Shown here: positions 1-64,000 of the stretch, one piece after another
Layout: every line of letters starts with the position of its first letter
Position numbering within the stretch: the stretch's first letter is position 1
NCBI RefSeq assembly: GCF_963921235.1
Contig: NC_086097.1
Span: 146,322,001-146,386,000, forward strand
Direction: 5' to 3'
DNA length: 64,000 nucleotides
From: Mobula hypostoma
Taxonomy: Eukaryota
Position numbers and translations under genes: made by a program
The notes under the pieces: model-generated
Database searches by the model: none
Told to the model about the DNA's origin: nothing
Seen by the model: the letters and a program-made list of their open reading frames with translations, nothing else

Positions 1-908
1 GACAGCAGCTTTGTACCCAAAACATGGATACTAGCCATTTTTCCCCAGAACGCGTGTCATGTCTTTATGAACTGGGAGGTTGGTGTTGCTCGTGATCCTT
101 TTACCATCATGCATAAAACATTGGAATTGTGGCAAATAGTAGATAGGGCAAAGTGGGCCAGCAACAATAGCCACTTGAGAATAAGTAGTTCTTGCTACTC
201 ATCTGCAGTTGCATTTTAATGAACTTTGTGTGGCAGCTACAGAAACACAAGGCACAATTACATTTGCAGAAGTAGTCGAGGACTAGTGCAGTATGGAGTT
301 TCTAACTACGTTCTCTTATGACATTTCTGAAAGCTTTGTTAGTAGAGTCCTCCTCAGCACAACACCACTACTTATGTCAAGCCTCATCTGAAACTTTTCT
401 GTAGAAACGTATCAAGCTTTACTTCATTTTGCTCAGGTGAAACACTGACCTAAGTTGCTGGATCTGGATTAAGCTGGAGGCACAAGGCCCAGAAATAACA
501 TTCCTGTAAGTGAAAGTAACTTGTGAATGTTCTGTCTGTATTCCCTAGTGATTATGCTTCTGCTGGCAGTGCAATGTCAATGAATTAAATTAATTTCCAA
601 GAATTTGTGCAAGACTCTTTGCAAAAACTGAAAAGGGCTGATGCACTGAGGCAGGTCATTGAGTTGTTGAAATTGGCTGAGCACAAAGTGCAGGCTATTC
701 AGACCCTTGTATCTACTCCAGCATTAAGTCTTTTACCTCGGCACCACTTGCACTAACCCCATATTTTGCAATTCCTTTAATACACAAACATATAAATATA
801 TTCAGCAACTGAGTCTCTATAGCAGTTTACGATAGAAAATCTCAAAGGTTCACCACTTTAAGTAATTTTTAAAAATGCTGTATGTTAAGACCAAAGTTGA
901 TGCACTCA

Positions 909-2482
909 TTATGGCTGACTGTATCAAAGGCTTTATCAGGTCAATGCATGGTGTGTATAGTCCCATGTTCTGACCACGACACCTCTCCTGTACCTGGCGC
1001 AAGAAAAAGATCATGCTAGATGTGCCTCTGTTCACTCTGAAACCGCACTGACTTTGAGGTTGCCTTTGGCAATGGTAGGGATGATTCTATCCAAGAGAAT
1101 ACTGGTGAGGTCTTTCTGGTGGTGGACAGCAGGGTCCTCTGGTGTTTGAAAAATCCGATTTCTCCCTGTTGTTCTTGATTATCACTGGAAGATTCTATTG
1201 AAGCTTGGCTGTCCCTGAAATTCCTCACCATCCTGCAGCAGTTCCATTAAGGCCAAAGTGGTCAGGTTAAACACAACGGCGATCTGTCTGACCCATTCCC
1301 CATCAGAACCAGCATGACTGTGTTTGGGCGCCAACGCTCTTTGTCATCTTTTTCAGCATGATGCTATGAGAAGCGAAAGAGATCACCTCCAGGAGTATCT
1401 ACATCCTTTCTGCACTGACAAAGATATCTTCAACCTCTGCCACCTTCTTGCCCAAACAAAAACCATGTAAGAGCCTATTCTCGAGCTATTTTATGCAGAC
1501 GACTGTGCTGTTCTCACACACACACTTGACGTGCTATAGGCTGTAGTCACTTAGCTCACCAAGGCTGTAAGGGCATTCAGGTTAACTGTCAGTCTGGACA
1601 AAAACAATAATCCTCCATCAGAAGCCCCGTCGTGGCATTTATTACCCACCTTGGACCACCACTGACGACCACCTTCTCACCACGGTTGAGCAGTTCACCT
1701 ACCTGGGAAGCATCATCTCTAACGACACTATGATAGTAAGGTAAGTTGACAATCGACTCGCTGGAGCCATCAATACTTTTGGGCGCCTCCAGAAACGTGT
1801 ATGGAAGAACCATCAGCTGTGTCTGTCCCCAAAAATCCAGGTGTACAGGGCTGCAGTCGTTACAACATTGCCGTATGGCTCCGAAGCCTGGGATTTGCAC
1901 AAGAACACCTGGTTGCTTGAGTGCTTCCATCAGTGCTGCCTCTGCTCCACCATGAGTATCAGCTGACAGGATCATGTCTCCAATAGCGGAGGTCCCGGAG
2001 AAGGTTCAACTTCCAAGCATTGAAGCCACTTTGCTGCTCAAGCAATCCGCTAGCCAGGCCACGTGTCTCGCACGGATAACTTCAAGTTACCGAAAGTAGT
2101 ACTCTATGGAGAACTCTCTAGGGCAAAAGAGATCATGGTGCCCCGCACAAGAGGTACAAAGACCAACTTAAGCAGCAGCTCTCTCAGGCAAATATCAAGG
2201 TCAACGAGTGGCAACAGCTGGCTTCTGACAGAGACGTTGAAGAATGCTGATCGTCGGAGCAGCCAAGAATTTTGAGGAATCCAGAAGAGCGAATGCTGAG
2301 AAGAGGAGACTCAGCAAGGATCCCACTACCCAAGTGCCTTCACCCAAGCTGTTCCTGTGTCCCTACTGCTCCAGAGTCTGCAGATTCAGAATTGTCCTCT
2401 ACAGTCACCAACTACCGTGCTGGTGCTCCTGAGGACTCCTCTTTCCTCCTGATTCTTGCAAGCGAAGAACCGGCCTTCATCC
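909..2482 (+). mobile_element. RTE-clade LINE, 5'-truncated with inverted 5' segment (~909-1185 on minus strand)
   Basis: Minus piece encodes QCGFR...MIFFLRQVQERC...IDLIKAFDTV; plus piece encodes WKIL..GCP, YADD, FTYLGS, YGSEAW, LPKVVLYGEL and a C-terminal CxxC..H; flanked by 10-bp direct repeat GATGCACTCA (899-908, 2483-2492). Confidence 0.85.
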
Positions 2483-3239
2483 GATGCACTCACATTTTAC
2501 CCCATGTTATATTTTTCCATGTACTTGCATATTCACTTAGTTGAAAACCCTTCACTCACATCTCCCCCATCTAAATATATCCTCCTCTCAGATATGTGCA
2601 TGATGTAGTTTTTCAACTTGATATTGGCAATCTTAAGTGCTCTGCAGCACAAGCCGATCCAAAATATGACCATTAGGCAATTGTGCAGATGGTTAACGCT
2701 TGGTTAATTTTAAAAACTCTTCCAATTTTCATCCATCTCTGGAACTCTGCTTATGTAGGCAATGAGAACAAGAACAGGTCAGAGGAATTTCTTTCCAATC
2801 ATTTATGAGGGTCTCTTCCATTGTTGGCTTCATCTGAGTTAACAGCCACCCAGACTGCCATCTGTATATTAGCTTTTGATATCATTCTGCTGATTTTCTA
2901 GCTTTAGTAACTTAGAATGGAAAGCTTTATGCAAATGTTTTTTCTTCTTCTGAGTGAAGGTTGTGTATTTGATAAGTGAACAGAGGAATACAAATCACCA
3001 TGTACACAAAGCGCCTCCTGGGATGTATATGAATACTGTAGCTCAGCAACAATTACTTGCTAAGTGTTGCAACTGTGTGCACCTATAGGTCTTTGGGTGC
3101 AGCAAAGCATTCCTTCCTTAGGTTATCGTTTCCAATATATACTCTAGGCGATATACAGATGAAACTTGCACATTATCAACACAGCTGAACAGGTGCATCA
3201 GTTGTATTGCTTAACTGTTTTTTTAAAAAAATCACTTAC

Positions 3240-3288
3240 CTTTGCTTTTTGGAAAAATTTGTGCTTTAAAAATTCTGCGGCTGTAGGT
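3240..3288 (-). CDS. OXSR1: OSR1 kinase coding exon (49 bp): (R)PTAAEFLKHKFFQKAK, end of kinase domain
   Basis: Manual translation; acceptor ttattgcag|, donor AAG|gtaagt; phase 2 start matches previous exon. Confidence 0.88.
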
Positions 3289-4019
3289 CTGCAATAAAAA
3301 AATTCTAATTAAGAAAGAAAGAAGCGATTCTTGACTAGATGAACTTAGTAGATTACAAAGGCATATCATTTGAAATTTTACTGAATATTGTTTAGAAAAC
3401 CCATTTGTGATAAAGAACAAGGGAAGATTAGTAGACTATGTCAGTCATTTGTTCAAGACAACAGCTAAAACTTGAAGACTTAAAAATGGATTTCCAATCA
3501 CTGTCTAAAATGCTATTACAATAACAACATTTCCACTTTGACTTGATATACTTCTCATTTCACACATCCTGGTTATTGCACTGTGATTAGTTTGACAGAA
3601 GCTTAGAGAGTATTTAGCATAATCTAAAGGCTGGATGATATTCAGAAAGCCAAAACTATGAGGAAGCTTTCTGTTCTGAAATGCTTTTTAAGTGGACTAT
3701 AAAGTGACCGATTAATAAAAATAAGTAGTCATCTGAAATGAGATAAAGCAGCTAAAATAGCATGAGCTTAATGAACAAATTGCTGTGATTATTAATAAAC
3801 TAGATTGTTTATACATGCGATAAACACTTGCCTTAGCTTTTCCCAGGTTTGGAGCACCATACAAGTGATGAAAGCATGTTTGAAAAGTACTCAATGGAAT
3901 ACAAGCAGGACAGAGACAATTAACACTGGGCTTTCAAAGTTATATTTGCATTGTGGTTATGTACTGGGCTCAACATCTAGAGTAATCTGTGCCCAACACC
4001 AGAAAAACACTAAAACTAC

Positions 4020-4722
4020 TGTTACGTGACCAGTTTCATTTACTGTGGGTGTCACTTTAAAACACCTGGATGAGATGGGACTATGACGTCAGTATAACAA
4101 GCTGCAACAGACCGCTGGGACTTTCAGAGAAGGAGAGAATGTGGAAGCTTTGGACCTCAAGCTGCCAGCAGGAGCTTGCTGCCACAATGGCTAAAGTCTG
4201 ATACTTTCCCTTGCCAGATTGTGACTGTCACTGTGTATGATCCATATGTGGATTTTGTTGGAGTGCCCTGTGGCGACCACCTTTGTTAACCCTTACATGG
4301 TTTCGGGTATGTTATGTGGTAACCACTTGTGCTAAGGAATATTCCATGACTGTTATCCTTGTGATATTTCTAAGTGGATTTCAGGACAACTCGACGGATA
4401 AGATCTTCAGCGACTGTTACTTTGTTTTCCCAGCGTGGAACCTGTGGAATTCTTCGTGATCGCCTCCTCTCTACATTTTAATGTGGATTTACAAGTTTCT
4501 CTCGTCACTTATTCCGTGGATCACCGGACCTTTCTAGTTTGCCAATTTAAGACTTTAAGAACAGTTCCTAAGCTTGACAGTTTGGGAGCCACACACATAT
4601 AACACTGTTAACCTCTGTTTATTTCATTTAATTTTCTATATTTTGAGTAGATACTAATACATATAGTGTTTTAACATTAAAACCTGACTCAATTTGTGAT
4701 CTATTGCTGCTGGTACATAACA
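4020..4722 (+). mobile_element. Solo LTR (Gypsy-type)
   Basis: Termini TGTTACGTG...TACATAACA (TG...CA, imperfect inverted ends), ~700 bp, near 4-bp TSD ctac/ttac, no coding remnant. Confidence 0.65.
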
Positions 4723-5864
4723 TTACTGGAATGTGGTAAAGGCCAACAGGCTCGGTAATCTTCAGTCCAGCACCCTACCATAATTTGGTGAGCATGTTCA
4801 TGTATACAGATAACTCAAACCCTTCAAATACATGAGATGAGCAGTGCTCCAATTGAAGCCTTTGTGATGTAAGGGTTTGACATCGCAAAGTAAGTGCTCC
4901 ACACTCAAAGCTCAATGAATTCAATCAAAGGCCTTTGTGCCACTTCCTTGAGTTATTGTTACTTCACATTTGAAATTTGATTCACTATTGGGAATATGGG
5001 CACAGTTTGAAGCCGAATGTAACGTAACCTGACCAACAACATTTACAATCAATCCTGCAACTCTTCATGCTGATTCTCAAAGTAGATAAGTAACTCCTGG
5101 TAATCACACTGCACAGAAAACCAGTTAGCCTATTGTGCCTGTGATACACTTTTTAAAAGAACCTTTAAAATTCCTAATACTCCCATTCTCTTCCCCATTA
5201 GCGAGCAATAGTGGTTATTTTCCTGTATACATCAGATTCCTTTATAAAAGCCATCATTTTCTTGTTTCACTTTCTGTATTTCATGATCCATCATGTAAAA
5301 GCAATTCTCACTTCATTTTGAGTTTACTTAGCAATTTTCTTAATCGTGCCTTAGTAATCCTCCTGTATGTGATGGAAGTTTCCCATTTACATTATCCTTG
5401 AGCTGTGTCAAGTTGGCTCACAATGGAGGTGCCGATATTGGCTACAGGTACCTAATGTTAGAAAGGGAGATTAATTAAGGATCATAGTCCTTAATAGTAA
5501 AAAGTACCCCAACTAGCACTCGTTTGTACATTTATACAGTATATACAACATTGTGTGACACCAGGGAAACAAAAAGCACCTTTTCAGCTGAAGCCGTTTT
5601 GAAACATAGTCACCATGTTGTTTAGGAAACAGTACAGCCATATTTATTGCTCCTCTCCTCTGCCCCCACCACCAAAAAAGCAGAGATAATACTAATTAGC
5701 TGTTCTATTGAGGGACAAATACTGAATCAGGGCGAGGGGGATCTCTCCTTTCTCCTCTCCTACATGACTATTTACTCTTTCAGCATGCACCAAATTGCCT
5801 TTGATTATCTCTATTTGCTCTATGGACAGTGTTGTCACTGGATAAAATCAATCTTTTATTCCAT

Positions 5865-6136
5865 GGTAGTGTAGTGGTTAGTGCAATGCTATTACAGTTC
5901 AGGCCATCAGATTTCAGAGTTCAACCCTGGCGACCTCCAAGGAGTTTGTATGTCCTCCATGTAAAATGTGTGGGTTTTCTCCAGTTTTCTCCCACAATCC
6001 AAAGATGTGCTGGTTAGTAGATTAATTGTTCATTGCAAATTGTTCTGTGATTAGGTTAGGGTTAAATTGGGGTTTGCTGGGCAGTGCAGCTTGAAGGGTC
6101 TATTCCACACTATATCGCTAAATAAAATAAATAAAT
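5865..6136 (+). mobile_element. tRNA-derived V-domain SINE (HE1-like)
   Basis: A-box-like TAGTGTAGTGG, V-SINE core GGAGTTTGTATGT...CTCCCACAATCCAAAGATGTG, CR1-like tail, (TAAA)n end; several similar copies in the window. Confidence 0.75.
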
Positions 6137-6443
6137 AACCTCTAAATAGACAGGATTAAGGAACCCAATTCTTAATTTTGCCAATTTTAAACTTACGACA
6201 ACCTTAAAAGGTAAGTTTTTATTTGATTATCCGTTCTTTTAAAGTATCATAGGAAATATGGTCATCATTATAAAAACAAACGGTCATTTTCATTTGATCT
6301 AACAAAGTGATTTGTGGAGTAGACGTTTACAATTTGTGATTGCAACAAGTTAATTATCCAGCATTGAGAGAGTCTTAATTCAGCAATCTGACTTCCAATC
6401 CCAGAATACAGAAACCAAACAAGAGCAGAACTCTGATTTTTAC

Positions 6444-6577
6444 CTTTTTTCTGGATCTTTCTGTAGACACTGTGAAATCATCTTTCTAAAGGACTTGCCA
6501 TACTTTTTGACCATTTCCTTATCTTGCACACCTGTCTCCAAACAGGGGGGATCATTCTGAAGAGTTAGCATTAAAAC
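6444..6577 (-). CDS. OXSR1: OSR1 kinase coding exon (134 bp): [44 protein letters not shown](R)
   Basis: Manual translation; acceptor gttcag|, donor AG|gtaaaa; GVQDKEM, RKMIS and KDPEKR are OSR1-type residues. Confidence 0.92.
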
Positions 6578-7236
6578 CTGAACAAACAACAGATGATAAG
6601 AAATCAACCTGTGGAATTTAAACCATCTTCAATTGAAGCAAATGGTTAAATGATTTGTTTAAAAGATGCAAAATTTTAATGCAATTGATCAAATGGGCTC
6701 ATTTTTCCAACTATAGATGCTAGAATACATTAAATAGCTGAAAAACAAGCTGAACTTATTGTATATAATTGAACACAAACTGTTCTAGACATCTATTTAA
6801 TGCCAAGCATGAATCAGCATTCAGACTAAAGCAATGGAGATAGACAAAAGTAACCAAGCTCCATTTAATTCTTCTACCATTCTAGTAATAGCAGGACCCA
6901 ATAATGTTCATTACTAAGGTAATCAATCTTAGATTTTCAGACAAGGAAAACAAATTTTGAAGACTTGTGAAACATTGATCTAAGTCATCATTTTCTCTTA
7001 GGTATACTATGATCAATGTCTAGGCCCAAAGTGCCTATTTTGATGAATACATGCTGATTTCATATTTGAAGAGAGTTAGTTCTCCAAATGGGTTCCACTT
7101 TTTCCTCCAAATTGCAATTGGGAAAAGAAAATAGTGTAAAATACTTTATTGCTGACAAGGACAATAATAAAAAAAAAATGAGATGAGTTTTGGTTTGCTC
7201 CATGTTAAAAACATCCAACGGATTGCTTCTGTGCTA

Positions 7237-7479
<243 letters not shown>

Positions 7480-7923
7480 TTATATATTTCACACCAATAC
7501 ATCCAGAATCATAAAACATGGTCCTTGATCAGTCTCAGTATCACCTGTAGTACACTCGTTGATCCACAAAACCTAGAAAGGGACTAGTTTGATCACCCAC
7601 GTTAAATCTAACATGAAAAAGTGAGTAGGTGGGTAGAAGCTTCATATTCACTTCCTCACTCCTATTATACTGTCAAGTGCATATGTGCCATTAAGAGCCC
7701 CAGGATGTTGCCCTTTACCCAGGTACTCCAGCAGATGATTATTTTTAAAAATGGCCAAGAGCTCAATAGAAGCAGCTTAAGAGAACTATAGGATAAAATA
7801 AGAGGTTACTGTACACAATGAAATTCAGGAGTTTTACATGATGTATAAAGAAAATACTCAATAAGTAGCCCCGTAACATTTGCAATTCCCAGAAGCTCAT
7901 TGATTTGAAGTCCTCATATATTA

Positions 7924-8112
<189 letters not shown>

Positions 8113-8559
8113 TTAAGCAAAATCACAAGTAAAATAACATTTCTCACTAATTCGGCATTGGTCAACAAACTCAGAAATTTGCCATTTTGTTGCAATGAAC
8201 ATTTTCACTGTTCTGGTGGTTTAAGGAGCATGACAAAAATCATTTCCACTCAGCCACAACTACCAATACCACAGGCTTCCAATTCTACAACAAGTTCTCA
8301 TGAGTGCCTGATATGTTCACACAACCTATCTTGTCTTTTCACCTCTGCAGTAAGAGTAATATAGATAAATTATCTTTGACATTGCCTTAAATGTTGAATA
8401 TGATAATACTGGCAGTTTATTAATGATTAACAGTGAAAAATATTCAAAAGGGCATGAACTAATAATAGTATAGGAACATTTGATTATCTGGATACAGAAT
8501 GAAATAAAAGTCTGTGATAAGAAAAAAAAAGCAGCTGTCTGATTCAGATGCGTCTACTG

Positions 8560-8750
8560 AGGAAGAGTTGAGTGAGCTAGGGCTCTTCTTTTTGGATTGA
8601 TGTTGGATGAGAAGCAACTTAATGGAGATGTGTAAGATTATGGAAGGCATAGATAGAGTGAACAGTCAGCACCTTTTTTTCCAGTGTGGCAATGGCCAAT
8701 ACCAGAGGACATCTGTTTAAGATGAGTGGAGGAAAGTTTAAGGGAGATAA
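8560..8750 (+). mobile_element. CR1 LINE 3' ORF2 fragment (decayed)
   Basis: Similar to the LS.LGLFSL...L.E.YKIM.GIDRV region of the CR1 at 22650-22850. Confidence 0.6.
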
Positions 8751-8789
8751 CAAATTTTTGTCTTCAAACACTAAATGTTCTTCCTTTCC

Positions 8790-9040
8790 TCACTGATTAA
8801 TCTGCACATCATTGATCACACCAACCCCCCAAACCACCAGCTCCCCCACTTCCCATGTCAGTCTGTCAATTGCCTCTAGTCTGTCTCACCTTTACCCCCC
8901 TCCTCTTTATAGAGGCTATTACCCCAATTTGCTCAGTCCTGATGCACAGCTTTGACCAAAAACATGGACCATTCCACTCCACTCACCCTACGATGCTACT
9001 TAATCTGCTGAGTTCCTCCAGCAGATTGTTTGTTGTGTTA
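8790..9040 (+). mobile_element. Penelope-related 3' end fragment with degenerate hammerhead-like core
   Basis: C-rich tract then cagtcCTGATGc...aaaac and gatgct...ctgctgagttcctccagc, paralleling 42780-43008. Confidence 0.5.
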
Positions 9041-10529
9041 AGTATTCAGGAACATTTTCTTATCTGATGCAGTTATCACACAGCATAATGGTAAAGGGAA
9101 ATAATATTATTTAGTACACTGCATGAATAGATTAAAAAAATCAAGACAAAGCACCCTCAAATACAAACGTGAAGGGAAAACTTGTTATAAAAAGGAAACC
9201 TTTAAAGGAATAACAGCACAAATCATCGCTATTCCCCATCATTAACAGAGGAGTCCATGGACCCCAGATTGGGAACTCCTACATGCACAAAAAGGCTAGA
9301 AATCCAGCAATGAAAGGGTTAAGGCTTTTTTTTAGAAACTTAAACAGCATGCAATATTGATAGGTCAAATTAAAATAATGAGGTCCTACACAAAAAACCA
9401 TGGTATAGTTAAAAAGGCCAAAATAAACATTACATAGTAAACTTGGGAGAAATCCTACAGGAAAACTATTGCTCCTTAATAATGCTTAAGGTAATATTAT
9501 TCTTGCAAATAGTGAAACTGTGCAATTTTTGAGGCTATAACTTGCAGGTTGTAGGAGAAAATTAACTAGGCATGCCTCTACATTTTATTTATATGTTGAC
9601 AGGTAAAAATAAAGGTCAAAAAGTGAAATAATTTTAATGAATTGCAGTCTATCTCAAGGCAACAGTCATTAAGATGTAATCAAAAGCTCCCATTTTATCA
9701 TTAAGATATACAACTCAGCATGTTACATAAATAGCAAATTTCCAACTCTCCTAAAAAAAATAATTTTCCCATGTTGTAATTTTATATGACAGTATTCTAA
9801 CCTATGCTTTCAAATTTACTGTTTTCATGTTATAAAAAACAGATCTTATTTCTTTCAAATATCGGATGATACGTCAGTAATTTCTGGAATCTGCCTCAAG
9901 ATTTCGCCTAATGTTTTTCAGCAGGGCTGCTGTTTGCGTAATTTGAGATTTTACTTCAATCCCGCAGATCAGCCATACATTTTCTATTTCCTCTTTCAAA
10001 TTACCATGAACCAAATAAAGCCCTTTGCTGAAAATTTAATTTATCCAATTACTGCTCAAAATGAACAATTTTGGAGGAAAAAAATAGCATTGTAGCCAAT
10101 ATTTAATGAGTTTTCCCTCAAAGGGAAATGTGTTGTGTACGGAGAATACATAGAACTGTTATGGTGTGAAACAATACTTTTTTTTAAGGTCAACTCTGTT
10201 TCCTGGCTGTAGGGCCTGTTTTCATGCTGCAATGCTCCATTACAATTTATAGTGAATTAACCTAACAATCTGCATGCTTATGAGATAGAGGAGGAAAAAG
10301 CATGCAGAGGAAACCCCTAGCAGCACAGGGAGACCATGCCAAACTCCACACTGACGAAAGGCCAGCATTGAACCTGGTTTCTTGCACTGAGATAGTGGTT
10401 CTACTATCTCAGCCATTGTGCTGCATGAATTACATCACAGTATAGAAAGGTTCTGACACTGAAAGCAATTTCCACAGAGATATCAATTGCAAGCTTTCTA
10501 TTGCTTCACTTCCCTCAACAGATCCCTCG

Positions 10530-11035
10530 CCATACCTACATTTAAGTGTCTTACATGGAATTTCTCAGCAAGGCTGGTATGGAGAGTACTAAAACAGCAA
10601 TCGTGCACCAGCTTGTCTTTAAAATAGCCTTTGATGAAGTGGGTGGTTGCTCCTATAATCATTTACACTGGGCCCCTGTGTACTGACAATGGGTTCAAGG
10701 TTCTCAATGCCATCCAAATTGTTCTTCTACTTTGAATGATAACTGGCCAAATCTAGGTTGTTGGGTTCACAGCATCTGAGGTTCCCTGGCACATCATCAT
10801 GAGAAAGTACTGCCAATCTGACCAAGGTCCCTCTTGACTAGATTTTAGAACTTCAGCAAGGATACCATCTGCTTCTGAGGCCTTATTTCTTTTCAGTTTG
10901 CATATGGTCTCTTAACCTTGTTCATCTGGGCTGATGAAAAATCTGAACCAGGGAGTTTGTCTTTGGATGGAGTAAAGGATATTCATAAAGGACAAGAATA
11001 ATTGTTCAGAAGCTCTTTGAAGTGCTCCTTCCAAA
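10530..11035 (-). mobile_element. RTE-like LINE fragment (decayed)
   Basis: Minus strand reads WKEHF.ELLN, LKRNKASEADGI, RQAGARLL-like segments with many lesions. Confidence 0.45.
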
Positions 11036-12713
11036 TTGTCAACATAAATCAAATGCACTAAAGGTAAATATTCTAGCATACCTTCCACAACTTTTCCTTA
11101 TGTGCTAACCTTAATCTCAAAATAATAAGGGACAGACTCTGCTCAACAGTCTTTCATCAACAAGCTTTGCTCTAATGGCAAGTTTTTCATACGTTTTTTG
11201 AACTAAGGAAGAAAGGCATCTCCCTATGTGATACCTGGAAACTACAATCCTCAAGATTCCATTGCCCTTGAAGTGAACAGACAGCAAAACAGTACTGAAA
11301 GAAGTACTACTAAAGTCATCCTTTTAACTACATTTGTAGTTCATTTTAAAGATCCATTTAGAGTGCTCTTTCCGTGAGCTCTTTTCATCAAAACACTGTT
11401 ACATTACTGACAAAAGTATTATGCTACATTGGACCAATTTAAATGCACTCCATACTTCACCTTCACCAATCTCATAACAGATATAGAAACAAGGAAGTAT
11501 AACACATGGACCGAGTTTACTATAAATACAGCACAAACAGTTATACAAAGACTCATCTGAACACATCCACCTGATTGCATACTTTCACCAACTGTGGATT
11601 TGTACTATCCTACTTACAATAACAGAGGATATAAATTAGACGAGTTTAATTAGACATTGGATTTTGATTGCAAGTTTTGTACCCAGCTATACAGAGTGCT
11701 CACTGCCTCATGATTAACTGTATTGCCCTTCCTAAAAAGCGGATATAGTACATTATAGAAATGTTTTAATGTGTAGTACAATTTCATTTTTTAAACCATT
11801 GTTAATTAAATACAATATTCAAATGCTAGTTCTCTCAAGTCACACGTTATTATGGATTTACATTCCAAGAACTTAATTCATGAATGTTTAATGAGTTCCT
11901 ATAAAATTCCTGTGGTTTTATTGCATGTTAATAATGTATTAACACTTCAAAGAATTTGATACAAGTTCTCTAAACTGTATTTGTATTAAACACACATATT
12001 GAAACTAGTTGCCTTATTCCCTGTTTAGCTATAGTCATTGAATATAGTGCTTTTCTAACTGCAACATTTTAATAATAAGATATAAATTTTATGGTGCATT
12101 AAGACTAAACAGCACAGGGGAGAAATAAGGCACATGTTCAGCAGACAGAAAAACAAACCGTAATAAAATGTGGGAACCATCCAGCAGGTCAGTGAATGCT
12201 AGTCACACTAGTCTAAAGTCACCTGTTTCAACTCTGATTTAATGTCAGAGACTTGGTATTTTTAAGGGGGGGGGGTGGCAGGAATTAGGAAGTATTTATT
12301 TATTAATTTCTATTATTCAACATCTTCAGTTCTTAGGCATTTCACAACCATTTGACTATAAAATCCCAAATATTTAACATCCTCTTTCTAATTAATTTCA
12401 TTTTATTGTTAAATAGTTCATCCCATATCCTGACCAACCTTTCCTAATCTCTGGAATCAATCTTATCATACCATCAAGGTTTTGAGTTTCATTTGTAAGG
12501 ATTTCTTCCATGCTTGAAAAGACAGCTGTTATTTGAAAGCAAGCCCTAAAATAAAAAGGCAGGATTATGGTACAAAAGAAGAAAAAAAAAACTTCCATCA
12601 ATTTATTAACTAAACCACGCAGTTTCCCCCCCCCCCCCATTTGCTGTATTGATTAAAACATGAACACCACTATCAATGGAACAATCCTACTGCAACCTCT
12701 AGCTCCAAAATCT

Positions 12714-14167
12714 TTCTCTTTTTCAATCTTTTTATTAATTTTCAAGCTCATAAACATAATAATAGTGATACAAAGAGATTGGAATTACCTCATTGTTATT
12801 AAACATCTACAAAAAAGACTACAAATAGTACAAGTGTAATAGCTTTCCAAACTCTTGATATAGTTAATCACGGAAAAAAAAGGATATTGCAAAGAAAACA
12901 CCCCCCCCCGGAAAAAAACCCAGAAAAAAACCCAAACAAAAACAACTAATGACTAAACCTAAAAAAGACAAACAGAACAAAACAAGGCTGAACCAATATA
13001 TTAGATCAAATACAATCATTAATGTCGTCAACTCTGCTCGTCTATTCATAGAAACATAGAAAATAGGTGCAGGAGTAGGCCATTCGGCCCTTCGAGCCTG
13101 CACCGCCAGTCAGTATGATCATGGCTGATCATCCAACTCAGAACCCTGTACTAGCCTTCCCCCCATACCCCCTGATCCCTTTAGCCAGAAGGGCCATATC
13201 TAACTCCCTCTTAAATATAGCCAATGAACTGGCCTCAACTGTTTCCTGTGGCAGAGAATTCCACAGATTCACCACTCTCTGTGTGAAGAAGTTTTTCCTA
13301 ATCTTGGTCCTAAAAGGCTTCCCCCCTTTATCCTCAAACTGTGATCCCTCGTTCTGGACTTCCCCAACATCGGGAACAATCTTCCTGCATCTAGCCTGTC
13401 CAATCCCTTTAGGATTTTATATGTTTCAATAAGATCCCCCCTCAATCTTCTAAATTCCAGCGAGTATAAGCCTAGTCGATCCGGTCTTTCATCATATGAA
13501 AGTCCTGCCATCCCAGGAATCAATCTGGTGAACCTTCTTTGTACTCCCTCTATGGCAAGGATGCCTTAGATTAGGGGACCAAAACTGCACACAATATGTT
13601 CTAAGTTAGTAAAAAGGATTCGGAAAAGGTCAAACTACATCATATGAAAATGCTGAATAAATAAATGGCATTGCCGAATTTAAGATTCTATTACTGGGCA
13701 ATTAATATTCGATATTTAATATTTTGGACACAAGATTGGGATATAACTCGAAGTCCACAATGGGTACACCTTGAAGGATACTCTGTACAAGGGTTTTTAT
13801 TGGTTTCTATTTTAGGAACTTCACTTCCCTTTGTATTTTCTAAATTAAACAAACAATTGGTTAATCCAATAATTAAACATACATTACGAATATGGTTCCA
13901 ATTTCATAAATTTTTTGTTTTAACAAATTCATATTATCAAGCCCTATTATATCTAATTTTTTTTTCAACCTTCAGTTATGGATCAAGCCTTTTTGATATG
14001 GAAAATGAAGGGTGTAACATGTTTCCATGATTTACTTCTGAATAATTGTTTCATGTCTTTTGAACAGTTATCTAATAAATATAACTTGCCTAGATCCCTT
14101 TTTTTTGGATATTTACAAACAAGAAACTTTTAAAATTTCATGCTGCCTATGCTTTCGATTTCATAGC
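12714..14167 (-). mobile_element. L1-clade LINE, 5'-truncated with inverted 5' segment (13665-14167 on plus strand), interrupted by a CR1
   Basis: T-rich tail at left end; ORF2 end FIQHFHMM* on minus strand near 13640-13662; plus-strand MALPNLRFYYWA (L1 GG.ALP...YYWA motif); 15-bp TSD CTAGCTCCAAAATCT at 12699-12713 and 14168-14182. Confidence 0.82.
13047..13595 (-). mobile_element. CR1 LINE 3' end nested in the L1
   Basis: ORF 13269..13523 (LGLYSLEFRRLRGDLIETYKIL); catagaaa-type microsatellite tail at ~13047-13062. Confidence 0.88.
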
Positions 14168-15255
14168 CTAGCTCCAAAATCTGGCGTCCATCTCCAGTAA
14201 GCAACTGATGAGGCAGTGTTGACTGAAGAACAAATATTAGTCCCATCATTATGGCAAGATCATAAGACATAAGACATAGGAGTAGAAATAGGCCAGTTGG
14301 CCCACTGAGGCTGCTCTGTCATTTCAGCTTGGCTGATCCAATCACCTTTTCCCCACATCCCTTCATGCCCTGACTAATTAAACAATTGGGGGGGGGGAGA
14401 AAGTGTGCAAGAGATTTTCTTAATTGGCTTCCAATCTAATAAGTAGTTTTGGAGCTGGTGAATGAATAGAATAAATATTAGAATATTCTGGTTAGATAAG
14501 ATAAAATAATTAAAACTAAAGTTATTTTTAGGAAAATATTTTTCAGCTGTTCCGTAAAACTAGTGACACCCAAAATTAATCTCTGTATGACATCTTAAAA
14601 GCTTTCAAAATAGGATGTTTTACAAACTATTAGCACATGAAAAATAGTCCCTTAGGTCAAAATCCTACTGAACTTCAAGAACAATTACATTTGAAAAGTA
14701 GTGACTAGTTGTGCTGAACAATTATGAAAAAGTATGGATATTAACTTAAGTATTAATATAAATAATCAAGCAGCATTTTATGTTTGAACTTGACAAATTG
14801 TCTTTAACACTTCCATTTTTAGACAATTGGTCGAATAGGTCATGTGGTGGAAGTGAAACTTAAAACAATCCACATGAGATTCCTCTAAGTGCTCTCATTG
14901 TGTAAACTAGTTGAACAAATCTGCAATGTTATTTCAATTTTTTTTGCTACGTAAGGTAGGTATAGAAACAGAAACATAAATGAAGATTTATGACGTACCC
15001 TTAACTTCAATGTTTTACTTTTAAGATGTTTTTAACAAATGACACAAGTGAAAAGGCAAAGGGAAGTTAAATGAAAATGGTTCTGCAGCCCAGTAAATGA
15101 CACTTTTCCAATGTCTTTGTTCACTGACTTTCTATGATGGGAAATATTTCTTGGATACATGATGCCTGTACTTGTTTCCCTACCTAAGCAATCCACAAAG
15201 TGGTCTGTATGTCTGTTGTTACCTCAAAGGCTTTTCTCAGTTCCTAACGTGTATA

Positions 15256-16842
15256 CAGTGGCATGCAAAAGTTTGGGCACCCCGGGTCAAAATTTCTGTT
15301 ACTGTGAATAGTTAAGTGAGTAGAAGATGAACTGATTTCGAAATGTCATAAAGTTAAAGATGAAACATTCTTTTCAACATTTTAAGCAAATTTAGTGTAT
15401 TATTTTTGTTTTGTACAATTTGAGTGGAAAAAAAAGGAGCACCATGCAAAAGTTTCGGCACCCCAAGAGATTTGAGCTCTCAGATAATGTTTACCAAGGT
15501 CTCAGACTTTAATTAGCTTGTTAGGGCTATGGCTTGTTCACAGTCATCGTTAGGAAAGGCCAGGTGATGCAAATTTCAAAGCTTTATAAATACCATGACT
15601 CCTCAAATCTTGTCCCAACAATCAGCAGCCATGGGCTCTTCTAAGCAGCTGCCTAGCATTCTGAAAATTAAAATAAACGATGGTCACAAAGCAGGAGAAG
15701 GCTATAAGAAGATAGCAAAGCGTTATCAGGTAGCCGTTTCCTCAGTTCAAAATGTAATTAAGAAATGGCAGTTAACAGGAACGGTGGAGGTCAAGTTGAG
15801 GTCTGGAAGACCAAGAAAACTGCTTGTAGGATTGCTAGGAAGGCAAATCAAAACATCCATTTGACTGCAAAAGACCTTCAGGAAGATTTAGCAGACTCTG
15901 GAGTGGTGGTGCACTGTTCTACAGTGCAGCGACACCTGCACAAATACAACCTTCATGGTAGAGTCATCAGAAGAAAACCTTTCCTGCGTCCTCACCACAA
16001 AACTCAGCATCAGAAGTTTGCAAAGGAACATCTAAACAAGCCTGATGTATTTTGGAGACAAGTCCTGAGGACTGATGAAGTTAAAATAGAACTTTTTCAC
16101 CACAATGAGCAAAGGTATGTTTGGAGGAAAAAGGGTGCAGAATTTCATGAAAAGAACACTCCAACTGTAAAGCACGGGGGTGGATCGATTATGCTTTGGG
16201 CTTGTGTTGCACCCAGTGGCACAGGGAACATTTCACTGGTAGAGGGAAGAATTAATTCAATTAAATACCAGCAAATTCTGGAAGCAAACATCACACCATG
16301 TGTAAAAAAGCTGAAGATGAAAAGAGGATGGCTTTTACAACAGGATAATGATCCAAAACACACCTCAAAATCCACAAAGGATTACCTCAAGGTTTTCGCC
16401 ACGGCACTCACAGTCCCTTGACCTAAACACCATCAAAAATCTTTGGATAGACCTCAAAAGAGCAGTGCATGCAAGATGGCCCAAAAATCTCACAGAACTC
16501 GAAGCCTTTAGCAAGGAAGAATGGGCGAAAATCCCCCAAACAAGAATTGAACGACTCTTAGCCAGCTACAGAAGGCATTTATAAGCTGTGATACTTGCCA
16601 AAGGGGGTGTTACTAAGTACTGACCATGTAGGGTGCCAAACTTTTGCTTTGGGCCCTTTTTCTTTTTTGTTATTTTGAAACTGTAGAAGATGGAAATAAG
16701 AAAAGTAATCTTGCTTAAAATATTAAAGAAACATGTCATCTTTAACTTTACGCCTTTTGGAAATCAGGTTATCTTTTACTCCCTTAGCTAGTCACAGTAA
16801 CAGAAATTTTGACCGGGGTGCCCAAATATTTGCATGCCACTG
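15256..16842 (+). mobile_element. Full-length Tc1-family DNA transposon (IR/DR type), 1587 bp
   Basis: TA|CAGTGGCATGCAAAAGTTTGGGCACCCC ... GGGGTGCCCAAATATTTGCATGCCACTG|TA; ~210-bp inverted repeats with inner copies of the terminal motif (~15443-15464, ~16631-16647). Confidence 0.95.
15631..16623 (+). pseudogene. Tc1 transposase, frameshifted
   Basis: ORFs 15595..15864, 15765..16421, 16348..16584: paired-like HTH with GRPRK, TDE, KHGGGSIMLW, QQDNDPKH, and DLNTIKNLW (catalytic E of DLNPIENLW replaced by K). Confidence 0.92.
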
Positions 16843-17999
16843 TACATTTACTGTTGGTAAATGTACTTGCAACATTCCTTTTTGCCACCATACTTCAAAC
16901 AAAAATACATGCTGGCTATCTTTCGGAATTCAATGACACGGGAAATAGAAAGCAATGACAACCTCAACTATTTTTCTGCTTGTTGTTAAAATTTCTTCCA
17001 TTTGGAGGGGTTACTTGATGTCAATACCCATGTCTTGCTCAAGTCAAAATGGTTCAAGGACCACTTAAGAGCAATTTACCAGGGCTACACAGATTTGGCT
17101 TCACTTTTGATGGCAATGTCATTTCAAAGTGGACATGAAATTCCAAAACACAGCAGGCAAGCTCTATACTATAGATTTTTCTCACTTGATGCCTAAAAAA
17201 GTGTTAATTTATTCTTGTTGTGTGAAAATGCCATGTACAATCTGGGACACAAAGAATGGGAGTTACAGCAGGAAGAAAAGCAAGGACAAAGATGGAGACA
17301 GCAGCTGCAAAAATATGTGGATAAATGAAAGGTCAAGGCCAAAATAGCTGTGGCTTTCATACATCATTTACCGATGCCAGTTGTGGTTGGGAAGGATTCC
17401 AAAAAATACACAGAAGAAACCAAGGGCAAGGGATGAGTAACTAATTTTGGATACAAGGAATCAGGAAGTGTTGAGTGTTGGATTATAATAATGAAAAATC
17501 ATGAATGGAGGCAATTGCTTTGAGATTCTCATTACTTCATCTAATTTTGAAAGTCTGCTCATGAAATTTATTGCTCATTCTCACTGCACTGCAAATTCAG
17601 GATGGATATATATGACACACACACGCACACACACACAAAAACGAGGAAATTTAAAATCATATTTGGAAAGAGAAGCAGCATCACATTTCAGCTGCTTTCT
17701 TCAAATATTCCTTTGGCCTATCCCTTACCTATTTTAAAACGCTGAAAAAGATGTAGCATCATTATTTCACAAATTAATTGAGTTGGTGAGACCCATCAAC
17801 TCTGATAAGACCATCTTCTTTCAAATAGAGCTGACACATTTAATACCAGAATTTTCAGTTTTATTATACTCAGAATTTGCAGATTTTCATGCTGAGTTTA
17901 CTAGCAACCATTAAATGTTTCATCCAAATTCCACTAAGAAAAGCAAAAGCGGGAAATGTCTAATAACAGTTTTTTTTTGCAGATGTACTATGTAAAATC

Positions 18000-18615
18000 C
18001 AACCGTCGATAGCAGTTGCAGTTTCATTCAGTCAAATGTCAGGTGTTGCATTTTGGGATATCAATCGAAAGAGATGGTATACTGTTAATGTTAAGACTCT
18101 TAACAGTGTTGATGTAGAGTAGAACCTTGTGGTCCAAGCCCATAGATCCTAAAAATATCTAAAAAGGTTGACAGTGTGGTAAAGAAGTATACTGCATGCC
18201 TGTCTTTCTTCATTAAGGGATGGAAGCTGAGGGAAGAGCTGATAGAAGTTTATAAGATTAAGAGGGCAGAGATAGAGAGCAGGTATCTTTATTGCCGGTT
18301 CAAAATATCTAATACCAGGCAGCATACATTTAAAGCGAGATGGGGAAAATTCATAGGAGTTGTCAGGGCAAGTCTTTTTTCTTTACACAGTGATAGGTGG
18401 CTGGAATGTGCTGCCGGGGCGGTGGAAGACGCAAATACAAAAGAGGTGCTAAAGAGGCTCTTAGATAGGCACATGAATGTGCAGACAATAGATGACAATG
18501 AACATTGTGTAGATCAAAGGGATTAGTTTTGTTATGTATTTAATTACTAGTTTAAGTAGTTCAATACAAAATCATGGGCTGGACAGACTGTTTCTGCACT
18601 GTACAGTTCTATGTT
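18000..18615 (+). mobile_element. CR1 LINE 3' fragment (decayed)
   Basis: ORF 18176..18526 retains LR..LIEVYKI and LKRLLDRHM; ends ctgtacagttctatgttct. Confidence 0.65.
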
Positions 18616-19059
18616 CTCATATAATCACATTCTGGTTAATCTACCATTTTATCCAGCCAACAATCCCATGCGAATAGTATTCATCACATTGGTGTGTGAT
18701 CAGCACAGCTGCACTGGGAGGCCTGAAATTTAATTAATCCGTATAAATCACAGTTCAGTGTTAGTACAGTTCTTTATAAGGTACAAAGGGAATTTTTCTT
18801 TCACAGCTGGATGGTAGTGCAAAAGGTAGGCTTCAGAAATAATTAGAAACCCAGACCTGGAAAGTGCTGACTTTGCTTCTTACTATTTTTGGTTTCTTTT
18901 AAGATGGTGAGTATGGCACTTGTGCTATTATGAAAAGTTAGATTATGATAAATCTCTTAGAATACTGTGGTAAGGCAACATTTTTCCGCACTAAAATTAA
19001 TGTACCAAATTGCTCTTAGTGGTTGAATAAAAAGTCACTAAGTTACAGCTAATTTAATA

Positions 19060-22000
19060 AAGTAGGGATGCTGCAGGATCAGAAGAGTGCTGTAGCTGCA
19101 TGATGTGGGAGCTGATGGACCCCATTGTGGCTCCTGGTGACCACATCTACAGCAAGTTCTGGCTACTAGAGGAACTCAGGCTCAAAGTTGATGACCTGGA
19201 ATCTGAGTTTTAAACACTGCAGCACATCAGGGAGGGAAAGAGTTACCTGGATTCTCTGTTTCAGGAGGTGGTCACACCCATTAGATTAGCTTGCTCAAAT
19301 CTGGTCTGTGGTCAGGGACAAGAGGGTGTGTCTGCGAGTGGGATCCAAGAGACAGTGCTGGAGGAGCCTCAGCCCCTGAGCTTGTCCAACAGGTCTGAGA
19401 TTCTTTCTCCCTGTGTGGATGAGAGTGGCGGCCGTAGGAAGGATGGGCAACCTAACTGTGGCACCGTAGTTTAGGGAGCCATTCAAGAGAAGGGTGAGAA
19501 GAGAAATGTAGTGGTAATTGGGGATAATATAGTCAGTGGAAAAGATAAGAGTTATCTGTCGCAAGGATAGAGCATGCCGGACGCCATTTTGCCTGCCTGG
19601 TGCCCGAGCTTGGGACATCTTATCTGACCTGCAGAGGAATTTGCAGTGGGAGGGGAAAGCTCCAGTTGTCGTGGTCCATGTGGGTATCAACAGCATAGGT
19701 AGATTGAGCAAAGAGGTTCTCCCAAGGGAATTCCAGCAGCTAAGGGCTAAATTAAAAAAAAAACAGAATTAAAAAGATGACAATCTCTGGATCAGTACCT
19801 GAGCCACGTGCAAATTGGCATGGGGTCAAGAAGGTTAGAGAGTTAAACGTGTGGCTCAAGGGTTGCTGTGGGAGAGGTGGGTTTGAATTCATGGGAAATT
19901 GGCACCAGTCTTGGGGAAGGAGAGAGCTAATACCAATGGGATGGGCTCCACCTGAACGGTGATGGGACCTGGATCCTAGTGAATTGCATAACAAGGGCTT
20001 TAAACTAAATAGTAGGGGAGTGGGTTCAACAGATTAGAGAAGTATGGATAAAGTAAAAAAAGTGTGGATAAATATAAAGAAAAAGCAAAAAATAAGAAAG
20101 AAAAAGCAAAAAATAAGAAAGAAAAAGAGTGGAGTAAAGTCAAGAGTGGTGTAAAGTCAAGAGCAAAAGGGAAAAACATTACAAGATTTTAAAAGCACAA
20201 TGAGTGTAAGAGCACTTTATCTGAATACCCATAGTACTCGAAATGACGTCAGTGAATTTGTGGTCCAAATCAGTACCAAGGGGTATGATTTAGTGGCCAT
20301 TACAGAAACATGGCCGCAGGGTGGAGAGGACTGGGAATTAAATATCCAAGGATATCAGGTAATACATAAGGATATGCAGGAAGGTAAGGGAGGTGGGTAG
20401 AGCTCTTAATTAAGGATGAGATCAGGGTGATAGTGAGAGACAGTACAAGATCTAAGGAGCAGAATGCTGAATCCATCTGGGTAGAGATTAAGAATAGTAA
20501 AGGGGAAAAAAATATCACTGGTGGGAGTTTATCGGTCACCAAATAACAACATTTCAGTGGAAAGGAAATAAACAGAAATATCTGAGGCATGTAAGAATGG
20601 AACAGCAATTATTGTGGGCGACTTTAACCCAATCTATGTGCACGTTAATCAAGCAGGTCGAGGCAGTCTTGAGGAGAACTTCATAGAATGCATCTGTGAT
20701 GGCTTTCTTAAACAGCATGTTACTGAACCTGCAAGACAATCTTATACTTGGTCCTGTGCAATGAGACAGGTAAAATTAGTGATCTTGTAGTTCGGGATTC
20801 TCTTGGAAAGTGATCACAGTATGATTAAGTTTCTCATACAAATGGAAGGTGCAATAGTTCAATCGAAAACCAGTGTATTATGTCTAAACAATGGAGGCTA
20901 CAATGGGATGAGGGAGGATTTGGCTAGTGTAGACTGGGAACACAGGCTATATGGCGGGACGGTTGAGGAACAGTGGTAGACTTTTAAAGAGATTTTTCAG
21001 TGCTCAACAAAAGTATACTTCAGTTAAAAGCAAGGACAGCAAGGGTGGGGAGAGTCAGCCTTAGATAACTGAGGAAATAAAAGGCGGATAACTGAGGAAA
21101 TAAAAGGCATCAAACTAAAAGCTCGTGCATTCAAAGTCACCAAGAGTAGTGGGAAACTGAAGATTGGGAAAACTTTAAAAAGCAACAAAGAACCACTAAA
21201 TGAGCAATAAAGAAGGGGAAAATGGATTATGAAAGTAAACTAGCACAAAATATAAAGTCAAATAGTAAAAATGTTTATAATTATATAAAGTCAAAAAGCG
21301 TGGCTTAAGTGAACGTAGGTCCCTTGGAGGACGAGAAGGGGGTACCGATATTGGGTAATGAGGAAATGGCAAGGCGTTGAATGACTATTTTGTGTCGGCC
21401 TTCATGGTGGAGGACACATCTAACATGCCAAAGAGATGTTATGGGTGCAATGATGGGAGGTGAGGTCCTCACCACAATAGCTATCACTAAAGAGGTAGTG
21501 TCGAGCAAACTTGTAGGTCTGAAGATAGACAAGTTCTCTAGTCCTGATGGAACGCATCCCAGGGTACTGAAAGAAATGACAGAAGTTATAATAGAGGCTT
21601 TGGTGATAATCTACCAAAATTCTCCGGACTCTGGGCAGGTCCTCGCAGATTGCAAGATGGTGAGTGTCATGCCACTGTTCAAAAAAGGATGTAGGCAAAA
21701 GGCAAGTAACTTTTGGCCAGTTAGCTTAACATTGTAGTTGGGAAAATGCTTGAATCTATCATTAAAGAAGAAATCTATCATTAAAGAAGAAATAGCAAGG
21801 TATCAGGCAAACCCAGCATGGGTTTAGCAAAGGCAGGACCTGTTTGACAAATTTACTAGAGTTCTTTGTGGATATAACGAGTGCAGTGGATAGGGGGAAA
21901 CAGATGGATGTTATTTACTTGGATTTCCAGAAGGCATTCGATAAGGTGCCACATAAAAGATTTATCCACAAGATAATGATGCACAGAGTTGTGGATTAGC

Positions 22001-23090
22001 ATAGGTAGAGGATTGGTTAACTAATAGAAAGCAGAGAGTTGAGATAAATGAGTGTTACTCTAGTTGGCAATCAGTGGTGAGCATTGTGCCGCAGGGGTCA
22101 GTGCTGGGCCTGCAACTGTTCATGATATACATTAACAATCTAGAAGAGGGGACCAAGTGCAGTGCATCTAAGTTTGCTGATGATACTAAATGCAGTGGAA
22201 AAGCAAATTGTGTAGAAGATACAGAGAATCTGCAGAGAGATAAAGATAGGTTAAATGAGTGGGCTACAGTCTGGCAGATGGAATACAATGTTGGTAAATG
22301 CGAGGTCATCCACTTTGGAAGGAAAAATAGAAGGGCAGATTATTCAAACGGTAAAAAATTGCAGCATGCTGCTGTGCAGAGGGACTTGGGAGTGCTTGTG
22401 TATGAATCACAAAAGGTTAGTTTGGAGCTGCAGCAAGATATCAAAAAGGCAAATGGGATGTTAGCCTTCATTGCTAAAGGGATTAGATTTAAGAGTAGGG
22501 AGGTTATGCTGCAACTGTACAAGGTACTGGTGAAGCCACACCTGGACTACTGCATGCAGTTCTGGTCTGCTTACTTGAGGAAGGATAAACTGGCTTTGGA
22601 GGCAACGCACAGGAGGTTCACCAGGTTGATTCCAGAGACGAAAGGGTTAGACTATGAGGAGAGATTGAGTCGCCTGGAACTGTACTCGCTGGGATTCAGA
22701 AGCATGAGTGGAGGTCTTATAGAAACACAAAATTATGAAGGGGATAGATAATATAGAGGCAGGAGAGTTGTTTTCACTGATAGGTGAGACTAGAACTAGG
22801 AGACAAAGCCTCAAGGTTCAGAGGAGTAGACTGAAGACCAAGATGAGGAGGAACTGCATTTCCCAGAGGGTGGTGAATCTGCGGACTTCTCTGCCCAATG
22901 AGGCAGTGGAGGTTACCTCGGTAAATATATTTACGACAAGGTTGGATAGATTTTTGCATAGTAAGGGAATTAAGAGTTATGGGGAAAAGGCAGGTAGGTG
23001 GAGATGAATCCATAGTCAGATCAGCCATGATCTTACTGAATGGTGGAGCAGGCTCAACGGTCCAGATGGCCTTCTCATCTGCTTCTTCGT
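19060..23090 (+). mobile_element. Near full-length CR1 LINE (ORF1 zinc-finger/esterase + ORF2 APE-RT), disrupted
   Basis: ORF1 remnants VVVIGD, CLPGAR, VVVHVGIN, ELNVWLKG (SGNH-esterase-like); ORF2 YLN..S, VAITETW, GDFN, SPDG.HPRVLKE, PQGSVLG, KFADDTK, FTRLIP; 3' UTR at 23008-23090. Confidence 0.92.
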
Positions 23091-24040
23091 TAGCTAATGT
23101 TTGGTGATGAACATCAAATCGATTCAATTTGGAATTAGTTCATGATGAATAAGTAGCACACTACCAACGAAGCGGATGGTAAAGGTGACTGAAGACAAAC
23201 TCATTCTAATGCCTTTAAATGTAGAAAGTATACAAAAAGGCAGTAAAAAGTAAAAGAGTAAAATATGTAGAACTGACTCAGTCGTAGAACACCACAGCAC
23301 AGAACAGCTGCTTCAGCGGCTCTCGTCTGTGCTGAACTATTAATCTGCTTAGTCCCATCTACTTGTACCTGGATCATACCCCTCCAAACTCCTCCCATCC
23401 ATGTACATATCCAAATACGTCTTAAATGTTGAAGTCGAACCCCCATCCACCACTTCTGCTGGAAGCTAGTTCCACAGTCTCATTATTCTCTAAGCGAAGT
23501 AGTTCCCTCTCATGTTTCAGAGAACACAGGAATCTACAGCACATTACAGGCTCTTCAGCCCATAATGTTGTGTCGACTATGTAACCAACTCTAGAGACCG
23601 CCTAGAATTTCCCCAGCGCATAGCCCCCTATTTTTCTAAGCTCCATGTACCTATCCAAGAGGCTTTTAAAAGACCCTATTGTATCCGCTTCCACCACTGC
23701 CACTGGCAGTGCATTCCATGCACCCACCACTCCGTGTGAAAAACTTACACCTGACATCCCCTCGGTACCCATTTTCAAGTATTTAAAAAAGATGCCCCCC
23801 CCCCCCCGTGTTAGCCATTTCAGCCCTGGGAAAAAGCCTCTGGCTATCCACACGATCAATGATCCTCATCATCTTATACACCTCTAATCAGGTCACTTCT
23901 CAGCCTCCATCGCTCCAAGGAGAAAAGGCCAAGTACACTCAACCTATTCTCATAAGTTACGCCCTCCAATCCAGGCAACATCCTTGTAAATCTCCTCCGC
24001 ACTCTCTCTATAGTATCCACATCCTTCCTGTAGTGAGATG

Positions 24041-25227
24041 ACACGGCTTTAGACCACCTGGACCACCTACGTCAGGATGCTGCTCATCGACTATAGCTCA
24101 GTATTTAATACCATCATTTCCCACAATCCTGATTGAGAAGTTGCAGAACCTGGGCCTCTGTTCCTCCCTCTGCAAATTGGATCCTCAACTTCCTAACCGG
24201 AAGACGACAATCTATGCGGATTGGTGATAACTTATCCTCCTCGCTGACGATCAATACCGGCGCATCTCGGGGGTGTGTGCTTAGCCCACTGCTCTACTCT
24301 CTGTATACACATGACTGTGTGACTAGGCATAGCTCAAATACCATCTATAAATTTGTTGACGATACAACCATTGTTGGCAGAATCTCAGGTGGTGATGAGA
24401 GGGCGTTCAGGAGTGAGATATGCTAACTAGTGGAGTGGTGCCACAGCAATGTCTTGGTACTCAGCGCCAGTAAGACGAAAGAGCTGATTGTGGACTTCAG
24501 GAAGGAGAAGACAAAGGAACACATATGAATCCTCATAAAAGGATCAGAAGTGGAGAGAGTGAGCAGTTTCAAGTTCCTGGGTGTCAAGATCTCAGAGGAT
24601 CTAATCCTGTCCCAACATAATCGATGTAGTTATAAAGAAGGCAAGATAACGACTATACTTTATTAGGAGTTTGAAGAGATTTGGCACGTCAACAAATACA
24701 CTCAAAAACTTCCATAGTTGTACCATGGAGAGCATTCTGACAGGCTGCATCACTGTCTGGTATGGAGGGGCTACTGCACAGGACAGAAAGAAGCTGCAGA
24801 AGGTTGTAATTCTAGTAGCTCCATCTTGGATACTAGCCTACAAAGTACCCAGGACATCTTCAGGGCGCAGTGTCTCAGAAAGGGACTCCAGCACCCAGGG
24901 AATGCCCTTTTCTCAATGTTACCATCAGGCAGGAGGTGCAGAAGCCTGAAGGCACACACTCAGTGATTCAGGAACAGTTTCTTCCTCTCTGCCATCCGAT
25001 TCCTAAATGGACATTGAACCCTTGGACATTTTCTCACTTTTTTTTTGTATATTTTAAAAGATCTATTCAACATATGTAATTGATTTACTTGTTTATTCAT
25101 TATTATTATTATTTTATTTTATTATTTTTTTCTCTCTGTTAGATTATGTATTGCACTGAACTGCTGCTGCTAAGTTAACAAATTTCACGTCACATGCCGG
25201 TGATAATAAACCTGATTCTGATTCTCA
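24041..25227 (+). mobile_element. Rex1/Babar-clade LINE, 5'-truncated
   Basis: RT motifs [47 protein letters not shown]; (CTGATT)n tail near 25212-25227. Confidence 0.85.
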
Positions 25228-27965
25228 TTCTCCTGCACTGTAGGGAATGAAGTCCTAACCAATTAACATTTCCCTATCGTAAGAGTCTCAAGTCCAGACA
25301 ACATCCTTATAAATTTTCTCTGCATTCTTTCAATCTTATTGTTCCTGTAGGTAAGTGACCAGAACTGCACATAATTCTCAAAATTAGGACTCTCAACATC
25401 TTCAATAACTTTTGTGTATGAAGGCCAACGTGCCAAGGCCTTTCTTTACAACCCTATCCGGGAATTATGGATCTATATTCCTATATCCCTCCATTCTACC
25501 ACATTCCTCAGTGTCCTACTGCTCACTGTGCATATCCTACCCTAGTGCAAAACCTCACATTTGTCTGCATTAAATTCCATCTGCCATTTTTAGCCTATTT
25601 TCCAGATGGTCCAGATGCCACTTCAAGCTTTGATAGTCTTCCTCACTGTCCACTACACACCCAATCTTGGTATCACCTGCAAATTTGCTGATCTGGTTTA
25701 TTATAGATGAGAAACAACAATTGACTCTGCACCGACCTCTCTGGCACACCACTAGTCACGGGGCTCCAGTCAGAGAGGCAATCCTCTATCACACTCTGGC
25801 TTCTCCCATGAAGCCATGTATAATCCAAGTTCCGGCCTCACCTTGAATGGCAAATAACTGAACCTTTTTGACCAACCTGCCATATATCTCCTTATCAAAA
25901 GCCTTACTAAATTCCATGTAGTCAACATCCACTGCCTTGCCTTCATCAACTTTGCGGGTAACTTCCTTGAAAATAGAAATAACCTACTGTGCACAAAGTC
26001 ACATTGATCATCCCTAATCAGTCCCCATCTACCCAAATACTTATACATTTGGATCCTTAGAATACCTTCCAACAACTTACCTGCTACTAATGTTAGGCTC
26101 ACTGGCCTATAATTTCCTGGTTTATTGTTAGAGCTTTTCATAAATAACAAACAACATTAGCTATCCTCCAATCCTTGGGCTCCTTACCCATGCTATCTCC
26201 TCTGGTTCCATACACACTTTTCCACTGTGACACTTGATTGGTCCTATTCTCTCACATCTTATCCTCTTGCTCTTCACATACTTGTAGAATGCCTTGGGGT
26301 TTTTGTTAATCCTGTTCACCAAGGCCTTCTCATGGCCCCTTCTGGCTCTCCTAATTTCTTTCTTAAGCTCCTTCCTGCTAGCCTTATACTCTTCTAGATC
26401 TCTATCATTAGCTAGCTTTTTGAACTGTTCGTAAGCACTTTTTTTCTTGACTAGATTTACAACAGCCTTCGTACGCCATGGTTCCTGTACCCTACCGTCC
26501 TTTCCCTGTCTCATTGGAACGTACCAATGCAGAACTCCATGCAAATATCCCCTGAACATTTACCATATTTCTTCTGTACATTTCCCTGAAAACATCCATT
26601 CCCAATTTCTGCTTCCAAGTTCCTGCCTGATAGCCTCATATTTCCCCTTACTCCAATTAAACACTTTCCTAACTTGTCTGTTCCTATCCCTCTCCAATGC
26701 TTGGCAAAGGAGATAGAGTTGTGATCACCATCTCCAAAATGCTCTCCCACTGACAGACCTGACACCTGACCAGGTTCATTTGCCAATACCAGATCAAGTA
26801 CAGCCTCTCCTTTTGTAGGCTTATCTATATATTGTGTCAAGAAACCTTCTTGGACACACCTAACAAACTCCACCCCACTGTCTCCAAGCTTTCTCTATTT
26901 GTGAGCCAACCACCTCTTCTTCCGTCTCTTCAGTTTAGTTCCCCCCACCCAGCAATCCTAGTTTAAACTCTCCCCCAATAGTCTTAGCAAACCTCCCCGC
27001 CAGGATATTGATCCTCTTGGGATCTCAGCGCAACCCCTCCTTTTTGTACAGGTCACTCCTGCCCCAAGTCCCAATGATCCAGAAATCTGAATCCCTGCCC
27101 TCTGCTCCAATCCCTCAGCCGGGCATTCTTCCTTCACCTCACTCTATTCCTATAATGTTGCGTGGCAAGGGCAATAATCTCGAGGTTACTACCTTTGTAG
27201 TCCTGCTTTTCAACTTCCTTCCTAGCTCCCTGTAGTCTGCTTTCAGGACCTCCTCCTTTTTCCTGCCTATGACATTGGTACCAATATGTACCATGACCTC
27301 TGGCTGTTCTCCTTCCCACTAAAGGATATCCTGGATGCGATCAGAAACATTCCGGACCCTGGCACCTGGGAGGCAAACTACTATCCATGCTTCTTTCCTG
27401 TGTCCACAAAATCACCTGTCTGACCCCCTAACTATAGAGACCCCTATCACTGCTACCAAACTCTTCCTTGCCCTATCCTTCTGAGCCACAGGGCCAGACT
27501 CTGTGCCAGAGGCGCAGCCACTGTTGCTTTCCCCAGGTAGGCTGCAACAGTACTTAAGCAGGAGCACTTATTGTCAAGGGGTACAGCCACAGGGGTGCTC
27601 TCTAGCTTCTGACTCCTCCCCTTCCCTCTCCTGACCGTTATCCACTTACCTGTCTCCCCAGGCCCGGTGTGACTACCTGTCTATAGCTCCTCTGTCACTT
27701 CCTCACTTTCCCTGACCAGCTGAAGGTCATCGAGCTGTATCTCCAGTTCCCTAATGCTGTTCTGAAGGAGCTGCAGCTCGACGCACCCGGCGCAGATGCG
27801 GCTGTCCGGGAGGCTGGGAGTCTCCCGGACCTCCCACATCTGACACCGAGCACAGAAAATCAGCCTCACACACATACTTCCTGCCTGTTTTCTACTCAGG
27901 CAACCTACCTCACCTCAACCCGCTATCACTGAAGCCCTGTTGAGCCAAAGCCTTCCTACTCTGTC

Positions 27966-28582
27966 TGATAAAGTTTAAGGGAATGGGGAATTCTCAGATC
28001 CCTGTAAACAATGAATTAAGTACTGACAATGTCTGTGACTGCAGTGTGTTTGAATAATGTCTCACAGCTGCCTTCTTTGGAGCAAGATGATTAAAGTTCG
28101 CCCAGATCGACATAGAAGTCTCTGGGCTTTTCACACCTTTTGATTTTGACAAAAAGCAGTACCTGATGGAAATTAGACAGAACATTCCTTTCTTAATTAA
28201 AACATAAATTTGACAGATGTTCTTATCTTTGTCATTAAGTTGTGGCTCCAGCAAACCAGGTAGGGCATTCTTTTCTTTAATTAAGGTGGCTGGAGTGTCT
28301 AACAAATTGATTGTTCTTTGTATCAATATATCAATAGTCCATTGACTTGACCGGAATGGTTATCAAATTGATTGTTCTTTTACATTGGTGGCCTTATAAC
28401 TTCTGACAATTCTGACATCGGGCAGTGAACTTGTAGAACTGCTGGGGAGATGAGAAAGGTTCTCTCCCTGATGTCGGGTCTAAGTTGACTTGCCGGCTGA
28501 GCTCGAAGAAATAAATGGGTGAAAAGATAAGTAACGATCTTTTTGTGTTGTCGTTATTTGATCCAGCAAAGTGACATTTACA
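27966..28582 (+). mobile_element. Probable solo LTR inserted in the CR1 5' UTR
   Basis: ~617-bp block beginning TGATAAA and ending TTTACA, gtc(t) on both sides, AATAAA ~70 bp before the right end; CR1-like sequence resumes on both flanks. Confidence 0.5.
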
Positions 28583-28869
28583 GTCTCCCTCTACTCCGTC
28601 ACCCGCTCCTCCAACACCCACTCTACAAGGCTGCCTCCTTTTAAACTCTTCTCGCTGTTCTCACTGACTGACGTCCACGCGCTTGCACAGTCTTACCCCG
28701 ATCAAACTGCCGAAGAAATAACCATCTCCTTTTAAACACTTCTCGCTGTTCTCACTGGCTGACGTCCACATGCCTGTGTAGTCGTGCCCCGATTTAGGTC
28801 TAAGATTTATGAATATTTCAATTTGATGTTCTCTTTTAAACTCCAGAGAATAGTCCATCTCCACCCACT

Positions 28870-29400
28870 CACTCCTCATTTAACAAACCTACCACCTCTG
28901 GTATCAAATTTACCTTGTTTGTACTTTATGATGTCCATCTTTTGGTTAAGCAATGAGACTAAATCTCTACACAGTATTTCAAGTGGAGGGTTGCCAAGGT
29001 CCTATATAGCTACAGTAAGAGGTCTCCTTGTAATGGTCAACATTACTTCCAAAAATGTTAGTTTCAGCTGCATGTTAGCTTTCAGTTAACTTTATGCAAA
29101 GACATGTGGGGTCCCTTTGAGTATCAGCATTACTCACATTTTTTGTATCATACTGCACATTACATTCTTATCCATTCACCTAGCATTTTGTAACCCTGTG
29201 AAGCTCTTTACATCCTCTACAATGCTCAATCCCATCTTGATTTGCACCATTAGCAACTTGAAAGTATGATAGCTGATAAATTTCAGCTAATTGATTGACA
29301 GCAAATACAAGGTACCCAGGCGCCAGTCTCTGTTGCACTCCATTAGTTACAGCTTGGCCACCTGAGAAAGATCCATTTATTCCCAAGTCTTTGTTTTCTA
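28870..29400 (-). mobile_element. Old CR1-like RT fragment
   Basis: ORF 29180..29386 GINGSFSG.QAVTNGV.Q resembles CR1 RT motif 4 region. Confidence 0.45.
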
Positions 29401-30359
29401 CTCAATCACTGTTAATTATTAAAATTTAAAAACTCAGACCTCCATAACTTTGCACCTCTGACTCCTTTTGCACTGTATCATTATGTATTTGAAATATTAT
29501 GTCAGCCTTGAAAACTACAGCCAACAGAACCAGTAGAGCGTTGAGGTTTGTGGAGATGGGGGAGAGAAGAGGAGAGGAGAGAAGGAGAATGAAGTAGTTA
29601 CAATATTTAAGAACCCAATGGAACTGGATAATACAAAACAGGAGTCAGAAACACTTGATTACAGGAAGTAGAGAAAGAAAACCTTGCAAACTGAAAAAGA
29701 AAATAAAAACAGAACCTAACACTTCGGAAGTTTTTTGTTTTAAAAAAGGAACATTCTTAATAAGTTTTCTACTAAACAAATCCCCTTCAAATCTGCATTC
29801 CTTTTCTTACCTCTTAATAATTCATGATGGCAATTCTTCCACTATTGGACATGCCATTGTACTTTAACACCAAAATTAATAAAAATATACTGATCAGAGT
29901 TAATCTTCAGAAGGACTGCAAGGTAATGGAACAAAAACACCAATCTGCCTTTCATACACTACTTGGCAGTATCAGTTCATCTCATCAACTAAGTTCCAAC
30001 CTATTCAATTTTAAGAAAACATATTAAACATTGAAAACAAAACCACAGGCTGCTTCAGCAGATTTCTGCCACTGCTACTTAAATATAATGTAGTGATTGC
30101 AAATTTGAAACAATTTCACTCAAAAATATTATACTAAATAATGCATGTCATATAAGAACACTAAAGGTTAGTTACTGGAAGGAAAACCAGGAAATGGAAG
30201 AGACCAATCCTTCCAATGAGGAGATATATTATTGAGCAATATACGGGAAGCCTCCATATCATCCATTTGAGTTTCATGCTGGAATTATAATAAAAAATTA
30301 TTGCAATGTATCTCAGAGAAATTGCATGCGCATAAGATTGGGGAAGGAGATTTAATTAT

Positions 30360-30610
30360 TTTATGATACCGTGTGGAATTGGTCCTTTGAGCGATGCTGT
30401 CCAGCAATGCTAGCCTAATCATGGGACAATGTACATTGAACAATTAACCTACCAACTGGTATGTCTTTGGACTGTGGGAGGAAACTGGAGTAACCGGAGG
30501 AAACCCACATGGTCGCAGGGAGAACACACAAACTCCTTACAGGTGGGAATTGAACCCAGTCACTGAAACTGCGAAGCATTGTGCTAACTGCTATGCTACT
30601 CTGCCACCCA
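30360..30610 (-). mobile_element. V-domain SINE
   Basis: Reverse complement of the V core (tctttggactgtgggaggaaactggag...aaactcc) and B-box (gggaattgaacc). Confidence 0.75.
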
Positions 30611-30923
30611 GGCAAGATTGAACAAGTTCTAGATTGATATATACATATCGTTTTAATCTGTTTTCTGCAGTGTGCTTTATGTCTATGTAGCACAATATGC
30701 ACTTAAACAAAAGCACTACAATGGAGTGCTAAGGTTATCTGAGAAGACAAATGTACATGTTTAAATTTGAAAAACTGAAATTTGACATTAATACCCAATG
30801 TCACACATCAGTTTGCTTCTATAATTTTCTATTATCCACATCAGTTTTTCATTACTTTAGCCAATCAAATGATCAGAATAATGTTTCTATCCCTTTCTAG
30901 CCGAAGGATGTGCAGTTAGTTAC

Positions 30924-30979
30924 CTGCAATTTGCACGGAGCCTTCCTCACCAAGAAGAATGTTTCCTGCCTTCAAATCT
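30924..30979 (-). CDS. OXSR1: OSR1 kinase coding exon (56 bp): (R)DLKAGNILLGEEGSVQIA(D), catalytic loop
   Basis: Manual translation; acceptor ttttgcag|, donor G|gtaac; completes HRD with the upstream exon and DFG with the downstream exon. Confidence 0.92.
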
Positions 30980-31159
30980 CTGCAAAATAAAACAAACAAG
31001 CTAATACATAGGAATCAGGGGATAGTATTACAAAGCACAGGTTGACCTTCTATAATCCGGCACCATTGAGACCTGAGGAGTGCCGGATTAGTGAAAATGC
31101 TGAATTACAGAAGGATCACATTAAGCAATAGCTAAACGCCTCATCATACTTTTAAAATA

Positions 31160-31442
31160 TCAAAGGATTCAAAGGTTCATTTAATGTCAGAGAAATGTAT
31201 ACAATATACATCCTGAAATGCTTTTTCTTTGCAACCATCTATGAAGAGGAGTGCCCCAAAGAATGAACGACAGTTGAATGTTAGAACCCCCAAGATCCCC
31301 CCCACCGCGCATCAGCAGCAGCGAGCAACAATCACCCCCCCTCCCACCAGCAAAAAAATAAAGCACACCCACTACCGGTACTCAAGCGTGAGCTAAGTGA
31401 TAACAAAGACACAGACTTGCAGTTACCCCAAAGACTACATTG
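31160..31442 (-). mobile_element. LINE-type 3' tail (Rex1-like microsatellite end), 5'-truncated
   Basis: Minus strand ends gcatttcaggatgtatattgtatacatttctctgacattaaatgaaCCTTTGAatCCTTTGA, same layout as Rex1 tails in this window. Confidence 0.55.
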
Positions 31443-31537
31443 CACTCGCAGTTACTGAGGGAATCCTCGTTAGTTTCTTTTCTTCCGCTTAGTAATATGC
31501 TTAAATTTAGCCGGGCACCATGTCTGATCTGAGGCTG
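31443..31537 (-). pseudogene. 28S rRNA 5'-end fragment (diverged), preceded by GC-rich putative ITS2 (31538-~31690)
   Basis: Minus strand CCTCAGATCAGACATGGTGCCCGGCTAAATTTAAGCATATTACTAAGCGGAAGAAAAGAAACTAACGAGGATTCCCTCAGTAACTGCGAGTG matches the conserved 5' end of eukaryotic 28S rRNA (ACCCGCTGAATTTAAGCATAT...GCGGAGGAAAAGAAACTAAC). Confidence 0.9.
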
Positions 31538-32352
31538 TAGGCAGAAGAGAACCGAGCCCTGGCCGGACGATGCCAGAGGGTAGTGCGCGACTGCTGGCAG
31601 CTGGGTGAGAAGGCGGACTGATCCAGCACGCCAGCTCCCCCTCCGCTGGCGGGTGAAACGGGCGAGTGCCAGGTGGCTGTGCCTCACGCAAATGATATTA
31701 GATGCAGGAAAACAAGCAGGAACTGCCTGTCTGTGCTTACAAAAGCGCACCAACACATGAACAGATCTAGCGCAACCAAAACAATGCACAGCAGATTGGT
31801 ACGGTGGCCCGGAAAATTTGAAATTACAGTTGCGCGAAAAATTTGAAATCAGTGTGGATTATCAAAGGGACTGGATTACAGGTAGTCAGATTAGTGAATG
31901 TCGACCTGTATCACTGTTACTGGAAATTTCAATAAGGTGAAAAATGTCAAGCTTGTATTCAGCAAGTTATATGTGAACAGTCCAAGAAAAAGTACCACTG
32001 TAGCTTATTGAGGGGGTGGCAGAACGGGGTAGAGGAGAGAAGAACCAACTTGCCATCAGTACAGATCTATTCAAGTATTCAATTTAAACATGGTCCAAAC
32101 CCAATCACATCCAACTCAAATCATAAACAAGAGAAAATCTGCAGATGCTGGAAATCCGAGCAGCACATACAAGAAGTCTGAGTACTTAAGTTTTTCGGTG
32201 GTCATGATCAGGGCCAAACCATAGCGGAGAAACAAACAACCTGTTCCAGAAACTCGACCGCTCAAGCAGTATCTGTGGGAGGAAATGTTTCGTGGATGCT
32301 CTAGATTGAAACTGTTTGATACTTTAGGATTCCAGAATTTACATCTGTATGC

Positions 32353-33230
32353 TGTGACAAGAATACACATAGATTAAGATGTAGCTGTCCTGTGCTGGCA
32401 CCAGTGGAATCAGCAGTTGGTCTGCCACCTGACTTCAGGAGAGAGAGAGAGATAAGGAAAACAATGGAGCAGCATTTGGAGATGTGTAATGAAGGGTCGG
32501 GGGAGAGAGTAACAGAAAGAGAGCTGTCAAGAGCAGCTCCCCCTTTGAACCCTGAACTGTTTGAAGTGATGGACAGGCGATACCCCAGCAGGGGGATAAA
32601 AAGGGACAGGTTCGCTAAGGCAGGACACACACACGACACCTGAGGTAACAAGACCCTGGAAGCAGTGCGTCTCTCACAAGTCGGTGGGAAGTACCGGGCC
32701 ATAAACGCACAGGGTGGAAAGGCACGATCGGCCGGAACCTGGTGTGTGTCCACCCTTGCCTGGGTGCCAGGTTCAGCGCAGGGAAACGATCGTATCTGGA
32801 AACGGAGGGGTCACGGTCGGTGACCTCAGATGACATCACAAAGGACTCGTCCGAAAGCTGACTGCGAAGGTCTGTGTCTGAAAACCCTGAATATTCATTC
32901 GTTTTTGCTCTCTCTCTCCTTCCCCCCCCACTGTCCATCGCCACGGCAGCGATTACTGCGAACTGAACTGAAGTAACTTGAACTGAACTTTGCATTACTT
33001 TGAAACTGGTCATTTACCCCTAGACAATGATAGAGCTTGATTGATCCTGTTATCTTAATTCTGTGTACATGTATGTTTATCACTGCTGAACTGTTGCATT
33101 CATTATCCTTTTGATTAGAGTACTGTGTTGCTTGTTTCTTTAATAAAACTTTCTTAGTTCAAGTAATCCAGACTCCAACTGAGTGATCCATTTCTGCTGG
33201 TTTGGCAACCCAGTTACGGGGTACGTAACA
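32353..33230 (+). repeat. 5' LTR (878 bp)
   Basis: TGTGACAAG...GTACGTAACA; direct repeat of 37183-38061. Confidence 0.95.
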
Positions 33231-33234
33231 TAAG

Positions 33235-33246
33235 TGGGGGATCGTC
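33235..33246 (+). promoter_or_regulatory. Primer-binding site, tRNA-Pro-like
   Basis: TGGGGGATCGTC a few bases after the 5' LTR; one mismatch from TGGGGGCTCGTC, the complement of the tRNA-Pro 3' end. Confidence 0.6.
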
Positions 33247-33290
33247 ATTGGGTCAAAATTCCCGAAAGAAAGAAAAGACAAACAGCAGAA

Positions 33291-36205
33291 ATGGAGGCTG
33301 AGGAATTTATAAAGGCGCCGACCTTGGAGGCATTAGAGGATGCCAGGAAATCGGAATTGGTAGCTGTGGCCAAACTGTTGAATCTTGCTAAGGGGAAGTC
33401 GACAATGAGGAGAGAGGAGATACACAGAGCTATCGCAGAGCACTGTGTATCTAAAGGTGTGTTTTCCCCAAGGCGAGCTGGGGGTGGTATCTATTGAAAA
33501 ACCTGCTGGAGACGCGGTACAGGTGCAGCTTGAAAAACTGAGACTTGAGCACGAGTTCCGGGTACGGCAGTTGGAGCGAGAAGAGAAAGAGAGGGAGAGA
33601 CAGCTGGAGCGAGAGGAGAAACAGAGGGAAAGGGAATTCGAGCTGGAGAAGTTAAAGATAAGGGCCAAGCAGGGGCTCGTGCCGAACCAAGGTGGAGGGT
33701 TCCGGGCGACCCAGGAGGTTAGGCTGGTACCCCCATTTGACAATACCGACGTGGATCGGTACTTTCTCCATTTCGAAAAAGTTGCTACAAGTCAGGACTG
33801 GCCGAAGGATAAGTGGGCTGTTTTACTTCAGAGTGTACTGTGTTACGTACCCCGTAACTGGGTTGCCAAACCAGCAGAAATGGATCACTCAGTTGGAGTC
33901 TGGAGTACTAGAACTAAGAAAGTTTTATTAAAGAAACAAGCAACACAGTAATCGAAAGGATAATAAATGCAACAATTCAGCGATGATAAACACACATGTG
34001 CACAGAATTAAGATAACAGCATCAATCAAGCTCTATCGTTGTCTAGGGGTAAATGACCAAATTTCAAAATGACTCAAAGTTCAGTCCAGTTCAGTTCGCA
34101 GTAATCGTTGCCATGGCGATGGACAACGTGGGGGAAGAGAGAGATAGAATAGGAACAACTGATCATTCAGAACACTGCTTCACTCACAGACCAGCGAGAT
34201 GGCTCACAGACCAGCGAGATGGCTCACAAACAGCTTTTGGGCGGGTCCTTGGTGATGTCACCTGAGGTCACCGACTGTGACCCCTCCTCCAGATGCGGTC
34301 GATCCTCTGCAGTGAACCCGGCACCCAGGCAAGGGCGGACACACACCGGGTTCCCGCTCATCGTACCTTTCCACCCTTGTCGTTGTCTGGTGCTTCTCAC
34401 CCACTCGTGAGAGGCGCACCGCTTCCAGGGTCTCGTTACCTCGGGTGGCGTGTGTGTCCGTCTTTAGCGAACCTGTCCCTTTTTATCCCCCTGCTGGGGT
34501 ATCGCCTGTCCATCACTTCAAACAGTTCAAGGTTCAAAGAGGGGAGCCGCTCCAGACAGCTCTCTCTCCCACATTCCTTCATTACACATCTCCAGACGCT
34601 GCTCCATTGTTCCTTATCTCTCCTTCCCCTGAGGGCAGGTGGCAGACCAACTGCTGATGCCACTGATGCTAGCCCAGGCCAGCAAACATCTTAATTTTAT
34701 GTGTATTCTCGTAACAACTGAAAGGGAAAGCCCAAGAAGCTTACTCAGCTTTGTCCGCGGAAGATGCCCAGAGGTATGAGGTGGTGAAAGAGGCTGTCCT
34801 CAGGATTTATGAGTTGGTCCCGGAGGCATACCGGCAGAAGTTCCGGAATGCGAGGAAGCAGTGGGACCGCACGTATTTAGAGTTTGCCCGTGAGGTGCAG
34901 ACATATTGTGAGCGTTGGTGCGCCTCGAAGGGGGTAGAGGGGGATTATGACAGACTGCTACAGCTGATCCTGATTGAGCAGTTTAAAGGTCGTGTCCCTG
35001 AGGGTATGAGACCCTACCTCGATGAGAAAGAGGCAGCCACGTTAGCCGCAACTGCTAAGTTAGCGGATGAGTATGCGTTGACACATAAAATGAAGTTTGC
35101 CCCGAGTAAAGGCTACCTGAAGGGTAGTCAGGACGATGGGGAGAGTCCGCCAGAAAAGTCAGAAAGTAAGCCGGGGACTAGTGAGAAGGATAAGGTAGAT
35201 CGGGAGCAGTCTGGTAGGAAGTCTCCTGGGGTTGTCTGTTATAATTGCGGGAAAGTCGGACACTTTGCGTCCAGGTGCTTTGCCCCAAAGAAGGAGACGG
35301 GAAAAGGAAAAATGGCGATTTTGACTGGCTGTATCGAGCTGGTAAACGAACCGCTAGGACAGGACAGGTCTGCCAAAGTTCAGGAAGGGCGCGAGAGGTT
35401 TATCTCGGCCGGATTGGTGTCGGTGAAGGAGAGGTTAAAACCAGTTCCAGTGCGGATCTGGAGAGACACAGGAGCGTGTCAGTCACTAATACTGAAGAGT
35501 GTATTAGAGTTTAGCTCAGAGACCCAGACTGGGGAGGTCAAGGTCAAAGGTATTGGAGAAGGGACAGAGACAGTCCCTTTGCACCAAGTACACTTACAAA
35601 GCAACCTGGTCTCTGGACTAGTCACGATCGGGGTGAGGTCCGAATTATCGATGAAAGGCGTGGAAGTCTTGCTCGGGAATGACGTCGCCGGGGGAATCAT
35701 GTTCCCAGTCGTGAGATTGACAGGTCAGCCTGCCAGCATTGAGGCCCCGCCCATGGACTCACAGGTTCATCACGGGACCGCGGTAGTAAATTTAGCTGAG
35801 ACATTTCTGCCAACCTTGTACAAGAAGGGGGTAGAAAGTGAAAAGAAGGAGTGTAGTAAGACAAGAGGTAGTGAGGGAGCTGGGACAGACGTAGCATTAG
35901 CCAGGAAAGAATTTGTGCAGACGCAAGAGCGAGACAAGGGGCTGATGGTTTTGGCAGGGACAGCTCTCTCTGACACAGACTTAACAGGCAATTGTGTAGA
36001 GGAGCAAGTGCTAAGGAAGAAAGGGAAACCAAGTACCGTACCCGCAGATGAGGAATGGGGAGTGGTGCAAAAGAGTTATGGGGATGAGGTTTTTAACCTG
36101 GCCCACAAGGTACCCCCCCGGTGGACATTTTGCGGTGCTGGAGAAAACAGTTGGTGGAATCATGAAAGAGGTTTACCGGCTGCCCAGGGGGAAGGATGTT
36201 ATTGA
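33291..36205 (+). pseudogene. gag (coiled coil, SCAN-like capsid, CCHC knuckle) - aspartic protease; frameshift near 33460 and split by a solo LTR
   Basis: MEAEEFIKAPT...; YELVPEAYRQKFR...LILIEQF...LADEY; CYNCGKVGHFASRC; RDTGA...LLGND. Removing 33841-34720 restores frame LLQSVL|KGKAQEAY. Confidence 0.9.
33841..34716 (-). mobile_element. Solo LTR of a related subfamily inserted antisense into gag
   Basis: TGTTACGTAC...GTAACA, perfect TSD ACTG (33837-33840, 34717-34720); reverse complement is clearly homologous to, but more diverged than, the host LTR pair. Confidence 0.93.
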
Positions 36206-37182
36206 TCATGGCCGACGCGAACTGGGACGGTCACAGGCTTTTGATATGCTAACAAACCTAGTCGGGGTTAGCGCGGAAATCAATGAAGCTAGGGTCCCCC
36301 TGATAAGAGAAAAAAACCTTTTTGAAAAGATGAGTATGGTATCGACCAGATGGGAGAAGGCTATTGTTTTGGCCAGCTCTGCTGATAAGGTCTCTCCCTT
36401 AATCCCCGAACAAAGCGACTCTTTAGGAGAAGTAATTAAACGACTCGCACACGTGTGTTTGATTGTCCCAAGGTGATGCAAAGAACTGGGACGTTGGGTG
36501 GTGTCTGTTACACTAGGTCAGCCTAGCGAACAACAGCCCTATAGAATGAGTAATTCAGTGACTAAAAGGACTGACGAACACAGAGGTGTGTATTGGCAAT
36601 TTAATACGGCTGTCTGAAGCCAGCTTGATAGTGAACCTTGAAAAAAATGAGTTCGGCCACACAAAGGTCACTTACTTGGGAATTGTGGTGACACAGGGGC
36701 AGCTGGCAGCAATGCAAGCTACAGTGCAGTCTATCGCTGACCTCCCCACCCCGACAGACAAGAGCGCCCTCAGAAGGCTCTTGGAGATGGTGGGGTACTG
36801 TAGGAAGTTTTGCAATAACTCTGCGGTCACTACCCCTCCCCCCCCCACTAAGCCCTTGCAAGAGAAAACTAAGTCGGAATGGGACGACCCTTGTTATTGT
36901 GGTTCGGGGCAAAACCAAATGAGAGGTTACATTGATCGCAATTCATCAGTGTTTTTGGCCACTATGAAGTTTGCTAAGTTGGAGCCTGGTCTAAGGGATT
37001 ATTAATAACACATATAAAAGGGACAGAAAATGTGATGGCTGACTGTGTCAGGTGTTGACAACTTCAAACTCACTGTGTTAGCCAAATAGCTGATAAAGAT
37101 GTATATTTGTGTGTACCAAATAATGTATTCACGTTTGTAATTTTTACCCCCCCCCCCGGTAAAAATCATTAAAGGGGGGAAG

Positions 37183-38061
37183 TGTGACAAGAATACACAT
37201 AGATTAAGATGTAGCTGTCCTGTGCTGGCACCAGTGGAATCAGCAGTTGGTCTGCCACCTGACTTCAGGAGAGAGAGAGAGATGAGGAAAACAATGGAGC
37301 AGCATTTGGAGATGTGTAATGAAGGGACGGGAGAGAGAGTAACAGAAAGAGAGCTGTCAAGAGCGGCTCCCCCTTTGAACCCTGAACTGTTTGAAGTGAT
37401 GGACAGGCGATACCCCAGCAGGGGGATAAAAATGGAAAGGTTCGCTAAGGCAGGACACACACACGACACCTGAGGTAACAAGACCCTGGAAGCAGTGCGT
37501 CTCTCACAAGTCGGTGGGAAGTACCGGGCCATAAACGCACAGGGTGGAAAGGCACGATCGGCCGGAACCTGGTGAGTGTCCACCCTCGCTTGGGTGCCAG
37601 GTTCAGCGCAGGGAAACGATCGTATCTGGAAACGGAGGGGTCACGGTCGGTGACCTCAGATGACATCACAAAGGACTCGTCCGAAAGCTGACTGCGAAGG
37701 TCTGTGTCTGGAAGCCCTGAATATTCATTCGTTTTTGCTCTCTCTCTCCTTCCCCCCCCAACTGTCCATCGCCACGGCAGTGATTACTGCGAACTGAACT
37801 GAAGTAACTTGAACTGAACTTTGCGTTACTTTGAAACTGGTCATTTACCCCTAGACAACGATAGAGCTTGATTGATCCTGTTATCTTAATTCTGTGTACA
37901 TGTATGTTTATCATTGCTGAACTGTTGCATTCATTATCCTTTTGATTAGAGTACTGTGTTGCTTGTTTCTTTAATAAAACTTTCTTAGTTCTAGTAATCC
38001 AGACTCCAACTGAGTGATCCATTTCTGCTGGTTTGGCAACCCAGTTATGGGGTACGTAACA
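37183..38061 (+). repeat. 3' LTR (879 bp)
   Basis: About 18 differences from the 5' LTR by eye (~2%). Confidence 0.95.
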
Positions 38062-38159
38062 ATGCCAACATGGTAAAATACCATCAAGTGTAGGATTAGT
38101 AGCCAGATGTAGAGACAAACATCTGCCTGGCCTTACAACAGCTGAAAGTATATACCACC

Positions 38160-38760
38160 AGGTCCAACTGTTAAAGACTATTGACTGTCTCCGAGTACCA
38201 TGGACTCTTGATCTACCAGGAAAGACTACTATGACCATGAAGCCTTGCGCAGGCACCTGTGTGCGCATGCGCGTACGTGCTGATGTTTTTCCTCCACAAA
38301 TTGGTTTTGGCTTAATCTTCCCAATTATACTGTACATATGTTATTTCTACTTTATATAGGCTGTGTACTTACCATATCATTCCTGCTTTTACTATATGTT
38401 AGTGTTATTTTAGGTTTCATGTGTTATTTGGCAGGTTATTTTTTGGGTCTGGGAATGTTCAAAAATTTTTCCCATATAAATTAATGGTAATTGCTTCTGC
38501 ACTTCACGCCATTTCGGCACGAAAGGTTTCATAGGAATGCTCTACCTTAGCGGGGGGAAATACGGGACAAGGGCGGTCCAATGAGGGATAAACCAATTTA
38601 GCCCAATATACGGGATGTCCCGGCAAATATGGGACAGTTGGCAACCCTATATTCAAGTTCAACAGTGCGTGACAGGGAACGAGGAAAGGTGCAGCTGACT
38701 CGTATCGTTTCCTCACAGCCCAGTAGCACATGCTTTGTGGCCAGGTGGTTAGGGACCACT
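38160..38760. mobile_element. DNA-transposon remnant ending in a hAT-type terminus
   Basis: Ends GGTTAGGGACCACTG, reverse complement of the CAGTGGTCCCCAACC terminus at 40497; left terminus not found. Confidence 0.45.
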
Positions 38761-38765
38761 GAAAT

Positions 38766-39530
38766 AGATTAGATTAGATTCAATTTTGTCACTGTGCCGA
38801 GTACAGATACAAAGCCAATGAAATGCAGTTAGCATCTAACCAGAAATGCAAAGAATAGTTATTTACAAAATAACTGCAAATAAAAAGTGCTACAGCACAC
38901 AAATATGAAAGTACTGAGATAGTACAATATGGATGCAATACTGCTTAGCGCCGTGATGTGAGGTTCAGCAGAGTCACAGCCTCAGGGAAGAAGCTCTTCC
39001 TGAGCCTGCTGGTGCGGGAGCAGAGGCTCCTGTAGCGCCTACCGGATGGGAGGAGAGTAAAAAGTCCATGGTTAAGGTGAGATGCATCCTTGATAATGCT
39101 CTTTGCCCTGCCCAGCCTGCATTTATGATAGATGTTTTCAATGGTGAGCCATTGGGTGCTGATAATCTGCTGGGCAGTTTTCACCACACGCTGGAGTGCT
39201 TTGCGGTCCGATACGGGACAATTGCCATACCACACTGAGATGCAGTTGGTCAGTATGCTCTCAATGGTCCGTCAGTATCCTGGGACAGAGGTGAGCTTTC
39301 TTGATGCTCTGCAAGAAATAAAGGTGCTGTTGCGCCTTTTTGATCAGGATGGAGGAGTTCAGGGACCAGGTGAGATCCTCGGAAATGTGGACACCAAAGA
39401 ATTTGAAGCTTGATACACACTCCACTACAGCTCCGTTGATGTAGATGGGGACGCGAGTGTGGCTCCTAGCATGCCTGAAGTCCACAATGATCTCCTTGGT
39501 CTTCTGGGTGTTAAGGGCCAGGTTGCTGTG
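38766..39530 (-). mobile_element. Rex1/Babar-clade LINE 3' part
   Basis: ORFs 39261..39551 (KTKEIIVDFR, FKFFGVHISEDLTW) and 38945..39235 (LLPSGRRYRS); (TAGAT)n tail. Confidence 0.85.
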
Positions 39531-40235
39531 ATATGACCAGATTAGTAACAATGCATATCAGATTTGTAAGAAAACCTTCCTTTAACGAATACTGGAATTT
39601 TATATCATTTAAAAATTCATATTAATTTTTTTTATAAACAGAATTGCTCTGCTTTTTTTTTAAAAAAGGGCACAGCAATGATCATTACTGGTATCAAATA
39701 CAGTGGATTCCAGTTAATTGGGACAGCCACTTATTTTGGGAAAACAAAAATTGAGAAAGAAAATAGCTAGGATTCCCTTTGTTTATTTGGACCACTATGC
39801 TGCTTAATCGGGACAGACAACTGTTGCTGAACAATTTCTAATTAGTGCCAGTCGTGCGCACTTGTATGGCTGTTAGACACTACGCCATGTTTAGAATAAA
39901 TAAGTTTTTAAATAGTTTGTGCTCGTGTTATGTTATCCATTTTGGCCGACAGACACAGATTCATAAAGCAGTGATTCTTGACAAAACAAGTTTTTTTTTA
40001 CTTTGACTTTAAAGCATTTCAGATCCTTACCAAAGTTAGTGAACCACATTCTCAGAGCAATTGAAGAAAAACTAATATCTTCAAAAGCCAAGGAAGTGAG
40101 TGCAGAGGTAATGTTTTAAGGCAGTACGTTTGTTTCTGATAGTTGGTGTGGAATAGGCAGCGAGACAATTCAGCGCTGTTTAGCTCACTGCGGTTTCAAG
40201 CATTCAGGCCTGGATATGCCAGTAATGGGAAGACG

Positions 40236-40897
40236 GCGATGGCATTCATTTCGAGAGGTATAGAATACAAGAGCAGGGATGTGATGTTGAGACTCTGTAA
40301 GGCACTCGTGAGTCTACACTTGGAGCAGTGTGCACCATTTTGGGCGCATTCTAAAAAGGATATACTGACATTGGAGAGGGCTCAGAGAAGATTCATGAGA
40401 ATGATTCCAGGAATGAAATGGCAAAGTTATTTCCCATGGTAAGGGAGTCTAGGACAAGAGGGCACGACTTCAGGATTGAAGGACGTCCACTTAGAACAGT
40501 GGTCCCCAACCACCAGGCCGCAAAGCATATGCTACCGGGCCACACTGCTGAACTTGAACACCACCACCTCCGCCCTCTGTTGGCTCGTCCGCAAGAATAT
40601 TGCCAATATTAAACAGGTCCGTGGTGCAAAAAAAAAGGTTGGGGACCCCGGATTTAGAACAGAGATGTGGAAAAATTACTTAAGTCAGAGGGTGGTAAAT
40701 CTGTGGAATTTTTTGCCACGAGTGGCTATGGAGGCCAAGTCATTGGGAGCATTTAAGGCAGAGATAGATAGGTTCTTGATTAGCCAGGGAATCAAAGGAT
40801 ATGGGGAGAAGGCAGGGGAGTGGGGATGACTGAAAGAACTGGATCAGCCCATGATGGGCTGAAAGGCCTACTTCTGCTCCTATATTTAATGGTCTAA
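40236..40897 (+). mobile_element. CR1 LINE 3' end
   Basis: MAFISRGIEYKSRDVML...FMRMIPGMK and SQRVVNLWN...GIKGYGEKAGEWG in ORFs 40143..40442, 40476..40829. Confidence 0.85.
40497..40651. mobile_element. hAT (Charlie-type) MITE, 155 bp
   Basis: TIRs CAGTGGTCCCCAACC/GGTTGGGGACCCCGG; 8-bp TSD ACTTAGAA/ATTTAGAA; interrupts the CR1 frame. Confidence 0.85.
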
Positions 40898-41408
40898 ACT
40901 ACCTGCCCCTCCATATCTTCATATCCTCTGCAAATCTTCCAACAAACCCATCAATTCCATCATCCAAATCATTGACATAAAACGTAAAAAGAATGGTCCC
41001 AACAAAGACCACAGTGGCACACCACTAATCACCAGCAGCCAGTTATTAAAGGCTCCCTTTATTCCCACTCCTTGACTCTTGCCAATTGGCCACTGGTTTA
41101 TCTCTGCTAGAATCTTTCCTGTAATATCATGTGTTTGTAGCTTGTTAAGCAGCCTCAAGTTTGGCACCTTGTCAAAGCCCATCTGAAAATCAAAGTACAC
41201 AACATCAACCAATTCTCCTTTGTCTATCCTGCTTGTTACTTCTTCAAAGAATTCCAACAGATTTGTCAGGCAAGATTTTCCCTGAGGATTTTCCAGACCC
41301 AATCAGTTCCCCTCTACCACCACTCTTCTCTGTCTAGCGGAATTAGTCCTTACTCTTAATAATTTCTCATTTGGCTCCTCCCACTTCCTCCAAACTAAAG
41401 GTGTAGCC

Positions 41409-42581
41409 ATGGGCACCTGTATAGGTCCTAGCTATGTCTGCCTTTTTGTTGGCTTTGTGGAACAATCTATGTTCCGTGCCTATTCTGGTATCAGTCCCCT
41501 ACTTTTCCTTCGCTACATTGACGGCAGCATTGGCGCTGCTTCCTGCATGCATGCTGAGCTCATTGACTTTATTAACTTTGCCTCCAACTTTCATCCTGCC
41601 CTCAAGTTTACCTGGTCCATTTCCGACACCTCCCTCCCCTTTCTAGATCTTTCTGTCTCTGTCTCTGGAGACAGCTTATCCACTGATGTCTACTATAAGC
41701 CTACTGACTCTCACAGCTATCTGGACTATTCCTCTTCTCACCCTGTCTCTTGCAAAAACGCCATCCCCTTCTCGCAATTCCTCCGTCTCCGCCGCATCTG
41801 CTCTCAGGATGAGGCTTTTCATTCTAGGACGAGGGAGATGTCTTCATTTTTTAAAGAAAGGGGCTTCCCTTCCTCCACTATCAACTCTGCTCTTAAAAGC
41901 ATCTCCCCCATTTCACGTACATCTGCTCTCAGTCCATCCTCCCACCACCCCACTAGGAATAGGGTTCCCCTGGTCCTCACCTACCACCCCACCAGCCTCC
42001 GGGTCCAACATATTATTCTCCGTAACTTCCGCCACCTCCAACGGGATCCCACCACTAAGCACATCTTTCCCTCCCCCCCTCTCTCTGCATTCCGCAGGGA
42101 TCGCTCCCTACACAACTCCCTTGTCCATTCGTCCCCCCCATCCCTCCCCACTGATCTCCCTCCTGGCACTTATCCGTGTAAGCGGAACAAGTGCTACACA
42201 TGCCCTTACACTTCCTCCCTTACCACCATTCAGGGCCCCAAACAGTCCTTCCAGGTGAGGCATCACTTCACCTGTGAGTCGACTGGGGTGATATACTGCG
42301 TCCGGTGCTCCCGACGTGGCCTTTTATATATTGGTGAGACCCGACGCAGACTGGGAGACCGCTTTGCTGAACATCTACGCTCTGTCCGCCAGAGAAAACA
42401 GGATCTCCCAGTGGCCACACATTTTAATTCCACATCCCATTCCCATTCTGACATGTCTATCCACGGCCTCCTCTGCTGTAAAGATGAAGCCACACTCAGG
42501 TTGGAGGAACAACACCTTATATTCCGTCTGGGTAGCCTCCAACCTGATGGCATGAACATTGACTTCTCTAACTTCCGCTAG
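41409..42581 (+). pseudogene. PLE reverse transcriptase (C-terminal part) + GIY-YIG endonuclease
   Basis: 390-aa open frame: MGT...PSY, FLRYIDG (YIDD with second Asp lost), PFLD, YYKPTD, IPFSQFLRLRRICS, CxxC, VIYCVRC...YIGET...RFAEH. Confidence 0.9.
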
Positions 42582-42876
42582 GCCCCACCTCCCCCTCGTA
42601 CCCCATCTGTTACTCATTTTTATGCACACATTCTTTCTCTCACTCTCCTTTTTCTCCCTCTGTCCCTCTGAATATACGTCTTGCCCATCCTCTGGGTCAC
42701 CCCCCCCCCCCGTCTTTCTTCCCGGACCTCCTGTCCCATGATCCTCTCGTATCCCCTTTTGCCTATCACCTGTCCAGCTCTCGGCTCTATCCCTCCCCCT
42801 CCTGTCTTCTCCTATCATTTTGCATCTCCCCCTCCCCCTCCAGCTTTCAAATCCCTTACTCACTCTTCCTTCAGTT

Positions 42877-42912
42877 AGTCCTGACGAAGGGTCTCGGCCT
42901 GAAACGTCGACT
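42877..42912 (+). ncRNA. Minimal type I hammerhead ribozyme motif
   Basis: agtc-CTGACGA-agggtctcggcct-GAAAC-GTC-gact: stem I agtc/gact, CUGANGA and GAAA boxes, stem II agg/cct, palindromic ACGT in place of stem III. Confidence 0.75.
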
Positions 42913-45129
42913 GCGCCTCTTCCTATAGATGCTGCTTGGCTTGCTGCGTTCACCAGCAACTTTGATGTGTGTTGCTTGAATTTCCAGCATCTGCAGAATT
43001 CCTGTTGTTTGCCTATTTTATCATATGCCTCCAAGTACCCCGTAACGTCATCCTTAATAATCAACACCAACATCTTTGCAACCTCTGAGGTTAGACTAAC
43101 TAGCCTGTAGTTTCCATTCTTCTGCCTCTCTCCATTCTTAAAGGATGGAGTGACATTTGGAATTTTCCTGTCTTCCAGAACCATTCCAGAATCAAGTGAT
43201 CCTTGAAGATCATTACTACTGCCTCCACGATCTCTTCAGCTACCTCTTCCTGAACTCTGGTGTGTACACCATCTGGTCCAGGTGATTATCTACCTTTGGA
43301 CCTTTCAATGTCCCAAGAACCTTGTCTCTAGTTATGGTAACTTCACATACTTCATGCCCCCCTTACACCTGGAACTCCATCATACTGCTAGTGTCTTCCA
43401 GGGTGAAGACTGACACAAAACACCCATTTAGTTCATACACTATTTTGTTGTCCCCTATTATTATCCAGATATTCACTGTTGCCTCTCCTTTACACTATGT
43501 AACTGAAGAAACTTCTGGTATTCTCTTTAATATTATTGGCTAGCTTACTTTCATATTCCATTTTCACCTTCTTAATGATCTTTTTTTTAAAAAAAAGTTA
43601 CCTTTATTTGTTTTTAAAAGCTTCCTAATCTAATTCCCCACTAATTGTTGCTCTATTATATGCCTTCTTTTTGGCTTTTATGGTGGCTTTGACTTCTCTT
43701 GTTAGCCACAATTGTGTCATCTTTCCTTTAAAATACTTCTTTCTCTTTGGGGTGTATATATCCTGTGCCTTCCAAATTGCTTCCAGAAATTCCAGCCATT
43801 GCTGCTCTGCCGTCACCCCTGTCAGTGTTCTTTTCCAAACAATTCTGGCCAACTCCCCTCTCGTGCCTCTGCAATTCCCTTTACATAGAAACATAGAAAA
43901 CCGACAGCACAATACAGGCCCTTTGGCCCACAATGCTGTGCCAAACATGCACTTACTTTAGAAATTACCTAGGGTTACCCATCACCCTCTATTTTTCTAA
44001 GCTTTACTCCATACTGATACATCTGACTTTAGCTTTTCCTTCTCAAATTTCAGGGTGAATTCGATCATATTATAATTACTTTCCCCTAAGGGTTCTTTTA
44101 CCTTACGCTCTGTAATGAATTTGAATTATTGCACATAGGGGATGAATTCCTCTATTGATAACTATTAGGAACTAATACAATTTTATAGTACTGTAGTAGT
44201 ATTGGTAATTTGTTCTATATTTCATTTAATCACATAGTTTGTTAATCAGTTAAACATTAGTTTGTCTCTTGTACCTTTTCATGAAATTTCAGCTAAGGGG
44301 CAGCCGCTTAATTGGGCCAAAATGTACCCGTCCCGATGCGTCCAATTAACCAGAATTCACTATACTACAATTTTTAATATGTACTATATTTTTCTTTTTT
44401 TTCTAGAATTAGTCCTTGACAAACTGATTACAGACTAATAAATTATTCAAATGATTAGAAATAACTATTCCTGATTTTGGAAAACATTAACTTACCCAGG
44501 CATTTTCAATAATGTAGTGTCTCTACCCTTTTGACTATATTCAATCACAACTGAGCTTTTCTTACCCTTGAAAGCTGCAATAGTGTGTGTGCACACTATT
44601 GTCAATTATTTTTATATGCTAACAGGAGACAGGCGAGAGTATAGATGAGGGTATCGGTGGAGAGAAACAGACATTTGATATTTGGGATGGAGATCCCTTT
44701 ATCCCTCCAATCATGCAGCCTAACCTGCTGAGTTCTTCCAGTATTTTCCTGTTGCACATTCCAGCATCTGCAGTCTTATGTCTCCATTTTACTCCTCCAC
44801 TGCATTCTCTTCAAGCTATACACACTTTGAAGGAGTTTTCCTCCTCATTGACACAGCTTCTGTGACACCCTCTCGCACTGTTCTACGAAATTTCTGATGC
44901 CCCATGCCATATGAAAGATCTCAATCCAAAACTATGACTGTTCATTTCCTCTACTGTATTTTCATATGCTTCTTTGCTCCATCTCTGCCCATCTTGCACA
45001 ATGAGAAGACCACTATATAACAAGTTCTCAGAACATATCCAAAATTCATAATGGATTACTTCGATTCACAAAGAGGGAAAAAATAGAAATTCAATTCATG
45101 CGTTGATACCTGAAACTGAGATATTAACA

Positions 45130-45457
45130 CAGGCCAGCATAATGTCTAGCTCACGGAGCTACTGCCTCATAGCTCCAATGACCTTTTCAATCTGATAACC
45201 AATGCTGTCAGTATGGAGTTTACATATTCCAAAGGCATGGTTTTCTTCCAAGCGCTGTTTCCTTCCACACCTCAAAGATGCATGGGTTGCTAGGTTAGTT
45301 GACCACTGATAATTGCGCCTCGTGTGTTGATGAGTGGTGGATTCAAGAGAGTTGATGAGAATGTAGGAGAATTAGAAGGAAAAGATTGGTGGAACTAGTT
45401 ACCTGACAGTTGACATGGACTCAGAGCCAAAGGCCTTTAACCTGCGTTCCATTATTC
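45130..45457 (+). mobile_element. V-domain SINE (decayed)
   Basis: ggagtttacatatt...ccttccacacctcaaagatgcatgggttgctaggtt core. Confidence 0.5.
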
Positions 45458-46387
45458 TATAGTCATAGTCATATTTTATTAATCCCGGGGGAAATTGGTT
45501 TTTGTTACAGTTGCTCCATGAATAATAAATAGTAATAGAACCATAAATAATTAAATAGTAATATGTAAATTATGCCAGGAAATAAGTCCAGGACCAGCCT
45601 ATTGGCTCAGGATGTCTGACCCTCCACGGGAGGAGTTGTAAAGTTTGATGGCCACAGGCAGGAATGACTTCCTATGAAGCTCTGTGCTGGATCTCAGTGG
45701 AATGAATCTCTGGCTGAATGTACTCCTGTGCCCACCTGGTACATTATGTAGTGTATGGGAGACATTGTCCAAGATGGCATGCAACTTAAGACAGCATCCT
45801 CTTTTCAGACACCACCATGAGAGAGTCCAGTTCCATCCCCACAACATCACCGGCCTTACGAATGAGTTTGTTGATTCTGTTGATGTCTGCCACCCTCAGC
45901 CTACTGCCCCAGCACACAACAGCAAACATGATAGCACTGGCCACCACAGACTCGTAGAACATCCTCAGCATCATCCGGCAAATGTTAAAGGACCTCAGTC
46001 TCCTCAGGAAATAGAGACGGCTCTGACCCTTCTTGTAGACAGCCTCAGTGTTCTTTGACCAGTCCAGTTTATTGTCAATTCGTATCCCCAGGTATTTGTA
46101 ATCCTCCACCATGTCCACACTGACCCCATGGATGGAAACAGGGGTCACCGGTACCTTAGCTCTCCTCAGGTCTACCACCAGCTCCTTAGTCTTTTTCACA
46201 TTAAGCTGCAGATAATTCTGCTCACACCATGTGACAAAGTTTCCTACCGTAGCCCTGTACTCAGCCTCATCTCCCTTGCTGATGCATCCAACTATGGCAG
46301 AGTCATCAGAAAACTTCTGAAGATGACAAGACTCCATGCAGTAGTTGAAGTCCGAGGTGTAAAAGGTGAAGAGAAAGGGAGACAAGA
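45458..46387 (-). mobile_element. Rex1/Babar-clade LINE 3' part
   Basis: ORF 45786..46385 (SPFLFTFYTSDF, KFSDDSAIVG, KTKELVVDLRR, YKYLG, RLYFLRRLRSF); (CATAGT)n tail. Confidence 0.88.
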
Positions 46388-46394
46388 CTATAAC

Positions 46395-46775
46395 TATGCT
46401 ACTGAGGGCATTGCTATTACAGTTGGAGCATAATTCTCACACCATCTGTAAGGAGTATGTATGGTCTCCCCATGACTGTGTGCGTTTCCTCTGGGTTGTC
46501 TGAGATATTATTATTCTGTATTTTATTAGTAAGTCTGCAAACAGCTAAGTACGTTTTTAAATGTTGCCGCTGTAATGAAATTTCCCACTTGGGATCAATA
46601 AAGTACCTATTATTATTACGTTTCCTCCCACAGTCCAAAGACATACTGGTTAGTAGGTTAATTGGTCATTGTAAAATTGTCCTGTGATTAGGCTCGGGTT
46701 AAGTAGGTGGGCTGCTGAGTGTCACTGCTCGTTGGGCTGAGTGCCGGTTCCATACTGCATCTAAATAAATAAATA
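46395..46775 (+). mobile_element. V-domain SINE interrupted by a ~115-bp LINE tail (46502-46618)
   Basis: V core breaks at gggttgtct and resumes gtttcctcccacagtccaaagac; insert ends aaatttcccacttgggatcaataaagtacc(TAT)n. Confidence 0.65.
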
Positions 46776-47464
46776 AGTGAACAAAGTCCTTCAACTATTT
46801 AGTTCCAACACCCACGGTAGATTTGACTGATGCACAGGTGCTCAATATTTAAACAGGCTTTGCCTCCTCCTTTTCAATTTAAAAAATGCTCCCTAACATT
46901 TGTTTTGATTCAGTAATTATTCCCTTGGTCCATTTTCTGCACCATCAAATTTTTGAAATCCAACATTCAGCTTCTTTGTCCCACTCCCATGCACGGCAAC
47001 ATAGCAAATGCAGTTAGCATTAGTCAAGTTTATAAAAATACAAATGGCTCTTTTACAAAACTGTATTACTAATCTGTTTTCCTCTGCAATGCTTTGCCAA
47101 TGGTTACTTCACTTAATTCTAACCTATTTTCTTCTAAAGTAGTCGCTAATCAAACTACAAGTCCAGTAGGAATCTTGTCAAAGTCACCAAAAACACTATT
47201 GTCTGTGACATACTGATTCTCCTTCTCAAATTTAAACTTGCGTTGGTAGAGAAACTAGAAATAAATTTCTGAAGCCAAAGCTCAGGATACATGCTAGATA
47301 CACTGATGTCTGTTTCCTTCTATTAGTCAAGGTGGGGCAATGGTGACCTGTAGGTCATCAAGTTTCCTTTGCATGATGACCTACAGATCATCATTGCCTC
47401 ACCTCACTAGTCATGGACCCCATCACACCAGGTTAAGTTCAACTTGGCAGAATGTGCATGGGCA

Positions 47465-47950
47465 TCTTTAGGGTCTTTATTCGTTTCATGACCACCCTCT
47501 ACTTTTCCTCTTCCCCCTCGGCCCTCCCCTCTTCCATTGAAACCTCCTCATCAAGCGGGGGGTCTTGGGTGTCCTGCAAGATGGAGGGGGAGCTCAGGGT
47601 GGGCTCTTGTCCCTCCATCGGAACCTGCGTCTCCTCTACAGAGACGGCGGGCACCTCCACTCCAGCTGGGGCTATCCCAATGTCATCACTACCCCTGGCC
47701 ACCTGTGCACAGCCCACCCTTTTCAGACAGGTCCTAATAAGGTGGCCCGCCTGCCCACAGAGGTTGCAGGATTTGGCCTCCGTACAGTCTTTTGTAAGGT
47801 GACCCTCCACCTTGCAGTTTCTGCACACCACAGCCTTACACTGGGCTGCGATGTGCCCTGCCTTGCCACAGTTTCGGTTGTCCGGCGTAAACCAGGTCGC
47901 CCCAGTTCCCTCCGATCGCAAAGACTAAGGGTGGGTGGATGACATAGCCA
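47465..47950 (-). mobile_element. Tx1/L1-clade ORF1 fragment with three CCHC zinc knuckles (ZCCHC3-like)
   Basis: HPPLVFAIGGN..LVYAGQP then CGKAGHIAAQC, CRNCKVEGHLTKDC, CNLCGQAGHLIRTC (ORFs 47836..48060 and 47499..47921, one frameshift). Confidence 0.75.
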
Positions 47951-48240
47951 TTGGTGTCATGACCATTTTGACCCATCCACCATTTCATCATGGCTGATCC
48001 ATTTTTTTCTCTCAGCCCCAGTCTCTGCCTTCTCTCCATACCCCTTCGTGCCCTGACCAATCAAGAATTTATCAACCTCTGTCTTAAATAGACATACAGA
48101 CTTGGCCTCCACAGTTGCCTGTGGCTAAGAATTCCACAGATTCACCACTCTCTGGCTAAAGAAATTCCTCATCTCCTTTCTAAAAGGACACCCCCCTATT
48201 CTGAGGTTGTGTCCTCTGGTCTTAGCCTCTCCCACCACTG
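47950..48240 (-). mobile_element. CR1 LINE 3' end
   Basis: Similar to 13060-13370 (ttccacagattcaccactctc; atcatggctgatc). Confidence 0.7.
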
Positions 48241-48249
48241 GAAAAATGT

Positions 48250-48860
48250 GGAATTAAATTTACAACAGTCAAGAGTTAGAAAGAGTAGTGGGGTAAATAT
48301 GCATCTTTGAAATACACCAGTGTTGAAAGTCAGTGAGAAAGAGAGACTGACTGCGGCCTCCTGATAAGCAAGCCGAAGATTCAGTTTCAGTTGGAGGTAC
48401 AGAAGTTCCAGGTTTGAAATGTAGTTATTAGTACTGAGAGAATGATGGTAACTGATCAACAGTAGCCTGACATGTCTTGCTGTTGCCTAGGTGCTCAAGA
48501 TTGGAGAGCCGTTAGATTGCATAAACTGTTGACCTGTTGAGGCAGTGGGTGAATTGCAGAGGGTCCAGCTCTTTGCTCAGGTGGGAGTTATTTCTAGCCA
48601 TATCTAACCCCCCCAAGCATTTAATGGCGGTAGATGTGAATGCTACTGGGTGATAGCTGCTCACCCTGCTCTTCTTGGGCACCAGAATAATTGATGGCCT
48701 TTAGGAACAGGTCAGAAATTCAGACTGTACCATTGAGAGTTTGAAGATGCCCCTGAATACTCCAGTCAGATGGTCCGGAAAGTTTTTCAGTAACTGGCCA
48801 GGTACACCACCAGGGCCTAATGCCTTGAGGGTTCGCCTTAACAAGTGTTTGGACATAGGT
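48250..48860 (-). mobile_element. Decayed Rex1-like RT fragments
   Basis: KALGPGGVPGQLLK...LTGVFRGIF.LS and NTGVFQRCIFTPLLF in ORFs 48701..48889, 48196..48459. Confidence 0.55.
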
Positions 48861-48978
48861 CTCTGAGACAGAGAACACACACACCCCACACTTAATATCT
48901 ATTCTACTCTTTTTCACAAGATGAAAAATTGATGTCTCCCCCTTGTGATTGTTCTTTTTCATCAATTTTGATTTAGAG

Positions 48979-49032
48979 CAGGGGTCCCCAGACTCCTTGG
49001 TTAATGGTAAGGGTCTATGGCATAAAAACCCC
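48979..49032. mobile_element. Tiny hAT-type MITE (54 bp)
   Basis: Starts CAGGGGTCCCCA, ends ACCCC; perfect 8-bp TSD ATTTAGAG (48971-48978, 49033-49040). Confidence 0.7.
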
Positions 49033-50722
49033 ATTTAGAGTTTCTTACATAATGCAATCTACAGTAACTTTCTAGAAATACAAGAAAATAAAGTTAAACA
49101 CAAAGGAGGAAATTAATGTCAGAACCAAGATGAGAGATCTTTATCTTTAAATTCCATAAGTTCCAATCAACCAATTGGAAGGCAGTGGTGAATTTTGGAA
49201 CTGATTTTTGCCTTTGCCATGAGGTTGTCCCAATGATAAGGGTCTCATTGCAAGTCCTTTTGTGGAGCACAGTGTGGTGCAGATTAGTAGCCAATTTTTG
49301 TCTTGCAGATAAGAATACAACGTCCATCCTTGTGTGCATTGGTGAATGAGTCAATGATTACCAGAACTCAGGTACTGAGCAGGTTGAATCTGCATTTTGC
49401 AGTTCAACGACTGAAATTTGGGTGATAATTGTTCTTAAAGAGTATAGTCATCACAGGTTGATCAGCTTTCCATTAACTTCACTCTCAATGTGGCAAGAAG
49501 GATTTTGAGCAAAGGGGGCACTAACTGGTTCTATTATAGACCTGCTGGTTAGTGCCACAGCTTGCATAACCGCAAGACCATCAGACCATAATAAATAGAA
49601 GCATACATTGTGGAGCAAACTGAAATCCATACTGCCATTCAAGGACCAGCTCTTCAATCACTGGGAGGAAACATTTGGGAAGAATGATGGTGATGATCTT
49701 CTCTGTGGCTGATTCCAGAAATAAAAAATAAGACCGTAGATTTATAACTCAAATTCATCAACATCTTCAAGGCAGCAGTACCTCAAGGCAGCAGCATCAT
49801 TAAGAAACCACACCATCCAGGTGATGCCTTCTCTTTACTACACTAAAAATGTTTTAGTGACTGCTTCTTCCCTTCTGTCATCATATTTTTGAATGTTCCA
49901 AGAACATAAATCACTTTTTTTTGCACTATTTACTTGTCCTACACTGTATTGCTGCTGTAGGAGCAACAAATTTCAGGACACATGTTGATGATAATAAAAT
50001 TGATTCAGATACCATCTGCTCCTAATCATTGCTATTATTTTTAAGCCTTGATCTCCTTGGCAGAAGAACCAAAGATTCTCTTTCCACTTGTTAAGTATGG
50101 CAACCCTTAAGTTGTGGACACCATAGCTCTTGCAGGCTGGGAGATGACATTATCTTCGAGAATTGCCTTTGTGAGATCATTGGAAGCTTCAGTATTCATC
50201 TCCTTGCGACAATTGGTAGTGGCATCATGAGACAAATTGATGGAATTCGATTCCAACCACAGTTGCTTTCAAATGTAGAAGATATCACAGCCATCCTCAT
50301 TTTATCACAGCTACACTATGCTGACTACCTTCTATGTATTTAGAATTCATGTAGTTAGAATTCATGCATTTCAAAGATTCTGCTAAATAATCAAAAATGA
50401 GGACAGAGTTTCAAAGCAGGACTGAAATAGTAGTAGGGCTTTCCCAGAACACTCAGATAAATCTTAAAACTACAGCTGAAGATCACTTTTACTTAGGTGA
50501 TACTCAAAGGAAATAAAAAATAAAGTATTCTCAACATAGCCACCATAGGTATTATTGTACACATGGATCATCAATTTGTTTTACAAAATAGCTGACTGAA
50601 ATCTGTTGCATCACTGAGTGGCTCAGAAGAATTGTTACTAAAAGAACATAAAATATTCAAAATGGGAAAGCTGCATCTCCAGCTCAAACTCACAATCAAT
50701 ATTTAAAACGCACTTTTCTTAC

Positions 50723-50864
50723 CTATGAATCTGCCCGTTCCTGTGCAGATAATCAAGCCCCTCCAGTACTTCCTTCAAAATGGTAGCTATGACAGTCTCC
50801 TCCAAAACTCCATTTTTGTGATCTCCCTTTGCTATCACATGTTTAATTATATCTAGTACAGATC
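50723..50864 (-). CDS. OXSR1: OSR1 kinase coding exon (142 bp): (G)[46 protein letters not shown](R)
   Basis: Within ORF 50719..50907; acceptor tttcag|, donor AG|gtaag; phase 1 start and phase 2 end fit neighbouring exons. Confidence 0.92.
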
Positions 50865-51964
50865 CTGAAACAAAACCGAATGGGCAAAATAAAATGAATG
50901 AACCCAAATTTTACCAAGTGTAGCTGAAACATGCAAATGTATATCACATGTTTTATAATGCTCTACATTGTTAGTAAATGGTTAGAATCTGGTTTTAATG
51001 ATGCATGTTAATCTTGTTTGACCATATCCTTTTGTACATAAAATATTCAACTTCAAATCAACTTCATAATAGGAAAAAAACATTAATTTTAAAATAAAAG
51101 CAACCAAGATATTGTGTGCTTGTCTAGATGCAAAATAATTTACTTTTTACAGATCCACTGTTAAAAATCAACTAAATTGGCCTGTAAGAATGAAGTACTT
51201 CTTCAGGCCCCCTACTCCACAAGACTGAGTAAAGAGTTAAAAGCTTCCAAAGTATCTTAGGGGTGACATGGAGATGAGGAAAAGAAAACAGCAAAGTAGA
51301 AAATAAGCCAATCTCTTCCTCATGTTTTTTGTTCTTAGACACACTGCAGTATCATGTTCACATGGGGTTACCTTTAAAAACTTCATGGCCTAGTTTGGGG
51401 CATAGGTGTGGAGGTGGTAATAATATGCAGAAATAAACAGAATTCTGGGCAAGATACATTGAGTGCACTGGTATTTAACCCACAAGCATTTACCTGTACT
51501 TTTAAGGGTAAACCAGAGACAATTTACTGAAATTTAAGCCATTTAATTGCCAAATGGCTGAAGTAAGAACACACATTTACATTGAATTTGAATACATTTC
51601 TTAATAACTAGCAAAATACCAAAGCTTACTACATTTCCTTATTTTGGGGTAAAATACAATTCATCTGAACAAACAGTTCATTGATTCTAGTTAGCATTAA
51701 AATCTAACTAAAATCACCTAGAATTGACCTGCATGTGCTCAACTGGCAAGTACGTAAAGTGAAAGGCCTTTAATGTGCAGTGTAAAGACTGAGGAGGATT
51801 TATCCACACCGTCGCAACCAGTGGGTAAAAGATTCCTTCCCATACATAACCAAGTTCAATTGAAGCTGACTGGCACAGAATTTAAAGCAAGCCAAGTCAG
51901 CTTTAAATAAATTTGGATACTTGATCTTTCCAAACATACAAGTTTTAACATTAAAAACACTTAC

Positions 51965-52073
51965 CACCACTGAGCAACTTCATTACCAACCAGAGCTCAT
52001 CCTTTACCACAAATGAGGTATAATATGACACAATGTTCCTGTGATGGCATTGGCTCATTGCTTGAATTTCTTT
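51965..52073 (-). CDS. OXSR1: OSR1 kinase coding exon (109 bp): [36 protein letters not shown](G)
   Basis: Manual translation of minus strand; acceptor tcaacag| and donor G|gtaagt; alphaC-beta4-beta5 region. CHH-NIVSYY matches OSR1 rather than SPAK (CSHPNVVTYY). Not shown in this frame by the ORF track. Confidence 0.9.
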
Positions 52074-53269
52074 CTGTTGAGAGAATACAGGAATATCCAT
52101 GAGTCACCAAAAGCATTTTCCTAACAAAAGGGGCAATTTGCCAAAAATAAAATGGGAAGTGCATCAACCTCAAGAGATTCACAAAGCTTAAGGGAGCTTA
52201 AAAGGGGTAAATGTGTTTAAATGATAAAGGTTGCTGCACAATAAATGCTTTTTAATCTGAAAATCTGAAAATAAAATATTAATAATTGATCTTTATTTCC
52301 ACTTGTAGCATAATACTTTCAATTCTGCACGTGAAAAATTTTGTCATAATATTAGACAAGCACTGGATATGACTCAAATGAGTTTCAGTCTCTCAAATTG
52401 ATAGAAATGGCATGGCAGATGAAATTAAAATGTTTACTGCTTTTCTCTTCATACAGATGCTTTCTGATGTATACATCATTTTTTTTCAATTCCAATAATC
52501 AGAGTACATGGCATTACTCTAATGTAAATGTTATTGTAGTAACATTTAATTGAAAGTATGCTGTTATCAATGGTTCTTCAATCCAGCAGTCAGGCATCAT
52601 TTTAGTTGACCCGTGTAAGGGTTATGGTTGCAGACATGCACTCCGTGAACAAGCAAGAAAAAGTAACCTACAAAACATTTGACAGCATGGTATGTAATGG
52701 GTTGAAATAGCTTTTCATTGTAAATCTCTGTAACTCCATTAACAATTCTCCATCAAATTACCATCGATATTATATATGACTAGAAGGAACATTTTTGATT
52801 TCTTAACCACCAGTCTGTCCTTAACATGATCACCATTAACTTTAATCCATAGCAGCCTACACGATGCTGAAAATGCCAAAACCTTACTAAGAAACAAGAC
52901 CACTTTGGGAACAGGCAACATGCTGTTGAAGTTGCAAGTTTCAAGTACAAATTCCATACATCTAGAAGTAGAGTGGACTTGATCTTTGTTATACAACTTC
53001 ATAAAATGTAAACTGCAGCACCAGCTGACACATGTGACCTTTCTCTACACCGCCCCCCCCCCCAAAAAAAGAAACCTTTTGACTCCAACTGGGATGAACT
53101 GGAGTACTCTTATCAAATTTAGTTGGCTACATCCATTAGCTTCATGGGAGCTTGCAAGTGGTGATCCAAAACAAGATGTCCACAACAGCAACTCTCAACG
53201 AAGACCAACATCAGAGAAGTCTGCATCATTGCCTGGATACTTCTATCAATTCATTATCACAATGCTATA

Positions 53270-53730
53270 CCACACTAACAAATTAGGTTACAGCGCCTAA
53301 TGGCAGAGGGTAAGAATGACCTCGTATAGTGGTCTTGGGAGCAGCGCAGTCGTCTTAGTCTATTACTAAAAGTGCTCCTCTGTTCAGCTAAGGTGGCATG
53401 AAGAGGTTGAGAAACATTGTCCAGAATTGCCAGAATTTTCTGTAGGATCCTTTGTTCTACCACAGCCTCCTAAAACAGAACCAGCCTTTCTAATCAGTTT
53501 ATTGAGCATGTTGGCATCACCCATATTGATGCCATTGCCCCAGCGCAGCACAGCACAGATGATTGCACTGGTGACAACAGACTAGTAGAACATGTACAGA
53601 GGAGGCCTGTATACTCCAAAGGACCCCAGTTTCCTCAGGAAGTAGAGGCGACTCTCATCCTTCTTGTATAGCCTGTGTTGGTGCTCCACTCAAATCTGTC
53701 ATCCAGGTGTGCCTCTACGTACTTGTAGGT
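53270..53730 (-). mobile_element. Rex1/Babar-clade LINE fragment
   Basis: ORF 53275..53463 (ILDNVSQPLH...RSFLPSAIR), homologous to 45600-45800. Confidence 0.7.
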
Positions 53731-54034
53731 CTTCAGCACATGCTAGAGTTAAGAGATTGAGTAGCCAGGGACTATACCAACTGGAATTAAGAAGAATGTG
53801 GACAGCTTACAGAAATAAAATTATGAAAAATAGAGATAAGAGATAGATGAGCTCTCATTTTATTTGCCTTCTGTCTATGATTATTTCATTCATTGCATCT
53901 TCTCATTACAGTCATCTGCAACTACTGAATATCTCCAGCAATTTTTGTTTGCATTTCAGATCAGTAATTTATTTTTGCTATTTGAATGAAGTCATATTTG
54001 GAAATCTTATATCAGCTTACTACTTAATTCAGGG

Positions 54035-55452
54035 TTTTAACCATCGTCCCCGTGCCGAAGAAGCTTTCAGTGTCCTGTCTCAACGACTACCGTCCTGTCG
54101 CACTCACATCCATCATCATGAAGTGCTTCGAGAGGCTCGTCATGAGGCACATCAAGACCCTGCTGCCCACCTCATTGGACCCCTGCAGTTCACGTACCTT
54201 CCCAACCTTTCAACAGATGACGCCATTGCCATCACTCTCCACCTGCCCCTAACCCACCTGGACAAAAAAGACGTACATTCAAATGCTGTTCATAGACTTC
54301 AGTTCAGCATTCAACACAATCATTCCTCAGAAACTGATTGGAAAGCTGAGCCTACTGGACCTGAACACCTCCCTCTGCAAATGGATCCTAGAATTCCTGA
54401 CTGGGAGACCTCAGTCAGTCTGGATTGGAAGCAGCATCTCCAACACCATCACACTGAGCACGGGGGTCCCCCAGGGCTGTGTGCTCAGTCCACTGCTGTT
54501 CACTCTGCTGACCCACGACTGTGCTGCAACACACAGCTCGAACCACATCATCAAGTTCGCCAATGGCACGACCATGGTGGGTCTCATCAGCAAGAACGAT
54601 GAGTCAGCATACAGAGAGGTGGTGCAGCGGCTAACAGACTGGTGCAGAGCCAACAACCTGTCTCTGAATGTGAACAAAACAAAAGAGATGGTTGTTGACT
54701 TCAGGAGGACACAGAACGACCACTCTCCGCTGAACATCGATGGTGTTCACCTGGCAGAGAATCTCACCTGGTCCCTCAACACCAGCTCCATTGCAAAGAA
54801 AGCCCAACAGCGTTTCTATTTTCTGCGAAGGCTGAGAAAAATCCATCTCCCACCCCCCATCCTCACCACATTCTACAGAGGTTGTATTGACAGCATCGTG
54901 AGCAGCTGCATCACTGCCTGGTTCGGAAATTGCACTATCTCAGATCACAAGACCATGCAGCGGATAGTGAGGTCAGCTGAGAAGATCGGGGTCTCTCTTC
55001 TCGCCATTACAGACATTTACACCACATGCTGCATCCGTAAAGCAAACAGCATTATCAAGGACCCCACACACCCCTCATACAAACTCTTCTCCCTCCTGCC
55101 ATCTGAAAAAAGGCACCGAAGCATTTGGGCTGTCACGACCAGACTATGTAACAGTTTCTTCCCCCGAGCTATCAGACTCCTCAATACCCAGAGCCTGGAC
55201 TGACACCAACCTACTGCCCTCTACTGTGCCTATTGTTTTGTTTATTATTTATTGTAATGCCTGCACTATTTTGTGCACTTTATGCAGTCCTGGGTAGGTC
55301 TGTAGTCTAGTGTAGTTTTGTGTTGTTTTACATAGTTCAGTGTAGTTTTTGTATTGTTCATGTAGCACCATGGTCCTGAAAAACATTGTCTCGTTTTTAC
55401 TGTGTACTGTACCAGCAGTTATGGTTGAAATGACAATAAAAAGTGACTTGAC
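54035..55452 (+). mobile_element. Rex1/Babar-clade LINE, 5'-truncated
   Basis: ORFs 54052..54252 ([11 protein letters not shown]) and 54283..55203 ([42 protein letters not shown]); AATAAA and (GACTT)n tail. Confidence 0.9.
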
Positions 55453-55879
55453 TAATGTAGAATGTGCTTCAATCTGAAGTCAGAACCAAAGAACATGAGG
55501 TGAAGCCACAGAAGACTTTGAAGAGGCTAGTGACATGGTGAAGATAGGAGAAAAATAAGATTAGCACTGAAGAGAATGGGGCATGATTTCTTGCAATAAC
55601 TGAACAGAGGTAGACTAGAAGTACCAATCAAAACTGGCTGAGCAGTGGGAGCAATTGAAAATAGTTGGAAAATACATGATAACAGGAGATAGAAATCTAC
55701 CATGATTTTTTTTCCACATAAGCCTGAAAAACTGAAATTCACAGGAATTAAACAAAGTAGAATGCAAATAATTATTCAAACAGAAACTTGGAACTCCATA
55801 TAACGAAATAAAAACTTAATTTAATTATTCAATGATGTGAAGATAAAGTATACATTTCTAACACAAGGCATTCTATACA

Positions 55880-56650
55880 TTTGATATACATAGCAAAAGG
55901 ATAACTAGAGAGGGTAGATCACTCGAGGACAAAGGGGGGAACATTTGTTTGGATGCTGAGGATGTGAGTGAGGTTGTTAATGAGTACTTTACATCAATAT
56001 TTACCCAGAAGGACTGTGGAGATCAGTGCTAAGTATATTGAGATGCTCAGGTGTTGAAAGTTAGAAGTGTACTGTTGGGTCTCTTAAAGAGTGTTAGGGT
56101 GGGCAAGTCCCCAGGGCCTTATGGGATATACCCAAGATAATTAAGAGGCAACAGGAGAGATTGCTGGGCCCTGACCAGCATCTTTTTTATCCTCCCCAGC
56201 CACATGCAAGGTCCCTGAGATTTAGCAAGTAGCTAATCTTGTTCCATTATTCAAGAAGGGAACCAGGGATAATCATGGAAACTATAGACCTGTGAGTCTG
56301 ATGTCGGTGGTAGAAAAGTTACTGGACAGAATTCTTAGGGATAGGATTTAAGAGCATTTGGAAAGCCATGGCCTAATTAGCGAGAGCCGGCATGGCACTG
56401 TGCAGGGCAAGTTACATCTTTCTAACTACATAAAAGTTTTTCAATGAGGTGACAAGGGCGATTGATGAAGGAAGAGCTATGGATGTTGCTTACATGATGT
56501 TATTAAACACGAGAAAGTCTGAGATGCTGGAAATCCAAAGCAACACACACAAAATATGATACAGATAGATGGGGGATTCGTGGTTAATTGGCCATTTGGA
56601 TTCAGAACAGGCTTGCCCATAGAAGAAAGATGGTAGTGGTGAAAGGAACA
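55880..56650 (+). mobile_element. CR1 LINE ORF2 fragment (decayed)
   Basis: KSPGP.GIYPR, VPLFKKG.RD..GNYRPVSL motifs. Confidence 0.7.
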
Positions 56651-57499
56651 TACACTTTTACCTGCTAGACTAAGTAACTTGGATACAGGTCAGAATTTTG
56701 TGAATGGAGGCATGAAAAGCAGAAGTGAAAAGCAGTCAATGGGGACAAAATTTTACAGTGCAGGTTAGCTTTAAAACACAGGGCAAGACAGTAATGCAAC
56801 TGTTACTAATGCTGCATTATGGCTTCAAGGACCTGGTTCAATCCTGTGTGGAATTTGTACATTCTCCCCATTAAGGTTACTATAAATTACCCTACACTGC
56901 GAGTGTAAAGAAAGGGGCTCTGACAGACACACCAGTGAAATATGCTGAAGACCATGGGGAAAATGACGAAACTAACAAGGCTACACTGGGAGCTATCATC
57001 ATCCTAATAGGCTGAATGGTCTCATGTTCAAACAGAAGTAAACAAACATCCATAAGCATGAGCGGAGAACTTTGAGTGTGAAGAATAGATGGGAGGTTGT
57101 CATGTCTCTTGACCCCTCTTTTGTCACCAAATTGTCAAATTTCAACATTTAGGACAAGATAAATTGACATTTTTAAATACATTGGAGAGCAAAGGAATCT
57201 TTTTGGCTCCTCTTAAAACTCCAACGCTCCAACTTTCTGGTACTGAACAACACCGTTTGCAATAATAGTGCCATATTTAATTCAGGAACAAGACCAGCAA
57301 TGCTCAAGTTAGGACCCAATATACCCTTACGAAAGTCTGTGTCACAACACTCCTTCGAAATATATCTGTGAGATTTACTGAGTTAAAGTCAAAGTTTACA
57401 GGTGAAATTACATCTTTTTCTGACACCCAAGGAGTGAAAATACAAAAAATATGTAGCTTCATACACTCTGGGGTGGAAATGAGTTGACATGGAGAAGCT

Positions 57500-57686
57500 A
57501 CACACATCAAAAACGCTGGTGAATTCAGCAGGCCAGGCAGCATCTCTAGACGAAGTCCTAACGAAGGGTCTCCGCCTGAAACGTCGACTGTACCTCTTCC
57601 TAGAGATGCTGCCTGGCCTGCTGCGTTCACCAGCAACTTTGATGTATGTTGCTTGAATTTCCAGGATCTGTAGAATTCCTCGTGTT
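57500..57686 (+). mobile_element. Penelope-derived hairpin mini-element with hammerhead core
   Basis: 57556-57686 nearly matches 42877-43010; 57500-57549 is an inverted copy of 57600-57650; flanked by GTTGACATGGAGAAGCT (57483-57499, 57684-57700). Confidence 0.85.
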
Positions 57687-58094
57687 GACATGGAGAAGCT
57701 GCCTTATCTAAAGGATTTTTTAAAATACATGGCACCTTCTCGAATTTCAAGTTCATTAATGACATGATTGTTCCATTGTGATAGACTGTATTGCCAACAA
57801 TGCTGAGATGGGACATCACAAAATTTGCCCAAGGTATCAAAACAACTCAACTCTTAACATCAGCAAGATGAAAGAACTGGTAACTGTCCTAAGGAGGTGG
57901 AGCGGGAGGGAGAAAGTAAAAGAAGGTTGTAGGGTGGGCATTTGATTTTCCCTACAATAGCTCTCCTTAATGAAGATAGTTACTTATGAAAGTATACAAA
58001 TTAGAGATTTTCATTTCTTTATGATTTATCCAATACCACAATATACAAAGACCAAGTAGCACAAGTTCACTTACTCCTTCCTGACCAAGAACTC

Positions 58095-58477
58095 AATCTG
58101 TTTAGCTGCTGTAATATGAACATAGTCCAGTGCTTCAGAAAAGGCAGCACCCATTATTAAGGACCCCCATCAGTCACGGCATACCCTCTTCTCTGTTACC
58201 GTCAGAAAGGAGATACGGAAGCATGTACTCAGCTATTCAGACGCAGTTCCTTCCCCTCTGCCATCCGATTCCTAAATGGACATTGAACCCATGAACACTA
58301 CCTCACTTTTTTTTCCATTATTATTTGTTTTTGCACTATTTTTAATTTAATATAGGTATATACTTACTGTAGCTGATTTACTTTATTTTTCTATATCATG
58401 TACTGCATTGTACTATTTCTGCTAAATTAACAAATTTCATAACTTGTGCTGGTGACATTAAACCTGATTCCGATTCG
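58095..58477 (+). mobile_element. Rex1/Babar-clade LINE 3' end
   Basis: Homologous to 24850-25225 (gccatccgattcctaaatggacattgaaccc; GATTC tail). Confidence 0.75.
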
Positions 58478-58597
58478 AAAGCACATGAACAGGCCTTTTG
58501 GCCCACCAGTCTGCGCTGACCAATACCGCCAAACAAAACTACTTCCAAGTGCCCAAATACGATTCATATCCCTCTATTCCCTATCTGTCCATGTGCA

Positions 58598-59637
58598 TAA
58601 TTGCAAGAAAAAGTTTGCAAACCCTTTGAATTACCTGGTTTTTGCATTACTTATAAAATGTGGTCTGATCTTCATCTAAGTCACAATAATAGAAATACAA
58701 TCTGACTAAACTAACACACAAACAATTGTGCTTTTCATGTCTTTATTGTTATAGTGCTTAATCATTCAATATCCAGGCTGCAAAAGTATGTGAACCATTG
58801 TATTTAATAACCAGTAGAACCTCCTTTAGCAGCAAAACCTACACCAGAAGGCTGTGGAACATTCAGGTGGACTTGCAAACGTGCAAAAGATGTGCAGCAA
58901 TGTTTTGTTTTAAAAAAAAGAGCAGTGGTATCCTTTGTGATGTCCTTCCACAAACACTATTCTTGTTCAATTTAAAAAAAAATAGGGGACACATGAACAG
59001 AGACTTTAGCAAGCTCCAGAAATTTCTGCACCTCTTGCTGTTACCCTTGGGTTCCTTTTCACCTCCTTCAGCATTGCACGTTGTGCTTTTGGTGTGATCT
59101 TTGCAGGATGCCTACTCCTAAGGAGAGTTTCCTCCATTTGTAGATAATTTCCCTTACTACGGACTGATGAACATGCAGGTCTTTAGAAATACGTTTGTAG
59201 TCTTTTCCAGCTTGATGCATCTTCTAAGATCTTCTGAAAGTTGTTTTGATTGAGGCATGGTGCACATAAATAGATCTTTCTTGAGAAGAGCAGAATCTGT
59301 CAGAAACCTGACTTGGTGTGTCTTTTTTAAAAATAGGGCACGGCGTCTCTACAATTCACACTTCAAATCTCATCTCATTGAGTGGAACACCTGACTCCAA
59401 CTAGCTTTTGTAGAAGGCATCACCCCCCCCCCACATAATTTTTTTGAACCAACACTGATTGTTCAAATGGTGTGTTCAGTATTGACGAGAAGTAGTATAA
59501 TTGTTTGTGTTACTAACTTAGGCAGATTGTGTTTATCTATTAGTGTTACTCAGATGAAGATCATACCACATTTTATGAGTAATTAATGCAGAAAACTAGG
59601 TAATTGCGTAGGGTTTGCAAGCTTTTTCTTGTGACTG
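58598..59637 (-). mobile_element. Internally deleted Tc1-family transposon inside a CR1 3' end
   Basis: Long imperfect inverted ends (TTGCAAGAAAAAGTTTGCAAACCC / GGGTTTGCAAGCTTTTTCTTGTGACTG|TA); minus-strand N-terminus MPQSKQLSEDLRR...AGKDYKRISKDL from ~59257. Confidence 0.75.
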
Positions 59638-61744
59638 TATATGTCTCTTAAAATGTTATTTATATAGAGATACAGCACAGAATAGGCCCTTCCGCACAAT
59701 GAGCCACACAGCCCAACAATCCTAGCCTAATCACAGGACCATTTACAATGACCAATTAATCTACTATCATATCTGTTTTGTCCACGGCCCTTAGCAGCAT
59801 GGTTGAATCACCTACTACTCCATGTAAAAATTACTTACAAAACTCATTTACTTTTAAATTTACCCCTTATCTTTAAACTCATGTCCTCTAATATTTGACA
59901 ATTCAGGGGGGTGGGGGAGGAGGAAGAGACTGTTTGAAATATATTAAATTACCAGAGGCGTACCCTATCAAGTTGTCTTCAAACTCTGATGCGCCAGATA
60001 AAATTAACCACACCTGCCCAATCTTTCCTTAGTGCTGATACACTCCAATCCTTCTGCATCCTCCCCAAATCCTTCATATTGTTTCTATAGTGTAGGGACC
60101 AGAACTAAACACGATACCGCAAAAAGTGACTTAAGTTTTATTCAGCCAGAATGTGATTTCCCAACTTTTAATCTTAATGTCCTAACTAATGAAGGCAAGA
60201 ATGCCACGTCTTCTTTAAGAACAGAGATCATGACAAAGCACATGTAGCTGATATTATAAACCTGACCACATACTCACTTCTGTAACACATTTAGAACATT
60301 CTGATATCGGCTTTCAATAACAGCATTAAATCACACAGCAAGATGTACAGAACAATGGATCTCCACTAAAATGACGACAGTTGATTCACTGGGATCAAAA
60401 TCATCGGATTTTAGTAACCTTTCAAAGGAAAGGTTTCTTATTCATTGTTTGGGACCTCAGCATTTCTGACAAGGCCCGCATGTTATTGGCCGTCTCTAAC
60501 TGAAGTCAAGAAAGTGGTGGGGTGGGGGGGAGGGGGTGTCTTGAACTACTGTTACTCTTCAGGCAAAGTTACTCAGACTGCTGCTTGGGAGGGAGTTTGG
60601 AGATAGAAGGTATAGGTACAGATGAGAGAGGTACCAAGGATTAATTCTGAAGACCAAACTGGAAAAACAGATTTCGTTTCTATGCTGAATTCACCTTATT
60701 CAAAATTACAGAAAAGCAAAGCAGCTGATGGAAAATAAAATCTGGAGAGATCAACATGAGGTGAAGAGATAGACTTGGATATAATCATGTATACACAGGA
60801 GACATTTAGGAATATCAAGGAAGAAAGCAAAGAGTGAAATCTTTCTATTTATACTTCTGCTGAGGCAAACTAACCAGTCTGACACCAGGTTAAATGCCTC
60901 AAAGACTACAAATTAAGAAACTTAACTTTCATACAAACCTTTTAACTGAGGAAAAACTCCCAAGATAACAGACACCCAAATGAAAAATTATCAGAAATCT
61001 AATACTTATGATTTAAATGTATTTCAACAAGGCAGTAACACTCAGAATCTTAAATTAAAACTCAAGGCAATGCTTTCAGTAAGCTTCTTCATCAGAGCAA
61101 ATGCTACAGAGCTAAGGGCCAAAAACAGGAAATGGGATCAACATAAAAGCATTTAGGGCTGGCCGAGACACAAGGATGAAAAGTCTCAATCTGTACCTTT
61201 GATTTCAACAAACTCTAATCTCATTGAAGGACAGATTATTTACAAATTTGGTGTCTGATTATAATAGAAACTGTTCACTTTGAAACAATGTAATCTCATC
61301 ATTGTGATCACTAGGAAACATGGAAGAATAAAACAAACAGTCACACAAATGAATGTACAGCTTTGGATATTTAACTTGGTTATTACAAAGAGTACAAGTA
61401 TAACTCTTTGACATAAGATCACACACTGCTAGGCTAAAGCTGTCAATTTAAGATCTCTGCTGTGATAGTCCGGTATTATATTAAAGGACAAAAGCGCAAG
61501 TGGCATTCTACTGCTACAATTGCATCAATGGTATTACTACTCAGCCACAAAAATTCAGCAAATAAATATTTTTTTTTAAAATCGCTTAATAGTAAACTAA
61601 ACAATATACAATTAAATAATTAGTAGGACTTATATGAGTCGGGTGGTTTTGGAGTTCAAGCCCCTTCAACAAACTCATACCAAAAGTTAACAATAGCTTG
61701 CTGGATTCTGCTGCAGCTGTTACTAAGAGGACTTCATATAGTGA

Positions 61745-62055
61745 TAGGCACCACTATAGCATAGTCGTTAATGCAGCTCCATTACAACTCAGCCGGAGTA
61801 TGAAGTTCAATTCCAGCGCCGTCTGTAAAGAGTCTCTGTATGTCTTCCATGTGGAATGCATAGGTTTTCTCCAGGTGCTCTGGTTTCCTCCCAGAGTCCA
61901 AAAACATACCAGGTAGGTTAATAGATCATTGTAAATTGTCCCATGATTAGGTTAGGATTAAATCGGGGTAATCGGGGTTGTCGGGGGTTGCCGAGGTAAA
62001 GTGGCTCGAAGGGCTGGAAGGGCCTACTCCGTGCTGTATCATTAAATAAATGAAA
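61745..62055 (+). mobile_element. V-domain SINE
   Basis: B-box GTTCAATTCC, V core, CR1-like tail gggcctactccgtgctgtatc, TAAA end. Confidence 0.75.
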
Positions 62056-62857
62056 TACTTACAGTCAAGATCAATGGCATTCTGTACACGTCCTCATACG
62101 CAAGGATGAGAGGTTTTAAGAATAGGCTGCAGCACACATTCCAGGAGGTGCAAAGTACAGTTATTACGGGCCTGAAATGATTTTTATCTTGAAGAAGCCC
62201 AATAGCATATCTAGTTGAGATGCTGCCTCAGCGTTCCAGTGCTGTCTATGGAGTTTGCACATTCTTGCTATGACTATTCTCCAAGAGTCAAGTAAGTTGC
62301 CTTTAGTGTGCAAGAGTGGTAGAATCTGGGTGAAGGGCGGGGGGGGGGGGGAGTGATAGGAATTTAAGGAAGATCGATTACAAGGAAAATTAGTTGCAGA
62401 ATAGGATCGCTTTGAGGTAGACTCAAATCAAAAATGTGTAATATAGAACTAAAAAAACTAAATCTTACTCAGAAAAAAAACAAACATTAATTCCATTCTG
62501 CATCATTACTTGACAGCTACCCTTTTTTCTATCCTCCATTTGCTTCATCCTTGGAGATCACACAGTGGAACATCAATAACTCCTCCTATTTATATTACCA
62601 CATGGATGGATCCTGATGTTTTGGATCCGAGGTTCTTCAGAAGTCAAGAATGAGACACAAAAGTTGCTTACTGCCATTTTAAAAAAAGTTAATCACTAAA
62701 AGAACAAATTAAGGGTAATTCCACTGAATTTCCATAGATAACTGTTAACAGAAGATGGCCTCCATTCAAGTAATTTGAAACCTACCATTGAAACCAATAA
62801 GTTTCCAGAAAAATACAGAGGAACTGTAACCACTAGAAACCCCACTGAACAATTAGA

Positions 62858-63137
62858 TTTATTTTATTGAGATACAGCACAGAATAGGCCCTTCTGTCTC
62901 TTCAAACTGTGCTGCCCAGCAATCCCCTAATTCAATCTTGGCTGAATCACACAACAATTTTTCAACGACCAATTAACAGTACATCTTTGGACTGTGGGAG
63001 GAAGCCGGAGCACCCGGAGGAAATCCCCGCAGTCACTGGGAAAACGTACAAGCTCCTTACAAGCAGCTGCGGGAATTGAACCTGGGTCACTCATACTGTA
63101 AAGCGTTGTGCTAACCACTACACTACCGTGCTGCCCC
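62858..63137 (-). mobile_element. V-domain SINE, well preserved, with Pol III A/B boxes
   Basis: Minus strand GGGGCAGCACGGTAGTGTAGTGGTTAGC...GGTTCAATTCC, V core, tail GGGCCTATTCTGTGCTGTATCTCAATAAA. Confidence 0.8.
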
Positions 63138-64000
63138 AGCTGGTAATTATATAAATATAAACAAGCACAAGTTAAATAAACAAGGCAAATAATTATACAG
63201 TACAATCCAACACTATTATTGCAGTCTTCTTACACACAATCACTCCTCCATTTTGAACATACACATTGCGCAATCATGTTTGCTTTTTAGTTCAATAGTG
63301 CAATCCAATCAAATAATATTTTTTCTCTAATGATTGCTGCCCCTTTTCCTCAATTTCAGATCCTCTTTCTTTTACTGAATGTAGAGAGAAAAACGGGTTC
63401 AAGCTTTATCGTTAAACATGGGCATGAAATCAAAATTACCTTTTAATAAGTGCTTCAAATCAGAAGCATTTTAAAATCAAGTGTACTTATTAGTTTTGAT
63501 GACTAGATTCTACAACTTGTATCCCATGCTGACCTTCCATAGCTTAGACATTGCTGGTCTTGGCAAAATCACTGGTCACTTCAATGCACATCATTGCCCC
63601 TACCAACTCTTAACAGCAATATCGATAACAATATGCTGAAGCAGCTCAGGAGGCCATACAGCATCTGTGGAAGGAAATAAATTGTTAGTGCTTCGGGTTG
63701 AAACTCTGTATCAGTACGGGACCTTGCGGGGTTTCTCCAGATTCCAGCATCTGCAGTTCCTTGTGTCTCCCACAATAAAGATAAACTATTTGTATAACGA
63801 TTTCCAGGTAGGAACCAGTCTCATGGTAGCTCATAGGAAGTAAATAAATTCCAACACTAAACCACACAAGAATAAGCTATAGTAGGCCCTGTTAATGCAG
63901 GCAGTTTTAAGTTTAAAAGGAAGGGAGCGAGGTAGAGGTAGGGGATAATAAGTGAAATTCAGAATTCAAAGACCTTTCTAGCACAAGTGTCAAATTGAAT

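What the first reader, a model, noticed from the sequence alone, without database searches (positions are those of the whole stretch)
31038..31908. rDNA ITS2/28S junction fragment embedded in a Tigger-like DNA transposon and joined to a LINE-type tail
Seen: between the TIRs, the minus strand reads ~150 bp of GC-rich sequence, ~95 nt matching the 5' end of 28S rRNA (31537-31443), then directly a 5'-truncated retroelement tail with a CCTTTGA repeat end (31442-31160). Established: 28S is preceded by ITS2 only in rDNA and pre-rRNA; the described 28S-derived SINEs I know use the 3' end of 28S. Inference: either (a) a non-autonomous DNA transposon family captured an rDNA piece and spreads it, with the tail as a later insertion, or (b) a pre-rRNA/LINE template-switch chimera, a possible new rRNA-headed retroposon. 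I found no TSD around the rDNA+tail block, which mildly favours (a). The rRNA piece is in the same sense as the host OXSR1 transcript and lies ~460 bp from the 56-bp catalytic exon.
Basis: partly seen in the sequence, partly recalled or inferred. Interest (0 to 1): 0.72.

Follow-up and report, generated by a model that had tools for sequence, protein, structure and literature searches.

The report
Ray transposon family carrying rDNA fragment
A small cut-and-paste transposon in this animal, probably a ray, carries the start of the 28S ribosomal RNA gene fused to a retrotransposon tail and has spread that cargo to many sites, an unusual variant of known cargo-carrying transposons with no sign of a host function.

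Summary
31537-31443 (minus) matches LSU rRNA model positions 1 to about 95 (E 2e-15). It is fused to a microsatellite-ended tail between 24-nt TIRs. It is not a one-off. Contigs of four organisms show: (i) an empty orthologous site with one TA in organism I, so 31038-31908 arrived as one unit; (ii) paralogous contigs, 10-20% diverged, that bridge left arm/tail (1 record), tail/28S (2), 28S/GC-rich (7) and GC-rich/right arm (1, plus the probable ortholog); (iii) five paralogous right ends stopping at TA. So tail and rRNA piece travel together inside a non-autonomous TA-type DNA transposon family. Not shown: ITS2 identity of the GC-rich 153 bp (indirect, about 80%), any record spanning the whole unit, free chimera copies, the LINE clade, Tigger membership, absence from Dfam/Repbase. 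The scan had no look-alike on other DNA. New variant of a known kind; interest 0.42.

The parts
31036..31037 (+). left TSD copy (TA, here CA)
   Evidence: sequence; empty site in X18 record 17 leaves one TA
31038..31159 (+). left arm of the non-autonomous DNA transposon; TIR about 31038-31061; 31038-31127 shared with a short ~150-bp form
   Evidence: TIR 18/24; joints 31081-31127 to 31856-31874 in 8 of 12 rows shown of table 5c
31160..31442 (-). 5'-truncated 3' tail of a very abundant non-LTR retroelement, ending in a 9-bp microsatellite repeat at 31160-31179; clade not identified
   Evidence: 64-219 contigs per listed place per run end at 31160-31179 in unrelated flanks; no homolog in the window
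31443..31537 (-). 5' end of 28S rRNA, model positions 1 to about 95, decayed
   Evidence: Rfam RF02543 E 2.2e-15; 7 listed sites where the contigs' dominant letter differs from the window (table 3)
31538..31690 (-). GC-rich 153 bp directly upstream of 28S position 1; probably the 3' end of ITS2 (indirect evidence only)
   Evidence: 67% GC; 7 listed paralogous records bridge 31537/31538; 9-26 contigs per run carry the other letter at 31601
31691..31908 (+). right arm of the DNA transposon; TIR about 31885-31908; 31856-31908 shared with the short form
   Evidence: 5 paralogous records (11-16% diverged) end at 31910/31911 and go on in unrelated flank
31909..31910 (+). right TSD (TA)
   Evidence: sequence; paralog ends and empty site
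30924..30979 (-). 56-bp exon of the host OSR1/SPAK-family kinase (OXSR1 favoured); context, not part of the element

Best explanation
An 871-bp non-autonomous cut-and-paste transposon (Tc1/mariner-pogo type: TA duplication, 24-nt TIRs) whose founder copy received one RNA-templated insertion and then spread it as cargo. Step 1 (inferred): the reverse transcriptase of an abundant non-LTR element began on its own 3' tail at a nick inside a MITE copy. After about 280 nt it continued, by template switch or prior ligation, onto a pre-rRNA fragment ending at 28S nt ~95. It ran through the 28S 5' end and about 150 nt into ITS2. Step 2 (shown at junction level): the TIRs stayed intact, so a transposase acting in trans copied the composite to many TA sites. 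It did so in lineages leading to organisms A, B, D and I. Step 3 (shown): one copy sits 58 nt upstream of a splice acceptor of the host kinase; it is present in A and B and absent in I. A short internal-deletion form (~150 bp, no cargo) also exists. The cargo is most likely a passive passenger decaying neutrally. My odds: composite family 0.9, ITS2 0.8, single RNA-templated arrival about 0.65.
For: Empty site: X18 record 17 lies on 30800-31034 and then directly on 31908-32110 with no letters between. Paralogs: flanks and orthologous pieces differ by 0-4.4%, bridging records by 10-20%. A joint 31551 to 31702 stands in both X5 and X18 (sides 20-21, weak). Right-arm paralogs end at the TA: X1 r6, r7, X10 r15, r16, X18 r23. 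rRNA piece and tail share one orientation, and the tail keeps its terminal repeat. 83% of 18 human 28S/LINE-1 chimeras are same-sense (PMC13174262). A 5'-extended 28S precursor exists in mouse (28.5S, cut 281 nt upstream; PMC3061060). Weak hint, since depth is no copy number: the 28S marker 31508 tracks the inner arms across four runs (ratio to 31788 0.43-0.68, like 31136 and 31743).
Against: No listed record spans the whole unit. The left arm/tail joint rests on 1 record. The GC/right-arm joint rests on 1 paralog, and its 87 intervening letters did not align. Only 30 records (32 rows) were listed; 43,832 pieces were not shown and the longest were kept, which favours bridging records. X18 r19 starts exactly at 31443 with 5 loose letters and may be an rDNA piece without the tail. 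X5 r25, X5 r28, X18 r19 and X18 r21 have 66-173 further letters with no listed second piece. No clear TSD flanks the cargo. No cargo-free long element (joint near 31159 to 31690) is among 15 of 86 joints shown, so the pre-insertion state was not seen. ITS2 was never aligned. The GC-rich piece folds no better than shuffles (z 0.22).
Confidence: 0.65

Rival explanations
1. Two-step capture, the first reader's (a) moved back in time: the MITE copied ITS2-28S DNA by gap repair or fork switching (Pack-TIR route). The LINE tail then inserted into that founder at 28S nt ~95, before the family amplified.
For: ITS2 and 28S are contiguous in rDNA as well as in pre-rRNA. No TSD surrounds the whole cargo. 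Animal Pack-TIRs form by DNA-level routes (PMC8277862). X18 r19 has the 28S end without the tail.
Against: The tail would have to land exactly at the rDNA/left-arm border with no 28S or TSD remnant on its far side: the tail end abuts the left arm directly. Same-sense orientation would be a coin toss.
Confidence: 0.2
2. rRNA-headed retroposon, a form of (b): a truncated LINE copy first landed in an rDNA unit at 28S nt ~95. Pol I co-transcripts then carried a LINE 3' end and were retrotransposed repeatedly with variable ITS2 truncation. The MITE carries just one such copy.
For: It explains the contiguity, the sense orientation and the intact tail in one stroke. The tail family is very abundant. 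Summed depth at 31483 is 1.8-3 times that of the best inner-arm marker (weak, real rDNA could supply it). The lead came from earlier notes on RNA-gene-headed LINEs (e1-7783879, e1-7858572; unchecked).
Against: Among listed pieces, those that reach 31690 run on in register into the right arm for 4-12 letters (X1 r3, r4, X5 r28, X10 r13) or bridge it (X5 r27, r29). No free chimera with its own flanks is listed. Depth at 31423 is 3.7-13 times that at 31483, so most tail copies lack the 28S head (weak). No A/B box, tRNA or 5S head.
Confidence: 0.18
3. The GC-rich 153 bp is not ITS2 but the transposon's own interior. Only a mature 28S 5' fragment was copied to its natural end and joined to the tail.
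For: The Rfam model starts at position 1, so it cannot speak for upstream DNA. Reverse transcription of mature 28S would stop exactly there. No direct ITS2 match was obtained. Fold z 0.22.
Against: GC jumps to 67% against 40-43% in the arms. The dominant letter at 31553 differs by organism (window letter 80% in X5, other letter 99% in X10). Depth at 31567 and 31657 varies 6-8-fold among X1, X5 and X10 where inner-arm markers vary at most 1.5-fold. That is what an overlay of species-homogenised rDNA contigs would give (indirect). No joint near 31159 to 31538 is among those shown.
Confidence: 0.15
4. One-off nested insertion at this locus only.
For: No second copy in the 64-kb window and no look-alike in the scan's index.
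Against: Diverged contigs bridge the internal joints, including in organism I, where this site is empty.
Confidence: 0.02

Closest known systems
Helitron-amplified retroposed inserts in vesper bats (HelibatN424, HelibatN544; PMC4224331, passages read)
   Same: An RNA copy is reverse-transcribed into a DNA transposon, which then multiplies it.
   Different: There the carrier is a rolling-circle Helitron, the cargo is mRNA with poly(A) and TSDs, and empty exemplars were found (118 copies over four cases). Here the carrier is a TA-type TIR element, the cargo is rRNA-gene sequence plus a microsatellite-ended LINE tail, and no empty long exemplar was seen.
[quoted passage not shown]
   Same: A 28S fragment joined 5' of a truncated LINE, mostly in the same orientation; template switch or ligation proposed.
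   Different: Those are single loci, L1-driven, and mostly from 28S nt 3,636-4,115; 'ITS2' and 'pre-rRNA' do not occur in that main text. Here it is nt 1-95 with upstream (probable ITS2) sequence and a non-poly(A) tail, then amplified by a DNA transposon.
Multicopy Pack-TIRs of animals (frog, alligator, fly Ssk-FB4; PMC8277862, passages read; supplements not seen)
   Same: Host sequence between TIRs, the same chimeric structure at several sites, transposition after capture.
   Different: DNA-level capture of mostly unique sequence, few copies; 'rRNA' has 0 occurrences in the main text. Here the cargo includes a retroelement tail and rDNA.
SINE28 (PMC4994717, abstract and outline) and MeloSINE (PMC4844689, figure legend)
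   Same: 28S-derived sequence in a dispersed repeat; MeloSINE has a LINE-derived tail.
   Different: Both use the 3' part of 28S and move by retrotransposition. This uses the 5' end and, on present evidence, moves inside TIRs.
Pokey/mPok of Daphnia (PMC10946416, passages and Table 2)
   Same: A DNA transposon with rDNA-derived internal sequence; the only DNA transposon in the part of that review's table of rDNA-derived TE sequences that I saw.
   Different: piggyBac superfamily, targets 28S, carries IGS repeats. This element has TA TSDs, sits in ordinary sites and carries transcribed-unit sequence.

Membership tests
Non-autonomous Tc1/mariner-pogo-type TIR element (MITE) | TA target-site duplication | tested here: met
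   empty site with one TA in X18 r17; five paralogs end at 31910/31911
Non-autonomous Tc1/mariner-pogo-type TIR element (MITE) | short terminal inverted repeats | tested here: met
   18 of 24 letters; Tigger TIRs are 18-23 bp in Chondrichthyes (PMC9219625)
Non-autonomous Tc1/mariner-pogo-type TIR element (MITE) | no transposase; many copies with distinct flanks | tested here: met
   longest frame has no Pfam hit at E 1; paralogous ends in 3 of 4 runs among listed records
Tigger (pogo) specifically | ends homologous to an element encoding a Tigger transposase | not testable with these tools
   no genome held and no TE library; the window's only transposase ORF seen is Tc1-type; the likeness to Tigger ends is recalled
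rDNA ITS2 | lies directly 5' of 28S position 1 | tested here: met
   Rfam match starts at model position 1 at 31537; 7 paralogous records bridge the point
rDNA ITS2 | aligns to the species' ITS2 | not testable with these tools
   no rDNA unit reachable: motif scan of metagenome contigs 0 hits; no printed elasmobranch ITS2 found
RNA/LINE chimeric insertion | RNA piece 5' of a truncated LINE 3' end, same orientation | tested here: met
RNA/LINE chimeric insertion | one TSD around the whole block | tested here: inconclusive
   only a 4-nt candidate
RNA/LINE chimeric insertion | tail assigned to an ORF-bearing LINE | tested here: inconclusive
   no match above shuffles in the window; 0 hits in viral and metagenome contigs
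28S-derived SINE (SINE28, MeloSINE) | derived from the 3' part of 28S | tested here: not met
   model positions 1 to about 95
28S-derived SINE (SINE28, MeloSINE) | dispersed free copies with their own flanks and TSDs | tested here: inconclusive
   none among 30 listed records; 43,832 pieces and 1,335 loose ends not shown
28S-derived SINE (SINE28, MeloSINE) | internal Pol III promoter or Pol III transcription | tested here: inconclusive
   no A/B-box motif, tRNA or 5S match; transcription not tested
Multicopy Pack-TIR / cargo-amplifying DNA transposon | host-derived sequence inside TIRs, same chimeric structure at several loci | tested here: met
   every internal joint is bridged by at least one paralog; no single record spans all
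Multicopy Pack-TIR / cargo-amplifying DNA transposon | cargo-free parent element identified | tested here: inconclusive
   only a short deletion form seen; no joint near 31159 to 31690 among 15 of 86 joints shown

The most novel reading that the evidence does not exclude
The cargo is itself a retroposon of a new sort. A LINE tail lodged in an rDNA unit at 28S nt ~95 is co-transcribed by RNA polymerase I and retrotransposed repeatedly as ITS2-28S-headed copies. One copy then boarded a MITE, so the same rRNA-derived module spreads by both copy-and-paste and cut-and-paste.
Probability: 0.18. Interest if true: 0.7.

Novelty: new variant of a known kind. Interest (0 to 1): 0.42.

Why it matters
It extends 'an RNA copy retroposed into a DNA transposon and then amplified' from bat Helitrons to a TIR element, with rRNA-gene cargo. 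My literature searches turned up no vertebrate DNA transposon family that carries the 28S 5' end or ITS2; Dfam and Repbase could not be checked. If the GC-rich part is ITS2, the copies preserve an old ITS2 sequence from before organisms A, B, D and I split. They would also add dispersed background to rDNA FISH, read-depth rDNA counts and ITS2 work in these animals. The locus is a clean presence/absence marker (A and B filled, I empty). There is no evidence of a host function.

Tried and rejected
No whole genome is held, so no copy count or consensus. Self-BLAST: no other copy in the window, best other E 0.21. Rfam over 5 kb and 64 kb: 0 hits; the Flavi_xrRNA hit (E 9.4) is chance. ITS2/28S boundary motif in metagenome contigs: 0. 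Tail motif in viral and metagenome contigs: 0 and 0. Plasmids by blastn: no match. Tail against the window's other LINE tails: best score 36, shuffles 34-49; a likeness in layout to the tails of the RT+ALKBH8_N elements at 45786-46436 and 54253-55203 is by eye only. Fold of the GC-rich part: z 0.22, uninformative. No tRNA gene. The 158-codon frame across the element has no Pfam hit and is rejected as a gene. The 11/12 repeat between the 28S end and the tail (31444-55 and 31415-26, last of 15 families) is rejected as the switch point, because both copies are retained. No RNA holder listed. No RNA run was laid; of 24 runs listed, 4 were laid. X10 has no cover over 3 right-flank bins, so the site's state in organism D is unknown. 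No printed elasmobranch ITS2/28S boundary was found (PMC6418218 supplements). The FISH28SR primer is named but not printed in the passages read (PMC3322161; 10.1101/301556, its supplement closed), so overlap with that primer site is recalled, not tested. Ricksha carrying a retroviral piece is recalled; PMC5753468 only lists it as MuDR. PMC5786205 and PMC5322556 passages gave background only. Scan look-ups by words: 0 findings with all words.

Full report
1. Observation. On the minus strand, 31537-31443 matches the eukaryotic LSU rRNA model from its first position (65.6 bits, gathering score 50, E 2.2e-15). Posterior probabilities fall after about position 95, where the tail begins. Several helix pairs are broken, as in a decayed copy. 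The mouse 28S primers printed in PMC9841413 (passage) mark the same start and show that real 28S continues differently at the point where the window switches to the tail. Upstream lies a 153-bp stretch of 67% GC with CpG o/e 0.70; the arms are 40-43% GC. The tail ends in a 9-bp repeat, 31160-31179. The ends 31038 and 31908 match at 18 of 24 letters, reached by 5 of 200,000 random spans, about 3 of which should be the element itself. The host is an OSR1/SPAK-family kinase on the minus strand, OXSR1 by one exon and a tie by another. The element ends 58 nt before the acceptor of the 56-bp exon. Earlier scan notes call the genome a devil ray; I did not check that.

2. Is it a family? No genome is held and the window has no second copy. 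I therefore laid Logan contigs of 4 of the 24 listed runs on 30800-32110 at 80% likeness: X1, X5, X10 and X18, four organisms in four studies. X1 has 0 differences over 496 letters of the two locus-anchored pieces and may be the source data. 43,724 records were laid; only 30 records (32 rows) are listed, the longest first. I read record coordinates of minus-strand records as running in the record's own direction (X1 r1 against X5 r24).

3. The unit and its ends. X18 record 17 covers 30800-31034 (record 288-522) and then 31908-32110 (record 523 on), with no letters between. One TA is left and there is no footprint. So the whole unit is absent from this site in organism I, whose flanks differ by 2.6% and 4.4%. 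In organism B the site is filled: r24 and r30 run from flank into each TIR, and r29 is 3.5% diverged. The state in D is unknown. Five records (X1 r6, r7; X10 r15, r16; X18 r23), 11-16% diverged, follow the right arm for 113-162 nt, stop at 31910/31911, and go on for 132-451 unrelated letters. That defines a TA-duplicating TIR family.

4. The cargo travels with it. Counting only records with 31 or more letters on each side: left arm/tail is bridged by X18 r18 (10.6% diverged, in the organism with the empty site). Tail/28S is bridged by X5 r25 and r26 (13% and 12%; they overlap, so they are two loci besides the ortholog). 28S/GC-rich is bridged by seven records (13-20.5%). GC-rich/right arm is bridged by X5 r27 (through 87 unaligned letters) and by the probable ortholog r29. 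Four more records cross that joint by only 4-12 letters, and a deletion joint 31551 to 31702 stands in both X5 and X18 with sides of 20-21. Against a 4% ortholog rate the bridging paralogs give binomial P between 4e-3 and 2e-13. At 31601, inside the GC-rich part, 22, 26, 16 and 9 contigs carry the other letter, at 0.9-2.3 times single-copy depth each. That puts a floor of roughly ten to twenty-odd loci per genome. Summed depth in the inner arms is 200-900 times the flank, but the tool warns that this is no copy number. Against this reading: no record spans the unit; two joints rest on one paralog each; several records have 66-173 further letters with no listed piece; X18 r19 begins exactly at 31443 with 5 loose letters and may be plain rDNA.

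5. Other forms. Eight of 12 rows shown in table 5c join 31081-31127 to 31856-31874: a short ~150-bp form without cargo. Left-end depth is 7-13 times the inner-arm marker in X1, X5 and X10 but 1.6 times in X18. This hints that the short form expanded later than the long one (weak). No joint that would mark a cargo-free long element is among the 15 of 86 joints shown. The tail's 3' end belongs to a far larger family: 64-219 contigs per listed place end there in unrelated flanks. Depth at 31423 is 3.7-13 times that at 31483, so most tail copies lack the 28S head (weak). The LINE could not be named.

6. Is the GC-rich part ITS2? Not shown directly. For: it abuts 28S position 1 with no visible scar; it is GC-rich; paralogs bridge the point; the dominant letter at 31553 differs among organisms; and depth at 31567 and 31657 varies 6-8-fold among three runs whose inner arms vary at most 1.5-fold, as an overlay of homogenised rDNA would. 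Against: mature 28S copied to its end would also stop at position 1; the piece folds no better than shuffles. It would be the last 10-18% of an ITS2 of 860-1500 bp (shark range, PMC3322161). I put it at 0.8.

7. Mechanism. Shown: TIR/TA mobility of the whole unit, and cargo shared by paralogs. Inferred: the cargo arrived once by target-primed reverse transcription. It started on the LINE tail and passed onto a pre-rRNA fragment, as proposed for human 28S/LINE-1 chimeras, 83% of 18 in the same sense (PMC13174262). A 5'-extended 28S precursor is documented in mouse (PMC3061060). Rivals are DNA-level capture followed by tail insertion in the founder (0.2), a LINE lodged in an rDNA unit whose Pol I co-transcript is the mobile RNA (0.18), and a non-ITS2 interior (0.15). 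The lack of a TSD (only a 4-nt candidate) does not decide among them. Of 37 listed differences inside the element that I tabulated (40 shown, 202 not shown), 28 are transitions and 9 are CpG-type, consistent with neutral decay.

8. Comparison with known elements. It works like the bat Helitrons that amplified retroposed mRNAs (PMC4224331) and like multicopy Pack-TIRs (PMC8277862). Its cargo resembles a 28S/LINE chimera. It is not a SINE28 or MeloSINE member: those use the 3' part of 28S. In the part of the review's table of rDNA-derived TE sequences that I saw, the only DNA transposon is Pokey/mPok, with IGS repeats (PMC10946416). It meets the structural tests of a Tc1/mariner-pogo-type MITE; Tigger membership is untested (one search gives only TIR length and TA). 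Searches found no description of this family. The scan's index has no look-alike.

9. Verdict. Real, multi-copy and apparently undescribed, but assembled from known processes and with no sign of function. New variant of a known kind, interest 0.42. The boldest open reading, a Pol I-fed ITS2-28S-headed retroposon, has probability 0.18 and would merit 0.7.

Noticed in passing
window 31038-31127 joined to 31856-31908: A short ~150-bp cargo-free form of the same element exists (8 of 12 rows shown in table 5c). Its ends are far deeper than the inner arms in X1, X5 and X10 but not in X18, a weak hint of a later burst.
   Followed up: partly
window 32353-38061: LTR retrotransposon with LTRs 97.95% alike (32353-33230, 37183-38061) and a SCAN + zinc-knuckle gag-like frame. 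An inverted, 80%-alike LTR-like copy (33841-34716) sits inside that frame.
   Followed up: no
window 15254-16844: Tc1-like element with ~210-bp inverted ends 78% alike and a Tc3-type transposase fragment at 15762-16421.
   Followed up: no
window 41286-42581: 431-codon frame with a weak GIY-YIG hit (E 1.6e-4, just under the cut-off), Penelope-like by recall.
   Followed up: no
window 30980-31185: The element ends 58 nt upstream of the splice acceptor, and its tail puts an ATTAAA (31185) in the sense of the host transcript; any effect on splicing or polyadenylation is untested.
   Followed up: no
window 50722-50865: This kinase exon scores SPAK (77.5 bits) about level with OSR1 (76.6), while exon 6443-6577 favours OSR1.
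   Followed up: partly
window 45786-46436 and 54253-55203: Two non-LTR fragments with RT plus ALKBH8_N domain and short-repeat tails similar in layout, but not in sequence, to the cargo tail.
   Followed up: partly
window 31415-31426 and 31444-31455: An 11/12 direct repeat straddles the tail/28S joint; probably chance.
   Followed up: partly
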